Of a stretch of 64,000 bases of DNA, positions 1 through 64,000 are shown piece after piece. The DNA comes from an uncultured delta proteobacterium (GTDB lineage: Bacteria > Myxococcota > Myxococcia > SLRQ01). The first letter of the stretch is position 1, and each line of letters starts with the position of its first letter. Below the pieces are notes generated by a model. The model did not search any database. It had not been told where the DNA came from and was given only the letters and a program-made list of their open reading frames with translations. The stretch lies in the NCBI GenBank assembly GCA_963727485.1, contig CAVSGM010000002.1:1664001-1728000 (forward strand), read 5' to 3'. Position numbers and translations under genes: made by a program.

Positions 1-699
1 AGCGGCGGGAGCTACACCGGCGGCTCGGTGGACTCGGCCCGCTACAGCTACGACCTGGTCCACGCCTCGGCCGCCGAGGTGGCGGGCGACCCGGGGTGGA
101 TGAACCGCCAGAACCACCTGGTCAACCAGGCCAGCGGCCGGATCGCCTACGACCTGACCTACCCCGACGGCCACACCACCCTGGCGCTCTCCGCCCGCTA
201 CGGCGGGATCTACGACGCCACCACCCAGGGGATGGGCAGCCAGTACGCGGTCGCCGGGAGCGTCAACGCCCACTTCAAGGGCGGCAACCTGATGCTGGAG
301 GCGGCGCGGTACGCCTTCATGCCCGACAACCCCGCCGGCGCCGACAACAACTACGTGGTGATGGGCGCCTACGACTACCCCTACCTGGTGGCGTCGTCGG
401 GCACCTTGCTCATCGCCAACCTCTCGTGGACCTTCCCGGTCCACCTGGGGGTGTGGAAGTCGGTGACCGTGTACAACGACTTCAGCTACCTCTTGAAGGA
501 CCCGTCGGGCTACCAGCCCAGCGGCGAGAACGACCTCGGCGCGGCGTTCTCGGTGGGGCCCATGTACTGCTACATGGACTTCGCCTTCGGGAAGAACCAC
601 CCGTGGCTGGGGCCCGAGTACACCTACGCCCTGGCCTCCGGCGATCCGCTGGGCCACTGGGACCTGCGGTTCAACATCAACGTCGCCTGGTACTTCTGA
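1..699 (+). CDS. C-terminal part of an outer-membrane beta-barrel protein (starts before window)
   Basis: Frame open from window start; amphipathic aromatic-rich strands; ends ...LRFNINVAWYF with terminal Phe. Confidence 0.6.
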   Translation, partial: SGGSYTGGSVDSARYSYDLVHASAAEVAGDPGWMNRQNHLVNQASGRIAYDLTYPDGHTTLALSARYGGIYDATTQGMGSQYAVAGSVNAHFKGGNLMLEAARYAFMPDNPAGADNNYVVMGAYDYPYLVASSGTLLIANLSWTFPVHLGVWKSVTVYNDFSYLLKDPSGYQPSGENDLGAAFSVGPMYCYMDFAFGKNHPWLGPEYTYALASGDPLGHWDLRFNINVAWYF

Positions 700-1208
700 C
701 TCGCAGGGACCCGTCGGCAGGCCTGATCGAGGTGGTCGAGAGGCCAGCCGACGCTTGCGCACCCCGAGTGGGCTTCGCCCGCCGCGAGGTGGGCTACGGG
801 GGGCTCGGGGTCTCGGCGCACGGGACCTGGGCCGTGGAACCCTGTGAGGGTCTGGCCTTGCTCTCGCTAGGGTCTGTGAGTTAGGGTTACACCCCTGGGT
901 CGGTCGCGGGAGGGGCCGTGGACAGGGAACGGGACAGCCCGGTGTGGGCGCCGGGGGGCCTCCCTCGCGGATCTGGCCCCTCGTCCCCGCCGCAGCGTCG
1001 GGCGGATCGCTGGCCGCGGGCGGCACCGGTGGTCGGCCTCGAGCCAGGTGACCGTGTCCGGAATGACAGTGATTACGCGCAAATACAGAGTATTTAGACC
1101 TAAGGATGAACACTCATGTAGGAGACCCAGTATTGGTGGGGGAAATTCTGGGGGCAGAAGTCCTCATCTTGAACCCAGGCAGACCACACAACGCTCGGGA
1201 GCACCGTT

Positions 1209-2582
1209 GTGAACAGGCGCCTATTGCCGATTGCAGCCCTCACACTGTGCCTCGGGACCGCGTATCCCATGTCAGCGCAGGCACAGACCGCGAGCAAAGT
1301 GACCTACAAGATCAACGTCGCGTCCTTTGGGAACGCCTTTGGCGGGGCAGACCCCACCCGCGTCCTCGACTACGCCGGAGAGAGCTGGGTCTCCAAGGCC
1401 GGGGAGCACCGGTGGCCTGTCCCTGGATCCGTCGGTTTCCCTCGCCAACGGTGGCCCCAATGACGTCCAGGCGGTGGCCGAGCACGAGCTGGGTCATGAC
1501 GGATCGCCGAACCACATCGACACCGACGTATGTGTCATGAATACGGACGGGGGGATGACGGCCGACCGATACTTCTGCCGCGATGAGATCAAGGCATATC
1601 GCTCGTTCTTTGGCTACTCGATGCCACCGATGAATGCCCTCACCTCCAGCACCTGGCCGGACCCCGCCGCAGGCTCCTGGAGCGATAGCGCGATGGGGAA
1701 CACCTCTGGCGCTGGCTTCGTTGCGCTTGGTCGAGGCTATACGCCTACCGGTGCCATCGTGAACGAAGTATTCGCGACGGATGAGGCGGGCCCGCTCCGC
1801 AGCTCACCCTATCCGAGCTTCACTTGGGATGGGGTCGGCGAGTCGGGACTGATGCAACCCACGGTGGCCTACGATCCCACTCGCCATCACTGGTGGCTGT
1901 TCTGGAGACCAGACGACGCGACCCTAGAAACAACGTGGAGTACTCGGAGGTCTCCGATCCAAACGGGACCTGGACCGTCCCCCGCGTGGTACAGGGGACT
2001 GGCGGTAGCGACATCATCACCCGCGTGCCTGTGGCCGCCAGCTACGACTACTACTCCGACCGGATCGTGGTGATGTTCGTGGGGTGGGGGAGCTTCAATG
2101 AGACCGGCTCCCTGCACATCGTTTCGATTCCTGCAGGGACCCCAGGCGGAACCTGGTCCAACACCGTCGACTTGACGGGCTGGTCATCCGTCGGCCCGCC
2201 AGCCATTTCCTGCGAAAACACGTCCTATGCCTGCAACTGCCAGGGCCTCAACACCGGAACGGACGCCCAACGGCGTCTATGGGACTTCGGGTTCGCGTTG
2301 AACACCGACGGCAGCCTCTACAAGAGCTGTGGGTATGGCACGTCGGGAGCGGAGACCAACTTTCCGCCATCGATCTCGAGTGGCGGCGTCGGGGGGGTCG
2401 GCTACTTTGTCGAGGCGCATCACGGACTGGATGGACACGTCTACGTTCGAAGCAAGCAGGTCGCCAGTGACAGCTGGGGACCGTGGACATCCATCCTCGG
2501 GTCGACCGGCGCATCCGGCACCCCGGTCCGGGTGAGCGACTACTATGGCAACTACCAGGTGCTGCACGCTCCTGGACCATAG
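1209..2582 (+). CDS. Secreted metzincin-like Zn metalloprotease with C-terminal repeat/propeller region; frameshifted over three ORFs (1209-1463, 1327-2073, 1824-2582)
   Basis: Signal peptide MNRRLLPIAALTLCLG..AQA; DVQAVAEHELGHDGSPNH (HExxHxxxxxH) followed by CVM Met-turn; lower GC than flanks. Confidence 0.5.
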
Positions 2583-2615
2583 GTTCCAGGGACGGAGATG
2601 AAGGGAGAAGATCCC

Positions 2616-3245
2616 ATGAAGAGACAAGGTGCAATTGCCATACTCGCGACGTTGTGTTCCTTCGGCGTGGTGGGATGTCACGCAACGCCGGATGCACTGT
2701 ACAGCAGCAGAGGCGTGGGCCTCTGCGCGCTCTCTCAAAGCGCCGAGGCCGTGGTGTACGGGCAGGTCGTCGGTTGGAGGCCCTCGGCTGTCAGCCCGGC
2801 CGGCCAGGCCGTGACCGTCGTCAACGTACAGGTAACCCGGGTTCTGCGGGGCTCCGTTGCGACGGGCGATCACCAGCTGAAGCTGAACGGGACGTTCGAT
2901 CCCTCCACGGGCACGGTCTCGGTCAACGCCGGCAGCCAGGGACAGATCGAGAGGTCGGTCCTCGAGCAGAATGGGCGCAAGACCGAGGGCTACATTTTCC
3001 TTTCACAGGGAAATCCCTCGGCCATCGAGGGGAGCGGCTACCTTTGGCGTGGGAAGAGCGGCCTGTACTACAGCGATAGCCAGTTCGACAATCTGGACAG
3101 CGGTGTCACGGGGTCGACGATCGTGGCGGCTGACCAGAAGTACTCGGCGATGTCATCCTGTCCGGTGAAGACGGCGCCCGGCTCCGGACCCGATGGGGGT
3201 ACGCCCGGCGGCGACGCCGGCTACCGCGGCCCCTCGGGGGGCTGA
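2616..3245 (+). CDS. Hypothetical lipoprotein
   Basis: MKRQGAIAILATLCSFGVVGC lipobox-like signal; purine-rich RBS upstream; same lower-GC island as previous gene. Confidence 0.6.
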   Translation: MKRQGAIAILATLCSFGVVGCHATPDALYSSRGVGLCALSQSAEAVVYGQVVGWRPSAVSPAGQAVTVVNVQVTRVLRGSVATGDHQLKLNGTFDPSTGTVSVNAGSQGQIERSVLEQNGRKTEGYIFLSQGNPSAIEGSGYLWRGKSGLYYSDSQFDNLDSGVTGSTIVAADQKYSAMSSCPVKTAPGSGPDGGTPGGDAGYRGPSGG

Positions 3246-3343
3246 GCTTGCCGTCGCCTTGACGACCACCGGAACCTTGGCGGCGTGGCCGCCAGGGTGC
3301 CGGGCTGATCGAGCGCGGAGTCGGCGGTCGACCACCACCCCGC

Positions 3344-4090
3344 CTAGGTCTTGGCCTGGTTCGCCACCTTCTCGGCGGCCTTCTTGGCCGCGTCGGGATC
3401 GCCGAGGTAGCGCGAGCCGAGCCGGGCGAGGTCGTCGTCGAGGTCGTAGGCCAGCGGGATCCCGGTGGGGATGTTGAGGGACGGGATGGCGTCGTCGGAG
3501 ATGCCGTCGAGGTGCTTCACCAGGGCCCGCAGGCTGTTGCCGTGGGCCACCACCAGCACCCGCTTGCCCTCCCGGAGGTCGGCGGCGATGGCGTCGTACC
3601 AGTAGGGGAGCATCCGGGCGACCACGTCCTGGAGGCACTCGGTGGCGGGCAACAGGTCCGGGGCCAGGGTGCGGTACTTGGGGTCGTGGCGGGGGTGGCG
3701 CTCGTCCGAGGTCTCCAGGGCCGGGGGCGGGACGTCGTAGCTGCGCCGCCACTGGAAGACCTGGTCGGCGCCGTGGCGCTCGGCGGTCTCCTTCTTGTTC
3801 AGGCCCTGGAGCGCCCCGTAGTGGCGCTCGTTGAGGCGCCAGTGCCGGCGCACCGGGAGCCAGAGGCGATCCATCTCGCCGAGGGCGAGGTACATGGTGC
3901 GGATCGCCCGCTTGAGCAGCGAGGTGTGGACCACGTCGAAGTCGAAGCCCTCCTCCTTGAGGAGGCGGCCGGCGTTTCCGGCCTCGGCGACCCCGGTGTC
4001 CGAGAGGTCGACGTCGGTCCACCCGGTGAAGCGGTTCTCGAGGTTCCACAGGCTTTCGCCGTGACGAAGGAGGACGAGGTGCTCGCTCAT
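3344..4090 (-). CDS. gpmA: 2,3-bisphosphoglycerate-dependent phosphoglycerate mutase
   Basis: [39 protein letters not shown] motifs. Confidence 0.97.
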
Positions 4091-4199
4091 GGGGCGGAAG
4101 TATGCACACCCGGGCCATGGGGGCAACGCGGGGGGCCGGACGCGCCGGCCCCGGGCCAGGACTTTGACCCGGACCCCGAAGATCCGCTAAGCCGGTCGG

Positions 4200-5114
4200 G
4201 TGAGCCCCCGCATCTGGGCCGTGGGTGGAGGCAAGGGCGGCGTCGGCAAGTCGCTCATCACCTCGAGCCTAGGCATCCTCCTCGCCCGCAGGGCCCGCCG
4301 GACGGTGGTCATCGACGCCGACCTCGGCGGCGCCAACCTCCACACCCTCCTCGGGGTCACCACCCCGCGGCGGACGCTCTCGGACTTCGTGTCCAAGCGG
4401 GTGGGGAGCCTGGCCGAGGTCATGACCCCGACGCACACCCCGGGGCTGTGGCTCATCAGCGGCTCCCGGGCGCTGATGGACGCGGCCAACCCCAAGCACA
4501 CCCAGAAGGAGAAGATCCTCCGGCACGTGAAGGCCCTCGACGTGGAGCACGTGCTCCTCGATCTCGGCGCCGGGTCGGCCTTCAACGTCCTCGACTTCTT
4601 CCTCGCCGCCCAGCGGGGGATCCTGGTGGTGGTCCCCGAGCCCACCAGCATCGAGAACGCCTACCACTTCCTCAAGGCGGCCTACTACCGCAAGCTGAAG
4701 AACGCCGCCAAGCGCACCACCGTGCGTGACGCCATCACCGAGGCCTTCGAGGGCCGGGAGAAGAAGGGCATCCGCAGCCCCAAGGAGCTCCTCGCCGAGG
4801 TGGCGCGCATCGACCCCGAGGCCGGGACGCTCCTCGCCGAGGTCGCCGCCGGCTTCACCCCCCAGGTGGTGGTCAACCAGGTCAGAAGCCACGAGCACCA
4901 TCACCTGGGCCCGGACATCCGCGCCGCCAGCCGCGCCTACTTCGGCACCGACATCGGCTTCCTCGGCACCGTCCCCCACGACGAGGCGGCCCTGGAGGCG
5001 GTCAGGAGCCGCCGGCCGATCCTGGAGCAGGCGCCCGAAAGCGAGTTCGCCCGGGCGGTGGAGCAGCTCGCCGAGCGGCTGCTCGCGGGCAAGGAGGCCG
5101 ACGATGTCGGATGA
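4200..5114 (+). CDS. MinD/FlhG-family (ParA-like) ATPase
   Basis: GGGKGGVGKS deviant Walker A; DADLGGANLHTLLG; PEPTSIENAY. Confidence 0.9.
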   Translation: MSPRIWAVGGGKGGVGKSLITSSLGILLARRARRTVVIDADLGGANLHTLLGVTTPRRTLSDFVSKRVGSLAEVMTPTHTPGLWLISGSRALMDAANPKHTQKEKILRHVKALDVEHVLLDLGAGSAFNVLDFFLAAQRGILVVVPEPTSIENAYHFLKAAYYRKLKNAAKRTTVRDAITEAFEGREKKGIRSPKELLAEVARIDPEAGTLLAEVAAGFTPQVVVNQVRSHEHHHLGPDIRAASRAYFGTDIGFLGTVPHDEAALEAVRSRRPILEQAPESEFARAVEQLAERLLAGKEADDVG

Positions 5115-5666
5115 CAGCCCCACCGCCGCGGACCGGACGCTCCTGGGGATCGAGGCCGGCGCCTCGGTGGAGGACATCGAGCGTGCCTACCGCCACCAGC
5201 GCGCCCTCTACGCCGAGGACAGCCTCGCCACCTACGCGCTCCTCGATCCCGAGGCGCGGGCCCGGCACCTCGCCGAGCTCGACGAGGCCTACCGCAAGGT
5301 GAAGCTCGCCTGGTCGGTGAACCCGGGGGGGGGACGCCGCCGCCGGAGGAGCCGGGCGGCGCGGTGCCCCCGCCGGCCGCGTCGACGCCCCCGGGCGAGG
5401 CGCCCGAGGAGGATCTCGAGGCCCCGGGGGCGACCCTCGCCGCGCTCCGGGCCCACAAGGGGCTGCCGCTGCCCGAGCTCGCCCGCCGCACCCGGATCGG
5501 CCGGGCGTACCTCGAGGCCCTCGAGGCCGAGGACTTCGCCGCCCTCCCGGCGCTGGTCTACGTGAGGGGCTTCGTGCAGCAGGTGGCCCGGGAGCTTGGC
5601 GCCAGGCGCGCCGACGCGCTGGCCCAGGCCTTCGCCGAGCGGTGCAAGGCGGCGCGGGGCGAGTGA
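5104..5666 (+). CDS. J-domain-like plus Cro/C1 (RodZ-type) HTH protein; frameshift at G run ~5325-5333
   Basis: LLGIEAGASVEDIERAYR N-terminus; C-terminal LRAHKGLPLPELARRTRIGRAYLEALEAEDFAALPALVYVRGFV; overlaps ATPase stop. Confidence 0.75.
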
Positions 5667-5708
5667 CCGGGGGTTGACCCCGGGCGCCTCCGGGACATGA
5701 TGCCGCCC

Positions 5709-6317
5709 ATGATCGACATCTACGCCTGGAAGACGCCCAACGGATACAAGCCCCTCATCGCCGCCGAGGAGCTGGGCCTCGAGTACCACCTGGAGCCGGT
5801 GAACCTCGGCCGGGGCGAGCAGAAGGACGCGGCGTTCCTCGCCATCAACCCCAACGGGAAGATCCCGGCGCTGGTCGACGGCGACCGGGGGATCCGGGTC
5901 TTCGAGTCCGGGGCCATCCTCTGGTACCTCGCCGAGCGCGAGGGCAGGCTCCTGCCCGAGGGCGGCCAGGACCGGGCGCTCGCCTCGAGCTGGCTCCACT
6001 TCCAGATGGCCAACGTCGGCCCGATGCTGGGGCAGGCCTACCACTTCCGGAACCTCGAGGAGAAGGACCCCTACGGCGAGAAGCGCTACACCGACGAGGC
6101 GCGGCGGGTCCTCGGGGTCCTCGACGGGCGCCTCGCCGAGGCCGAGTGGCTGGCCGGCGACGCCTACACCATCGCCGACATCGCGACCTTCCCCTGGGTG
6201 CGGCGCCTCGAGCCCTTCGGGATCGAGCCCGGCGAGCTGCCCTTCCTCGAGGCGTGGATTGCGAAGATCGCCAAGCGCCCCGCGGTCGAGCGCGCCTACG
6301 CCCTCGAGTTCGGGTAG
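5709..6317 (+). CDS. Glutathione S-transferase (YfcG/YghU-like)
   Basis: TPNGYKP, INPNGKIPAL, FESGAILWYLAE, YTIADIA motifs. Confidence 0.93.
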   Translation: MIDIYAWKTPNGYKPLIAAEELGLEYHLEPVNLGRGEQKDAAFLAINPNGKIPALVDGDRGIRVFESGAILWYLAEREGRLLPEGGQDRALASSWLHFQMANVGPMLGQAYHFRNLEEKDPYGEKRYTDEARRVLGVLDGRLAEAEWLAGDAYTIADIATFPWVRRLEPFGIEPGELPFLEAWIAKIAKRPAVERAYALEFG

Positions 6318-6338
6318 CGGGCCCCGCCGGGGGCCCCG

Positions 6339-8537
6339 TCAGTAGACGTAGGTGGCGCCGGCGTTGGGAGCACTGTTGTCGGTCTGGTCGCCGTCCACCC
6401 CGGTGGCCTTGCTCGCCTCAATGTACGAGCTCACCGCCACCGTGTCTCCCGAGACCGCGGCGCTCCAGCCAAACCGGTCGCCGGCGTCGGTATTGGAGGC
6501 CTTGAGGTAGGCCTGCTGCGACCAGGTCCCGGAGGCGTCCCGGGAGAAGAGGTAGGCGGCGCCGGCGCTGCCGACACTGTTGTCGGTCTGGTCGCCGTCC
6601 ACCCCGGTGGCCTTGCTCGTCTCGTCGTTGGCCCCGACCACCACCATGTCTCCCGAGATCGCGATGGAAGAGCCGAACCAGTCGAAGGTGTCGGTGTTGG
6701 AGGCCTTGAGGTAGGCCTGCTGCGACCAGGTCCCGGAGGCGTCCCGGGTGAAGACGTAGGCGGCGCCGGCGTTGCCGGCACTGTTGTCGGCCTGGTCGCC
6801 GTTCACGCCGGTGGCGTTGCTGCTCTCGCCCGGGGCGCCCACCAGGAGCGTGTCCCCCGAGACCGCGACGGACGTGCCAAACTGGTCGCCGGCGTCGGTG
6901 TTGGAGGCCTTGAGGTAGGCCTGCTGCGACCAGGTCCCGGAGTTGTCCCGGGCGAAGACATAGGCGGCGCCGGCCCGGCTCTTGCTGTTGTCGGTCCCGT
7001 CTCCGTCCACCCCGGTGGCCTTGCTCGACTCGTTGGGCGCCCCCACCACCACCGTGTCCCCGGAGACGCTGATGCTGAAGCCGAACTGGTCCTGGGCGTC
7101 GGTGCGGGAGGCCTTGAGGTAGGCCTGCTGCGACCAGGTCCCGGAGGTGTCCCGGGTGAAGACGTAGGCGGCGCCGGCGTTGGGGTCGCTGTTGTCGATC
7201 TGGTTGCCATCCACCCCGCTGGTCAGGCTCGACTCCCCGGGCGCCCCCACCACCACCGTGTCCCCGGAGACGCTGATGCTGAAGCCGAACTGGTCCTGGG
7301 CGTCGGTGTTGGAGGCCTTGAGGTAGGCCTGCTGCGACCAGGTTCCCGAGGCGTCCCGGGTGAAGACGTAGGCGGCGCCGGCCTGGCCCTTGCTGTTGTC
7401 GGTCTGGTCGCCGTCCACCCCGGTGGCCTTGCTCGACTCGCCGAAGGCCCCCACCACCACCGTGTCTCCCGAGATGCCGACGCTGTAGCCGAAGAAGTCG
7501 TTGGCGCCGGTGTTGGAGGCCTTGAGGTACGCCTGCTGGGACCAGCGGCCCGTCGCATCCCGGACGAAGACGTAGGCGGCGCCGGCGCTGGAGGCGCTGG
7601 AGTCGGCCTGGTTGCCGTTCACCCCGGTGGCGTTGCTGCTCTCGCCCGGGGCGCCCACCACCAGCGTGTCGCCATCGAGGCTCACGGCCAGGCCGAAGAG
7701 TGAACCCTGGGCGGTGTTGGAGGCCTTGAGGTAATGCATGCTCCGGCGCGTCACCACCACCCCGTAGCTCTCCGAGGCGCCGCCCGGGGCGCTGACGACG
7801 ACGTGGATGGCGGTCTGGGTCCCGGCGGCCAGGGCGATCGGCGGCGAGGCCGTCCCCGAGGCCACCGTCGTGCCGTCGACGGTGATGGTGGCGTCGGGGC
7901 TGGCGGCGGTGGGGGTCACGGTGACCGTGTCGAAGGCGTCCCCCACGGTGGTCACGTAGAGGAGCGAGCCCGGGTCGAAGGTGGGGCCCAGGGTCCCGTG
8001 GGAGAGGGTGAGCCCCGAGAGGCTGGCGTCGTTGCTCAAGCAGGTGCTGTTCCGGCACAGCTCCTTGGGCCCGCAGGCGGTGCCGGCGTTGGGCCCGGTG
8101 CAGTCGGCGGCGGCGCCGCAGTAGGCGGCGGTGGTCATCGGGTCGATGCAGCTCCCGCCGCAGTCGACGAAGCCCGCGGGACAGGAGACGGTGCAGGCGC
8201 CCTGTCTGCAGACCTGGTTGCCGACGCAGGCGGTGCCCACGTGGGCGCCGGTGCAGTCGGCGGAGGCGCCGCAGTACTCGGCATCGACCATCGGGTCGAC
8301 GCAGCGCCCGCCGCAGTTGATGAAGCCCGCCTGGCAGGCGATGGTGCAGGCGCCCTGGCTGCAGATCTCGCCGGCGCCGCAGGTCTTCCCGCAGGCGCCG
8401 CAGTTGGCCGGGTCGTAGGCGGTGACCACGCAGGCCCCGCCGCAGAGGCTCTGGCCCGGAGGGCACGACGGCGCGGTCTTGCCGCTGGTGCAGCTTGCGG
8501 CCATGAGCACGAGACCCAACAGCATCAGCTTGCGCAT
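6339..8537 (-). CDS. Lipoprotein with Cys-rich repeats, cadherin-like beta-sandwich and FG-GAP (integrin-alpha-like) propeller
   Basis: Lipobox LMAASC; CGGxCVD..NCGACG repeats; DASLSGLTLS..FDP domain; repeated QQAYLKASNT..FG.SV..GD..VVGA. Confidence 0.9.
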   Translation of the reverse strand: MRKLMLLGLVLMAASCTSGKTAPSCPPGQSLCGGACVVTAYDPANCGACGKTCGAGEICSQGACTIACQAGFINCGGRCVDPMVDAEYCGASADCTGAHVGTACVGNQVCRQGACTVSCPAGFVDCGGSCIDPMTTAAYCGAAADCTGPNAGTACGPKELCRNSTCLSNDASLSGLTLSHGTLGPTFDPGSLLYVTTVGDAFDTVTVTPTAASPDATITVDGTTVASGTASPPIALAAGTQTAIHVVVSAPGGASESYGVVVTRRSMHYLKASNTAQGSLFGLAVSLDGDTLVVGAPGESSNATGVNGNQADSSASSAGAAYVFVRDATGRWSQQAYLKASNTGANDFFGYSVGISGDTVVVGAFGESSKATGVDGDQTDNSKGQAGAAYVFTRDASGTWSQQAYLKASNTDAQDQFGFSISVSGDTVVVGAPGESSLTSGVDGNQIDNSDPNAGAAYVFTRDTSGTWSQQAYLKASRTDAQDQFGFSISVSGDTVVVGAPNESSKATGVDGDGTDNSKSRAGAAYVFARDNSGTWSQQAYLKASNTDAGDQFGTSVAVSGDTLLVGAPGESSNATGVNGDQADNSAGNAGAAYVFTRDASGTWSQQAYLKASNTDTFDWFGSSIAISGDMVVVGANDETSKATGVDGDQTDNSVGSAGAAYLFSRDASGTWSQQAYLKASNTDAGDRFGWSAAVSGDTVAVSSYIEASKATGVDGDQTDNSAPNAGATYVY

Positions 8538-8806
8538 CTCCGTCTCCTCTTGCTCGGCGGCGTGGCGCAGTCAGCTCGGGGCGCGTCTGGCGCCATCCGT
8601 GCAGGCCGCGATCGCCGGGCTCCTCTTGGGTGTGTCTCCGGGTAATCCCGACACGGCCTCAAGGGCAGCACCCGGGGGGGGCGCCACTCGAGAGCGTAGG
8701 GACTCTCCCTGGGTATCCTGACTGGGCGGCGGTCGCAACTGCTCATCAGAATCGTTCTGGATCCCTGGCGGCAGGCGTGGGGGCGGTCGTCGTTGGGGGC
8801 CCTGGC

Positions 8807-8961
8807 CTTGTGCCCCGCGGCGCCGGTGAGTACCCCGGGGAAGCCGGCGCGCTGACGGCCGCGCCACCGCGCGAGCGCCGCGCCGGCGGAAAGGCGCACC
8901 CGCGATGCGCCACCCACTCGCGCGTCTCGCCATGGCCTGCGCCCTCGCCGGCCTCCTCGTC
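8807..8961 (+). repeat. Copy 1 of a ~155-bp duplicated leader plus signal-peptide start (copy 2 at ~11353-11507)
   Basis: Near-identical CCTTGTGCCCCGCG...ATGCG(C/T)CACCCACTCGCGCGTCT...GCCGGCCTCCTCGTC at both sites. Confidence 0.9.
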
Positions 8962-9461
8962 CGCACCGCCTACCTCGGGGCCCTGGAGGCCGAGGACTAC
9001 GCGGCGCTCCCGGCGCTGGTCGACGGTGACCGGGGCATCCGGGTCTTCGAGTCCGGGGCCATCCTCTGGTACCTCGCCGAGCGCGAGGGCAGGCTCTTGC
9101 CCGAGGGCGGCCAGGACCGGGCGCTCACCTCGAGCTGGCTCCACTTCCAGATGGCCAACGTCGGCCCGATGCTGGGGCAGGCGTACCACTTCCGGAATCT
9201 CGAGGAGAAGGTGCCCTACGGCGAGAAGCGCTACGGCGACGAGGCGAGGCGGGTCCTGGGGGTCCTCGACGACCAACTCGCCGAGGCCGAGTGGCTCGCC
9301 GGCGACGAGTACACCATCGCCGACATCGCGACGTTTCCCTGGGTGCGCCGGCTCGGGCCCTTCGGGATTGCCGACGGCGAGCTCCCCCACCTCGAGGCCT
9401 GGGTGGCGAAATCGACGACCGGCCCGCGGTCGAGCGGGCCTACGCGCTGGAGTTCGGGTAG
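8905..9461 (+). pseudogene. Chimeric duplication-junction gene: signal-peptide start of the 11451 gene + HTH fragment + GST copy
   Basis: MRHPLARL..LAGLLV matches 11451; AYLGALEAEDYAALPALV matches the HTH gene at ~5506-5558; DGDRGIRVFESG... matches GST 5877-6317; frameshift near 3' end. Confidence 0.85.
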
Positions 9462-9503
9462 GCGCCCCGGCGGCGGCCGGCACCGCCGGGACGGGCCGCC
9501 GCC

Positions 9504-10982
9504 TCAGTGCCCGAAGCGCTGCTCGAGGCCCTTGCGGTAGGCCCGGGCCTGCACCTGGAGGCTCCGGTTGACGTGGCGGATGATCCGCTTCGCCTGGTGT
9601 CGCCACCGCCGGCCCCCGCAGTGGCGGTCCGCGCGCCTGGCCCACACGTCGGTGACGGTCTTGCCGGTGCGCAGGTTCACCAGCTCGTAGTCCTTGTCGT
9701 AGGTGGGGTCGTGCTTCGACATGTAGTCCTCGAAGCAGCCCTGGTACTTCTTGTCGACCTTGTCGTAGGCCTTGATGGCCGCGGTGTCCGCGGGGGTCGC
9801 CAGCGTCATCGCCTCGTCGAAGCTCCGGGCGTGCTTCACCTTGGGCAGCCGCCCGGGCAGCACCACCTTCGCCGGACGGGTGCCGGTGAGCCGGTTGGTG
9901 GCGACCCGGTAGACCCCACCGTCGGCGCGCGCCACCTTCGAGAGGTTCTGGCCGTAGGCGAGCAGCGCCAGGGGCTCGTTCGCCGGGACGCCGGCGTCGG
10001 GGAGCGTCAGGTAGACGAAGAGCCGGTCCGGAGCCCCGAGGAAGAAGGCCTGGAGGTCGTGGGCGCCGTAGAACGGGTACTGGCGGCTCACCTCGCGCTG
10101 GGGCAGCGGCAGCGGGTCGGGGATGGGGATGGGCGTCGCCATCAGACCGGGCCTGGCCCCCGAGCGCATCACCAGGGTGTCCACCGGCGCCCCCACCGCG
10201 GGGTCGTGGTAGACGCCGTAGAGGAACACCGCCCAGGTCTGGCCGGCCCGGGCGTAGAACCTGGCGGCGTGGTCGGTGTCGTCGCAGTCGTAGACGCCGT
10301 GGGCCGTCACCTGGTCCATGGGGCCGTAGACGAACATCGCCGGCTTGGCGTGCGGCTGCCGCAGCGCCGAGACCACCACCCACCCCACGTCCTGGGTGGC
10401 GTGGAGGTAGAACGCCGGGGTCCGGGAGACCCCGCCGCAGAAGCCCGTTCGCCACAGGTTGGCCTTCGGCTTGATCTTGGAGTGGACGGCCACGGGGGTG
10501 GCGAGCGCCCCGAGGTCGACGACCGGCGCCCCGCCGGAGAAGACCACCGGGCGGTCGTCGTCGCGCACCCGGAAGGCGTAGGGTGCGTGGTCCCGGCTCC
10601 GGTCCTTGCGGTCAAGCTGCACCCAGAGCACGTAGCTGCCCGGGTCCAGGGCCTTGGCGTGGGTCTGGTCGTTGGACTGGAAGCAGCCGCCCTGGGCGTT
10701 GGTGACGTGCATCCCCCGGGCGTCCTGGCTCATGAACACCCAGTGCCCCTTGCGGCTCACCTGGAGCCGGGCCACCGGGGCGACCGGCCCGTAGGCGCAG
10801 CCGATCCTGCTGGCCGCCGGGGACAGGGCCCGGGGGACGGGGAGCTTCTCGAGGGTGGGGTTCGCCTGGGTGGGCCCGCCCAGCTTCAGGACCGGCAGCG
10901 CGGCGATGGCGGTCTGCGCGTCGGCGGGGCCGGCGACGAGGCTGGCGAGGACGAGGGCGAGGGCGAGGGCAGAGCGGCGCAT
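9504..10982 (-). CDS. Secreted hypothetical protein
   Basis: Signal peptide MRRSALALALVLASLVAGPADA; strong GC3 bias; 492 aa. Confidence 0.75.
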   Translation of the reverse strand: MRRSALALALVLASLVAGPADAQTAIAALPVLKLGGPTQANPTLEKLPVPRALSPAASRIGCAYGPVAPVARLQVSRKGHWVFMSQDARGMHVTNAQGGCFQSNDQTHAKALDPGSYVLWVQLDRKDRSRDHAPYAFRVRDDDRPVVFSGGAPVVDLGALATPVAVHSKIKPKANLWRTGFCGGVSRTPAFYLHATQDVGWVVVSALRQPHAKPAMFVYGPMDQVTAHGVYDCDDTDHAARFYARAGQTWAVFLYGVYHDPAVGAPVDTLVMRSGARPGLMATPIPIPDPLPLPQREVSRQYPFYGAHDLQAFFLGAPDRLFVYLTLPDAGVPANEPLALLAYGQNLSKVARADGGVYRVATNRLTGTRPAKVVLPGRLPKVKHARSFDEAMTLATPADTAAIKAYDKVDKKYQGCFEDYMSKHDPTYDKDYELVNLRTGKTVTDVWARRADRHCGGRRWRHQAKRIIRHVNRSLQVQARAYRKGLEQRFGH

Positions 10983-11084
10983 GGAGCTCCCAGAGGGGCC
11001 AGAGAGAGGCGTGGCGCGTCTCCTTCGACGCGCCACGGGGTCGCGAACCCTAGTCGGCCGCCCGCCTTGTGTCTGTGGTGCCGA

Positions 11085-11310
11085 TCACACTCGGCTCAGT
11101 ACCCGGTTGGAAGCGTTCAGGTGGTGCATGCCCCGGCGCATCACCACCCGCCCGTAGCTCCCCGAGGCGCCGCAGTTGGCCGGGTCGTCGGCGGTGGCCA
11201 CGCAGGACCCACCGCACCGCCTCTGGCCCTGGGGGCAGGACCGCGTCTTCTGCCCTCCGCCGCAGTCGGTCGCCACCACCACCATGAACACCCACATCGC
11301 CTCGCGCATC
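11085..11310 (-). pseudogene. Internally deleted remnant of the 6339-8537 FG-GAP lipoprotein gene
   Basis: SCPQGQRRCGGSCVATADDPANCG joined directly to ASGSYGRVVMRRGMHHLNASN, matching 8393-8470 and 7715-7783. Confidence 0.8.
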
Positions 11311-11450
11311 CAGTCTGGGCTTGGCCCGGTAGCGCAGGCCTGCTCCCGGATGCCTTGTGCCCCGCGCCGCCGGTGATTACCCCGGGGATGCCGGCGCGCT
11401 GACGGGCGCGCACCCGCGCGATCGCCACGCCGGCGGAAAGGAGCACCCCG

Positions 11451-11969
11451 ATGCGTCACCCACTCGCGCGTCTGCTCATGGCCGGCGCCCTCGCCGGCCT
11501 CCTCGTCCCCGCCTCCCTGGCCCTGGCGAAGGGCGGGCCCAAGCCGGTCACCCGCAAGGCCCAGGCCGGGCCCTACCAGGTCACCTTGAAGGTGTTGCCC
11601 GCCGAGGCCTTCGAGGGCCCCCACGCCGAGATGGCCTGGGACGGCGGCGCCAAGGCCATGACCCTCACCAGCGCCGCCAGGCCCAACCGCCACCTGGTGG
11701 TCTTCGTGACCCGGGCCGGCAAGCCGGTGACCGACGGCAAGGTGCGCATCCGCTACCGGATGACGGGGATGCGCCAGTCCAGGTGGATGACGCTCCCGGT
11801 GGCGAAGATGCACGTGGCCGGCAAGAGCGCGGCCACCACCCACTACGGGAACAACGTCCACCTCCGGCACGGGTGGTACCAGGCGGTGGTCACCGTGAAC
11901 GGGCATAGGACCCAGGTCATGCGCTTCGCGGTCTCGGCGCCGGCCCCCGGCGCCGCCTCCCAGGGCTAG
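11451..11969 (+). CDS. Secreted Ig-fold protein, possibly P19/Tp34/FetP-like metal-binding
   Basis: Signal peptide; RHLVV..., MHV..THYGNNVHL..GWY resembles the HYGxNV motif of P19-type proteins. Confidence 0.5.
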   Translation: MRHPLARLLMAGALAGLLVPASLALAKGGPKPVTRKAQAGPYQVTLKVLPAEAFEGPHAEMAWDGGAKAMTLTSAARPNRHLVVFVTRAGKPVTDGKVRIRYRMTGMRQSRWMTLPVAKMHVAGKSAATTHYGNNVHLRHGWYQAVVTVNGHRTQVMRFAVSAPAPGAASQG

Positions 11970-12053
11970 GAGGCGGCACCAGCCCTCTGCGGCGCCCCAA
12001 CGACCGTTGTCTGCCCGTCGGTCACTGCCGCCGAGCCGAGGCGGTCGCGGGTC

Positions 12054-14588
12054 CTAGTACAGGTAGACGGCGCCGATGCCCGAGGAGGTCCGGGGGGTCT
12101 CGTCGGCCCCGACGAGCAGCGTGTCGCCGGAGACGCCGACGCTGACCCCGAAGAAGTCGCTCGTCGTCGGGAACGGCGCCTTGACGTAGGCCCGCTGGGT
12201 CCACTTCCCCGCCGCGTTCCGGGTGAAGAGGTAGGCGGCGCCGGCCTTGGAGACGCTGTTGTCGCCCTGGTTCCCGTTGACGCCCGGCGAGCCGCTGGCC
12301 TCGTCGAGGGCCCCGACCACCAGGGTGTCGTGGTCGAGGGCGACGGCCTGCCCGAAGATGTCGCCGGCGTCGGTGTTGGAGGCCTTGAGGTAGGCCTGCT
12401 GGTGCCACTTGCCGGAGCCGTCCCGGACAAAGACGTAGGCGGCCCCGGCGTCGGAGGCGGAGTTGTCGGCCTGGTTTCCGTTGACCCCGGTGGCGTTGCT
12501 GGACTCGCCGGCGGCGCCCACCACCACCGTGGTCCCGGACACGGTCACCGAGCGTCCGAAGAGGTCGGGGCTGCCGGTGTTGGAGGCCTTGAGATAGGCC
12601 TGCTGGGCCCAGACCCCAGACACGTTCCGGCTGAAGACGTAGACGGCCCCGGCGTGGGCGGCGGTGTTGTTGCTCTGGTCGCCGTTGACGCCGGTGGCGT
12701 TGCTGTTCTCGGACTGGGCGCCCACCGCGAGGATGCTGCCGTCGAGGGCGACCGAGGTGCCGAAGCTGTCGTGGGGGTTGGTGTTGGAGGCCTTGACGTA
12801 GGCCACCTGGTACCACACGCCCTTGGGGGTCTGGTGGAAGAGGTAGACGGCGCCGGCGCCCGGGTCGACGTTGCTCGCCTGGTCCCCGCCGACCCCGACG
12901 GCGGCGCTGGCCTCGAGGATGGCGCTGACCGCCACCGTGCCCTGGGAGACGGCGACCGCGTGGCCGAAGTTGTCCCCGGCGTCGGTGTTGGAGGCCTTGA
13001 GGTAGGCCGCCTGGGACCACTTGCCCGAGCTGTCCCGGACGAAGATGTAGGCAGCCCCGGCGCCGGCGGCCGAGGTGTCCGACCCGTTGCCGGCGACCCC
13101 GGTGGCCCCGCTCGACTCGCCGGGGGCGCCGACCACCACCATGTCCTTCTCGATGGCGACACTGGCGCCGAACTGGGCGCCGGCCCGGTTGTTGAAGGGC
13201 TTGAGGTAGGCCTCCTGACTCCAGTGGCCCGCGGCGTCCCGCACGAAGACGTAGGCGGCCCCGGAGGCGCCGGCGGAGTTGTCCCTCTCGTTGCCGTCGA
13301 TGGTGGTGGCGTTGCTGTCCTCGTAGGGGGCGCCCACGACCATGGTGTTCCCGGAGATGGCGACGCTGTACCCGAAGCCGTCCCCGCGGTCGGCGCCGCT
13401 GCCCGCGGTGTAGCCCAGGGGCTTGCGCCGGGTCACGGTCACCGTGTAGGTGGCGGTGTTGCCGGCGGCGGCGGTGACCACGATGGTGAGGGTCTTGGGC
13501 ACCGCGGCGGCGAGGGCCACCGGGGTCGAGGTGCTCCCCGAGGCCAGGGCCGCGCCGTCGACGGTGAGGGTGGCCCCGGGGTCGGCGGCGGTGGGCGTCA
13601 CCTGGAAGGTGTCGTAGGCGTTGCTCACGGCCACCGCGTAGTCGTGGGTCGCCGGGTTGAACACGGGCGTGAGGCTGCCGGCGGAGAGGAAGAGGGACGA
13701 GAGGGTGGCGTCGGTGCTCTTGCAGGTGCCCGAGAGGCAGGTCTCGGAGGCGGTGCAGCTGGTGCCGGCGTTGGCACCCTGGCAGTCGCCCGAGGCGCCG
13801 CAGTGGTTGGCGCTGGTGCCCGGGTTGGTGCACACGCCCCCGCAGTCAATCTCGCCGCCGCTGCACTGGAGATGGCAGACGCCCGCGCCGCAGTAGTAGC
13901 CGCCGGCGCAGGCGGTGCCGGCGCTCGTGCCCTGGCAGTCACCGGAGGCGCCGCAGTGAGCGACGCTGGTGGCCGGGTCGACGCAGGCGGTGCCGCAGGC
14001 CACGAGGCCGGTGGCGCACTGGAGCTGGCAGGTGCCCGAGACGCAGGCCTCAGTGCTGGCGCAGGCGGTGCCGGCGTTGGAGCCCTGGCAGTCACCGCTG
14101 GCCCCGCAGTAGCTGGCGCTGGTCGAGGGATCGATACAGGCGCCGCCGCAGAGGATCTGGCCGCCCGTGCACTGGATCTGGCAGACGCCCGAGACGCAGG
14201 CCTGGTTGGTGGCGCACGCGGCACCGGCGTTGCCGCCGTGGCAGTCGCCCGAGGCGCCGCAGTGGTCGGCGCTGGTCGAGGGGTCGATGCAGCTGCTGCC
14301 GCAGGCGATCTCGGGCGCGGTGCACTGGAGCACGCAGGCGCCCTGGCTGCACACCTGTCCCGAGGCGCAGGCGTTCCCGCAGGCGCCGCAGTTGGACGCA
14401 TCGGTGCCCAGGGTCACGCAGGTGCCGCCGCAGGACGTCTGCCCGGTGGCGCAGGTCGGGGGGCTCCCGCCATCGCTGCCGCCGCCGGTACCGCCGCCGT
14501 CGCCCGTGCCGTTGCCGCCGGTGCCGCCGCTGCACCCGGCGATGATCATCACCGCCCACACCACGCCCACGCACCGTCGCATCGTCAT
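12054..14588 (-). CDS. Lipoprotein with Cys-rich repeats, cadherin-like domain and FG-GAP propeller (paralog of 6339-8537)
   Basis: Lipobox IIAGC; five CIDPSTS..CGASGDCQG..AGT.C repeats; YLKASNT/FG-GAP repeats. Confidence 0.9.
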   Translation of the reverse strand: MTMRRCVGVVWAVMIIAGCSGGTGGNGTGDGGGTGGGSDGGSPPTCATGQTSCGGTCVTLGTDASNCGACGNACASGQVCSQGACVLQCTAPEIACGSSCIDPSTSADHCGASGDCHGGNAGAACATNQACVSGVCQIQCTGGQILCGGACIDPSTSASYCGASGDCQGSNAGTACASTEACVSGTCQLQCATGLVACGTACVDPATSVAHCGASGDCQGTSAGTACAGGYYCGAGVCHLQCSGGEIDCGGVCTNPGTSANHCGASGDCQGANAGTSCTASETCLSGTCKSTDATLSSLFLSAGSLTPVFNPATHDYAVAVSNAYDTFQVTPTAADPGATLTVDGAALASGSTSTPVALAAAVPKTLTIVVTAAAGNTATYTVTVTRRKPLGYTAGSGADRGDGFGYSVAISGNTMVVGAPYEDSNATTIDGNERDNSAGASGAAYVFVRDAAGHWSQEAYLKPFNNRAGAQFGASVAIEKDMVVVGAPGESSGATGVAGNGSDTSAAGAGAAYIFVRDSSGKWSQAAYLKASNTDAGDNFGHAVAVSQGTVAVSAILEASAAVGVGGDQASNVDPGAGAVYLFHQTPKGVWYQVAYVKASNTNPHDSFGTSVALDGSILAVGAQSENSNATGVNGDQSNNTAAHAGAVYVFSRNVSGVWAQQAYLKASNTGSPDLFGRSVTVSGTTVVVGAAGESSNATGVNGNQADNSASDAGAAYVFVRDGSGKWHQQAYLKASNTDAGDIFGQAVALDHDTLVVGALDEASGSPGVNGNQGDNSVSKAGAAYLFTRNAAGKWTQRAYVKAPFPTTSDFFGVSVGVSGDTLLVGADETPRTSSGIGAVYLY

Positions 14589-15059
14589 CTCGGATCCCCT
14601 TGTTGGTCTGCCTGTCACTGGTCTTCCGGGCGCACGGGTCCCAACCACCTACGGAGCTGCTCCGCGGGTGCCGCCCATGGTCCGGTGCTGGACCGTCGTC
14701 CATCCGCCCGATCCGTCGGGACAACCGCCCCCGACGATGGACGCGATCCTAGCGGAGCCGGTCGTGCCCGTCCGTCCCCGGACCGGGGGGGGCAAGGTCC
14801 CCGGAATGGGGGAGGCGTGTGCGGACTACCGCGCGCGGGGGCTGCGTGCGGGCCTCGTGCCGCTGGGCTCGTTGAGGATGGACGGCGTTTCACCTGCGGA
14901 GGGCCCGACCCTGTCCCGAGCTGACACAGGTCTGCGCGATGGTTTCCGGCGCTCGGGATCCCCCCGCTGGGACCCGGGTGTTCGACAGCGAACAAGTCCC
15001 TAGGGAGCGCTTGCCAGTCGCCGGTGGGCGCGGTAGGCGAGGGTGGGGGTCAAGGACAC

Positions 15060-16106
15060 GTGAGAGGCGCGCAGGCAGCTCGGATCATCCGCTTGATGCT
15101 CCTCTTGGGAGCGCGGCGGACGGGCCTGACCATCGCGGAGATGCAGGAGGCGCTGAACGTCTCCCATCGCACGGTGTACCGGGACCTGGAGGTCCTCGGC
15201 GAGCTCGGGGTGCCGCTGACCAACGAGAAGGACGGCCGCAACACGGTCTACCAGCTCCTCGAGGGCGACCGCTGGCAGCTCGGGGTGCCGCTGGGGCTCG
15301 CGGAGATCGTGGCGCTGCACCTGGGGGTCGACCTCCTGCGGGTGCAGGGCGGGGCGGCGTGGTCGGAGGCGGCGGTGGCGGCGCTGGAGAAGCTCGACGC
15401 GGCGGTGCCCGGGAAGCTTTTGGCGCGGCTCGAGGAGGCGCTGGGCGGGGTGAGCGTGTCGACCCGGGGCCGGCGGCCGTATGAGGCGCGGCAGGAGATC
15501 CTGGCGACGCTGACCCGGGCGGTGCAGGAGGGGCGGCCGCTGGACATCGCGTACCTGAAGCCCGGGGATGGGTCGCGGCCCACACGCCGGCACCTGCATC
15601 CCCTGGCGGTGCGCCTGGAGCACGGGGGTGCGTACCTGGTGGCCCTCGACGTCGAGCTCGGCGAGCTGCGGACCTTCCTCGCCGACCGGGTGCAGATGGC
15701 GACGGTGGGCGAGGGGCGCTTCGAGCGGCCGCCGGGCTTCGCGGTGGACGACTACTTCGCCCAGGCGTTCCAGGTGCACCTCGGCGGGCCGCTGGTGAAG
15801 CTGCGCGCCGAGTTCGCGCCGCGGGTGGCGCACCTGGTGACCGAGCGGCGCTGGCACCCCTCGCAGCGGGCGCGGCACCTGGAGGACGGCGGGGTGTCGC
15901 TGGCGATGCAGGTGCGCGACACGCCGGAGCTGCGGGCGTGGCTGCTGGGGTTCGGGGGCGACGTGGTGGTCACGGCGCCCAAGGCGCTGGCCCGGGCGAT
16001 GGCCGAGGAGGCCGGGCGCATGGCGGCCGGGTATGCCGAGGCGCGGGGGCGCGAGAAGCGGGGCGGGCAGGTGGCGGCGCGGAGGCGGGGGCGGTCCGAT
16101 GATTGA
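15060..16106 (+). CDS. WYL-domain transcriptional regulator (HTH-WYL-WCX)
   Basis: VSHRTVYRDLEVL HTH; RRHLHPLAV..AYLVALD..LRTFLADRV WYL core; ERRWHPSQ and WLLGFG WCX motifs. Confidence 0.92.
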   Translation: MRGAQAARIIRLMLLLGARRTGLTIAEMQEALNVSHRTVYRDLEVLGELGVPLTNEKDGRNTVYQLLEGDRWQLGVPLGLAEIVALHLGVDLLRVQGGAAWSEAAVAALEKLDAAVPGKLLARLEEALGGVSVSTRGRRPYEARQEILATLTRAVQEGRPLDIAYLKPGDGSRPTRRHLHPLAVRLEHGGAYLVALDVELGELRTFLADRVQMATVGEGRFERPPGFAVDDYFAQAFQVHLGGPLVKLRAEFAPRVAHLVTERRWHPSQRARHLEDGGVSLAMQVRDTPELRAWLLGFGGDVVVTAPKALARAMAEEAGRMAAGYAEARGREKRGGQVAARRRGRSDD

Positions 16107-16160
16107 TCGTGTTGGCCGGGGTGCAAATCGTTCGTGCGGCCCAGATACAGGAGGACGTCA

Positions 16161-16325
16161 GTGGCCAAAGAACTCGAAAGCTTGACCGCCAAGTTCAGCT
16201 CCGTGACCGTCAAGGCGCTGTTTCCCTACCAGGCGGAGATGGCTACCGCGGATGACCTGCCGAAGCTGCTCGAGGTCCCGACCGGCGCGGGCAAGACGGC
16301 GGCCGCACCTGCTGGTGTTGCGGCA
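16161..16325 (+). pseudogene. Truncated N-terminus of a second Cas3-like helicase
   Basis: LFPYQAEMA..LPKLLEVPTGAGKTAAA (Q-motif plus Walker A); similarity then ends. Confidence 0.6.
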
Positions 16326-16412
16326 GGGGCGGGGGCGCGTCCGATGAGACGTGAGCTCATTGTAGAGCTTGGCGAGCTCGGAGCCGAGCGCCGATCCAGG
16401 AGGAGATGACAC

Positions 16413-19176
16413 ATGAACGGGGTCCCTGCAGGAGCGAGGGCAGCGAAGGATTGCGAGACGCTCGTCGTGTCTGACGGCGAGGCCCAACGACTGTTGGCCG
16501 ACGCTATGGGGCTGGCAGACGGAGAATCCCCGTTTCCCTGGCAACTCCGCCTGCTCCGCCAACTTCGTCAGGGCAAGATACCTCGGTCGTTGGCGATTCC
16601 CACCGGGCTAGGGAAGACGGCGACGATGGCCATTTGGCTCCTTGCCAGAGGCCTTTGTGCCTCGGTCCCGCGGCGGCTAGTCTACATCGTTGATTGCCGT
16701 GCGGTCGTGGATCAAGCGACCCGCGTGGCGGAGCAACTGAAGACCTGGGTGGCCGAGAACGTTCGAGTCGCCGCGGGGCTTGGGCTCGACGGGACGGATC
16801 TGCCCGTCTCTACCCTGCGTGGCAAATTGGTGGACAACCGCGAGTGGCTTGAGGATCCCCCCTGTGCCAAGCAATCATCGTAGGGACGGTGGACATGATC
16901 GGCTCGCGGCTCCTGTTCGAGGGCTACCGTCGCGGTCACGCAAGATCCGGCCCTACTTGGCAGGACTCCTGGGGACAGGACAGCTTGTTCGTGTTGGACG
17001 AGGCGCACCTGTTCCGCCCTTCGAGCGCCTGCTTGAACGGATTGCCGCTGAAGGGCTCTACGACCTCTGGCCCTATCCCAAGATGCCGGCCTCGTGGCTC
17101 CCACCACCCCCGCGGCTCCTGTCTCTCTCGGCCACGGGAAGGTCGCACGGTCGGAGATCCGTTCGACCTGGACGACGAGGTTCGCACATCCCGTGGTTAA
17201 GCGGCGCATGGTCTTCACCGTCAAGCGGCTTCACGGTTGAGGACATCGGCCCGGATGGAGATCTCGCGGAACTCGCCGCGGAGCGCGCGTGGGAGTTCAC
17301 CGACGGGGGCGCGGCCGCTACGATGCCTCGTATATCTCAACAGCCGCGACGACGCCGAGAGGGCCCGCGATCACCTCCTGCAGCTGGCTGGCCTCCGGAA
17401 GCAGAGGAAGGGACAAGCGGCAGCGGCTGACGTGGAGTTGATGGTGGGGGCTCGCAGAGTGTTCGAGCGTACGGGGGCAGCCGACGCCCTGGAAAGGCTC
17501 GGGTATCTGGGAAGCGAAAAGGCGCCAGGAACGCGTCCGGCCTTTCTGTTCTCGACGTCGGCGGGCGAGGTCGGTGTGGACCTGGATGCGGACCACATGG
17601 TCTGCGATCTGGTCCCCTGGGAGAGAATGGTACAGCGACTGGGCCGCGTGAACCGGCGGGGCGCCAAGCAGGCACGGGTCGTCGTGCTTCGGGCGCCGCC
17701 AGCTAAGGATGAACCGCCAGAGATCGAGACACGACGAGACCGTGTTGTCGCGCTGATTGGCTCCCTCCCGGCCAACGAGGATGGATCTCGCGACGTGAGC
17801 CCGGGCGCACTCGACTCGCTCCAGCGCGCAGCGCGAGCAGATCCTGCCATTGCAGACACCATGCGGGAGGCGTCAACGCCCGATCCGCTCTACCCGCCGC
17901 TAGAGCGACCGACCGTCGAGGCCTGGTCGATGACGTCCTTGCGGCACCACCCGGGCAGACCGTCCATTGCCCCGTGGCTCCGCGGCTGGGGCAGAGACAA
18001 CCCGCAGACGGCGGTGACCTGGCGACGGCGGTTCCCGTGGAAGCCCAGTGACGCCGCGCCCGACCGGAGCGTCATCGAACAGTATCTGGAGGCAGCACCT
18101 CCACACGCCAGCGAGGTCCTGGAAACGGATACCTTCCGGGTCATCGCTTGGCTCACCAAACGCGCGCAAGCGCTGCTCAAACACGTCAGCGGGGAGCCCG
18201 GGGCAGAGGTGCTCGGTCGTCACTCGGTCGTCGCGGTCACACGCTCACGCGGCGTCAATGGCATCCGCGCCTGGTCGCTGGACACTCTTGCGGCCTCTGG
18301 AGCGAAGGGCGAGCTCCAGAACGTCTTGCCTGGAGCCGACCTGGTGTTGCACGCCGACATGGCCGGCCTCGGGTTCGGCCTGCTGGATCCCAGGATCAGG
18401 AGGCACCGGTCACGCTTGACGGGGAGCCGGGCAGTTGGATCGAGGTTCCCTTTCGCATCAGAGAAACCGACATGCCGGAGCCAACATCGGATCCGGGATG
18501 GTACGAGAGACTCCGCTTTCCAGTGCTGCGTAGCCCAGACAACGAGGAGGCTACCCGTTGGCTGGTTGTGGAGAAGCTCCGCGCCGACTCGACAACCGAG
18601 GAGGACCGGTCAGCGGGGCGTCCGCAACTGCTGGAGGAACATCACAGTTGGACCGCCGAGCGCGCTCACGCGCTAGCGCGGCGGCTCGAGCTCTCCGAAG
18701 CGGCATCGCGAGTGCTGAGAATCGCAGGTCGTCTACACGACGAGGGGAAGAAGTCGCATCGTTGGCAAGGTGCTTTTCGTGCACCGTCAGCGCCGCCGGG
18801 CCCCTATGCCAAGACGCGTGGTCCGGTAAGTGTTCATCTGCTCGATGGGTACCGACACGAGTTCGGTTCACTCCCATACGCCGAGCGTGACGCCGAACTC
18901 CAAGACCTGCCCGAAGACCAGCGGGACCTGGTCCTTCACCTCATTGCGAGCCACCACGGCTTCGCCCGTCCAGTGATCTCCACCTCAGGGTGCGAGGACA
19001 TCCCCCCGTCCAGGCTCGAGATGCGTGCGGGTGAGGTCGCAGAGCGCTTCTGGGTGCTCCAGGAGCGATGGGGACCTTGGGGGCTCGCTTGGTGGGAGTC
19101 TCTGCTGAGAGCCGCCGACCAGCAGGCCTCGCGAGACAACGACGGGAGACCGGATGAGCGTAGGAAGGAGCCATAG
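16413..19176 (+). CDS. cas3: Type I-G (I-U) Cas3 helicase with C-terminal HD nuclease; several frameshifts
   Basis: PFPWQ, IPTGLGKT, PRRLVYIVD, DMIGSRLLF, LDEAH, TSAGEVGVDLDAD, QRLGRVNR, then LHDEGK, YRHEFGS, SHHG, RAADQQAS. Confidence 0.92.
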
Positions 19177-20079
19177 ATGGCGGTCGCATCCATTCCAGTC
19201 GATCTTTTGAACCCCGGTCAGGTGTTCGGCTGCATTGGCCTCCTGGAATTGGCCGAGCTCTTGATCGGAGGAAGCAGCGGCGCTTTCGATTGGAGCCATC
19301 CGGAAGACACACGCTTCCGGCTGAGCGTCGGCGGCAATGAGGATCCCATCGCAGCCGGTCTGAAGTTCCTGGCGGAGGCAGAGGTTCACGCCATTCGGCC
19401 GACGGTTTCGGAGCTGGACACATCGAAGTGGAACGTGCCCTGCAGGGCGATTGCGGCGGGGGAGCCGTTCCCGATTCCGCCGCCGTCAAGTCCGGCGACG
19501 CTTCCCGCGGTACTGACCGCCCGGGGTCATTCACTGGCGGTGTCGTCCTGGGGCGAGGGCAATCTGCCCCAGGCCGTGACCTCCCGGCGGGATAACGTCA
19601 AGTTCTGGGCCGGGAGCGGCGGTTACCCGGGTGTTGCCCTTCAGGACGCACTTGAGCTGGTGCGCGGCCAGATCGCCGAGGCGGGCGCCAACCCCTTCTC
19701 GGTGTCGGCTCCGCAGACCAGCAGCTTCCGCTTTGACTGGAGGCGCGACTACATCCCAATTGACATCGGATTCTCGCTCAACGCGCACGAGACGATTCAG
19801 CCGCAAGGCTATCCTCTCGTCGAGATCCTTGCTGCCATTGGGCTGGCGCACGCGCGGCCGCAAAGGCGCAGCAAGCTGGAATACAGATACGGCGTGCTCT
19901 CGCTGCCTCCAGATGGGCCAGCGCCCGACGGCGATCTCCTGGCTCCGCCCTTTCTTCGAGCTGGTCTAGGCGGTGCGCCGCTCCCCTTTCCATCCCGCAT
20001 CTTCACGATGAACCTCGGGCTGGCCCGCAAAGGAAGGACAGGCCCGGTGCATCACCACCGTTTCCAGGAGAATGCCTGA
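19177..20079 (+). CDS. cas8g: Type I-G large subunit (Cas8g/Cas8u2-like)
   Basis: IPVDLLNPGQVFGCIGLLE, KFWAGSGGYPG, FRFDWRRDYIPIDIGFS, PLVEILAAIGL; between cas3 and cas7. Confidence 0.8.
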   Translation: MAVASIPVDLLNPGQVFGCIGLLELAELLIGGSSGAFDWSHPEDTRFRLSVGGNEDPIAAGLKFLAEAEVHAIRPTVSELDTSKWNVPCRAIAAGEPFPIPPPSSPATLPAVLTARGHSLAVSSWGEGNLPQAVTSRRDNVKFWAGSGGYPGVALQDALELVRGQIAEAGANPFSVSAPQTSSFRFDWRRDYIPIDIGFSLNAHETIQPQGYPLVEILAAIGLAHARPQRRSKLEYRYGVLSLPPDGPAPDGDLLAPPFLRAGLGGAPLPFPSRIFTMNLGLARKGRTGPVHHHRFQENA

Positions 20080-21155
20080 TGACTGCCGTGCCACTGGACA
20101 ACGCTGTGATCGATGGATGGGCGACCGAGGCCAACGGGCCTGTTGCGCTTCACTACCGCCAGCACCTGCTCCCGATCGAGGGCCGCGGAGCAGTCTTCTT
20201 TCCACCCACCTTCGCGGGTGGCGGCTACAACATCGACGACCTTCCCGATGGGACCCGGGTCGTCCTCGTAGACACCGTAGGGTCGCAGGCCAACCGGATG
20301 GAGCCCCTCTTCAGAGAAGACGAACGCCTTCGCTCCCTGGTGCCCCAAATCGAGATCACGTATGGCGACGCGAAACAGGGTACCGACGGCAGCACCTCGC
20401 TCCTCGAAGCGGGGCATCGGTTGGGTGATGCGCTGGTGCGCTGCACCGAGCTTCGGGAGGATGCCCGGTCCGCCTTTCAGGCGCTTCTCAGGAGGGATGA
20501 TGCGACGCCACTCGCGAAGTTGGCGCCAACGTCACTCGTCTTCGGCGCTTGGGATTCGCGCGACACGATGGCGAAGGTGCCCAGGATCGTCCAAAGCGTC
20601 ATTCGGGCCTGGGACGTCTTAGACCAGCTGACGCGCTCGGCCCAGTACTCACCGGCACTGGACTATGCGGCCCTCGACGTCTTCACAGAAGCGGAGAAGG
20701 AGAAGGCGGAGACAAAGGCGAACAGTGACTTGGCCAAGCGTGGGTTTGTGCACGTCCCCGCAGTCGGGAGCCACGGTGGCGTCGTCGCCTATGGGCCGAT
20801 CCAGCGTGACGTGACGGTCAACCTCATCGCCCTTCGACGGCTTGGTGGAGTCAACCGCGACGCGTTGCGACGGTACGTGCTAGGACTTTCCTTGGTAGCA
20901 GCGACCGCGCCACAAGACCCATTTCTGCGCCAGGGCTGCATGTTGGTACCCGACGTCGAACGGCCCGGATGTTGGGAGGGGGTCAACCGGGACGGAACCC
21001 GGTCGGAGGTGGCACTTACCTTTGATGGCGCCCTCGACTACGCCGGCCGGGTGGCCAAGGCGTTTGGCGTCGGCGAGAGCAGGACGACCCGCTTCGACAA
21101 GAGCCTGGCGAAGGCGGATGCGGCTGAAGGCAAGAAGAAGGGCAAGTCCAAGTGA
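20079..21155 (+). CDS. csb1: Type I-G Cas7 (Csb1)
   Basis: FPPTFA, LVDTVGSQANRME, GHRLGDA, APTSLVFGAWDSR, PFLRQGC. Confidence 0.93.
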   Translation: MTAVPLDNAVIDGWATEANGPVALHYRQHLLPIEGRGAVFFPPTFAGGGYNIDDLPDGTRVVLVDTVGSQANRMEPLFREDERLRSLVPQIEITYGDAKQGTDGSTSLLEAGHRLGDALVRCTELREDARSAFQALLRRDDATPLAKLAPTSLVFGAWDSRDTMAKVPRIVQSVIRAWDVLDQLTRSAQYSPALDYAALDVFTEAEKEKAETKANSDLAKRGFVHVPAVGSHGGVVAYGPIQRDVTVNLIALRRLGGVNRDALRRYVLGLSLVAATAPQDPFLRQGCMLVPDVERPGCWEGVNRDGTRSEVALTFDGALDYAGRVAKAFGVGESRTTRFDKSLAKADAAEGKKKGKSK

Positions 21156-23361
21156 GCTCGCGAGGCGCTTCCGAGCTGCTGCTGACGGTCCGTTTCCTCG
21201 ATGGCCGCTACCACGGTCAGCCGGAGTGGCCGCCGGCTCCCGCTCGACTGTTCCAGGCACTTGTGGCGGGTAGCGCGCGAGGTGGGCGACTGGAGCCGGA
21301 GGATGCAGCCGCCCTGGAATGGCTCGAGTGCTTGCCGCCGCCAGTCGTCGGGGCGCCGACCGCGTGGCCTGGCCGCTCGTTGAAGCTCTGGGTCCCGAAT
21401 AACGACCTTGACAGCAAGGGAGGGGATCCGGCGGACGTGTCGGACATTCGCACGGGCAAAACGGTGAGGCCGATGCTCTTCGATGCGTCGGTCCCGTTGC
21501 TGTACGCTTGGCGCTACGCGACCACCGATGAAGACGCGGCGGCGCGCGTCGCTAGCCTAGCGAGGGAACTTCATCAGCTCGGACGCGGTGTCGACAGCGC
21601 GTGGGCGGTCGCGCGGCGAATGCCACCTGACGATCTTGCGGCGTTGCTCGAGGATTACGAGGGACAGGTCGATCCGAGTTCTCCGGGTGCGGTCTCGAAA
21701 GGCAATGTACTAGCTGTCCTCGCCCCGGCTCGCTGGCGAGTGTGGACGCACGGTATTCCGCCTTCCTCGAACGCTTTCATTTCGAGGGTGATGGACAAGG
21801 CACGACCCAGGTATTTCGGCAACCTCCGAAGGCCATGTTCTCCTTGGTGGCGTACGATGCTCCACCAGCTCGGCTCTTGTTCGACCTGCGTAGGTCACCG
21901 GACACGACAGGCTACGCCGTCACCCCCTTGACGCGCGTGTCCAGGCTTGCCGAAGCGGTACGGGATGCCGTGGCTGCACGACTCAAGGAGGCCCTGCCTG
22001 ACGAGGAGACGGACATCGCGACGAGCCCTGGTCGGGCGCCGCATCGAGGGGCTTCCCCGGGTACCGTCCGAAGCACGGGTTCGCATCCTTCCACTTCCTC
22101 GAATCGGTCATGCCCATGCGGATCGCAGTGTTCGTCGAGTGCTCGTTGAGATACCGGCAGCGAGCCCAATCCGGCGGGACGACCTCGAACTGGGCATTTC
22201 AGGAGCCGAATTGCACGCGCCGGACGGATCGGATGCCATCCTGCTGCGCGCGGCGGACTGGAGCATGGCGCACCACTATGGCGTGGAGCCCCGTCCTGGA
22301 AGCGGCTCGCGTCTATGGCGGTCGATTTCTGCCGTTGCATTGCCCCCCGGGCGATGGCGGAGCGATCTGCGTGGTTGGACGCAGGACTCGGACCCGGCCG
22401 CACGGCGTGGCGAAGAGGAGGCTCGCGCCCGTCGTGCCGTCTCAGAGAATCTCAAGGCACGCGGGCGTCCGAGCGCGGCCAGCAAGGAATCCAGGTGCAA
22501 CGCGAGCCCTTTGAACCAGGAAAAGGGCGCCCGCGCTGAAGCCTTCGCGCTCGGCACGCGTTTCGCGAAGGAGCGGATGTGGCACGTCGAGGATCGCCTT
22601 CCACGACCCCGTAGCCGGACCACTGGTTATCGGAGACGGGCGTTCTCTCGGGCTCGGGCTCTTGAGGCCGTGTGATGATGGTGCCAGGGGCGTTGCTGTT
22701 TCGCGTACGCCATGGGCTGGCAGAGGGCGCCCCCGCCCTCGAAATAGCCCAGGCGTTGCGGCGTGCAGTGATGTCACGGTTCCAGCGAACAATCGGTGAG
22801 GCGCGGGACCTTCCGGCCTTCGTTAGCGGTCATGATGCGTCCGGCAGGCCGGCGGAGGACGTCCCCCATCTTTCCTTCGTCTTCGAGCCTCGAGGACGTC
22901 GCCTGATGGTCGTGGCACCACACATGGTCGAAAGACGCGGGCCCCATGGGGGTGAGCAGGGCAAACTGCGCACGCTCCGACGAGCGCTGGACGACTTCAC
23001 GCAACTGCTCGCGGGAAGGTATGGGAACCTTCAGCTCGACGAGGAAGGATACACCCTAGAAGGAGACCCACTTTTCGCACCAGCTCGCCGGTGGGCCTCG
23101 GCTACGCCCTATGTTGTCAACCGACACCGTGCTGCGGTGACAGCTAAGGCAGCGCTGGCCGCCGACCTTGAATTTGCCTGCCGTGATGCGGGTCTTCCGA
23201 AGCCGCACGTGGAGGTACTGGAAACCTGGGGGATGCCGGGCGTTGGTCTGGCCGGACGGGCGGAGCTTCTATTCAAGGTGGCCGTCTCCGGTCCCCTCCT
23301 TCTGGGCCGGTTGCGGTACAAGGGCGGGGGCCTCTTCGAGCATGCCGAGGCGTCAGCCTGA
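21152..23361 (+). CDS. csb2: Type I-G Csb2 (Cas5-Cas6 fusion), long form with two Cas6-like modules; frameshifted
   Basis: RYHGQPEWPPAPARLFQALVAG, WVPNND, LGRGVD; GPLVIGDGRSLGLGL at ~22615-22665; second G-loop GPLLLGRLRYKGGGLF at the end. Confidence 0.85.
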
Positions 23362-23609
23362 TCCCGGTGGGCCGGCCCTCTAAGGAGGCGCTCGCTCCGG
23401 GGAGGCGTACCAGGCCGTGATGTTGTCTGCAGCGAGGAGCTCTGGCTTGGCAATTGCCCTCGGTTACGGTGCGCACCTCAGTCTCGCTCTCTTCGTCCTA
23501 GACGACACTGTGTCCTGATCCGGCACGGCGGCAATTCAGGATCCTCCACGGGCCCAACCGACCGGCACGGGTAAGCCCGATGCGCCGACTCGGCGCCGAG
23601 GAGGATCCC

Positions 23610-25262
23610 ATGGCAGAGACGGAAGCGCCGGCCCTGGTGCCGGTTCGCATGCTCAACGAGTTCGCCTACTGCCCCCGGCTCTTCTACCTGGAGTGGGTGC
23701 AGGGGGAGTGGGCGGACAACCTGTTCACCGAGCACGGGCGGCTGACGCACCGGCGCGCCGACAAGCCGGGTGGCGAGGTGCCGGCGCCCGAGTCGGACAC
23801 GCCCTTCGTGGCGCGCTCGGTGTCGGCGGCGGCGCCGCGGATCGGGCTCACCACCAAGGTCGACGTGCTCGAGGGCGACGGCGGCGAGGTGGTGCCGGTG
23901 GAGTACAAGCGCGGCCGGCCGGCGCCGGTGCCCGAGCAGGTCTACGAGCCGGAGCGGGTGCAGGTGTGCGCCCAGGGGCTGGTGCTCCGGGAGAACGGGT
24001 ACCCGGTCACCCACGGCGAGATCTACTTCGCCCAGACCCGGGAGCGGGTCGAGGTGCCCTTCGACGAGGCGCTGGTGGCGCGGACCCTGGAGCTGCTCGA
24101 GGCGCTGCGACGGTGCGCCGATGAGGGAGAGATCCCGGGGCCCCTCGACGACAGCCCCAAGTGCATCGGGTGCTCGCTCAATGCGATCTGCCTTCCTGAC
24201 GAGGTGCACCTGCTCCAGGGCGGGGCCCCGGCGCAGCCCCGGCAGCTCACGCCGGCGCGCGACGACGCGCTGCCCCTCTACGTGCAGGAGCAGGGGGCGC
24301 GCGTCGGGATCGACGGAGACTGCCTGGCGGTACGGGATCGGGCCAAGCACAAGATCGCCGAGGCGCGGCTGCTGGAGACGTCCCAGGTCTGCGTCTACGG
24401 CAACGTGCAGGTGTCGACCCAGGCGCTGCGGAGGTTGGCGTCGGAGGGGATGCCGGTGTCGCTGTTCAGCTATGGCGGGTGGTTCTACGGCCGCCTGGTG
24501 GGCAACGGGCACAAGAACATCGAGGTCCGCCGGGCGCAGTTCCGGGCGGCGGACAGCACCGCGTGGTGCCTGCGCTTCGCGCGGCGCATCGTGCAGGCGA
24601 AGATCGCCAACAGCCGGACGATGATCCGTCGCAACCACCCGGAGCCACCGCGGCGGGTGCTCGACGGCCTGAAGGCCGCGCGTGACCTGGTGGACGGGGC
24701 GGAGAGCCTCGCCTCGCTCCTCGGGGTGGAGGGGACGGCGGCGCGGCTCTACTTCGGGGCGCTGCCGGGGGCGTTCAAGGGGGCGGGGCTGGCCTTCGAC
24801 TTCGAGGGGCGCAACCGGCGGCCGCCGGCGGACCCGGTGAACGCGCTCTTGTCCTTCGTCTACAGCCTGCTGGCCAAGGACTGGACGGTGACGCTGGCGG
24901 CGGTGGGGCTCGACCCGTACCTGGGCTTCTACCACCAGCCGCGCTACGGCCGGCCGGCGCTGGCGCTCGACCTGATGGAGGAGTTCCGCCCGATTGTCGC
25001 CGACTCCACGGTCCTGCAGGTGGTGAACAACGGAGTGGTCCGGGAGAAGGACTTCATCCGCAACGGGCTGGGCGTGGGGCTCAAGCCCGGGGCCCGCAAG
25101 CGGGTCATCGAGGCGTACGAGCGGCGGATGTCGCAGCTCGTGACCCACCCGGTGTTCGGCTACCGGGTGAGCTACCGGCGCATCCTCGAGGTGCAGGCGC
25201 GGTTGCTGTCGCGGCACCTGCTCGGCGAGATCCCCGAGTACCCACAGTTCGTGACGAGGTGA
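23610..25262 (+). CDS. cas1: Cas4-Cas1 fusion
   Basis: YCPRLFYLE, PVEYKRG, QVCAQ, CIGCSLNAIC (Cas4 Fe-S cysteines); GVEGTAARLYF, RRPPADPVNALLS, DLMEEFRP. Confidence 0.97.
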   Translation: MAETEAPALVPVRMLNEFAYCPRLFYLEWVQGEWADNLFTEHGRLTHRRADKPGGEVPAPESDTPFVARSVSAAAPRIGLTTKVDVLEGDGGEVVPVEYKRGRPAPVPEQVYEPERVQVCAQGLVLRENGYPVTHGEIYFAQTRERVEVPFDEALVARTLELLEALRRCADEGEIPGPLDDSPKCIGCSLNAICLPDEVHLLQGGAPAQPRQLTPARDDALPLYVQEQGARVGIDGDCLAVRDRAKHKIAEARLLETSQVCVYGNVQVSTQALRRLASEGMPVSLFSYGGWFYGRLVGNGHKNIEVRRAQFRAADSTAWCLRFARRIVQAKIANSRTMIRRNHPEPPRRVLDGLKAARDLVDGAESLASLLGVEGTAARLYFGALPGAFKGAGLAFDFEGRNRRPPADPVNALLSFVYSLLAKDWTVTLAAVGLDPYLGFYHQPRYGRPALALDLMEEFRPIVADSTVLQVVNNGVVREKDFIRNGLGVGLKPGARKRVIEAYERRMSQLVTHPVFGYRVSYRRILEVQARLLSRHLLGEIPEYPQFVTR

Positions 25263-25265
25263 GCG

Positions 25266-25556
25266 GTGCGTTCGGTCTACCTCGTGACCTACGACATCTC
25301 CGACCCCAAGCGGCTGCGGCGGGTGTTCAAGGTGATGCACGGCTTCGGACAGCACATCCAGCTCTCGGTGTTCCGGTGCACCTTGGGCGATCGGCAGCGG
25401 GTGCAGCTCGAGGCGGCCTTACTGGGCGAGATGAACCTCGAGGAGGACCAGGCGCTCATCGTGGATCTCGGGCCCGAGGCGGGGCGGGGCGCCAAGGCAA
25501 TCCACTCGGTGGGGCAGCACTACGAGCCCCCTGGTCGGGGACCACTCGTGCTATGA
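25266..25556 (+). CDS. cas2: Cas2
   Basis: YLVTYDISDPKRLRRV, HIQLSVFRC. Confidence 0.97.
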   Translation: MRSVYLVTYDISDPKRLRRVFKVMHGFGQHIQLSVFRCTLGDRQRVQLEAALLGEMNLEEDQALIVDLGPEAGRGAKAIHSVGQHYEPPGRGPLVL

Positions 25557-25783
25557 ATGCTTGGGTCTGTGGCAGGGGAATAGCGCGTCAGGCGGCGCGA
25601 GCGGTCCGGTGGTGGCAGTTTGCCGGGGACCGCTCGCGACCGCCAAGGTGCCGGACTTTGGGCTCCTCCGGCGCTGGTGCCCGGTGCCGGCCCGTCTCGC
25701 GAGCGCTCGGTACCGCTCGCCGCCGGCACCGCTCGAAAGGGCTGTCGTATCATTGCGGGATCGCAGGTAGAATCGCGAGAGCT
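25557..25783 (+). promoter_or_regulatory. CRISPR leader
   Basis: Between cas2 and first repeat; 12-bp inverted repeat CGCGAGCGGTCC (25596-25607) / GGACCGCTCGCG (25627-25638); three ACCGCTCG motifs. Confidence 0.7.
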
Positions 25784-28256
25784 GTCTCCCCGGCCATCAG
25801 GCTGGGGCTCCGTTGAAGCCGACGACGCCGGGGACGCCCGCGGACGGCGAGCGGCAGGTCTCCCCGGCCATCAGGCTGGGGCTCCGTTGAAGCCAGGCTG
25901 CCGGCCGGTGGCCTGCCGGCGCCGCGTAGCGGTCTCCCCGGCCATCAGGCTGGGGCTCCGTTGAAGCGCGCCGAGCTCGCGCGGCATGACGATCCGGTCG
26001 ACGGCGCGTCTCCCCGGCCATCAGGCTGGGGCTCCGTTGAAGCCTCGTCGACGCGGCGTCGAGCGCCGGCGTCGAGGCCGGGTCTCCCCGGCCATCAGGC
26101 TGGGGCTCCGTTGAAGCCGCGCACTCCACGGCTGCGGCTCGACGGCGCCCGACTGTCTCCCCGGCCATCAGGCTGGGGCTCCGTTGAAGCACGGTGACCT
26201 GGCGCCGGTACGCTCGGCCTGAGCGCGCGTCTCCCCGGCCATCAGGCTGGGGCTCCGTTGAAGCCGCACCGCGTCGACGGCGCCGACGCTCGGCGCTCTG
26301 CGTGTCTCCCCGGCCATCAGGCTGGGGCTCCGTTGAAGCCGACCGTACCGCCGGCGCGACCGTGCCGACGTCGCGGCGTCTCCCCGGCCATCAGGCTGGG
26401 GCTCCGTTGAAGCGTCCCAGTCGGCAGCCGCCTGCCACGGTGCATGGCTCGTCTCCCCGGCCATCAGGCTGGGGCTCCGTTGAAGCGCCGTGACCGCGGG
26501 GCCGTCGAGCTCGCCGATGCCGCGTCTCCCCGGCCATCAGGCTGGGGCTCCGTTGAAGCCTGAGCTGCGGCCCGACGCATCGAGGCCGCCGGCGCCGTGT
26601 CTCCCCGGCCATCAGGCTGGGGCTCCGTTGAAGCACGGGCTCCGGCGCGTCCGCGGTCGCTCGATGCCGCGCGTCTCCCCGGCCATCAGGCTGGGGCTCC
26701 GTTGAAGCACTCGGAGCGTCCGAGCGGCCGCTCGCGTCCACCGGCGGCGTCTCCCCGGCCATCAGGCTGGGGCTCCGTTGAAGCGGCCGACTCGAGCGAG
26801 GCGCACGGTCGATCCGGCGCGCGTCTCCCCGGCCATCAGGCTGGGGCTCCGTTGAAGCAGTCAGCCCGGACGCGGCACGCCGCGACCGCGGCTCGGTCTC
26901 CCCGGCCATCAGGCTGGGGCTCCGTTGAAGCACGCTAGCGGCCCGGCGTCGACGCCGCGGCGTCGGCGCGTCTCCCCGGCCATCAGGCTGGGGCTCCGTT
27001 GAAGCGCGCCGTGGCCTGCCGCGGACGGCCGTCGCCGACGGCCGCGTCTCCCCGGCCATCAGGCTGGGGCTCCGTTGAAGCGCAGCCGGCCGGTCGACGC
27101 CTGGACGCCGGTGCTCTCGTCTCCCCGGCCATCAGGCTGGGGCTCCGTTGAAGCCGACCGTCGACGGCCCGCTGCACGGCCCGCGAGCGCCTGCGTCTCC
27201 CCGGCCATCAGGCTGGGGCTCCGTTGAAGCGTGACGCTGTCAGCTCGGCCCGGCTGTGCGCGCCGCAGGTCTCCCCGGCCATCAGGCTGGGGCTCCGTTG
27301 AAGCACGGCGTGCGCGCGACGGTCGCCGACGCCGTGCCGCCGCGTCTCCCCGGCCATCAGGCTGGGGCTCCGTTGAAGCGCGCCAGACGCCCGGCTGGCG
27401 TGCGGCCGGCGCGGCGCGGTCTCCCCGGCCATCAGGCTGGGGCTCCGTTGAAGCCCGCCAGCCGCTGCGCTCGCAGCGCGGTCGACCGGTCTCCCCGGCC
27501 ATCAGGCTGGGGCTCCGTTGAAGCCCGCGAGCGCGTGCGGCTCGCCGCGAGGTCGACCGGTCTCCCCGGCCATCAGGCTGGGGCTCCGTTGAAGCAGCCG
27601 ACCGGCGCGTCGGCCGCGGCCATCGACGCGTCGTCTCCCCGGCCATCAGGCTGGGGCTCCGTTGAAGCGACCGCGACGCAGCCGCGAGCGCGTGCCTCGG
27701 CGTCGGCGTCTCCCCGGCCATCAGGCTGGGGCTCCGTTGAAGCGCGGCGACGCTCGGCGCGGTCGCCGGCGCGGCGGACGTCTCCCCGGCCATCAGGCTG
27801 GGGCTCCGTTGAAGCGCGCCGCAGCTGCGCCGCTCGGCTCGCGGCGCCGGCAGCGTCTCCCCGGCCATCAGGCTGGGGCTCCGTTGAAGCGCGCCCGGCG
27901 GCGCGCGAGCCGACGACGTCACGCGCGGTCTCCCCGGCCATCAGGCTGGGGCTCCGTTGAAGCGGCCCGCGCGGCGACCTCGGCGGTCCGGGCCGCGTCG
28001 CGTCTCCCCGGCCATCAGGCTGGGGCTCCGTTGAAGCGCGCCAGGGCCGACGCCCCATCCACGCATCGGCGCGTCTCCCCGGCCATCAGGCTGGGGCTCC
28101 GTTGAAGCTCGTTCACCGCACTTCACACCCTCGATGGAGATCTCGGGTCTCCCCGGCCATCAGGCTGGGGCTCCGTTGAAGCGACCTCGCCGAAGGCGGT
28201 CCTCCTCGGCGAACCCGGGTGTCTCCCCGGCCATCAGGCTGGGGCTCCGTTGAAGC
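25784..28256 (+). CRISPR. CRISPR array: 34 identical 36-bp repeats GTCTCCCCGGCCATCAGGCTGGGGCTCCGTTGAAGC, 33 spacers of 34-40 nt
   Basis: Counted directly; repeat has a CCCCGGCC-ATCA-GGCTGGGG hairpin and a TTGAAGC 3' end typical of I-G. Confidence 0.99.
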
Positions 28257-28343
28257 GGGTTGAGGCCGACCGCGAGCGCCGGAAGCATCCCAGCTTCCTG
28301 TCCAGTGTCCCCATCCGGCACGCCCACCGCGCATCCTGATCCC

Positions 28344-29084
28344 ATGGAAACCCGCAACGCGCCCATCCGCCCCGTCCTCTTCGGCCTCGTCGGTCCCCGG
28401 GATCACGGTCGCGTCCTCGATCTCCTCCACGCCGTCGCCGCCCCCGACCACATCGTGGACCAGGCTCGGCGCGAGCTCCCTGGTCGCTCGATCGTCGCCT
28501 GGGCACCAAGGTCCTCGGGTCACCTCCTCGGCGTCGCTCTCGTGGCCCGACGCGGGGACACCGCCACTCTCCATTACCTGGCGACCCTAGCGGAAGGTCC
28601 CGCTCCACTCGACCTGGCCCGGGCCGTGCCGCTCTGGAACCAGCCCGTCGATGGCATCCACACCCTGATCGCCACGCCAGCCATCTCCTCGGCCGACCTC
28701 GGCGCTCGGTGGCGACCTGACCCGCGAGGCCACGTCTACCGGTTCGAGCCGGCCGACCGGGCCGTGCCCTGCGCCATCTGCGGCGTACCGCGCATTCGAA
28801 GCGGCGACGCTCGACGGCACCCAGGCCTCGTCTGCGACGACTGCGACGCCCGCGCCGTCGACGCCTGGGGCCAGGCACCGGGCGTCCTTCCCGACGGCGC
28901 CCGCATCCTCGTCCTCATCGATGGCGTTCGCTGCATCCGCCATCGCCGCTTCGGCTACCGGGTCACAAGCCTCTGCGCGCCACCGCCGAAGCCGGCTGCG
29001 TCCACCCGAGAGGATCCACCCCCTCGCCCCAGAACCGATCCCGCGGCGACGCCTCCACCAGCCGCGCGTACCCCGTGGCCGTGA
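28344..29084 (+). CDS. Hypothetical protein with C-terminal Zn-ribbon-like domain
   Basis: CAIC...HPGLVCDDCDARAVD; same domain as 31112-31390. Confidence 0.6.
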   Translation: METRNAPIRPVLFGLVGPRDHGRVLDLLHAVAAPDHIVDQARRELPGRSIVAWAPRSSGHLLGVALVARRGDTATLHYLATLAEGPAPLDLARAVPLWNQPVDGIHTLIATPAISSADLGARWRPDPRGHVYRFEPADRAVPCAICGVPRIRSGDARRHPGLVCDDCDARAVDAWGQAPGVLPDGARILVLIDGVRCIRHRRFGYRVTSLCAPPPKPAASTREDPPPRPRTDPAATPPPAARTPWP

Positions 29085-29175
29085 GCCGCGTCGCCAGCAC
29101 CGGGTCGCTGAACTTCACCGCGAGCACCGCCCGCATCACGTCCACCCGGGTCACGTCCCAGTACCCCGGGCGCCT
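28963..29175 (-). pseudogene. C-terminal fragment of a NADAR (YbiA) family protein
   Basis: RRPGYWDVTRVDVMRAVLAVKFSDPVLATRLTATGYARLVEASPRDRFWGEG fits the NADAR W..VM..KF..L..TG...LVEASP.D..WG.G pattern; N-terminal half not found. Confidence 0.7.
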
Positions 29176-29290
29176 CCGTCGACCCCGTCGACCCCTGTTT
29201 GCAACGCTCGGAAGCTGAGCCACCCCCCGGCCCCCACACGGGAGCCAGGAGGGTGGACTCAGTCGCATCACGGCGTCGGTCGACCCGGCA

Positions 29291-29749
29291 CTACAGCGCG
29301 GCGAGCAGCCTGCCGATGGCAAGAAGGGCTGCCGCGCAGCCCACCAGGAGGATCAGCCCCGACACCACGCCAATCGGGTTGGGGCCTCTCGGGCCGCCCG
29401 GACCCCCGGCGGAGACGCCGGCCATGGTGCGGTAGGTCCTTGGCGCGGCGTAGGTGACGAGCCACCAGACCAGGGCCACCAGGACACCTGTCGCCTCCGG
29501 TCCAATGGTGGAGGGGTGTGGCGCGGCGCCGGAACGCAGCTGGAACACGGCGCAGCCCGCCTCCCAGAACAGCAGGGCCAGCCGGCTCCCCTGCGAGGTG
29601 CGCCAGTAGTCCTGGAGGATCGCCGTGATCACCTCGCCGAGGATGGTCACCGTGGCGGCGGACGCGCGGAAGCGCTCGAGGACGATGCGGCTGACCGACC
29701 TCCTGGTCCTGGCCGGAAGCGGGACGCCGCTCTGGGCGATGGCCGCCAT
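29291..29749 (-). CDS. Hypothetical membrane protein
   Basis: Several hydrophobic segments; TGATG overlap with upstream gene. Confidence 0.5.
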   Translation of the reverse strand: MAAIAQSGVPLPARTRRSVSRIVLERFRASAATVTILGEVITAILQDYWRTSQGSRLALLFWEAGCAVFQLRSGAAPHPSTIGPEATGVLVALVWWLVTYAAPRTYRTMAGVSAGGPGGPRGPNPIGVVSGLILLVGCAAALLAIGRLLAAL

Positions 29750-30603
29750 CAGTTGGTCAGGCGCGTCTCCTCCCACCGCGCCGACATCACCTCGTCCAAT
29801 CCGTTCAGCTCGCCGAGTGCGCGCTGGAGCAGCGCCTCCGGGCTCTGGTCCACCGCGATGGGGCGCACGGAACCGTCCCGGCTCACCGCCAGCCGCAGGT
29901 CCGCCCCGAGGATCACCTCGACGTCCCAGTAGCGGTCCCGCGCGACCTGACGGACCACGTCGACCAGGGCCTCGAGGCGCGGCGCCGTGAGCCAATCACC
30001 GGCGTCCGGGGTCGGGTCGGGCACCCGGGCGAGGGTCGAGGTGGTCGAGGCCAGCGGGTCCACGTCACCCGGCACGAAGGCGACCTCGACGAAGAAGCCC
30101 TGCGACCCGTCGTACACCGCCAGCAGCGGGAGCTCGTCGTCGAGCTCGCGCTCGAGAGAGCGGAAGACCCTGGGCCCCACGTGGTCCTCGAAGGGGCCCA
30201 CCTCGCTGCGCGTGCCCGTGAGCCGGTCGAGCATCGCCAGCTGGCCCTCGGCGTCCACGATCCACACCCAGCGACGATCGAGACGTGCGGCCAGGGACTC
30301 GACGTCGACCGACTCCAGGGGGACCACCACCGCCGCCTCGGCGCGCGACCAGTCCTGGAACACCACGTCCAAGCCCACCACCGGCAGGGGCACGGCGTCC
30401 CAGATCGCCTCGGGGAGCGGCGGCGGATCGACGTACCATCGCCACCGATCCTCGCGGCCGGGAAGGGCGGTGAGCTCGCCGTAGCCAACGATGGCGAACG
30501 GGACACCGCGGCGGACGTCATCGAGCAGCCGGGGCGAGATGAGAAAGGAGGCACCCCGGGCGTGGGCGGGTGCCACCGGACGAATGTCGAAGGGCAGTAT
30601 CAT
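29749..30603 (-). CDS. Hypothetical protein
   Basis: 284-aa ORF with normal composition, translationally coupled to next gene. Confidence 0.6.
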   Translation of the reverse strand: MILPFDIRPVAPAHARGASFLISPRLLDDVRRGVPFAIVGYGELTALPGREDRWRWYVDPPPLPEAIWDAVPLPVVGLDVVFQDWSRAEAAVVVPLESVDVESLAARLDRRWVWIVDAEGQLAMLDRLTGTRSEVGPFEDHVGPRVFRSLERELDDELPLLAVYDGSQGFFVEVAFVPGDVDPLASTTSTLARVPDPTPDAGDWLTAPRLEALVDVVRQVARDRYWDVEVILGADLRLAVSRDGSVRPIAVDQSPEALLQRALGELNGLDEVMSARWEETRLTN

Positions 30604-31111
30604 CAGATGCGACTCCAGAGTTCAGAGCGTGAGAGGGAAACATCCCGTTCACCGGACACACGACCCTCCGTGAGGTCGAGTGCCCGCCGCGTACCGCCCG
30701 GGGGTTACGCGGCCGTGCTCTGGTCTGGGCGCATCGTGGGGACCCAAGGGGTCCCCGGTGGGGGAAGGGCTCGGCGGCCACCCTGGCGGGCGGGAATGAG
30801 CTCTTCGGGGGCAGCGGGGATGTCCGACCGGCGCGTCATTGGTGCTCCATTGAACCTGGCTGGACCACCGTGCCTCGTCGGCCGGTTGGTGGGGTCACTC
30901 CCAGGTGAGTACCTCGACCCCGTCTCAATGGGACTCGCCTTCGTCCCGCGAGTGTCAGTGAATGTACGACATTTCCCTTCATGTGTCAAGATGAAAACCC
31001 GCCTCCGATACCCGGGGTGAACGCGGGTTTGGCGACGATGATAGGCTCGCCGGTGGCGATGTCGACCCCGGCGCCGCGCCACCCTGTCCCGATCTGTCAC
31101 ACCCGCGATCC

Positions 31112-31390
31112 ATGCTCGCGGTCGTGGCAGGCACGACCCATCCCCGGCGGCATCAGGGAGACCAGCCGGCCCGCTGCGCCATCTGCCGCCGCCGGGTCTC
31201 CCGGCGGTTCGCCCGCCAGTACCCGGGCCTCCTCTGCGCCGCCTGCGACGCCCGCGCCGTCGACCGCCGCCACCGGACGCCGGTGGTCCTCGACGACCAC
31301 GAGACCCAGACCGTCTTCGTCGACGGCCTCCGCTGCGCCCGCTACCACCTCTTCGGCGGCTGGGTGACCCTGCGCACCCACCGGCGGTAA
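31112..31390 (+). CDS. Small Zn-ribbon-like protein
   Basis: CAIC..YPGLLCAACDARAVD..FVDGLRC; paralogous to C-terminus of 28344-29084. Confidence 0.55.
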   Translation: MLAVVAGTTHPRRHQGDQPARCAICRRRVSRRFARQYPGLLCAACDARAVDRRHRTPVVLDDHETQTVFVDGLRCARYHLFGGWVTLRTHRR

Positions 31391-31402
31391 CCTCGCCGCC
31401 CC

Positions 31403-31931
31403 ATGCCCCGCCCCCCGCGCCAGAGCTTCGTCGCCCTCGACTTCGAGACCGCCGACAACGGTCGCGACTCCGCCTGCGCCGTGGCCCTCGTCCGCGTCGA
31501 CGCCGGCCGCATCACCCGCCGCGCCGTGCGCCTCATCCGCCCCCCGCGCACCCGGTTCCTGTTCACCGGCATCCACGGCATCCGCTGGACCGACGTCGCC
31601 GCCGAGCCCGACTTCGCCGGCGTGTGGCCCGATCTCGCCCCGCTCCTCGAGGGCGCCGGCTTCCTCGCCGCCCACAACGCGCCCTTCGATTCGGAGCGTG
31701 CTGCGCACCTGCTGCGAGCGCGCCGGCCTCGCGCCCCCGGCGCTCCCCTTCGTGTGCACCGTCCAGCTCGCCCGGCGCACCTGGGACTTCCCCAACAACC
31801 GCCTCGACACCGTGGCCCGGTACCTGGACATCCCCCTCGTCCACCACGACCCGGCCTCCGACGCCGAGGCCTGCGCGCGCATCGTCCTCGCCGGCTGGGA
31901 GGCCGGCGCCCTGGGGCCGGCGGCACCTTGA
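31403..31931 (+). CDS. DEDDh 3'-5' exonuclease (Pol III epsilon-like); frameshift ~31690
   Basis: FVALDFETA, AHNAPFD, CTVQLAR, HHDPASDAEAC. Confidence 0.88.
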
Positions 31932-32015
31932 CACGCGGGGGGCCCGGTAGCAGTTGTGACCCAACTCCGCCGGCCCCGCCGGCCCACCCCCATTAGAGAA
32001 GCAAGGAACCTCCTC

Positions 32016-32597
32016 ATGACCCAGACCCCCTCCCGCACCGCGCTGCTCCTCGCGCTCGCCCCCCTGGTCCTCGCCGCCGCCTGCCACAAGGCCCCGGCCA
32101 CCGAGGCCACGGCCGCCAAGGCCGTCGCCAACACCGCGCCCGCCGAGCCCAAGGCCGCCGCCCCCGCCGCCAAGGCCGCCGCCGGGCAGCCCGCCGCCGG
32201 GCAGCCCGCCGCGATGGTGACCACCAAGGCCGAGCTCCCCACCCTCACCCCCGCCGCCCTCGCCGCCGAGCTCAAGGGCGGGCACAAGCCGATGCTCATC
32301 CACGTGGGCTTCGCCAAGCTCTACCAGCAGGCCCACATCCCCGGCTCCATCTACACCGGCGCCGGCATGACCCAGGGGGGCATCGCCAACCTGAAGGCCC
32401 ACATGGCCAAGGTCGCCCACGACACCCCCATCGTCGTCTACTGCGGGTGCTGCCCCTGGAGCCACTGCCCCAACGTGCTGCCAGCGTACCAGGCGCTCCA
32501 GCAGCTCGGCTTCACGAAGGTGAAGGTGCTCTACATCGCCAACAACTTCGGCGCCGACTGGGCCAGCCAGGGCTACCCCGTTGCCTCGGGGAGCTGA
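32016..32597 (+). CDS. Rhodanese-like lipoprotein
   Basis: Lipobox LAAAC; AHIPGS; IVVYCGCCPWSHCPN; WASQGYPV. Confidence 0.85.
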   Translation: MTQTPSRTALLLALAPLVLAAACHKAPATEATAAKAVANTAPAEPKAAAPAAKAAAGQPAAGQPAAMVTTKAELPTLTPAALAAELKGGHKPMLIHVGFAKLYQQAHIPGSIYTGAGMTQGGIANLKAHMAKVAHDTPIVVYCGCCPWSHCPNVLPAYQALQQLGFTKVKVLYIANNFGADWASQGYPVASGS

Positions 32598-33138
32598 CCG
32601 GTCGCGGACGGCCCGGGCCGCCTCTCCGGTCCGGGCCGCGTGGGCCCGCCGCGTCGTCCCCTCGGCGCTCGCGGCGCTCCTCGCCTTCGGCGTCGCCGGC
32701 TGCCACCCCGGCGGCGGCACCTCGGGTGACGCGGCGCCGGCGCTTGAGGTCCACGACCTCGCGGGCAAGCCGATCTCGCTGAAGGCGCTGCGCGGAAGGG
32801 TGGTGCTCCTCGACTTCTGGGCCACCTGGTGCGAGCCCTGCCAGGAGGAGATGCCCCGCCTCGCGGCGCTGCAGAAGCAGGCGGGCCCCAAGGGCCTCCA
32901 GATCGTCGGCCTGTCCCTGGACGACCAGGCGTCGACCGTGCGCGCGTTCCTCGCGGATCACCCGCTGCCCTACCCGGTGGCCATGGCCACCCCGGCCCTC
33001 GCCGAGCGCTACGGCAAGATCCTCGGCCTGCCGACCCTGATCGTCATCGACCGGAAGGGCCACCTGGTGAAGCGCCACGTGGGCACCCTGCCGGCGGCGC
33101 AGCTCAACGCCGAGGTCGACGCGCTCCTGGCCCGGTGA
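32581..33138 (+). CDS. TlpA/ResA-family thiol:disulfide oxidoreductase
   Basis: LLDFWATWCEPCQEEMP, GLPTLIVIDRKG; start uncertain. Confidence 0.9.
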   Translation: MPRGADRSRTARAASPVRAAWARRVVPSALAALLAFGVAGCHPGGGTSGDAAPALEVHDLAGKPISLKALRGRVVLLDFWATWCEPCQEEMPRLAALQKQAGPKGLQIVGLSLDDQASTVRAFLADHPLPYPVAMATPALAERYGKILGLPTLIVIDRKGHLVKRHVGTLPAAQLNAEVDALLAR

Positions 33139-33177
33139 GCCCCGTGGCCGACCGCCGCCAGCTCGTCCGGCGTCGCA

Positions 33178-33249
33178 TCCATTCTGGTACCCGATCATAC
33201 CCATTTCCGCCCGTCGGTTAAAATGGCTATAATTGGGTACCAAAATGGA
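33178..33249. promoter_or_regulatory. 29-bp imperfect inverted repeat covering a TATAAT box (33228-33233) and the fic start codon
   Basis: 33178-33206 versus reverse complement of 33221-33249: 25/29 match; AT-rich in a high-GC background. Confidence 0.7.
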
Positions 33250-34303
33250 CACCCACCCCGATCTCCTGGCCAGGCTGGTCCTCACCCCCGAGATCCTGCG
33301 CCTCGTCGCCGCCGTCGACGAGTTCAAGGGCCGATGGCAGGCCCTGGGTCGGCTGACGCCCGACCGCTTCGGCACGCTCAAGCGCACCGCGACCATGGAG
33401 TCCGTCGGGTCGTCCACCCGGATCGAGGGCGCGAAGCTCACCGACCCCGAGGTGGACGCGCTCCTCCGCGGCCTCGACGTCCGGTCCTTCCGGTCCCGCG
33501 ACGAGGAGGAGGTCGCCGGGTACGCCGAGGCCATGGCGCTGGTCTTCGACCACTTCCCCGCGATGCCCCTCACCGAGAACCACCTGAAGCAGCTCCACGG
33601 CGTCCTCCTGAAGCACGCGCACCAGGACGCGCGACATCGTGGCCACTACAAGACCCACGAGAACCGGGTCGAGGCCTACGACGCCGAGGGCCGGAGCCTC
33701 GGGGTCATCTTCGAGACCGCGAGCCCCTTCGACACCCCGCGCCTCATGACCGAGCTGGTCGACTGGACCCGCGCCGCCCTCGACGACGGCGCCCATCACC
33801 CGCTGCTGGTCATCGCCGTGTTCGTGGTGCGCCTCCTCGCCATCCATCCTTTCGAAGATGGAAACGGCCGGCTCGCCCGCATCCTCACCACCCTGCTCCT
33901 GATGCGCAGCGGCTACGGCTACGTGCCCTACAGCTCGCTGGAGCGGATCATCGAGGACAACAAGGAGGGCTACTACCGGTCGCTGCGCAGCGCCCAACGC
34001 ACCCTCGACACCGGCGAGACGCGCCTCGGCGACTGGGTGGTCTTCCTCCTCGAGTGCCTGGCGCAGCAGACCCGGGTTCTCGAGCAGCGAATTGTCCGGG
34101 AGCGGCGCCTCGAGGAGACCGATCCCCTTGATTCCACCGTCCTCGAGCTGGTGCGGGACCGCAGCCGCCTCACCGTCGCCGACGTCGTGACCCTCACCGG
34201 CGCCAACCGGAACACCGTCAAGGCCCATCTTCGGCGCCTCGTCGCCGCAGGGCATCTCGTGCTCCACGGGCGGGGGCGCGGTGCCTGGTACGGACCCGGC
34301 TGA
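33245..34303 (+). CDS. Fic-domain protein with C-terminal winged HTH
   Basis: SSTRIEG inhibitory-type motif; HPFEDGNGRLAR Fic signature; GANRNTVKAHL..GRGAWY. Confidence 0.93.
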   Translation: MDTHPDLLARLVLTPEILRLVAAVDEFKGRWQALGRLTPDRFGTLKRTATMESVGSSTRIEGAKLTDPEVDALLRGLDVRSFRSRDEEEVAGYAEAMALVFDHFPAMPLTENHLKQLHGVLLKHAHQDARHRGHYKTHENRVEAYDAEGRSLGVIFETASPFDTPRLMTELVDWTRAALDDGAHHPLLVIAVFVVRLLAIHPFEDGNGRLARILTTLLLMRSGYGYVPYSSLERIIEDNKEGYYRSLRSAQRTLDTGETRLGDWVVFLLECLAQQTRVLEQRIVRERRLEETDPLDSTVLELVRDRSRLTVADVVTLTGANRNTVKAHLRRLVAAGHLVLHGRGRGAWYGPG

Positions 34304-34322
34304 CCGGCGAGAGCGGGGCGCG

Positions 34323-34784
34323 CTACGGCGTCGCCCGAGGCGGCTCCGTCGCCGGCCGGGGCGGCGCCGGCACCAGCTCCGAGGTGCAGTGCGGGCACCG
34401 GGTCGCCTGGAGCGGGATCGGGGTGAAGCAGCGCGGGCAGTTCTTGGTCGTCGGCGCCGGCGCCGCCTCCTGGCGCTTGAGCCGGTTGAGCTGCCGGATC
34501 ACCAGGAAGATCGCGAAGGCGACGATCACGAAGTCGATCACCGTGTTGAGGAACACCCCGTAGTTGAGGGTGACCGCCGGCGCGGTGGCGGTGGCCCCAC
34601 GCAGGGTGACCGCCAGCTTCGCGAAGTCGACGTTCCCCAGCGCCAGGCCGATGGGCGGCATCACCACGTCGGCCACCAGCGAGCTGACGATCTTCCCGAA
34701 GGCGGCGCCGATGACGATGCCCACCGCCATGTCCACCACGTTCCCCCGCATCGCGAAGGCCTTGAACTCCTTGAGCATGCCCAT
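34323..34784 (-). CDS. mscL: Large-conductance mechanosensitive channel with C-terminal Zn-ribbon
   Basis: [48 protein letters not shown]. Confidence 0.96.
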
Positions 34785-34864
34785 GACGTTCCCCCCGTGC
34801 GGCCAATCCCGGCCGGGGCTCGGAGGCCGAGCCGGCCCGAAGCTAGGCATCCGGGCCCCGGTGC

Positions 34865-35623
34865 TCAATCGTCGGGCGCCCAGGGATCGGCGAGCACCTC
34901 GCCGAGCTCGGCGTGCTCGGTCATCAGCCACGAGGCCCAGATCGCCGGGTCGTTGCAGAACCCCGCGGGCCCGAAGCACTCCGCCGCCTCCACCGCGTAG
35001 GCGGCGAGGGTGTCGCGCACCTTGGGCATCAGCCGGCCCCGCCGGTCGAGGAGCCGCTCGGGGAGGTCGTCGGCGAAGCGTGTCCAGAGGTCGTGGGCGG
35101 TCTCGAAGGCGTCCCGGGCGTCGGAGAGCCAGGTGGCGAGCTCGCCCTCGAAGCCGTCGAGGAAGCGCCCGAGGGGCCGGAGCTTGAGCCCCCGCACCGT
35201 GAGCCTCGGGGGCGAGGCGTGGAAGGCCTGGGCCAGGGTTCGCGGGGCGTACTCCCAAGGGAAGAGCGCCTCCGGGGGCGGGGGCTGGGGGCGGTCCCGG
35301 GGCAGGGGCGCGGCCTCCCGGACCGGCGACCCCGGGGGCGGCGGGAGGCGAACCTCGGTCTGTCCCGAGGGGTGGACGAAGAGCACCGGGGGCCCGTCGA
35401 AGACCACCGAGCCCAGGCGCAGCACCTTGGCCCGGGCCGCCAGCCAGCGGAGGGCCTCCGCCAGGGGCACGGGCGGATGGAAGTCCTTGGGGAAGATGAC
35501 GCCGTAGGCGGCCGAGGCGTCGGTCTCGTACCAGGCCTGGGTGGCGAGGCGGCCCTCGAGGTGCTCGGCGCGGGCCGGCGGTGGAGAGAACGGGGCGAAG
35601 GGGTTGTTGGGAGATCTGCGCAT
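34865..35623 (-). CDS. Hypothetical protein
   Basis: 252-aa ORF with host-like codon usage. Confidence 0.6.
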
Positions 35624-35700
35624 GCCTTCCTAGCTATGCAGGTCTTCCAGGACACCCCGTATTGGCCGCCACCGGGGCCTGCCCGCCCCCCGCGCTCGCG

Positions 35701-36051
35701 TCAGTTGGGCAGCCCCGCCACCTCGAAGCGGCACCCCCGGGCGCAGAGGCAGAGGATGCGGGCGTGGGGGTCGACCACCGCGGTGACCCGGCCCGAGGCC
35801 CCCGGTCGCCCCGAGGGCGGGGGGTCCTTGCGGTGCATTGCCGCCGGCCAGCGGCTCGTCGCCGGGGCCAGGCCGCGGGCGATGTGGGGGACCGGGTGGG
35901 CCACCTCGCAGATCCGCGTCGACCGCGGGACCGTGAGCCGAAGCGTCACCGGCGTGGCGCGGTCGTTGACCAGGTGCACCCCGTCGACGAAGGGCGGGGG
36001 CGCCGGGAGGCCGGCGACGGCCAGGGCCACGATCAGGAGCCGGGGCATCAT
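35701..36051 (-). CDS. Small secreted hypothetical protein
   Basis: Hydrophobic N-terminus MMPRLLIVALAVAG. Confidence 0.4.
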   Translation of the reverse strand: MMPRLLIVALAVAGLPAPPPFVDGVHLVNDRATPVTLRLTVPRSTRICEVAHPVPHIARGLAPATSRWPAAMHRKDPPPSGRPGASGRVTAVVDPHARILCLCARGCRFEVAGLPN

Positions 36052-36255
36052 CGCCCGGAGACGCTAGCGGCCGGTCCCGCGGCCGGTCAAGGCGCCGCAG
36101 GCCGCGGGTCGAATCGCCTCCGGCGCAGGCACCTACGGAGAGATACGCCGGTAACCTTCTCGTCGGATTCGCGTACGCTCTCCCATCGCCCAGCGTGGTC
36201 TCCCAGGGATCACCTGCGTTCCGCAACTCTGTCCCGGAGCCCCTCTGTGCCGCGC

Positions 36256-37294
36256 GTGAGAATCCGCCGTCCTCCTCGTCCTGTTCACCAGCCTCCCGCT
36301 TCTCGCCGCCTGCGGCAGCCCGGCCCCGGCCAAGCCCTGCACCGTCAAGCAGAACCCCGACGGCTCGGCCACCATCACCTGCCCCGACGGCTCCCACGCC
36401 ACCGTGAAGAGCGGGACCGACGGCTCCTCCTGCTCGGTGACCGACAACGGGGACGGCACCAAGACCATCAGCTGCACCGACGGGACTACCGCCACCGTGT
36501 CCAACGGTACCAACGGCGCCGACGGCAGCTCCTGCTCGGTGACCGACAACGGCGACGGCACCAAGACCGTCGCCTGCCCCGACGGGACCACCGCCACCGT
36601 CGCCGACGGCCAGAACGGCGTCACCGGCCTGAGCCTGGTCCAGGGCCCCAATAGCGTGAGCTGCCCCGCTGGCAGCAAGGTCGCCAGCTTCGGCAGCGTC
36701 GCGGGCAGCGGCAAGATGAAGGTGAGCTTCCTCTTCCAGATCGAGGTCGACAACACCCTCTACAGCTCGGTCGACCAGCCGTCGGGTCCGCCGCCCGCGA
36801 GCGCCCCGGGGGCCCGCAGCCTCTTCGAGGTGATGGCCGGCGGTAGCAACGTCCTCTACGACACCGGCAAGGCCATCTGGACCACCAGCTCGCCGTTCAC
36901 CGCCACCGACGGGAGCTACAAGCTCACCTGGACCGAGGATCCCTCGGCCCCCAACACCGGCGGCGGCAACGTCGGCATGTACGCCTACGCCAGCGCCTCG
37001 GCCACCATCCCCGGCGGGAGCCAGGTCACCGGCACCGGCGGCCGCATCGGCATCATCAACGACAACGGGCCCTTCGACATCTACCAGCTCCAGGTCGACA
37101 CCCAGGTGCCGCTGGGCGACTCGTTGCGCCTCGGCCTCGGGAGCCCGTCGCTGCCTCCGGTGAAGGTGAGCTCGGATCTCACCCAGGTGACCCTGGACAC
37201 CTGGCCGTGCCCCAACCCCGACCCGGCCACCGGCCGCTGTGCCCCGGACTGGGCCACCGTGGACGTCTACGCCATCTGCGCCCAGACCCCATGA
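36256..37294 (+). CDS. Lipoprotein with C(S/T)VxxNxDGxxTIxCxDG repeats; probable frameshift just after the GTG start
   Basis: VLLVLFTSLPLLAAC lipobox in frame with ORF 36404; three Cys-paired repeats. Confidence 0.7.
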
Positions 37295-37389
37295 ACGAAG
37301 CGCCCACCCCCGTCCGGGGTGGGCGCTCCGCCGCCAGCGTCGGGGCGCGGGCCGGTGTGCTGCCGCCGGCCCGCGTCCGCCCGACGCCG

Positions 37390-38568
37390 CTACGGCCCCT
37401 GGTTCGGTCCACCGTTTGGTGCACCGGGCCCCCCCGGACCCCCGGGGCCGCCCCACCGGCCGTGGCCGAACCCGCGGTGACCCTGGCGACCGAAGTGGTG
37501 GCGGGGAAGGGAGACCGCCTTGCCATCCACGGTTGCCTGGCCACAGGTCGGGCCGAAGACCACGGTGTGGGTCTGTCCGTCGCTGAAGCTCGTGGTCACG
37601 GTCCCCGAGACCGGGCACCGGCCCTGGCGGGTCACCTTGTCGAGGGTGACCGTGCCGGTGGTGCCGTCGGGGCGGGTGACGTCGAGCTTGCCGTCGTAGG
37701 TGCGGGTGCCCGGCCGCTGGGTGCGGTCGATGGCAACCGTCGCCGTGCCTGCCACATGGCCACCACGCTGGGTGCCATCCGGCAGGGTGAAGGTGTGGGT
37801 GTCGTCCACGGTGATGGTCTTGGTGAGCTGCTGCGGCCGGAACGGGTGGGTGGAGGTGGTGTGCTTGGTGCCCTTGAAGGCCATGGACCCGCCGCGCTTG
37901 CCGGTGACGGTGATGTCGTAGGTGACCGTGGTGTCATGGGCGATGGGCGTCGTCGCCGAGCAGGTGGCGTCCTGGGCGGTGACCTGGCGGACGATGTCCA
38001 CGGTGCCGCTCGAGGTGCCGCCGCGCATCATCCCCGGGCCGCCGGGAGGCGGGCCCATGCCGCGCCCCTGGCCCATGCCGCCGCCCTGGCCCATGCCGCC
38101 GCGGCGGTGGTGCTTGCCGAAGGCGGGCGCCTGGCAGTCCGACCACTCAAAGTGCATCGTCGCCGGCACCTGCTTCCCGCAGACCTGGGCGTAGGTGATC
38201 TTGGGGTTGGAGTCGCACTTGAGGAGGTGGCGCCCCCCGGGGACCCCCCGGCTGTCGAGGACGTGGAAGATGCCCATGAGGCCGCCGGGCCCGCCGGGTC
38301 CGCCGCGACGGGCCATGGGACCGCGGGCGCCGGGGGCGCCGGGGGCGCCGGTGCCGGGCCCGCCGAGGGCGGCACCGTTCTGGGCGCTTCCGGGACCGAC
38401 GCCCTGGGCGCTCGCCGAGGAGGCGCCGCAGGCGGCGAGGAGGAGGAGGCCGGCCCCGAGGGCGAGGCCAGGGAGGATCACCCGGCCGCGGCGCGACCGG
38501 TCGCGCACCGTCCCGGTGGCGAGGGGCCGCGGGCCGCGAGCGCGGGGCGGGTTCGTGTGGTGGGTCAT
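37390..38568 (-). CDS. Lipoprotein with Gly/Pro/Met-rich segments and a beta-rich domain
   Basis: LLLLAAC lipobox; divergent from the two-component system. Confidence 0.7.
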   Translation of the reverse strand: MTHHTNPPRARGPRPLATGTVRDRSRRGRVILPGLALGAGLLLLAACGASSASAQGVGPGSAQNGAALGGPGTGAPGAPGARGPMARRGGPGGPGGLMGIFHVLDSRGVPGGRHLLKCDSNPKITYAQVCGKQVPATMHFEWSDCQAPAFGKHHRRGGMGQGGGMGQGRGMGPPPGGPGMMRGGTSSGTVDIVRQVTAQDATCSATTPIAHDTTVTYDITVTGKRGGSMAFKGTKHTTSTHPFRPQQLTKTITVDDTHTFTLPDGTQRGGHVAGTATVAIDRTQRPGTRTYDGKLDVTRPDGTTGTVTLDKVTRQGRCPVSGTVTTSFSDGQTHTVVFGPTCGQATVDGKAVSLPRHHFGRQGHRGFGHGRWGGPGGPGGPGAPNGGPNQGP

Positions 38569-38631
38569 CTTCAGGCTCCTTTCGTGGCGACCGGGCTTCG
38601 GCCGCCTCGAGTGTCAGGTTGGATCCCCCGC

Positions 38632-38648
38632 CTTAAGAAGTTCTTACG
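38632..38648. promoter_or_regulatory. Candidate OmpR-family binding site CTTAAG-N5-CTTACG
   Basis: 11-bp-period direct repeat (also a TAAGAA-G-TTCTTA palindrome) in the divergent intergenic region. Confidence 0.5.
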
Positions 38649-38688
38649 GGCAACCGGCCATGCTTCCTGGTACGAGGAGAACGACGCG

Positions 38689-39359
<671 letters not shown>

Positions 39360-39363
<4 letters not shown>

Positions 39364-40992
39364 AGCTCCGCCTCCGCCTCGCGATCACCGTCCTCGGCGT
39401 CGCCCTCCCGGTGATCGTGGCCATCGCCTGGCTCCACCGCCGCGCCGAGGAGACGGCGATGCGCGAGGGCCTCACCCAGCTCGCCGTCGCCGCCATGGAG
39501 AGCGGCCAGCGCGCCCGCTGCGAAGCGAGCCCCGCCACCTGGCACCTCGGCCCCCGGCGTCTCTTCGGCGCCGGCCGCGGCCCCGGCCCCGGCCTCCTCG
39601 GGGGCCTGCCGCCCGGTGGCCCGCCGCCCGGTGGCCCGCCGCCCGGTGGCCCGCCGCCCGGTGGCCCGCCGCCTGGCTCCCGCCGCCCGGGCCGCTTCTT
39701 CGGCCGCCATCCGCGCCCGGCGCGGCCCCGGGTCCCCTTTCGCCCCCGCCTCTTCGCCTACTCCGCGAGCCTCACCTCCGAGAACCCCCGGGCCCCGAAG
39801 CCTGCCCCCGCACTCGTCGCCGCCCTGGCCGCCGGCGAGCCCACCGCCGCCGGCTGGACCCGCATCCGCGGCCACCCGGTCTACGAGGTCCTGGTGCCCA
39901 TGAGCTGGCGCACCGGCCCCTGCGCCGTGATCCTCGCCGCCGCCCCGCGCCCCCGCCGGGCCCGCCCACTCCTCCCGCCGCTGGCGGTGTGGGGCCTGCC
40001 CACCCTGGCCGTCCTCCTCGCCGTCCTCCTCGCCGTGGGGCCGGTGGTCCGCCGCATCCGCCGCCTCACCCACGCGGTCAAGGGCAGCGCCGACGCCGGC
40101 TGGGACGGCACCATCCCCGTCCACGGCCGCGACGAGCTCGGCGAGCTCGCCCGGGCCTTCGAGGCCGCCGGCCGGGAGATCCGCGCCCGGATGGCCACCC
40201 AGGCCAAGCGCGAGCAGACCCTCCGGGACTTCCTCGCCAACACCACCCACGACGTGATGATCCCCCTGACCGTCCTCGAGGGGCACCTCGACGCCCTCTC
40301 AGCCACCGCCGCCTCAACCTCCGACCACCGCCACCGCCACCGCCACCGCCGAGACCATCCAGGCCGCCGCCGCCGAGGCCCAGTACATCGGCGCCCTGCT
40401 CCACAACCTCGCCGCCGCCGCCAAGCTCGAGGCCGGCGCCCCCGCCGTCGCCCGCCTGCCCCTCGACCTCGCCGAGCTCGTCGAGCGCGTCGCCGCCCGC
40501 TACCGCCCGGTGGCCCGGAACGCCGGCGTGGCGTTCGCCCACGCCGTCCCCGGCACCCCCGTCCCCATCGCCGGCGACGTGACCCTGGTGGAGCAGGCGG
40601 TCTCGAACCTCGTCTACAACGCCATCCGCCACAACGCCGCCGGCGGCCACGTCGCCCTCACCCTCGACGTCGAGGCGCCACCCGCCGCGGCCACCTTCGT
40701 CCTCCGGGTGGTCGACGACGGCCCCGGTCTCCCCGCCGGCGCCCGGGACCGCCTCTTCGAGCGCTGGGCCCGGGGCGACGGCGCCCGTACCCGCAATCCC
40801 GAGGGCCAGGGCCTCGGCCTCCACATCGCCTGGCAGGTCTGCCAGCGTCACGGCTTCACCCTCAGCCTCGCCGCCGCCGCCGCCGCCGCCGACGCCGACC
40901 GGGTCACGAACCGCGGCCTCGAGGCGACCGTCCGGGGTCCCCTCTCGCCTCCGGACGAGGGCTCCGGTGCCGATGCTGCAGAGGGTGACTGA
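39360..40992 (+). CDS. HAMP sensor histidine kinase; frameshift ~40315-40350
   Basis: Two TM segments; RDELGELARAF HAMP; TTHDVMIPL H-box; NLVYNAIRH, DDGPG, GQGLGL. Confidence 0.88.
39608..39673 (+). repeat. 15-bp tandem repeat (GCCGCCCGGTGGCCC)x4 encoding PPGGP in the kinase sensor loop
   Basis: Seen directly. Confidence 0.9.
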
Positions 40993-41029
40993 GCCCTGGA
41001 GGTCGACCGGTTGGCCGGAGTCTGGCGCC

Positions 41030-41050
41030 TAATTCAGCAGTGCTGAATTA
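41030..41050. promoter_or_regulatory. Perfect 10-1-10 palindrome TAATTCAGCA-G-TGCTGAATTA, candidate operator
   Basis: AT-rich palindrome upstream of TetR-family gene. Confidence 0.6.
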
Positions 41051-41184
41051 CGCCCGCAAGGGGGTCGCCCCCGGGCGGGTCTGCCCCGGCGGTTCACCGA
41101 GCCGGGGCTGGAGCGTCAGACGCCCGTGCTAGGCAGGACCGCATGTACCAGCGTCGTCGGGCAAGACTACACACGGACCCACGG

Positions 41185-41991
41185 ATGCCCCGCCCGAAGT
41201 CCGTCGAGGCAGGTCCCGGTGGTGTGGCGCCAAGGGAGCAGGCGGGCCGGCGCGGCCGACCCCGGTCCGGCCAGGGCATCCACCGGTCCGAGCTCCTCGA
41301 AGTCGGGATCTTCCTCGCCGACACCGGGGGTCTGGAGTCGGCAACCACCCGTGCCGTGGCCAGGGCCACGGGGGTCGCGGGGAGGACCGTCTACCATCAC
41401 TTCCACGACCGGGAGACCCTGGTCGAGGCCATGGCGGACCGGGTGCTCGGGGAGGCGTTGGTGCCTGCGGCGGTGCTGGCGGCGGCGCTGGCCCGGGGCT
41501 GGCGGGCGGCGGTGAGCTCCGTGGCCCGGCAGACCTGGGAGACGTTGAACGCGCACGCCTGGGTTCTCTGCGGGTACGCGAGTGCCCGGCTCGGGCCCAA
41601 CGGGCTGCGTCACGTCGAGCAGCTCCTCGCCGCCCTGGCGCCGGGTGGGCTCACCGGGCGGGAACGGACGGAGGCGATGCTGCTGGTCGAGGAGTACGTG
41701 CTCGGGCAGGTGCTGCGCTCGGTGGGGGCGAGCCTGGGCGCGTCGGAGCACCACGGGGCCGGGGCGCCGTACCAGGCGTGGCTCCGGCGGCACCTGTCGG
41801 CCTCCACGCACCCCGAGCTGGTGGCGGTGCTCGGGGCGGCGCGGTGCGGTCTGCCGGAGGCGTGGGCGCGGACGTTTCCCGAGGGGCCCGACCACCGGCG
41901 CTTCGAGCGGGGGCTGGCGGTGCTGCTCGACGGGTTGGAAGCGCAGGCGCCCGCACCGGAGCGGGTGCGGGCGCCCGTCAGTCGACCTTGA
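41185..41991 (+). CDS. TetR-family regulator (TetR_C type)
   Basis: TTRAVARATGVAGRTVYHHFHDRETL HTH; FERGLAVLLDG; start uncertain. Confidence 0.85.
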   Translation: MPRPKSVEAGPGGVAPREQAGRRGRPRSGQGIHRSELLEVGIFLADTGGLESATTRAVARATGVAGRTVYHHFHDRETLVEAMADRVLGEALVPAAVLAAALARGWRAAVSSVARQTWETLNAHAWVLCGYASARLGPNGLRHVEQLLAALAPGGLTGRERTEAMLLVEEYVLGQVLRSVGASLGASEHHGAGAPYQAWLRRHLSASTHPELVAVLGAARCGLPEAWARTFPEGPDHRRFERGLAVLLDGLEAQAPAPERVRAPVSRP

Positions 41992-42001
41992 TCCCCAGGT
42001 C

Positions 42002-42331
42002 CTACGCGCGGCCCTCGAGGTGGGCCTCGAGCATCCACAGGTCCTTGTCGGCGCCGCGGACAATCTCGGTGAACAGGTCCGAGGTCGCGGCGACGCCGCC
42101 GAGCTGCACCGCCCGCTCGGCGAGGCCGTCGGCCCAGTCGCCGGCGTGGTCGTAGACCTCGTCGAAGAGGCCGTGGAGGGAGAAGAAGCCGGGGCCCTTC
42201 ACGTTCCAGTGGGCCTGCTTGGCGAGCAGGGTCAGGTGCACCGCCGAGGCCAGGTGGCCGCCGATGAGCTCCACCATGCTGGAGCGGATGGCGTCGGGCA
42301 GATCGTTCTTGGTCGGATGGCTCTTCATCAT
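42002..42331 (-). pseudogene. dps: Dps ferritin-like protein with in-frame internal deletion
   Basis: KQAHWNVKGPGFFSLHGLFDE, DGLAERAVQLGG joined directly to DLFTEI..DKDLWMLEAHL; only ~109 aa. Confidence 0.8.
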
Positions 42332-42865
42332 GCACCTCCCAGGGTGTCCTCCCCGCGATGCCACTCGCAGGGGGTCAGGTCTCCGGACTGGAAGCCGTCA
42401 AGGATCGCTTAGGGTCTCCTCGACGCTCCGGCCCACATCCAGATCGTTCACGGACACGTGGCGGATGATCCCCTCGGGATCGACCAGGAAGGTCGCCCGG
42501 AGGGCCACCCCGTCGGGGTGGAGGATCCCCAGGGCCTGCGTCAGCTCGCGCCGGGTGTCGGCGAGCATGGGGAAGGGCAGGTCCTTGAGGTCGGGGTGCC
42601 GCTCGCGCCAGGCGAGGTGCACGTAGTGGGTGTCGATGCTGGCGCCGAGGACCTCGCAGCCGCGCTCCCGGAACTCGGCGTAGCGCCGGCCGAAGGCGGC
42701 GATCTCGGTGGGGCAGACGAAGGTGAAGTCCATGGGCCAGAAGAACACCACCTGCCACTTGCCCGGGTGGCTCTCGCGGGTGATCTCGGCGAACTCCGCG
42801 CCGGGCTCGGTGCTCACCGTGGCGGTGAGGGTGAAGTCGGGGAATCGGTCTCCAACGGTCAACAT
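42328..42865 (-). CDS. ahpC: Peroxiredoxin AhpC; frameshift ~42405
   Basis: FWPMDFTFVCPTEI; shifted frame continues ILDGFQSGDLTPCEW and ends overlapping the dps start (ATGA). Confidence 0.9.
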
Positions 42866-42998
42866 CTCGTAGCTCCTTGTCGCTGGGGTTTGGGTTTCAG
42901 GTGTGGATGACTTCCATAATTGGACATCGTCTAAACCATGGGGTGCACTCGACGACCCTGGGGCCCGCGCGGCCCCTGCCGGTCGCCCGGTCAGGTCC

Positions 42999-43400
42999 CT
43001 ACCGGCGGCGTCGCTTCCGGCGGCCGCGCATCACCACCTGGTAGTCGTGGACCTCGAGGCCTGGGAGCGCGCCCACCCCCTCCACCTTCACCGCCTCCCA
43101 GGGCACGTCGTCGATGCGCCCGGTCTTCTCGTCGATGAAGTGGTGGTGGGGATCGGTCTTGGGGTCGAAGACCACCCGGCCCTCGGCGAGGACGAGCTGC
43201 TGGAGCAGCCCCTGATCCACCAGGAGGTTCAGGGTGTTGTAGACCGTGGCCCGGGAGACCACCGGGAGGCGCGCCTTGACCGCCTGCCACACCTGGTCCG
43301 CCGAGGGGTGGCGGTCGGTGTGGAGCACGTACTCGGCGACGGCGACGCGCTGGGCCGAGGGCTGGATGCCCCGCTCCCGGAAGAGGTCCATGACGTCCAT
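42999..43400 (-). CDS. Fur-family regulator (PerR-like)
   Basis: HPSADQV, SRATVYNTLNLL, PHHHFID; upstream of ahpC-dps. Confidence 0.9.
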   Translation of the reverse strand: MDVMDLFRERGIQPSAQRVAVAEYVLHTDRHPSADQVWQAVKARLPVVSRATVYNTLNLLVDQGLLQQLVLAEGRVVFDPKTDPHHHFIDEKTGRIDDVPWEAVKVEGVGALPGLEVHDYQVVMRGRRKRRRR

Positions 43401-43440
43401 GGGTCTAGACTGTGTCCAAACCTGGAGCCTGTCAAGTCTG

Positions 43441-43490
43441 GCCAGCTCGGCCACCTCGGCCGGCTCGGCCGGCTCGGCCACCTCGGCCGG
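43441..43490. repeat. Short tandem repeat of ~9-bp GCC(A/G)(C/G)CTCG units
   Basis: gccagctcggccacctcggccggctcggccggctcggccacctcggccgg. Confidence 0.6.
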
Positions 43491-43506
43491 CGGGGCGTCG
43501 CGCCGC

Positions 43507-44043
43507 TCACACCCCGCGGGCGGTGCGGCGGACCTCGTCCAGGGGCCGGTCGAGGACCAGCCCGATCTCCCGGAGGACCAACGCCTCGAGCTCGGCCACC
43601 AGCCGGGCGGCGTCGGCGTCCTCGAGGTAGGCGCCGGCGAGGTAGAGGCGCTGGAGCACCAGCGCCGCCCCCCGGTGGGAGGCGCGGCGCCGGGGCGAGC
43701 CCTGGGCCTCGTCGGCGGTGAGCCCCCGGCACGCCAGCTCGGCGAGGGTGATCCCGGCCTCCTCGGCGGAGATCACCGGTCGGAGGTGGGAGGCGGCGTG
43801 GTCGTCCGGGAAGAGCACGCGCACCCCGGACTCGAAGCGGACCACCACGAAGCGCCGGGGGCCGTCGACGTCGATGCGGACCTCGTTGCCCACCACCTCG
43901 CCGATGCCGTGGGGCTGCATCACCACCCGTTCCCCCACCGCGAGCCAGCCGGGACGGAGGCGGTCCCCGTCGCCCTGGTCCCGGACGTCGCCGGCGCCGT
44001 CGTCGTTCGGCACTTCCTCGCTGCTGGCCTGTTCCGCCGCCAC
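43507..44043 (-). CDS. Divergent CarD/CdnL-family protein
   Basis: LAVGERVVMQPHGIGEVVG..FVVVRF..VLFP..HLRPVISAEEA matches the CarD RNAP-interaction domain pattern; TATACT upstream. Confidence 0.7.
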   Translation of the reverse strand: MAAEQASSEEVPNDDGAGDVRDQGDGDRLRPGWLAVGERVVMQPHGIGEVVGNEVRIDVDGPRRFVVVRFESGVRVLFPDDHAASHLRPVISAEEAGITLAELACRGLTADEAQGSPRRRASHRGAALVLQRLYLAGAYLEDADAARLVAELEALVLREIGLVLDRPLDEVRRTARGV

Positions 44044-44206
44044 GTCCGGCCTCCGGATCCCCCGACGGCCCGAGAGTATAGCACCCCCGACCCAGGGGAG
44101 ATCCCCCACCGAGAAGCGCGCCCCGGTGGCCCGATCCCCTGGAGGCACGCCATCCCGGGCACCCTCCGCCCTTGCCCCGGGGCCCCACCGACACGAACGT
44201 GACGGC

Positions 44207-45211
44207 GTGCTGCCCCCCGCCCCCACCGTCCTCGTCGTGGGCGGTACCGGCTTCGTGGGTCGGCACCTGTTTCCGGCGCTCACCGAGGCCGGGTACCAGG
44301 TGCGGCTGACCTCCCGGGCCCCCTCCGACGCCCTCGATCGCCACCCCGGGCACACCTGGGTGGAGCTCGACCTCGATCGCCCGAGCACCTTGCGTGGGGC
44401 GCTCGCCGGCTGCCGCGCCGCGGTCTACCTGGCCCACGGCCTCCGGACCGCCGGCGACCTCGAGGGCCGGGAGGCCGAGGCGGCCCGGAGCTTCGCCCGC
44501 GCCGCCGCCGACGTCGGCCTCGAGCGGATCGTCTACCTCGGCGGGGTGGCCCCCACCGGCCGGGCCACGCCCCACCTCGCCGCGCGCCTCGCCACCGGCC
44601 GCATCCTGCGCAGCGGCCCGGTCCCCACCGTGGAGCTCCGGGCGGGGATGATCGTCGGCGCCGGGAGCGAGGGCTTCCGCATCACCCGGGACCTCGCCGC
44701 CCGCCTCCCGGCCATGCTCCTCCCCAGGTGGCTCGAGTCCCGGCAGCAGCCGGTGGCCCTCGCCGACGTCCTGGTCGCCCTCCGGACCGCCCTGGAGCTC
44801 CCGGAGGCGGGGCCGGTGGTCTACGACGTCCCCGGCCCCGAGATCCTCACCGGCCGGGAGATCCTCCTGCGCCTCGCCCGGCTCCTGGGCCATGACCCGG
44901 TCATCGTCGGGGTCCCCTTCGTCACCCCCCGGCTCTCGGTGTGGTGGATCCGACTGGTCACCCGCGCCGATCCCCGCCTCGCCTCCCGCCTGGTGGAGGG
45001 CCTGGGCAGCGATCTCCTCGCCGCGGACGAGGGCATCTGGCGGCTGCTCCCGGACCACGTGCGCCTGGGCTTCGACGCCGCTGCCCGCCTGGCCCTGGCC
45101 GGCGAAGCGGAGGGGGTGCGCGGGGCGGGGCGGGTGGTCGAGCGCCTCGCCCACCGGGTCTCCCGGCGCTCCCATCCCGCTCCGCCGCTGGACGAAGCGC
45201 CCCGTCGGTAG
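44207..45211 (+). CDS. Atypical SDR / NAD(P)H-binding epimerase family protein
   Basis: VLVVGGTGFVGRHL, RIVYLGG, ELRAGMIVGAGS. Confidence 0.88.
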   Translation: MLPPAPTVLVVGGTGFVGRHLFPALTEAGYQVRLTSRAPSDALDRHPGHTWVELDLDRPSTLRGALAGCRAAVYLAHGLRTAGDLEGREAEAARSFARAAADVGLERIVYLGGVAPTGRATPHLAARLATGRILRSGPVPTVELRAGMIVGAGSEGFRITRDLAARLPAMLLPRWLESRQQPVALADVLVALRTALELPEAGPVVYDVPGPEILTGREILLRLARLLGHDPVIVGVPFVTPRLSVWWIRLVTRADPRLASRLVEGLGSDLLAADEGIWRLLPDHVRLGFDAAARLALAGEAEGVRGAGRVVERLAHRVSRRSHPAPPLDEAPRR

Positions 45212-45242
45212 CACCCTGCACCGTCAGGAGGCCACCCCACCC

Positions 45243-45944
45243 ATGATCGAGCACAGGCCCTTCGCCGACCTCGGCGGCGCCGACCACGGCTGGCTCAAGA
45301 CCCGCCATCACTTCTCCTTCGCCGACTACTTCGACCCCGAGCGGATGAGCTGGGGCGACCTGCGGGTGTGGAACGACGACGAGATCGCCCCGGGCACCGG
45401 CTTCCCCCTCCACCCCCACGCGAACATGGAGATCATCACCTACGTGCGCGACGGGGCCATCAGCCACCAGGACTCGGTGGGCCACCAGGGGCGCACCGCC
45501 GCCGGCGACGTGCAGGTGATGTCCGCGGGTACCGGCCTGCGCCACGCCGAGTTCAACCTCGAGGACGGGGTCACCCGGATCTTCCAGATCTGGATCCTGC
45601 CCACCGAGACCGGCGGCGAGCCCACCTGGGGCACCCGGCCCTTTCCCCGGGCCGACCGCGCCGGGCGCTTCGTGGTGCTGGCCAGCGGCCTCGGCGACGA
45701 CGGCGACGCGTTGCCCATCCGGGCCCGGGCCCGGGTCCTGGGGGCGACCCTCGGCGAAGGCGGGAGCGCCACCCTCGAGGTCGACCCGGCCCGGCACCTC
45801 TACCTGGTCCCCGCGGTGGGCGAGGTCGAGGTGAACGGGGTCCAGGTCGCCGCCCGGGACGGGGTGGCGATCACCGGTGAGGCGGCGGTCTCGGTCCGCG
45901 CCCTCGGCGACGGCGCCGAGGTGGTCCTCGTGGACGCCCCGTGA
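45243..45944 (+). CDS. Pirin-family protein (YhhW-like)
   Basis: HHFSFADY, GFPLHPHANMEIITYV, QVMSAGTG..HAEFN. Confidence 0.95.
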   Translation: MIEHRPFADLGGADHGWLKTRHHFSFADYFDPERMSWGDLRVWNDDEIAPGTGFPLHPHANMEIITYVRDGAISHQDSVGHQGRTAAGDVQVMSAGTGLRHAEFNLEDGVTRIFQIWILPTETGGEPTWGTRPFPRADRAGRFVVLASGLGDDGDALPIRARARVLGATLGEGGSATLEVDPARHLYLVPAVGEVEVNGVQVAARDGVAITGEAAVSVRALGDGAEVVLVDAP

Positions 45945-46612
45945 CCGTGGCCGACGTCCCAGGCGCGTCCGACGCCACGCCCGGCGCCGACGCCCCGGCG
46001 CCGCGCCGCGGCCCCCGCCTCACCCTGGCCCTGGCGCTGGCCGCCGGCTGGGTGGCGATCCTCTGCCTCGGCCGGGCCGGGGGACGCATCGCCCCGGTCC
46101 TCGGGGTCTACGCCGTGGGGGTCCTCGCCCTGACCGCCGCCGCCTGGCCCGAAGCCCGGGAACGCCTGCGGGCGCGCTGGTCCGAGCTCGGCCTCGGCCT
46201 CGGCGCCGGGGTGGTCCTGGCGCTGGCCGCCTACCCGGTCTTCGGGGCCCTGGTGGAGCGCGACCCGGGCCTCGCCCCCCAGCTGGCCCGACTCTACACC
46301 CTCGCCGGCGCCCGGGGCGCCGCGGCGATCTGGCTCCTCCTCGCCGCCGTGGCCGAGGAGGTCCTGTTCCGGGGCCTGCTCTACGATCTCCTCGCGGACC
46401 TCGGCCCCACCCGGGCGGTGGGCCTCACCGCCCTCGTCTACGGCGCCGCCCAGCTGGGGACCGGTGCCTGGCTGGTCGGGGTCGCCGCCGCGGCCCTGGG
46501 GCTCGTGTGGGGGATGCTCCGGGCGAGCACCGGCCGGGTGGTGGCCCCGCTGCTGGCGCACCTGGTGTTCAGCACCGTGGTCCTGGTGATCCTCCCCCTG
46601 GTCCGGTTCTAG
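45941..46612 (+). CDS. CPBP (CAAX/Abi) intramembrane metalloprotease family
   Basis: AEEVLFRG, PLLAHLVF; multiple TM segments. Confidence 0.85.
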   Translation: MTVADVPGASDATPGADAPAPRRGPRLTLALALAAGWVAILCLGRAGGRIAPVLGVYAVGVLALTAAAWPEARERLRARWSELGLGLGAGVVLALAAYPVFGALVERDPGLAPQLARLYTLAGARGAAAIWLLLAAVAEEVLFRGLLYDLLADLGPTRAVGLTALVYGAAQLGTGAWLVGVAAAALGLVWGMLRASTGRVVAPLLAHLVFSTVVLVILPLVRF

Positions 46613-46646
46613 GTCGGCGCCTATCGATCGATCGGGGGGTACCGCC

Positions 46647-47099
46647 ATGAAGGCCGGGGAGCTGTGCAACCGCGAGGTGGGGATCATCGACGGCGAGGCC
46701 ACGGTCCTCGAGGCCGCCGAGCGCATGCGTGAGCTCCACACGGGCTCGCTGGTGGTGGTGGGCGACGCCGGGCGGGTGCGCCGGCCTGTGGGCCTCATCA
46801 CCGACCGGGACCTGGTGATCTCGGTGCTGGCCACCGACCCGGCCGGCGCCGGGAGCCTCACCGTCGAGGAGGTGATGAGCACCCCGGTGCTCACCGCCCG
46901 GGAGGACCAGGACGTCAGCGAGGTGATCCCCGCCATGCGCGCCCGGGGCGTGAGGCGGGTCCCGGTGGTCGACGCCGAGGGCGGCCTCCAGGGGATCCTC
47001 GCCCTCGACGACCTGTTGGAGTGGGTCACCGAGCAGCTCACCGACCTCGCCAAGCTGGTGGAGCGGGAGCAGACCCGCGAGCGGCTCCAGGGGCGCTAG
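46647..47099 (+). CDS. CBS-domain pair protein
   Basis: EAAERMRE..GSLVVV..GLITDRDL; GVRRVPVVD..GILALDDL. Confidence 0.92.
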   Translation: MKAGELCNREVGIIDGEATVLEAAERMRELHTGSLVVVGDAGRVRRPVGLITDRDLVISVLATDPAGAGSLTVEEVMSTPVLTAREDQDVSEVIPAMRARGVRRVPVVDAEGGLQGILALDDLLEWVTEQLTDLAKLVEREQTRERLQGR

Positions 47100-47851
47100 G
47101 GACCCTGGGTCAGGGAGACGAGGGTGCCCAGGGAGACCCGGGTGAGGAGCAGGAGGTCCCCGGACGGCGAGCTGGTGGAGGCGCAGCTGCCGAGGTTGTT
47201 GTAGAACAGCGTCGCCGGCGCCGGGGTCACCTTGTAGACCTTCAGCGCGTTGGAGTCGGTGCAGGTCGCGCCCGAGGGCGTGGTGAACTCGTAGGCATAC
47301 CCGGGGGTCGCCGGGCTCCCGTTTGCGCACCGGAACTCGGCCAGGTCGGCGACCTGGCTGCAGCCCGCGTCGAGGTAGTAGGTGCCGCCGTTGTCGAAGC
47401 GACACAGGTGCTGGGGCTGGCAGACGGTGGTGGGCTCGAGGTACTCGCCGGGCACGCAGTAGCGCCCCGTCACCCCGGCCGAGGGATCCACCACCGTCAG
47501 GGGATGGCAGGCGGCGCCGAGCTGGGTGTCGTAGGCGGCGCCGGGCACCGGGAACGCCGAGCCGTCGCTGCCCTTGAAGGTCAGCGGCTGGAGCCGGCCC
47601 CCCGCGGTGAAGCCCCCGCCTCCGGCCGGCCCCGCCGGTCCCTGGGGGCCCGCCGGTCCCGCGGGTCCCTGGGGTCCGGTCGCCCCGGCCGGTCCCGCCG
47701 GCCCTTGGGGTCCCGCGGGACCCGGGGTGCCACCCGCGGACCCCGACGCGGTGCACGCGCCCGCGGCCAGGACAAGGGCGAGCCCCACCGCCAGGTCCAC
47801 CGCCCAGTGCCCGCGGCGCCGGCCGCCCTCCGAGATCCGTCGACTGAGCAT
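47096..47851 (-). CDS. Collagen-like repeat lipoprotein
   Basis: LVLAAGAC lipobox; (GPA/GPQ)n triplets; Cys-rich C-terminus; start uncertain. Confidence 0.75.
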   Translation of the reverse strand: MLSRRISEGGRRRGHWAVDLAVGLALVLAAGACTASGSAGGTPGPAGPQGPAGPAGATGPQGPAGPAGPQGPAGPAGGGGFTAGGRLQPLTFKGSDGSAFPVPGAAYDTQLGAACHPLTVVDPSAGVTGRYCVPGEYLEPTTVCQPQHLCRFDNGGTYYLDAGCSQVADLAEFRCANGSPATPGYAYEFTTPSGATCTDSNALKVYKVTPAPATLFYNNLGSCASTSSPSGDLLLLTRVSLGTLVSLTQGP

Positions 47852-47913
47852 TCTCGGAGCCCTACCAGAGCGCCCCCACCCTGTCGACGCGGGAGTCTCC
47901 CGTGGGATCCCCT

Positions 47914-48487
47914 TCAGGCCCGCGGTCGGGCGTGGCTGGGGTGGTGGATGGCCACGGTGCTCGCCTGGGGTCCGGCCTCGCCGGTCTCCTCCACGAAGCG
48001 CACCGGGGTCCCCACCTCCAGCCGCTCGAAGCCGCCGTCGAGGACCGCCTCCCGGTGGAAGTAGATCCACCGGCCACCTTCGGTCTCGAGGTAGCCGTGG
48101 TCCTGGCCTCGGTGGAGCTCGGCGACGACCCCCTCGGCCATGCGCACCGGCCGCTTGACCTTGTGGCGCATCACCCTCACCTGGTCCTGGAGCTGCCGCC
48201 GCGCCTCGGCGAAGGCCGCCTGGGCCGCGCTGCGCAGGGTCTCGTGACCCGCACACGCCGCCGGGTCCCGGTTCACCACCAGCTCGGCGCCAGGGACCGT
48301 GAGAATCGATGAGCACCCGGTAGTGGCGGCCGCTGCGGTGGTGGCAGTGGGGGATGTCGGCGACCACCCGCACCGCGGTGATCCGGTCGTAGAACCGCTC
48401 CAGCTTGCGGGCGGCGGCGTCGACCGCCCGCCGGTCGGCGGCGGAGGGCTCGAAGCCCCGGTAGGTGACGTCCAGCGGGATCTGCAC
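47914..48487 (-). CDS. HPF/RaiA (S30AE) ribosome-associated protein fused to a cold-shock-like domain; frameshift ~48305
   Basis: GGAGGG RBS and GTG start; QIPLDVTYR..KLERFYDRITAVRVV..HHRSG..YRV; TVPGAELVV..AFAEARRQL; GYLETEGGRWIYFHREAV..GPQASTV. Confidence 0.88.
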
Positions 48488-48509
48488 CGTGTCCCTCCGG
48501 CCGATGACG

Positions 48510-49283
48510 AACGCCTGGCGGCCGAGCGGCGCGGCACCGGGTGCAGCGTTTCCCTTTCGCAGGATCAGGCGCGAGTCCGAGCTTCGTCCCGATTGGTCGG
48601 AAGCAATGCCTCTCACGAGGTTGGTTCGACTTCGGAGCGTTGTGTGCCCACCGGCCCGGGGCGTATCGGGTTGGCCGCGGCGACCTGGCTCGCTCTCCTT
48701 TCGGGGAACGGGTTCAGCGTCTTTCCGGTGGACCGTCCGCGGTCTCCATCCGAGACCGCTTCATTCTCCCGTGTCGTAGCTCCTCCCCAGAGTGCCTGGG
48801 AGCTCGTGCCCGCCTGAAGCCTCACGGCTCCGGGCTCCACCTGCCAGGGTTTCTTCCCTCTTCGCGACCTCTCCAGAGGCGTCCACTGCCGGTGGGGATT
48901 CCCGGTCCCCACGTCTCGTTCCGCCCTCAGGCTTTCCCAACCTCTCGACGGTTTGCTCCGCGCTCCGGTTTGCGGGCCTGTTTCATCCCGCTGCCACGTG
49001 AAGGGTTTTCCCGTTCAGGGGTTTCTCCCGATTCACAGCCGTCTCCGACTCTTCGCCGGTGCGAACCTCCGTGCCGTTGGGGGACCATGGCTCGTGACCA
49101 GCACGTCCACCAACAGCTCCCTCGGCTTCGAGGTCTTGCGCCGTGAACCGATGCGTTCCTTCGGCTCGGGGTTCTCCTCCCCGTTGGTCGCTCCCCTCTT
49201 CGGGTTTGATCGCCGCCTTCGTGCAAGACGAAGGGTGGGCGCTGCTGCCTCCCGGCGTCGCTGACCGCTGACCGCCAGGCACC
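48510..49283 (-). ncRNA. Candidate large (~770 nt) structured non-coding RNA, family unassigned
   Basis: Long terminal duplex 49283-49240 / 48548-48510 with G-U pairs favouring the minus strand; GNRA hairpins; A-rich junctions; no ORF with host codon bias. Confidence 0.8.
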
Positions 49284-49286
49284 TTT

Positions 49287-49315
49287 GAACTAGTCACCGC
49301 CTCTCCGGGGAACAA
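49287..49315 (-). promoter_or_regulatory. Candidate sigma70-type promoter for the ncRNA (TTGTTC-N17-TAGTTC)
   Basis: Predicted +1 near 49280 coincides with the 5' arm of the terminal stem; weak consensus match. Confidence 0.4.
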
Positions 49316-49339
49316 GGGCGGAGGATGCCCCGGCGCGGC

Positions 49340-49371
49340 TTCTCCACAGCTGTGGAGGAAGCTGTGGACTC
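49340..49371. promoter_or_regulatory. Palindrome with DnaA-box-like 9-mers
   Basis: CTCCACAGCTGTGGAG perfect palindrome (49342-49357); TTCTCCACA, TGTGGAGGA, TGTGGACTC versus consensus TTATCCACA. Confidence 0.4.
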
Positions 49372-49433
49372 GTCGTCTCCCCCTGGCCCCGCGGCCGGCG
49401 CCGCTTAGCCTTGGGATCGAGGAGGTCACGCAC

Positions 49434-50003
49434 ATGGCCGCCACGCCCAGGACTCGCATCCTTCTGCTCTCGGGCAACCCCAAGTCGGGCCGAACCACCG
49501 CCCTGCGCACCCTCGCCGCCGAGCTCGCCGGGCTCGGTCCCCGGGGCATGCTCACCGAGGCCCTCGAGACCGACCACGGGGATCGCCTCGGTTACCGCCT
49601 GCGCACCTTCGACGGACGGGAAGCCGTGGTCGCCCACCGGAGCTTCGACTTCGACACCACCCTCGGCCCCTACGGGGTCGACGTGGATGCCCTCGACGAC
49701 TTCGCCGACGCCGCCCTCGACCCGTCGCAGGTGGCCCCGGTGTGGCTGGTCGACGAGATCGGCAAGCTCACCAGCCTCTCCGACCGGTTCGTGGAGCGGA
49801 TGGCCGCGCTCCTCGACGGCCAGGCCCCGGTGATCGCCACCGTCGCCGCCCGGGGCTCGGGCTTCGTGGGCCAGGTGCGCCGTCGCCACGACGCCGAGCT
49901 CTGGGAGGTGACCGCCGAGAACCGCGGCGCCCTGGTCGCCCGCATCGGCGACTGGCTCGCGCCCCACCTCGGGACCCCCCAAGGCGAGGCCGCTCGGATC
50001 TGA
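49434..50003 (+). CDS. THEP1/NTPase_1-family nucleoside triphosphatase
   Basis: ILLLSGNPKSGRTT, GMLTE..RLGY, GPYGVD, LVDEIGKL, VIATV, EVTAENR. Confidence 0.85.
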   Translation: MAATPRTRILLLSGNPKSGRTTALRTLAAELAGLGPRGMLTEALETDHGDRLGYRLRTFDGREAVVAHRSFDFDTTLGPYGVDVDALDDFADAALDPSQVAPVWLVDEIGKLTSLSDRFVERMAALLDGQAPVIATVAARGSGFVGQVRRRHDAELWEVTAENRGALVARIGDWLAPHLGTPQGEAARI

Positions 50004-50004
50004 G

Positions 50005-51096
50005 ATGCGCCATCGGCAAATGGTCCCGGGGGACGGGGTCCCAGCCGCCGATCGCCACGCCCGCGCCCGCGCGGCGATGGTGGCCCTCCTCCGCGCCCGG
50101 GGCGTGGGCGACCCGGCGGTGCTCGCGGCGATGAGCGCCGTGCCCCGGCACCGCTTCGTGGACCCGGCGCAATCCGACGCCGCCTACGCCGACACCCCCC
50201 TGCCCATCGGCCACGGCCAGACCATCAGCCAGCCGGAGATGGTGGCGGTGATGCTCGAGGCCCTCGGCCTCACCGGCGACGAGCACGTCCTCGAGGTGGG
50301 CACCGGGTCGGGCTACCAGGCGGCGCTCCTGGGGCAGCTGGCGCGGGACGTGGTCACCGTGGAGATCGTCCCCGAGCTCGCCGCGCGCGCCCGGGAGGCC
50401 CTCGCCGCCACCGGCGCCGACAACGTCAGAGTCCACCTCGGCGACGGGAGCCTCGGCTGGCCCGCTGGCGCCCCCTACGACGCCATCGTGGTCGCCGCCG
50501 CCGCCCCCCGGGTGCCGGCGCCCCTGGTGGACCAGCTCGCCGACGGCGGCCGCCTGGTCCTCCCGGTGGCCCAGTCCCTCACCCGGGTCACCCGCCACGG
50601 CGACGCCGTCGACGAGGTCCGCCTCGGGGGGTGCGCCTTCGTGCCCCTGGTCGGCGCGCAGGGGTGGATCGCCGGCGGCGACGGGCCCACCTGGAGCCAC
50701 TTCGAGCACGGCGCCGACGTCGGCATCCGCGGCCGGGGCGCCACCGTCGCCGAGGCCTTCGAGGCGGCGGCCCTGGCCCTGACCGCGGTCCTGGTCCCCC
50801 CGGCGGAGGTGGTCCCCCGGGAGGAGGTGGCCTTCGCCTGCGAGGCCCCGGACCAGGACACCCTCCTCTACGACTTCCTCTCCCAGGTGGTCTACGAGAT
50901 GGCGACCCGGGGGATGGTCTTCGGTCGCTACCAGGTCGAGGTCGAGGGCCCTCGCCTCACCGCGCGGGCCTTCGGGGAGCCGGTGGACCGCCTGCGGCAC
51001 CGGCCCACCGTCGAGGTCAAGGGCCCCACCTACACCGAGCTGAGGGTCACCGAGGACGACGCCGGGGTCACCGCCCAGTGCGTCGTCGACGTCTGA
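50005..51096 (+). CDS. pcm: Protein-L-isoaspartate O-methyltransferase fused to archease
   Basis: AYADTPLPIGHGQTISQP, VLEVGTGSGYQAA, FVPLVG; then HFEHGADVGIRG, EVKGPTY, AQCVVDV archease motifs. Confidence 0.9.
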   Translation: MRHRQMVPGDGVPAADRHARARAAMVALLRARGVGDPAVLAAMSAVPRHRFVDPAQSDAAYADTPLPIGHGQTISQPEMVAVMLEALGLTGDEHVLEVGTGSGYQAALLGQLARDVVTVEIVPELAARAREALAATGADNVRVHLGDGSLGWPAGAPYDAIVVAAAAPRVPAPLVDQLADGGRLVLPVAQSLTRVTRHGDAVDEVRLGGCAFVPLVGAQGWIAGGDGPTWSHFEHGADVGIRGRGATVAEAFEAAALALTAVLVPPAEVVPREEVAFACEAPDQDTLLYDFLSQVVYEMATRGMVFGRYQVEVEGPRLTARAFGEPVDRLRHRPTVEVKGPTYTELRVTEDDAGVTAQCVVDV

Positions 51097-51112
51097 CCCG
51101 GGAGCGGGGACC

Positions 51113-52544
<1,432 letters not shown>

Positions 52545-52549
52545 GGGCC

Positions 52550-54358
52550 ATGGCGAAGCGACGCAGACGGATCACCAACGCCGAGGTGGGCGCGGCCCTC
52601 CGGGAGCTCTCGCAGTACCTGGAGATGGACGAGGTCGCCTTCAAGCCCCGGGCCTTCGAGAAGGCCGCCTACGCGGTGGAGGCCGAGGGCCAGCCGGTGC
52701 AGGCGCGCTACGCCGACGGGGGCGCCAAGGCGCTCGAGGCGATCCCCTCGGTGGGCGAGGGGATCGCCGAGCGCATCGCCGAGCTGCTCACCCGGGGCGA
52801 GATCGCCGACCTCGAGGCCTACCGGAAGAGGTGGCCGGTGGACCTCGCGGCGCTCACCCGGGTGGAGGGGGTCGGCCCCAAGACCGTGCGCACCCTGCAC
52901 GAGGCCCTGGGCATCCGGACCCTCGACGACCTCGCCCGGGCGGTGGCGGCCGAGGAGGTCCGCGGCGTGCCGGGCTTCGGGGCGAAGAGCGAGCAGAAGA
53001 TCCAGGACGGCCTCGAGCTCGCCCGGGCCGCCGCCGGGCGCACCCCGCTGGGCCAGGTGCTCGAGCAGGCGGGGGCCATCGAGCAGCGCCTGGCCCAGGT
53101 GAAGGGCGTCGCCCGGGCCGAGGTCGCCGGGTCCATCCGCCGGCGCCGGGAGACGGTGGGCGACATGGACATCCTGGTGTGCGCCGCCGATCCCGGGCCG
53201 GTGACCGAGGCCTTCGCCACCATGCCCGAGGTGGTCCACGTCCACGGCCGGGGCGAGACCAAGACCTCGGTGCGCTTGGGCCGGGGCCTCGACTGCGATC
53301 TGCGGGTGGTGCCGGCCGAGAGCTTCGGGGCGGCGCTCCAGTACTTCACCGGGAGCAAGGCCCACAACGTCGCCCTGCGCAAGCGGGCGCAGAAGCGCGG
53401 GTGGAAGCTCTCGGAGTACGGCCTCTTCGAGGGGAGCACGCGCCTCGCCGGGCGCACCGAGGCCGAGATCTACCAGAAGCTCGGCCTGGCCTGGGTGCCC
53501 CCGGAGCTCCGGGAGGACCGCGGGGAGCTCGAGGCCGCCGAGCACGACGCCCTGCCCCGGCTCATCGAGCCCGGCGACCTCGAGGGCGACCTCCAGGTCC
53601 ACACCACCTGGACCGACGGATCGGCCTCGGTGGAGAAGATGGCCCAGGCCGCCCGGGACCTGGGGCGGACCTACCTGGTGATCACCGACCACACCCGGGA
53701 CCTGACCATGGTCGGGGGCCTCGACGAGGCGGGGCTCCGCCGGCAGATCGCCGAGATCCGCAAGGTGGACGCGCGCCTCGACGGCATCCGGGTGCTCGCC
53801 GGCGCCGAGGTGAACATCCGCGAGGACGGAAGCCTCGACGTCGACGACGAGGTCCTCGCCGAGCTCGACGTGGTGGGCGCCGCGATCCACAGCCACTTCC
53901 GCCAGGGGCGCGCCGAGATGACCCGGCGGATCGTGAAGGCCCTGGAGAACCCGCACGTCGACCTCCTCCTCCACCCCACCGCCCGGGACCTGCGGCACCG
54001 GCGGCCGGTGGACCTCGACCTCGAGGCGGTGATCGAGGCGGCCCTGAAGACGGGCACCATCCTCGAGATCGACGCCCAGCCCGATCGCCTCGACCTCCCC
54101 GACGAGGCGGTGCGCCAGGCCGTGGCCGCCGGGTGCCTGGTGGCCATCGACTCCGACGCCCACGCCCCCGAGGAGCTGCGCTACCCGGAGGTCTTCGGGA
54201 TCCCGGTGGCGAGGCGGGGGTGGGCGACGCCGGACGACGTGGTGAACACCCTCGCCCTCGAGGACCTCCTCGCGGCCCTGAAGGGCGGGGGGAGGCGGCG
54301 GCGGGCGAGGAACAAGCGCGGGAAGCGCCAGGGCGGTCGCGTCGAGGCGCACCGCTGA
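52550..54358 (+). CDS. polX: DNA polymerase X-PHP domain protein
   Basis: AGSIRRRRETVGDMDIL, DLRVV, YFTGSKAHN, PPELRE; PHP motifs VHTTWTDG, ITDH, IHSHF, DSDAH. Confidence 0.95.
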   Translation: MAKRRRRITNAEVGAALRELSQYLEMDEVAFKPRAFEKAAYAVEAEGQPVQARYADGGAKALEAIPSVGEGIAERIAELLTRGEIADLEAYRKRWPVDLAALTRVEGVGPKTVRTLHEALGIRTLDDLARAVAAEEVRGVPGFGAKSEQKIQDGLELARAAAGRTPLGQVLEQAGAIEQRLAQVKGVARAEVAGSIRRRRETVGDMDILVCAADPGPVTEAFATMPEVVHVHGRGETKTSVRLGRGLDCDLRVVPAESFGAALQYFTGSKAHNVALRKRAQKRGWKLSEYGLFEGSTRLAGRTEAEIYQKLGLAWVPPELREDRGELEAAEHDALPRLIEPGDLEGDLQVHTTWTDGSASVEKMAQAARDLGRTYLVITDHTRDLTMVGGLDEAGLRRQIAEIRKVDARLDGIRVLAGAEVNIREDGSLDVDDEVLAELDVVGAAIHSHFRQGRAEMTRRIVKALENPHVDLLLHPTARDLRHRRPVDLDLEAVIEAALKTGTILEIDAQPDRLDLPDEAVRQAVAAGCLVAIDSDAHAPEELRYPEVFGIPVARRGWATPDDVVNTLALEDLLAALKGGGRRRRARNKRGKRQGGRVEAHR

Positions 54359-54369
54359 AGGAGACGACG

Positions 54370-55197
54370 ATGAAGGTCCACGAGGTGATGACGCGCCGGG
54401 TGGTGACCATCCCCGCCGAGGCGGTGGTGGCCCAGGCCCTGGAGAAGCAGTGGTTCGCCGGAATCCGCCACCTCCCGGTGACGCGCGGGGGCGAGGTGGT
54501 GGGCGTGGTCGACCGCGCGGCGCTCCTCCGGCGGCTCACCGTCGGCGGCGGCCGCGCCGAGCTCACCGCGCCGGTGGGGGAGGTGATGCAGGCCCTGGTC
54601 GCCACCGCCCGCCCCGACGAGGACGTGGAGGTGGTGGCCCGGCGCCTGGTGACCCGGGGCCTCGGGTGCCTGCCGGTCCTCGACGGCGCCGACCTGGTGG
54701 GCATCGTGACCGTGAGCGATTTCCTCGGCCGCTTCCTCCCCGCGCCCGCCGCCGAGGGCCGGGGCCCCAAGGTGACCGAGGTGATGCACCGGGATCCGTT
54801 GGTGGCCCATCCGGACGACCACCTCCTCGACGCGGTGGCCAAGATGTCGAAGAACCAGGTGCGCCACCTCCCGGTGGTCGACGGCGAGGGGAAGCTGGTG
54901 GGCCTGCTCACCGATCGCGACGCCCGGACCGCGGTGGGCGACCCGGTCCGCGCCCTCTTCGACGCCACGCCCCGGGCGGTGATCGAGGCCCTGCCGGTGT
55001 CGGCGGTGATGACCCGGGAGGTGCTCACCGTGGACCCGGACGCCCGGCTCTCGGCGGTGGTCTTCGCCCTGACCAGCTGGCGGGTGGGGGCGGTGCCGGT
55101 GGTCGATGCGGACGGGCGGCTCCTCGGCATCGTCTCCTACGTCGACGTGCTCCACCACGTGCGCCTCACCCCGGCGGCGCCCGAGGCCCGGGCCTAG
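54370..55197 (+). CDS. Protein with four CBS domains
   Basis: IRHLPV, GCLPV, VRHLPVVD, GAVPVVD repeats. Confidence 0.9.
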   Translation: MKVHEVMTRRVVTIPAEAVVAQALEKQWFAGIRHLPVTRGGEVVGVVDRAALLRRLTVGGGRAELTAPVGEVMQALVATARPDEDVEVVARRLVTRGLGCLPVLDGADLVGIVTVSDFLGRFLPAPAAEGRGPKVTEVMHRDPLVAHPDDHLLDAVAKMSKNQVRHLPVVDGEGKLVGLLTDRDARTAVGDPVRALFDATPRAVIEALPVSAVMTREVLTVDPDARLSAVVFALTSWRVGAVPVVDADGRLLGIVSYVDVLHHVRLTPAAPEARA

Positions 55198-55211
55198 CGC
55201 CGGCCCCCCGG

Positions 55212-56420
55212 CTAGAGCACCAGCAGCGGGGCGTCGAGGATCCCGGCCCAGAGGCTCGGGAGATCGGCCAGGAGCGATCGGGCCACGTCCTCGGCGGCGG
55301 CGACCACCCGGTGGGGGTCGGCGCCCTCGGCCTCGCGCACCCGGAGGTGGAGGAGCTGGGGGGTGTCCACGGGCTGGCCGATGCGGCTGACCAGCACGCA
55401 GCTCGCCTCGGCGATCCCCGGGACCCGCTCCACCAGCTGGTGGGCCATCCGCCCGGCGGCGACGTTGTAGATCTTGCCCACGTGGCTCACCGGGTTCTTC
55501 CCGGCCACCGACTCCAGGGTCATGGGCCGGTAGGGGGTGATGAGGCCCCCGGCGCGGTTGCCCCGCCCCGCCTCGCCGTCGTCGCCGGCCTCCGCCGAGG
55601 TGCCGGTGACGGTGAGGAAGACCGACCCGGTCGACAGGTCGTCGGCGGCGTTCACCGTCGCCGCCACCTTCCCCTCGAGGACCCCGCCGGCGAGGGTGTC
55701 GACCCAGGCCACCAGGTCGTCCCGGCGCCGCCGGTAGTCGGCGAGGTCGGCGAGCCACCGGTCCACGAACGCGACGGCGACGGTGAGCTCGACGGCGTCG
55801 CCCTGGCGCACGGCCATCAGCTTGGTGTCCTCGCCGAGCTCCGGGTGGGCGGCCCGGGTCTCGGGGGCGGTGAGGGTCTCGCCGATGCGGCGCACCGCCC
55901 GCTCCAGGGGCGAGTGGGGGAAGAAGCCGACGCCGATGGAGGTGTCGCCCGCGAGCAGGCGCCCGGTGTCCGCGGCCCGGAGGAAGAGGTCGACGAGGTC
56001 GGCGGAGCCGGGCCGCAGCCGCACCTCCACCCGGACCTGCGCCTCGGGGTCGAGGGCGTGGAGGTGCTCGGAGAGCCAGGCCCGGGTGGCGGCCTCGGCG
56101 AGCTCGGCGACGGGGATGGGCTCGCCCTTGGCCTCGAAGGTGGCGCGGCCGGCGAGGACCACGGTCATGGGCTCGAGGATCTCGCCGCCCCCAAACGCCG
56201 GGCGGCTCCGCCCGCCGACCAGCAGCACCTTGTCCACGTTGTGGTGCAGCACGGTGCCGAAGCGGGCGAGGTAGTGGCGCGAGAGGGCCCGGCTCACCGC
56301 CTCGGCGATGCCGTCGCAGAGTGTGTCCGGGTGCCCGAGGCCCTTGCGCTCGACCACCTCCACCGGGCCGTCGCCGGGCGGCGGCGCCGGATCGCGTCCG
56401 ACGACCAGGGATGTGTCCAT
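55212..56420 (-). CDS. mat: Archaeal-type methionine adenosyltransferase (SAM synthetase)
   Basis: VERKGLGHPDTLCD, HHNVDK, GEDTKLM, LTVTGTSAEAGDDG..GRGNR, GKNPVSHVGKIYN. Confidence 0.92.
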   Translation of the reverse strand: MDTSLVVGRDPAPPPGDGPVEVVERKGLGHPDTLCDGIAEAVSRALSRHYLARFGTVLHHNVDKVLLVGGRSRPAFGGGEILEPMTVVLAGRATFEAKGEPIPVAELAEAATRAWLSEHLHALDPEAQVRVEVRLRPGSADLVDLFLRAADTGRLLAGDTSIGVGFFPHSPLERAVRRIGETLTAPETRAAHPELGEDTKLMAVRQGDAVELTVAVAFVDRWLADLADYRRRRDDLVAWVDTLAGGVLEGKVAATVNAADDLSTGSVFLTVTGTSAEAGDDGEAGRGNRAGGLITPYRPMTLESVAGKNPVSHVGKIYNVAAGRMAHQLVERVPGIAEASCVLVSRIGQPVDTPQLLHLRVREAEGADPHRVVAAAEDVARSLLADLPSLWAGILDAPLLVL

Positions 56421-56487
56421 GGCTTCCCCCTTGGGCGGGAAGCTAGGACGTGTCCGGGGCCGGCGCCCGATCGGACTGGCGCGGTGG

Positions 56488-57231
56488 CTAGCGCCCCGGG
56501 GCCTCTGCCGGCGGGGGCGCCACCCTGGCCGAGGCCCGGAGGACCGCCGCCGGGAGCCGCGGGTGGAGGGTGAGCCCCCCGGCGCCGGAGAGCATCAGCT
56601 CGTAGACCTGGCCTTCGACCACCTTCACGTGGGGGGCCTCGCCCTCGGCGACCCGCACCCCCGCCTTCGCCGCCGCCGCCGGGTCGTTGGCGAGCCGCCA
56701 GAAGCGCTCCCAGATCGACCGCTGGAAGGCGTCGGGCCCGCCGTCGACCCGGTCCACCTCGGGGACCACCTCCCCGTCGCTCGCGCGCCACAGGGGCGGG
56801 CCGTCGGCGGGCTTCGACTGGTCGGAGAAGGCCCGGCGGAAGAGCAGCAGCCCGTGACCCTTGAGCCCGTCGCCGGCCTCCACGAAGCGCCGGTCGAAGC
56901 GCACCACCCAGGCGTCGACGTAGACCTCGGTGCCCGGGAGGGTGAAGCGCCGGGTGAAGATTGCCTGCTGGGTCCCCGGGGCGTACTGCACGAAGGTCAG
57001 GGCCATGGTGGCCTTGCCGGTCGCCGGGTCCCGGGCGACGGAGTCCACCTTGAGGTCGGCGACGAGCTGGGTGGACCACACCCGGTCGAGGCGGGCCTCG
57101 AGGGTCTCGATGAGCTGGCGCTGGGCCTCGAGCTTCCGCTCGGTGTCGAAGTGCTGCCACCCGAGCCACGCCCCCACGCCGGCGCCGGCGAGGAGGGCCA
57201 CCGCGAGGAGGCTGCCGACGATCCGTCCCAT
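56488..57231 (-). CDS. Membrane-anchored hypothetical protein
   Basis: N-terminal TM, short coiled coil; host codon usage. Confidence 0.7.
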   Translation of the reverse strand: MGRIVGSLLAVALLAGAGVGAWLGWQHFDTERKLEAQRQLIETLEARLDRVWSTQLVADLKVDSVARDPATGKATMALTFVQYAPGTQQAIFTRRFTLPGTEVYVDAWVVRFDRRFVEAGDGLKGHGLLLFRRAFSDQSKPADGPPLWRASDGEVVPEVDRVDGGPDAFQRSIWERFWRLANDPAAAAKAGVRVAEGEAPHVKVVEGQVYELMLSGAGGLTLHPRLPAAVLRASARVAPPPAEAPGR

Positions 57232-57273
57232 GCCGGGAGCCTACCCGATCCCGGCGCCCTATACTTGCGAGGC

Positions 57274-58449
57274 ATGAAACCACGCGATCCCGCGACCCTC
57301 GCGGTCCACGCCGGGGAGGCCCCGGATCCCGCCACCGGCGCCCTCGATCCGCCGGTGGTCCTCGCCAGCGCCTTCGCCTTCCCCACCGCCGAGGACGCCG
57401 CCGCGCGCTTCGCCGGCCGGGCCGAGGGCTACATCTACAGCCGGTGGAAGAACCCCACCGTCGAGGTCCTCGAGGGGAAGGTCGCCGCCCTCGAGGGGGC
57501 CGAGGCGGCGGTGGCCACCGCCAGCGGCATGGCGGCGGTCCACGGGGCCATCTCCAGCCTGGTGGCCTCGGGGGATCACGTCGTCGCCCCCCGGAGCCTC
57601 TACGCCGAGACCGCGCGGATGCTCCAGGCGCGCCTCGGCCGCTTCGACGTGGACACCACCTTCGTGGACTTCGCCGACCTCGAGGCGGTGCGGGCGGCGG
57701 TGCGCCCGCGGACCCGGATCCTCTTCGCCGAGACCCCGGCGAACCCGACCCTCTCCATCACCGACCTCGAGGCGGTCGCCAAGATCGCCCACGACGCCGG
57801 GGCCTGGTGCCTGGTGGACAACACCTTCGCCACGCCCTACCACCAGAACCCGATCGCCCTCGGCGCCGACCTGGTGATCCACGCGGCCACCAAGGCGCTG
57901 TGCGGCCACGGCGACGCGGTGGGGGGCGTGGTCGCCGGCGAGGCCGAGCTGGTGGATTGGGTGCGCGACGAGACGGTGCGGCAGGTGGGCGCGGCGATGG
58001 CGCCGCTCACCGCCTGGATCATCACCCGGGGGATCCGCACCCTGGCGCTGCGGGCGACCTGGTCGGCCCGGAGCGCCATGGCCCTGGCCGAGCGCCTCGA
58101 GGGGGACGGGCGCATCGCCCGGGTCTGGTACCCGGGGCTCCCAGGTCACCCGGGCCACGCCATCGCCCGGCGGCAGATGCGCCGGGGCTACGGGTCGGTG
58201 CTGTCCTTCGAGCTCGAAGGCGGCCTCGAGGCCGGGCGCAGGCTCCACGACCGGGTCGAGGTGATCACCCGGGCGGTGAGCCTCGGGGACACCCGGAGCC
58301 TGCTCACCCACCCGGCGACCACCACCCACGCCTCCATGAGCGAGGCGGCCCGGGCCGAGGCGGGGATCCCCGAGGGGCTGGTGCGCCTGGCGGTGGGCAT
58401 CGAGGACCTCTCGGACCTGTGGGACGACCTCGACCGGGCCCTGGGGTGA
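57274..58449 (+). CDS. Cys/Met metabolism PLP enzyme (methionine gamma-lyase/MetZ-like); possibly leaderless
   Basis: YSRWKNPT, SGMAA, ETPANP, DNTFATP, HAATKALCGHGD, VSLGD..HPA..TH; TATACT at 57260-57265, 8 nt before ATG. Confidence 0.92.
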   Translation: MKPRDPATLAVHAGEAPDPATGALDPPVVLASAFAFPTAEDAAARFAGRAEGYIYSRWKNPTVEVLEGKVAALEGAEAAVATASGMAAVHGAISSLVASGDHVVAPRSLYAETARMLQARLGRFDVDTTFVDFADLEAVRAAVRPRTRILFAETPANPTLSITDLEAVAKIAHDAGAWCLVDNTFATPYHQNPIALGADLVIHAATKALCGHGDAVGGVVAGEAELVDWVRDETVRQVGAAMAPLTAWIITRGIRTLALRATWSARSAMALAERLEGDGRIARVWYPGLPGHPGHAIARRQMRRGYGSVLSFELEGGLEAGRRLHDRVEVITRAVSLGDTRSLLTHPATTTHASMSEAARAEAGIPEGLVRLAVGIEDLSDLWDDLDRALG

Positions 58450-58467
58450 TGTGCTAACAACCGGTCC

Positions 58468-59442
58468 ATGGACACCCTGAACGTCGCCCTGGTGGGCCCC
58501 GGCGGGATCGCCGATCGCGCCTTCGGTCCCGCCCTCGCCCACGTCCCCGGGATGCAGCTGTGGAGCGTGTGCTCCCGGAGCCTGGAGCGGGCCGCCGCCT
58601 TCGCCACCCGTCACGGCGCCGCCTCGCCCACCCCGGCCTACGACGACCTCGACGCGCTGCTCGCCGACCCCGACCTCCACGCGGTGATCCTCGCCACCCC
58701 CGACGGCCTCCACGGCGCCGAGGGCCTGAAGGTCGCCGCCGCCGGGAAGCACCTGCTGGTGGAGAAGCCGATGGTCACCTCGCGCGCCGACGGCGAGGCC
58801 CTGGTGGCGGCCTGCGCCGAGCACGACGTACGCCTCGGGGTCGCCTACCACCTGCGCTGGCACGCCGGTCACCGCCGCCTCCACCACGCGGTGCAGCAGG
58901 GCGCCCTCGGCGAGCTGCGCCACCTGCGGGTGCAGTGGACCTTCCGGGCGGCGAGCGACGAGAACTGGCGCGCCCACGACGCGGTGGGCCGCTGGTGGAG
59001 CCTCGCCGGGGTGGGGACCCACTGCCTCAATCTGGCGCGCTGGTTCCTCCGGCCCACCCAGGGCGAGGTGGTGGAGCTGTCCTCGGTCATCTCCCGGGAG
59101 GTGTTCCACGGGCCCCACGACGAGACCGCGGTCCTGGCCCTGCGCTTCGAGGGCGGGGCCACCGCCGAGGTGGTCAGCTCGGTGCTCTTCGACGCCACCC
59201 CGCGGGTGGAGCTCTTCGGGAGCCAGGGGAGCGCGGTGTGCAAGGGGACGCTGGGGCCCCACGGCTCGGGGCAGATCCGGCTCTCGGGCCGGCCCTTCGA
59301 GTACACGCCCCGGGACCCCTACGAGGGCGAGCTCGCCGACTTCGCCGACGCCATCCGCCGGGGCCGGGACCCGGAGGTCGACGGCCTCGAGGGGCTGAAG
59401 AACGTGGCGCTGCTCCTGGCGGCGGTGGGCGACGGGGTGTGA
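58468..59442 (+). CDS. Gfo/Idh/MocA oxidoreductase
   Basis: VALVGPGGIA, ATPDGLH, KHLLVEKP. Confidence 0.92.
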   Translation: MDTLNVALVGPGGIADRAFGPALAHVPGMQLWSVCSRSLERAAAFATRHGAASPTPAYDDLDALLADPDLHAVILATPDGLHGAEGLKVAAAGKHLLVEKPMVTSRADGEALVAACAEHDVRLGVAYHLRWHAGHRRLHHAVQQGALGELRHLRVQWTFRAASDENWRAHDAVGRWWSLAGVGTHCLNLARWFLRPTQGEVVELSSVISREVFHGPHDETAVLALRFEGGATAEVVSSVLFDATPRVELFGSQGSAVCKGTLGPHGSGQIRLSGRPFEYTPRDPYEGELADFADAIRRGRDPEVDGLEGLKNVALLLAAVGDGV

Positions 59443-59519
59443 GGAGGGGCGACCTGCGCCCACCCCACCCTTGACAGTGGACCGGGGCCCTGCCCACGAT
59501 CCGCGCGGGGGAGCACCTC

Positions 59520-61022
59520 ATGGCACTCGACCGGTTGGGCCCCGCCTGGGCCGCGCTCCAGACCGAGCTTCGCGCCCGGGTCCGCGCCCTGGTGGTGGAT
59601 GACGAAGCGGTGGTCCGGGAGCTGTTGACCAGCGTCCTGGAGATGTCCGGCTACACCGCCGAGTCGGTGGAGACGGCGGAGGCGGCCCTGGAGGCGGTGC
59701 GGGCCGGGCGCTTCGACCTGCTGGTCACCGACAAGAACCTCCCCGGCCACGACGGGGTCGACCTCATCGCCCAGCTCCGGGCCGAGGGCTTCGACCTCCC
59801 GGCGGTGCTGGTCACCGGCTATCCCTCGCCGGAGACGATCTCCGCGGCGCTGGCCCGGGGGGCCGCCGACTACATCACCAAGCCCTTCGACGACGTGGGG
59901 CACGTGCAGAAGCGCATCGAGTCGGTGGTGGAGCAGCACCGGGCGGGGATCCTCTTCGACCGCATCGTCCAGGACCTCAAGGACGTGGTCGCCGCCGAGG
60001 GCGCCGGGGCCGAGGTGATCGGCCAGGTGGCCCGGGCGCTCTTCGCCTTCAAGCAGGCCCTGGCGGCGCGCCCGGACGTGCTGGTGGTCGAGCCCGACCC
60101 GCGCCTGGCGCGCCTCACCAGCCTCTTTCTCGGGGGCGCCGGCCTCAAGGTGGTGCGCCCCTCGGAGGTGCGCTCGGTGCGCGCCTGGGTCGAGGCCGCC
60201 GACGGACCGCTCTCGGTGTTTCTCTCCCTCGACGTCCCCGACGCGGTGGACCTGGTGCGCGACCTCGCCCACCGGGACCTGGAGGTGGAGATCGTGGTCA
60301 GCGGCCGGGCCTCCCAGCCCGACGAGGCCATCGAGGCGGTGGCCGCCGGGGCCAGCGACTTCGTCCTCGGGGCCCAGGAGGGCCTGGACCTGCTGGCCGC
60401 CCGGGTGAAGCGCGCCGCGGCCCGCGCCCGCAAGCACCGCCTCTACCTCCACCTCCTGGCCACCCTCTACCAGGCGGGGCAGTCCCTGGGGACCGACGTC
60501 GCCGAGCGCCTCGCCTCGGTGGTCCCCGAGTCCCAGCGGCCCCACCTCGCGGCGCTGGCCGAGCCGGCGGGGGCGCTCCCGGAGGAGGACGTCGATCTCG
60601 ACGACCTCTTCGAGGACGAGAGCCCGGACCTGCGCCTCGACATCGACGTGGCGCCCATGGCCGAGGCCGCCCGCGGCGCCGACGCCTTCGCCGGCGCCGG
60701 CGCCGAGCGGGTCCGCGTCGGCGAGCAGATCGCCTTCGGGATCGACACCCTCGACCCCAGCCGCACGGTGCAGGTGCCCCTCACCGACCTCCTGCGCGTC
60801 TACGCCACCCTCGGCGAGCTCATCCGCTTCTTCCACGAGCCGGCCCACTTCGCCGACGCCGAGCGGGTGCGCGCCTTCATCGGCGACGCCCAGAGCGGCG
60901 CCCTGGCGGCGATGGTGCGCAGCTACTACGAGGACCTCCGGGCGGTGCTCCCGCCCGACGTGGTGCGGGACCTCGACGCCGGGCGCTTCGACCATCCGCG
61001 GCGGCCCACGTACCTCCCGTAG
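59520..61022 (+). CDS. Multi-receiver-domain response regulator with uncharacterised C-terminus
   Basis: LVVDDE..DKNLPG..YITKPF; second degenerate receiver; TTGACA at 59471 upstream. Confidence 0.85.
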   Translation: MALDRLGPAWAALQTELRARVRALVVDDEAVVRELLTSVLEMSGYTAESVETAEAALEAVRAGRFDLLVTDKNLPGHDGVDLIAQLRAEGFDLPAVLVTGYPSPETISAALARGAADYITKPFDDVGHVQKRIESVVEQHRAGILFDRIVQDLKDVVAAEGAGAEVIGQVARALFAFKQALAARPDVLVVEPDPRLARLTSLFLGGAGLKVVRPSEVRSVRAWVEAADGPLSVFLSLDVPDAVDLVRDLAHRDLEVEIVVSGRASQPDEAIEAVAAGASDFVLGAQEGLDLLAARVKRAAARARKHRLYLHLLATLYQAGQSLGTDVAERLASVVPESQRPHLAALAEPAGALPEEDVDLDDLFEDESPDLRLDIDVAPMAEAARGADAFAGAGAERVRVGEQIAFGIDTLDPSRTVQVPLTDLLRVYATLGELIRFFHEPAHFADAERVRAFIGDAQSGALAAMVRSYYEDLRAVLPPDVVRDLDAGRFDHPRRPTYLP

Positions 61023-61106
61023 GAGCGTCCGCGCCGCTGCCCTAGGAGCGTCCGCGCCGCTGCCCTAGGGGCGTCCGCGCCGCTGCCCTAGGGGCGTCCG
61101 CGCCGC
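61020..61106 (+). repeat. 23-bp tandem repeat TAGG(A/G)GCGTCCGCGCCGCTGCCC, ~3.8 copies
   Basis: Seen directly; first unit starts at the stop codon of the upstream gene. Confidence 0.9.
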
Positions 61107-61181
61107 GGCCCGGGGCCGGCTGTCCGGCTCCGACGGCGCAGACGCCGAGGTCGCCGGACAGCCGGCCCCGGGCCGCGGCGC
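61100..61181. repeat. Perfect 29-bp inverted repeat between convergent genes
   Basis: 61100-61128 is the exact reverse complement of 61153-61181. Confidence 0.9.
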
Positions 61182-61223
61182 TGTGTAGCTGGGCGCCTGG
61201 CCCGCCGGGGGCCGAGGGGGCCG

Positions 61224-61862
61224 TCAGCTCTTGTGGTGCGCGTCCGCCGGGCGCTTGAGGTTGAAGTCGGCGGTGGCGGTCTTGCCGCCGGTGACCACGA
61301 TGTCCTGGGTCTTGGCCTTCAGGTGGCTGTTCCACACCGCGAGCTGGTAGTGGCCCGGGGGCACGCCCCGGATGGTGTAGGTGCCGTCGGTGTGGACCAC
61401 GGCCTCGAAGGGGTTCTGGTTCACGAACACCCAGGCGTTCATCGACGGGTGCACCCAGCACTTCTGGCGGTAGGCGCCGACGTGCTTGTCGAAGTGGTAG
61501 GTGCGCATCTGGCCGTAGTCCCAGACGCCGAGGTTGTAGGTCTCGTGGTCCGGCGAGTACACGTTGTGCTGCACGTGCTCCTTGTTGAGGTACTCCACGG
61601 TGTCCCCGAAGCTGATGGCGAGGACGTGGGGCTCGAACTGGTGGTTCTGGTCCTTCATCACGTAGGCCTTCTGGGTGAAGGCGCCGGGGGCGTGGACCAC
61701 GTAGACCACCGTCTCGTTGAGCCACTTGCCGGTCAGGTTGGTGACCTCGCCCTTGATGGTGCCGGTCGACGCCGCGGTCGCGGGCGTGGGACCGGCGCCG
61801 ACGAAGACCAGCACCAGGAGCACTACGAGGACAAAGAGACCGCTGCGACGCTTCATCACCAT
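61224..61862 (-). CDS. Secreted cupredoxin-like protein with carboxypeptidase-regulatory-like domain
   Basis: Signal peptide; HNVYS and CWVHPSM type-1 Cu ligands; DGTYTIRGVPPGHY. Confidence 0.8.
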   Translation of the reverse strand: MVMKRRSGLFVLVVLLVLVFVGAGPTPATAASTGTIKGEVTNLTGKWLNETVVYVVHAPGAFTQKAYVMKDQNHQFEPHVLAISFGDTVEYLNKEHVQHNVYSPDHETYNLGVWDYGQMRTYHFDKHVGAYRQKCWVHPSMNAWVFVNQNPFEAVVHTDGTYTIRGVPPGHYQLAVWNSHLKAKTQDIVVTGGKTATADFNLKRPADAHHKS

Positions 61863-62112
61863 CTCCTCCGAAACACGAGTGGGTATACGGTCCGGTAGTC
61901 TTGCCTGCCCCCGCCGCGCGTTGCAAGGCTCTCGAAGGCACCGCGCCCGCTTCCGCGGCGGTTCGACGCAACGCGGCAAACGGGGCACGCTGGCCCGCGT
62001 GGGGGGGGCACGACGCACCCCCGAAGGTGGGCATCCGCATCCCCTGAGGCGAGGGGCGGCGACGGGCGCTCGCCCTTCCCGGGCTCTGCCTCGCCCTGGG
62101 CGGTGAACCCGG

Positions 62113-62721
62113 CTACCTGGCGAGGGAGAAGTCCGCGGTCGCGGCGCCCCCGGCCTTCACGGTCACCGGCTGGGGGCCGGCCTGGAAGTGGCTGTTCCAC
62201 ACCGCGACCTGCCAGGTGCCCGGGGGGATGCCGGCGAGGGTGTAGCTGCCGTCCTCCGAGACCACCGCCTGGTAGGGGTTCTGGTTCACGAAGACGTAGG
62301 CGAGCATGGTGGGGTGGACGCTGCACTTCTGGGCGTAGGCGCCGGTGTGCTGGTCGAAGGTGTAGCTCCGGCTCTGGCCGAAGCCCCAGACGCCGAGGTT
62401 GTAGCCCTCGTGGTCCGGGGAGAAGACGTTGTGGCCCACGTGGTCGCGGTTCTCCCACTTGACCGTGTCCCCGAAGGTGATGGCGAGGACGTGGGGGTGG
62501 AAGTGGAGCGCCTTCTGGGTCATCACGTGGGTCTTGGGGGCGTAGGTGCCGGGCACCTTCACCAGGTACACCACGGTCTCGCCGAGGTACTGGTCACCCG
62601 GCGTCGTCACCTTGCCGGTGAGGGTCCCGCCCTCGGCGGCCCTGGCCGCTCCGTAACCTGCGACTCCCACACCGACGGCGATCACCGCCGCCAGCGCCAT
62701 CCACCTGGTGCGCGTGCGCAT
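62113..62721 (-). CDS. Paralogous secreted cupredoxin-like protein
   Basis: HNVFS, CSVHPTM, DGSYTLAGIPPG. Confidence 0.8.
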   Translation of the reverse strand: MRTRTRWMALAAVIAVGVGVAGYGAARAAEGGTLTGKVTTPGDQYLGETVVYLVKVPGTYAPKTHVMTQKALHFHPHVLAITFGDTVKWENRDHVGHNVFSPDHEGYNLGVWGFGQSRSYTFDQHTGAYAQKCSVHPTMLAYVFVNQNPYQAVVSEDGSYTLAGIPPGTWQVAVWNSHFQAGPQPVTVKAGGAATADFSLAR

Positions 62722-62830
62722 GGCCTCGTCCTCCCCTGGTCGTGAGGCGTTCCCCCTGGGAGGCAGGGTGGGCACGCGCCGGGCGGAGGCAAGTCCCGGG
62801 AGGAGCGGGGGTGCTCGAGGCCTTGCCCGG

Positions 62831-63877
62831 CTACCGCTGCACCTGCACCTGCACGGTCTGGAAGTCGACCCCGCCGCGGGTGTCCCGGAGCACGACCCAG
62901 AGGGACACGTCCCGCGCGTCGCTCCCCGGCCCCAGCGCCGGCGCCAGGTAGGCGTCGTCGACCCCGAGGGTCCGGCTCTTCTCGGTGTTGTCGAGCTGGA
63001 AGATCCCGGCGGTCGAGAACCAGCTGTACTCGAGGAGCTCGGTGCGGTCCTCGATGGCCACCTTGCGCGTCTGGAGGTCCACGGTCAGCGTCTGGTACTT
63101 CTCCGCCGACCCGTCGCCGGACACCGGGTGGAAGGTCACCTGCTCCCCGGGCTTGAGCACCAGGGGCCCGGTCGCGGGCAGATCCACGAAGTCCTTGGTC
63201 TGCCCCTGCCGCTCGTCGAAGCGCACCTGGAGCTTTGCGAACACCGGGTTGTGGTTGGGGGTCTTGGTCTCCCAGGGGACGCAGCCGGCGGGCTGGCCCT
63301 GGGCGTCGCAGACCTTGATGCCCGCCTGGGCCAGGATCACCCGGTACACCGTGTCCGACCAGGAGACCGCCAGGCGCTTGTAGGCGATCTCCTGGGTCGC
63401 CGCCTGGGCCCGCACCTCGAAGACCGGCCGCACCCCGATGAGGCCCTTGAGGGAGTCGTCGGCCATCAGGCCCTGGAGGAAGTCGGCGGGCAGCGCCCGG
63501 GTGGTCACATAGGGCGTCGACGGCGGATCCGGCGCCGCGGGGATCGTCACCTGGCCCACGCCCTGGGCGGTGAACCCGGCGCTGTCGGCGGCGGTGGTGG
63601 TGCACCCGGTGGGGTCGTAGAACTCGCAGCCCCGCAGGCGCACCGACACCAGCCCGCGCTTCGGCGAGGCGATGAGCGCCGTCACCCTCACCGGCACCGG
63701 GGCGGCGGTCGGCGAGTCGGGGACCACCACCTCCGGCGGGTCGAGGCGGATGGCCAGCACCCGCAGGTCGTGGACGTCGCCCTGGGCGTCGTTGGGCGAG
63801 GCCGGCAGGCACCCGGCGAGGGCGAGGGCGCCGACGAGGAGACCCAGGGCCCGGGAGCGGAGGCTGGCGCGCCGCAT
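62831..63877 (-). CDS. Lipoprotein coupled to a TonB-dependent receptor
   Basis: LALAGC lipobox; DLRVLAIRLDPPE; WVVLRDTRGG; TGATG overlap with upstream gene. Confidence 0.8.
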   Translation of the reverse strand: MRRASLRSRALGLLVGALALAGCLPASPNDAQGDVHDLRVLAIRLDPPEVVVPDSPTAAPVPVRVTALIASPKRGLVSVRLRGCEFYDPTGCTTTAADSAGFTAQGVGQVTIPAAPDPPSTPYVTTRALPADFLQGLMADDSLKGLIGVRPVFEVRAQAATQEIAYKRLAVSWSDTVYRVILAQAGIKVCDAQGQPAGCVPWETKTPNHNPVFAKLQVRFDERQGQTKDFVDLPATGPLVLKPGEQVTFHPVSGDGSAEKYQTLTVDLQTRKVAIEDRTELLEYSWFSTAGIFQLDNTEKSRTLGVDDAYLAPALGPGSDARDVSLWVVLRDTRGGVDFQTVQVQVQR

Positions 63878-64000
63878 CACCACTCCCCCTTGACGCCGAT
63901 CACCGGGAGGATCGGCAACAGCGAGAAGTCGATCCGCTGCCGGTACCGGTAGTCGTACTGGTACCCCTCGACGTTGGGGGTGTTGGTGGCGTTGAGCAGA
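63877..64000 (-). CDS. C-terminal end of a TonB-dependent outer-membrane receptor (partial)
   Basis: LLNATNTPNVEGYQYDYRYRQRIDFSLLPILPVIGVKGEW*. Confidence 0.75.
   Translation of the reverse strand, partial: LLNATNTPNVEGYQYDYRYRQRIDFSLLPILPVIGVKGEW

What the first reader, a model, noticed from the sequence alone, without database searches (positions are those of the whole stretch)
48510..49283. Unannotated ~770-nt structured ncRNA closed by a ~40-bp terminal duplex
Seen in sequence (minus strand): the 5' end GGUGCCUGGCGGUC-AGCGGU-CA-GCG-A-CGCCGGG-AGGCA-GCAGCG (49283-49240) pairs with the 3' end CGCUGC-A-CCCGGUG-C-CGC-GCCGCU-C-GGCCGCCAGGCGUU (48548-48510). Several pairs are G-U on this strand and would be A-C mismatches on plus, which supports the orientation. 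Pairing can continue inward (CCCUUCG/CGAAAGGG, GAUCA/UGAUC). Internal hairpins: CCUC-GUGA-GAGG (48620-48609), GAGCC-GUGA-GGCUU (48830-48817), CGUUCCCC-GAAA-GGAGAGCG (48710-48691), GCGGUCUC/GAGACCGC (48759-48739), GUGGGGA/UCCCCAC (48912-48892), GCGGG-AUGAAACAGG-CCCGC (48991-48972, T-loop-like). Linkers are A-rich (AAACCC, GAAAAC) and the strand is purine-skewed. Overlapping ORFs lack the host codon bias. A weak promoter predicts +1 at the 5' arm. Inference: a large, multi-junction RNA; I cannot place it as RNase P, tmRNA, 6S, SRP, rRNA or a group I/II intron. The terminal duplex recalls rRNA processing stems.
Basis: partly seen in the sequence, partly recalled or inferred. Interest (0 to 1): 0.92.

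Follow-up and report, generated by a model that had tools for sequence, protein, structure and literature searches.

The report
New large multi-armed bacterial RNA
This is a previously uncatalogued class of very large (about 0.8 to 2 kb) folded non-coding RNA, built from three or four similar arms and found in predatory myxobacteria and planctomycetes, whose job is unknown.

Summary
The element is real. Window 49283-48510 (minus strand) is a 774-nt member of a family of large non-coding RNAs that matches none of 4,227 Rfam families. Homologs occur in 12 of 151 Myxococcota and 19 of 151 Planctomycetota genomes sampled, up to six per genome, as free-standing chromosomal genes with no shared neighbour. 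Covariation is strong: in one arm 32 of 41 pairs show compensatory change. The RNA is a wheel of three or four similar ~150-nt arms closed by a terminal duplex, with a recurring 3x3 internal loop (about 6.6 per RNA) and two T-loop-like hairpins; the window copy lacks the first arm. Near-identical contigs cover 48551-49271 in 4 of 4 metatranscriptomes laid. Many copies carry DnaA-box-like sites upstream, and a third carry an rRNA-type boxA. Best mechanism (inferred, about 40%): a stable RNA whose arms pack into a protein-independent scaffold or cage, as ROOL and GOLLD do, although it belongs to neither family. A cultured host exists (Enhygromyxa salina).

The parts
48510..49283 (-). Large structured non-coding RNA gene (short, three-arm form of the family)
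   Evidence: no Rfam hit
49240..49280 (-). 5' strand of the terminal duplex
48513..48548 (-). 3' strand of the terminal duplex
49211..49237 (-). Small hairpin standing where longer homologs have arm M1 (~160-200 nt)
   Evidence: alignments; fold
49010..49204 (-). Arm M2: base helix with a 3x3 loop, long helix, inner junction with a second 3x3 loop
   Evidence: four helices 92-98% paired vs 67-86% shuffled; outermost helix 74% vs 62%
48856..49005 (-). Arm M3, the most conserved arm; tandem G-A junction and two T-loop-like hairpins
   Evidence: 41 pairs, 93.8% paired, 32 with compensatory change; model R1
48972..48991 (-). T-loop-like hairpin 1
   Evidence: helix 3; loop tallies
48929..48943 (-). 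T-loop-like hairpin 2 (loop degenerate in this copy)
   Evidence: helix 6
48552..48849 (-). 3' domain: closing helix 48849-48846/48555-48552 holding the nested helix 48792-48782/48620-48610
   Evidence: the adjoining helix 48844-48840/48563-48559 is not supported: 0.53 vs 0.53
48627..48776 (-). Arm M4, same architecture as M3
49287..49315 (-). Weak sigma70-type promoter (TTGTTC, 17 nt, TAGTTC); predicted start near 49280
   Evidence: sequence; same layout in homologs; below the threshold
49340..49371 (.). DnaA-box-like sites: an inverted pair at 49340-49348 and 49351-49359, plus a weaker third
   Evidence: family-wide enrichment
48551..49271 (.). Span covered by near-identical contigs of metatranscriptome runs (strand not shown by contigs)
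47914..48490 (-). Neighbour, not part of the family: frameshifted HPF/S30AE plus cold-shock-domain gene starting 20 nt after the RNA
   Evidence: S30AE E=0.002, below its cut-off; not seen beside homologs
49434..52300 (+). Neighbours, not part of the family: divergent NTPase_1, PCMT-archease fusion and rtcB
   Evidence: not seen beside homologs

Best explanation
What it is (shown, about 0.95): a free-standing gene for a large, stably folded non-coding RNA of a class not in Rfam. Three or four ~150-nt arms of one shared design radiate from A-rich junctions, and a terminal duplex closes the molecule. How it most likely works (inferred, about 0.4): it is transcribed as one untranslated unit under stable-RNA-type control (sigma70- or sigma54-type promoter, DnaA-box-like sites upstream, a boxA antitermination signal in a third of copies, often an intrinsic terminator). 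The duplex protects or defines the ends. The repeated 3x3 loops, tandem G-A junctions, T-loops and unpaired A runs act as docking surfaces that pack the arms on each other and on other copies, giving a compact particle or cage that needs no dedicated protein and serves as a scaffold or sink for other cell components. Shown: fold, arm repetition, gene independence, motif enrichment, presence in RNA libraries. Inferred: use of the promoters, DnaA and Nus binding, T-loop geometry, oligomerisation, cargo.
For: Family: 73 of 90 genome loci and 119 of 120 metagenome loci from an exact-pattern scan were confirmed by profile. Covariation: (165 distinct cores, mean identity 56%). No partner gene: 85 flanking proteins are unrelated housekeeping or unknown families, with no reverse transcriptase, transposase or phage family among them; no overlap with Ro60/TROVE (5 of 151) or vault (7 of 151) genomes. 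Repeated arms: the M3 model hits other parts of the same RNAs 21 times at E<0.05, all on the sense strand, up to 35 bits, against at most 17.7 bits on the host's rRNA, RNase P, 6S and tmRNA loci; the reciprocal M4 model agrees. Recurring loop: 6.6 per RNA vs 1.9 shuffled in 77 RNAs. Signals: DnaA-box-like sites 78 vs 14 shuffled in 59 loci; boxA-like motif in 42 of 131 vs 4 reverse and 1.9 shuffled, matching the host's own rRNA spacers; sigma54-like motif in 22 of 58. RNA libraries: contigs 97-100% identical cover 48551-49271 in 4 of 4 runs laid, of 20 listed. 34 of 78 metagenome contigs end at the RNA's 3' boundary vs 9.2 expected. Analogy: ROOL and GOLLD form RNA-only cages through A-minor and loop contacts (PMC12286853, passages).
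Against: No covarying kissing loop or pseudoknot stood out, whereas such contacts hold ROOL and GOLLD together; no conserved palindromic loop was seen. Nothing here tests oligomerisation or cargo. Arm similarity is partly compositional: shuffled targets gave 0-37 of 76 hits vs 3-63 for real ones, and M3 against M2 was no better than shuffle. The window copy has no boxA and no detected terminator on its strand. Contigs cannot show strand, ends or level, no DNA run was laid, and the runs were chosen for holding the element. A protein partner encoded elsewhere in the genome is not excluded: only two candidates were profiled. All homologs from the pattern scans share the anchor by construction, so its invariance is not evidence.
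Confidence: 0.42

Rival explanations
1. Multivalent ribonucleoprotein scaffold or sponge: the 3x3 loop, present about 4-10 times per RNA and in either orientation, is a binding site for one host protein that the RNA gathers or titrates (working like CsrB, or like OLE with its partners).
For: Loop copy number; the loop flips orientation between lineages while keeping its sequence; arm number and gene copy number vary, as for titrating RNAs.
Against: The sites are internal loops inside helices, and GGA is not kept, so they are not CsrA-type sites (recalled consensus). No partner gene is adjacent. Ro60 and vault do not co-occur.
Confidence: 0.25
2. tRNA- or ribosome-engaging RNA: the two conserved T-loops of arm M3 interlock into a platform that stacks on the tRNA elbow, as in RNase P, T-boxes and the L1 stalk, and the RNA stores tRNAs or ribosomal parts under rRNA-like control.
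For: Two T-loop-like loops in the best-conserved arm; loop 1 has the same sequence as the host's own L1-stalk loop; boxA and stable-RNA-type promoters. The module is defined in PMC3664808 (passages).
Against: The two loops are separated by about 20 bp and a junction; no covariation between them was evident; loop 2 is degenerate in the window copy and several others; T-loops are general folding modules; no tRNA gene lies in the window.
Confidence: 0.13
3. Selfish or catalytic RNA: an unknown ribozyme or non-autonomous mobile element that spreads by copying, possibly through a circular form.
For: Patchy distribution; 4-6 dispersed copies, 43-100% alike over the aligned core, in three genomes; the window copy groups with a family of another class (100/99) and was not found in 4 genomes of its own family; one head-to-tail dimer contig lacking the terminal stem (L194).
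Against: It sits between genes and never inside one in the loci examined; each copy has its own promoter region; synteny is kept within lineages; no reverse transcriptase or nuclease nearby; no intron or ribozyme family hit; no genuine phage or plasmid copy; only 1 of about 80 contigs shows a permuted order of this kind.
Confidence: 0.15
4. Cis-regulatory leader of the downstream hibernation-factor/cold-shock gene (raiA-motif-like).
For: That gene starts 20 nt after the RNA on the same strand.
Against: Downstream genes of homologs differ and are often on the opposite strand; several homologs end in terminator-like hairpins; no raiA-motif hit in Rfam.
Confidence: 0.03

Closest known systems
GOLLD RNA
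   Same: Size (800 nt and more), many-junction fold, conserved 3' part with a variable or lost 5' part, unknown function (PMC12286853 and PMC12990946, passages).
   Different: No covariance-model match. GOLLD lies in phages and prophages near tRNA clusters; this RNA is chromosomal with unrelated neighbours. No kissing loops detected here. Internal arm repeats, boxA and DnaA-box-like sites were not seen for GOLLD in the passages read.
ROOL RNA
   Same: Large, ornate, abundant, no known protein partner, sequence poorly conserved relative to structure (PMC5737381 and PMC12286853, passages).
   Different: ROOL averages 581 nt with three pseudoknots and is linked to tRNAs and prophages; no model match; different phyla; no pseudoknot detected here.
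OLE RNA and raiA-motif RNA
   Same: Free-standing, chromosomal, structured bacterial RNAs of open function (search listings and abstract starts only). The window copy happens to precede an HPF/S30AE gene.
   Different: No model match; no conserved partner gene; different phyla; larger.
rRNA operon transcription unit
   Same: boxA-like signal near the 5' end in a third of copies (boxA role: PMC13753749, passages); terminal duplex; expansion of peripheral helices; a similar 3x3 loop near the 3' end of the host's 23S.
   Different: No sequence homology to the host's 16S, 23S or 5S; patchy distribution, so not universal.
Group II introns, including circularly permuted forms
   Same: Wheel-like layout and size; several 5' ends start like the recalled group II 5' motif.
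   Different: No hit to Rfam intron models; the only domain-V-like hairpin in the window is not conserved in homologs; no interrupted genes; no reverse transcriptase nearby; the 5' and 3' ends pair. PMC8637638 was seen only as a listing and abstract start.

Membership tests
Any Rfam 15 family (incl. GOLLD, ROOL, OLE, raiA, HEARO, MISL, group I/II intron models) | Score at or near the family's covariance-model cut-off | tested here: not met
   0 gathering hits in the window; best E=1.8 locally; best E=1.3 over 7 homolog loci. Individual family names are recalled as Rfam members; the scan covered all 4,227.
GOLLD / ROOL | Location in phages or prophages near tRNA clusters | tested here: not met
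   No phage match; the viral-contig scans gave one chimeric contig and one chance match; neighbours are housekeeping genes; no tRNA in the window. Homolog flanks were not scanned for tRNA.
GOLLD / ROOL | Covarying pseudoknots or kissing loops | tested here: inconclusive
   None among the top covarying pairs, but the alignments were sequence-based and weak in variable loops.
GOLLD / ROOL | Homo-oligomeric RNA-only cage | not testable with these tools
   Needs cryo-EM or mass photometry.
RNase P, tmRNA, 6S, 5S rRNA | Model match, or replacement of a missing canonical gene | tested here: not met
   Canonical genes are present elsewhere in the genome; the family profile does not match the host's rRNA, RNase P or 6S loci.
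SRP RNA | Model match | tested here: not met
   No hit; the genome's own SRP gene was not looked up.
Group II intron | Conserved catalytic domain V | tested here: not met
   No Rfam hit; the candidate hairpin 48830-48817 varies freely.
Group II intron / retroelement | Interrupts a gene or lies beside a reverse transcriptase | tested here: not met
   Flanks are intact unrelated ORFs; 0 of 85 neighbours match an RT family.
Y RNA / vault RNA | Co-occurrence with Ro60 (TROVE) or major vault protein | tested here: not met
   0 of 12 RNA-positive genomes are among the 5 TROVE or 7 vault genomes of the same 151.
[quoted passage not shown] | Two T-loop sequences in one domain | tested here: met
   Loop tallies in arm M3; T-loop identity is by sequence pattern only.
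[quoted passage not shown] | The two loops interlock and stack on tRNA | not testable with these tools
   Needs a structure and a binding assay.
Protein-coding gene | Conserved reading frame | tested here: not met
   Anchor distances modulo 3 were 15/14/12, 26/24/19 and 11/9/6.

The most novel reading that the evidence does not exclude
A new class of giant bacterial RNA (0.77 to about 2 kb) that arose by internal duplication of one ~150-nt folding unit, is transcribed with ribosomal-RNA-type antitermination and replication-initiator-linked control, and assembles into a pseudo-symmetric RNA machine or cage of its own. It would be a chromosomal, multi-phylum stable RNA with a function not yet known for any RNA, possibly with a circular or concatemeric form.
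Probability: 0.4. Interest if true: 0.95.

Novelty: categorically new. Interest (0 to 1): 0.9.

Why it matters
Only a handful of bacterial RNA classes this large are known; PMC5737381 (passage) names rRNA, GOLLD and group II introns as the only ones longer and more complex than ROOL, and large RNAs have often proved catalytic or structurally surprising. This class is chromosomal, occurs in roughly a tenth of sampled Myxococcota and Planctomycetota, and appears readily in sediment and marsh RNA libraries, yet is missing from Rfam, probably because it was not found in the model myxobacterial families searched. Repeated arms within one RNA chain, with boxA and DnaA-box-like control, would be new design features. 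It is directly testable: a 774-nt minimal natural form for cryo-EM, and a cultured host. I put about 20% on a prior description outside the library searched.

Tried and rejected
Rfam searches: nothing. Own-genome paralogs: none. First relatives search: only short chance matches, the four printed in coding context. Phage and plasmid collections: nothing. Viral contigs: L037/L283 is the RNA fused to unrelated virus-like sequence, probably an assembly chimera; L284 is a chance match. 17 of 90 genome pattern hits and 1 of 120 metagenome hits were dropped as chance. MFE as a strand test: uninformative. Longest-ORF test: uninformative at this GC content (73 of 165 cores have a 200-aa frame), replaced by the frame test. 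Mimicry of 5S helix I by the terminal stem: only generic similarity to the host's 5S; dropped. Link to the adjacent rtcB-archease or HPF genes: not shared by homologs. Ro60 and vault partners: rejected. A strict boxA pattern found 7 of 97; the looser one found 42 of 131; the pattern was loosened after seeing the data, hence the controls. In one search the 5.3 kb of flank had no long near-identical cover; by the tool's terms this cannot rank genes or prove silence, and no DNA run was laid. The contig stop at 49270/49271 (3 of 4 runs, with an adapter-like loose end in one) fits trimming about 10 bp inside the stem, but second-strand synthesis can lose the same bases (own knowledge), so processing is unproven. 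Runs X18-X20 (small share) were not used. Circularity: no terminal repeats in the contigs checked; only L194 is permuted, and L162 has one weak extra hit. RNAalifold gave only 8 pairs for the M4 alignment, so model R2 is close to sequence-only. Literature: nine searches showed no description of this RNA. The supplement of PMC5737381, which lists 224 motifs, could not be read; those motifs are tested only as far as Rfam holds them. Earlier scan notes: none.

Full report
OBSERVATION. The minus strand of 49283-48510 folds with the 5' and 3' ends paired over about 40 bp in both the MFE and centroid structures (z = -3.17, 0 of 20 shuffles as good). The plus strand folds as well (z = -4.06 vs -3.46), so energy alone gives no orientation. 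The region is A-rich on the minus strand and lower in GC than its flanks. Rfam gives no hit at gathering level in the window, none better than E=1.8 locally and none better than E=1.3 in seven homolog loci. The genome has one copy and separate RNase P, 6S, 5S and tmRNA genes.

FAMILY. BLAST over 401 genomes of the phylum gave 15 long matches, in families f6 (11 of 17) and f14 (4 of 20); four other genomes had short chance matches. All 15 are intergenic. The aligned ones share motifs along the full length, and most close with a terminal stem of their own sequence (own pairing better than cross pairing in 40 of 51, by more than 10 kcal/mol in 17). An exact pattern from the best-conserved junction found 90 stretches among species genomes and at least 121 in metagenomes (scan stopped at its limit). 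A profile confirmed 73 of 90 and 119 of 120 loci (about 50 genome loci were in the training set, the metagenome loci were not). Named hosts are mainly Myxococcota and Planctomycetota MAGs; one is cultured, Enhygromyxa salina SWB005. A covariance model of arm M3 found the RNA in 12 of 151 Myxococcota genomes, including the window's own and one weak hit, none in f2 (0 of 21) or f3 (0 of 9), and in 19 of 151 Planctomycetota genomes including the centre genome. Only 20 candidates per genome were scored, so these are lower bounds. Three genomes carry 4-6 dispersed copies. Lengths run from 774 nt (window) through about 950-1,050 (typical) to 1.2-2.0 kb. In a tree of 55 cores the window copy groups with f14 copies from another class (100/99), and BLAST did not find it in 4 genomes of its own family. 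That fits horizontal gain, but no rooted test was run.

STRUCTURE. For arm M3 (window 49008-48855), 56 diverse sequences keep 93.8% of cells paired over 41 pairs, 32 pairs show changes on both sides, 0 of 500 shuffles reach any measure, and slid partners fall to 36-45%. That shuffle ignores relatedness, and the invariant helix 5 is fixed by my search pattern. Of 14 further helices counted in 76 sequences, 12 exceed their shuffles; three of the 14 lie in M3 and repeat, one of them the invariant helix; 48844-48840/48563-48559 is not supported. Enforcing these helices costs only 2.6 kcal/mol against the free MFE. The result is a central A-rich junction carrying the terminal duplex, a small hairpin, arm M2 (49204-49010), arm M3 (49005-48856) and a 3' domain (48849-48552) that nests arm M4 (48776-48627). 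Longer homologs have a further arm M1 where the window has the small hairpin. Each arm begins with a helix interrupted by the same 3x3 loop (pattern YGAAG opposite CANGR), found 6.6 times per RNA on the sense strand, 0.6 antisense and 1.9 in shuffles (77 RNAs), and it flips orientation between lineages. M3 has two hairpins with T-loop-type sequences (the T-loop pattern is recalled, with passages of PMC3664808 read). The M3 model also scores other parts of the same molecules, mostly M1 and M4: 21 secondary hits at E<0.05 in 17 loci, all sense, up to 35 bits, against 17.7 bits at best on the host's other structured RNA loci. The M4 model reciprocates. Sequence-only profiles cross-hit above shuffle in 11 of 12 directions, though shuffles also score. 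Shared architecture is shown; descent by duplication is inferred. No covarying pseudoknot stood out. Reading frame is not conserved.

CONTEXT AND SIGNALS. Synteny holds within lineages only. The 85 nearest flanking proteins, from a subset of the confirmed genome loci with 14 near-duplicates left out, belong to unrelated families or none, with no RT, transposase or phage family. The window's own neighbours, a frameshifted HPF-CSD gene and an NTPase, PCMT-archease, rtcB cluster, are not shared. Upstream of 59 distinct copies lie 78 DnaA-box-like sites against 14 in shuffles (maximum 26 in 100), peaking just before the promoter (consensus recalled); the window has two, plus a weaker third. A sigma54-type motif precedes 22 of 58 copies, mostly about 25 nt before the stem (no shuffle control). 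Others, including the window, have a sigma70-like layout that the scan tool did not call. A boxA-like motif lies in the 5' part of 42 of 131 copies (4 reverse, 1.9 shuffled) and resembles those in the host's rRNA spacers. In E. coli boxA loads the antitermination complex on rRNA and CRISPR transcripts (PMC13753749, passages). The window copy lacks it.

EXPRESSION. Twenty metatranscriptome runs from 17 coded studies, many perhaps one campaign, hold the stretch or part of it. In the four laid, contigs 97-100% identical cover 48551-49271; three stop at 49271 and one at 49268. Contigs show presence, not strand, ends or level, and no DNA run was laid. Independently, 34 of 78 metagenome contigs end 370-545 nt past the anchor, where the RNA ends, against 9.2 expected from random placement, and many begin at a shared 5' motif. 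This is what transcript-derived assemblies would give, but their library type was not determined.

MECHANISM. The data describe a stable, independently transcribed, non-coding, multi-arm RNA with no dedicated neighbour. I favour (0.42) a self-packing scaffold or cage in which the repeated loops, T-loops and A-rich junctions dock arm to arm and copy to copy, by analogy with ROOL and GOLLD (PMC12286853 and PMC12990946, passages). The missing kissing loops count against a close analogy. Rivals are a multivalent protein sponge (0.25), a selfish or catalytic element (0.15; patchy spread, multiple copies, dimer contig L194), a tRNA or ribosome binder (0.13) and a cis-leader (0.03). Ro60 and vault protein are excluded as partners.

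COMPARISON AND NOVELTY. It may work like GOLLD or ROOL but is a member of neither, nor of any other family tested. Nine literature searches showed no description. The library lacks most subscription papers, and the supplement of PMC5737381 could not be read (main-text passages). Earlier scan notes hold nothing. Verdict: a real, new class of large bacterial RNA; function inferred, not shown; interest 0.9.

Noticed in passing
L194 1-1799: Contig made of exactly two ~899-nt, non-identical units head to tail, lacking the terminal stem and cut at the junction at both ends: tandem duplication, circular RNA or assembly effect.
   Followed up: partly
L143, L159, L176, L183, L202 and others: A longer subtype with large hairpin-rich insertions; 11 contigs bounded by its 5' and 3' motifs are 1.0-2.0 kb. 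No long sense ORF in those inspected.
   Followed up: partly
L266, L268, L269, L270 upstream regions: Near-perfect inverted DnaA-box pairs before paralogous copies; other paralogs in the same genomes lack them.
   Followed up: partly
L269 and L270 (G402): Two copies identical including flanks on different contigs: recent segmental duplication or assembly duplication.
   Followed up: no
L104 (G410): Copies on very short scaffolds of a Stutzerimonas assembly; the L104 core is identical to planctomycete copy L052, so probably contamination.
   Followed up: partly
L050, L054, L063, L103, L108, L112, L116: Several hosts are labelled Rickettsiales or Enterobacterales, but the five whose size was shown are 7.5-8.7 Mb; the labels look unreliable, so a third phylum is not claimed.
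   Followed up: no
L037 / L283: Family member fused to unrelated RNA-virus-like sequence in a viral-collection contig; probably chimeric.
   Followed up: no
window 47914-48490 and 51113-52400: The HPF-CSD gene and rtcB both appear frameshifted; may be assembly indel errors.
   Followed up: partly
window 50005-51096: Fusion of a protein-L-isoaspartate methyltransferase with archease directly before rtcB and a PolX-PHP gene.
   Followed up: no
G13-genus genomes G013, G018, G027, G029, G033, G036, G038: All 7 sampled genomes of one myxobacterial genus (g13) carry two major-vault-protein matches.
   Followed up: no
window 48916-48961: Many contigs from other family members share the anchor in the same RNA libraries, some at much greater depth than the window's own.
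   Followed up: no
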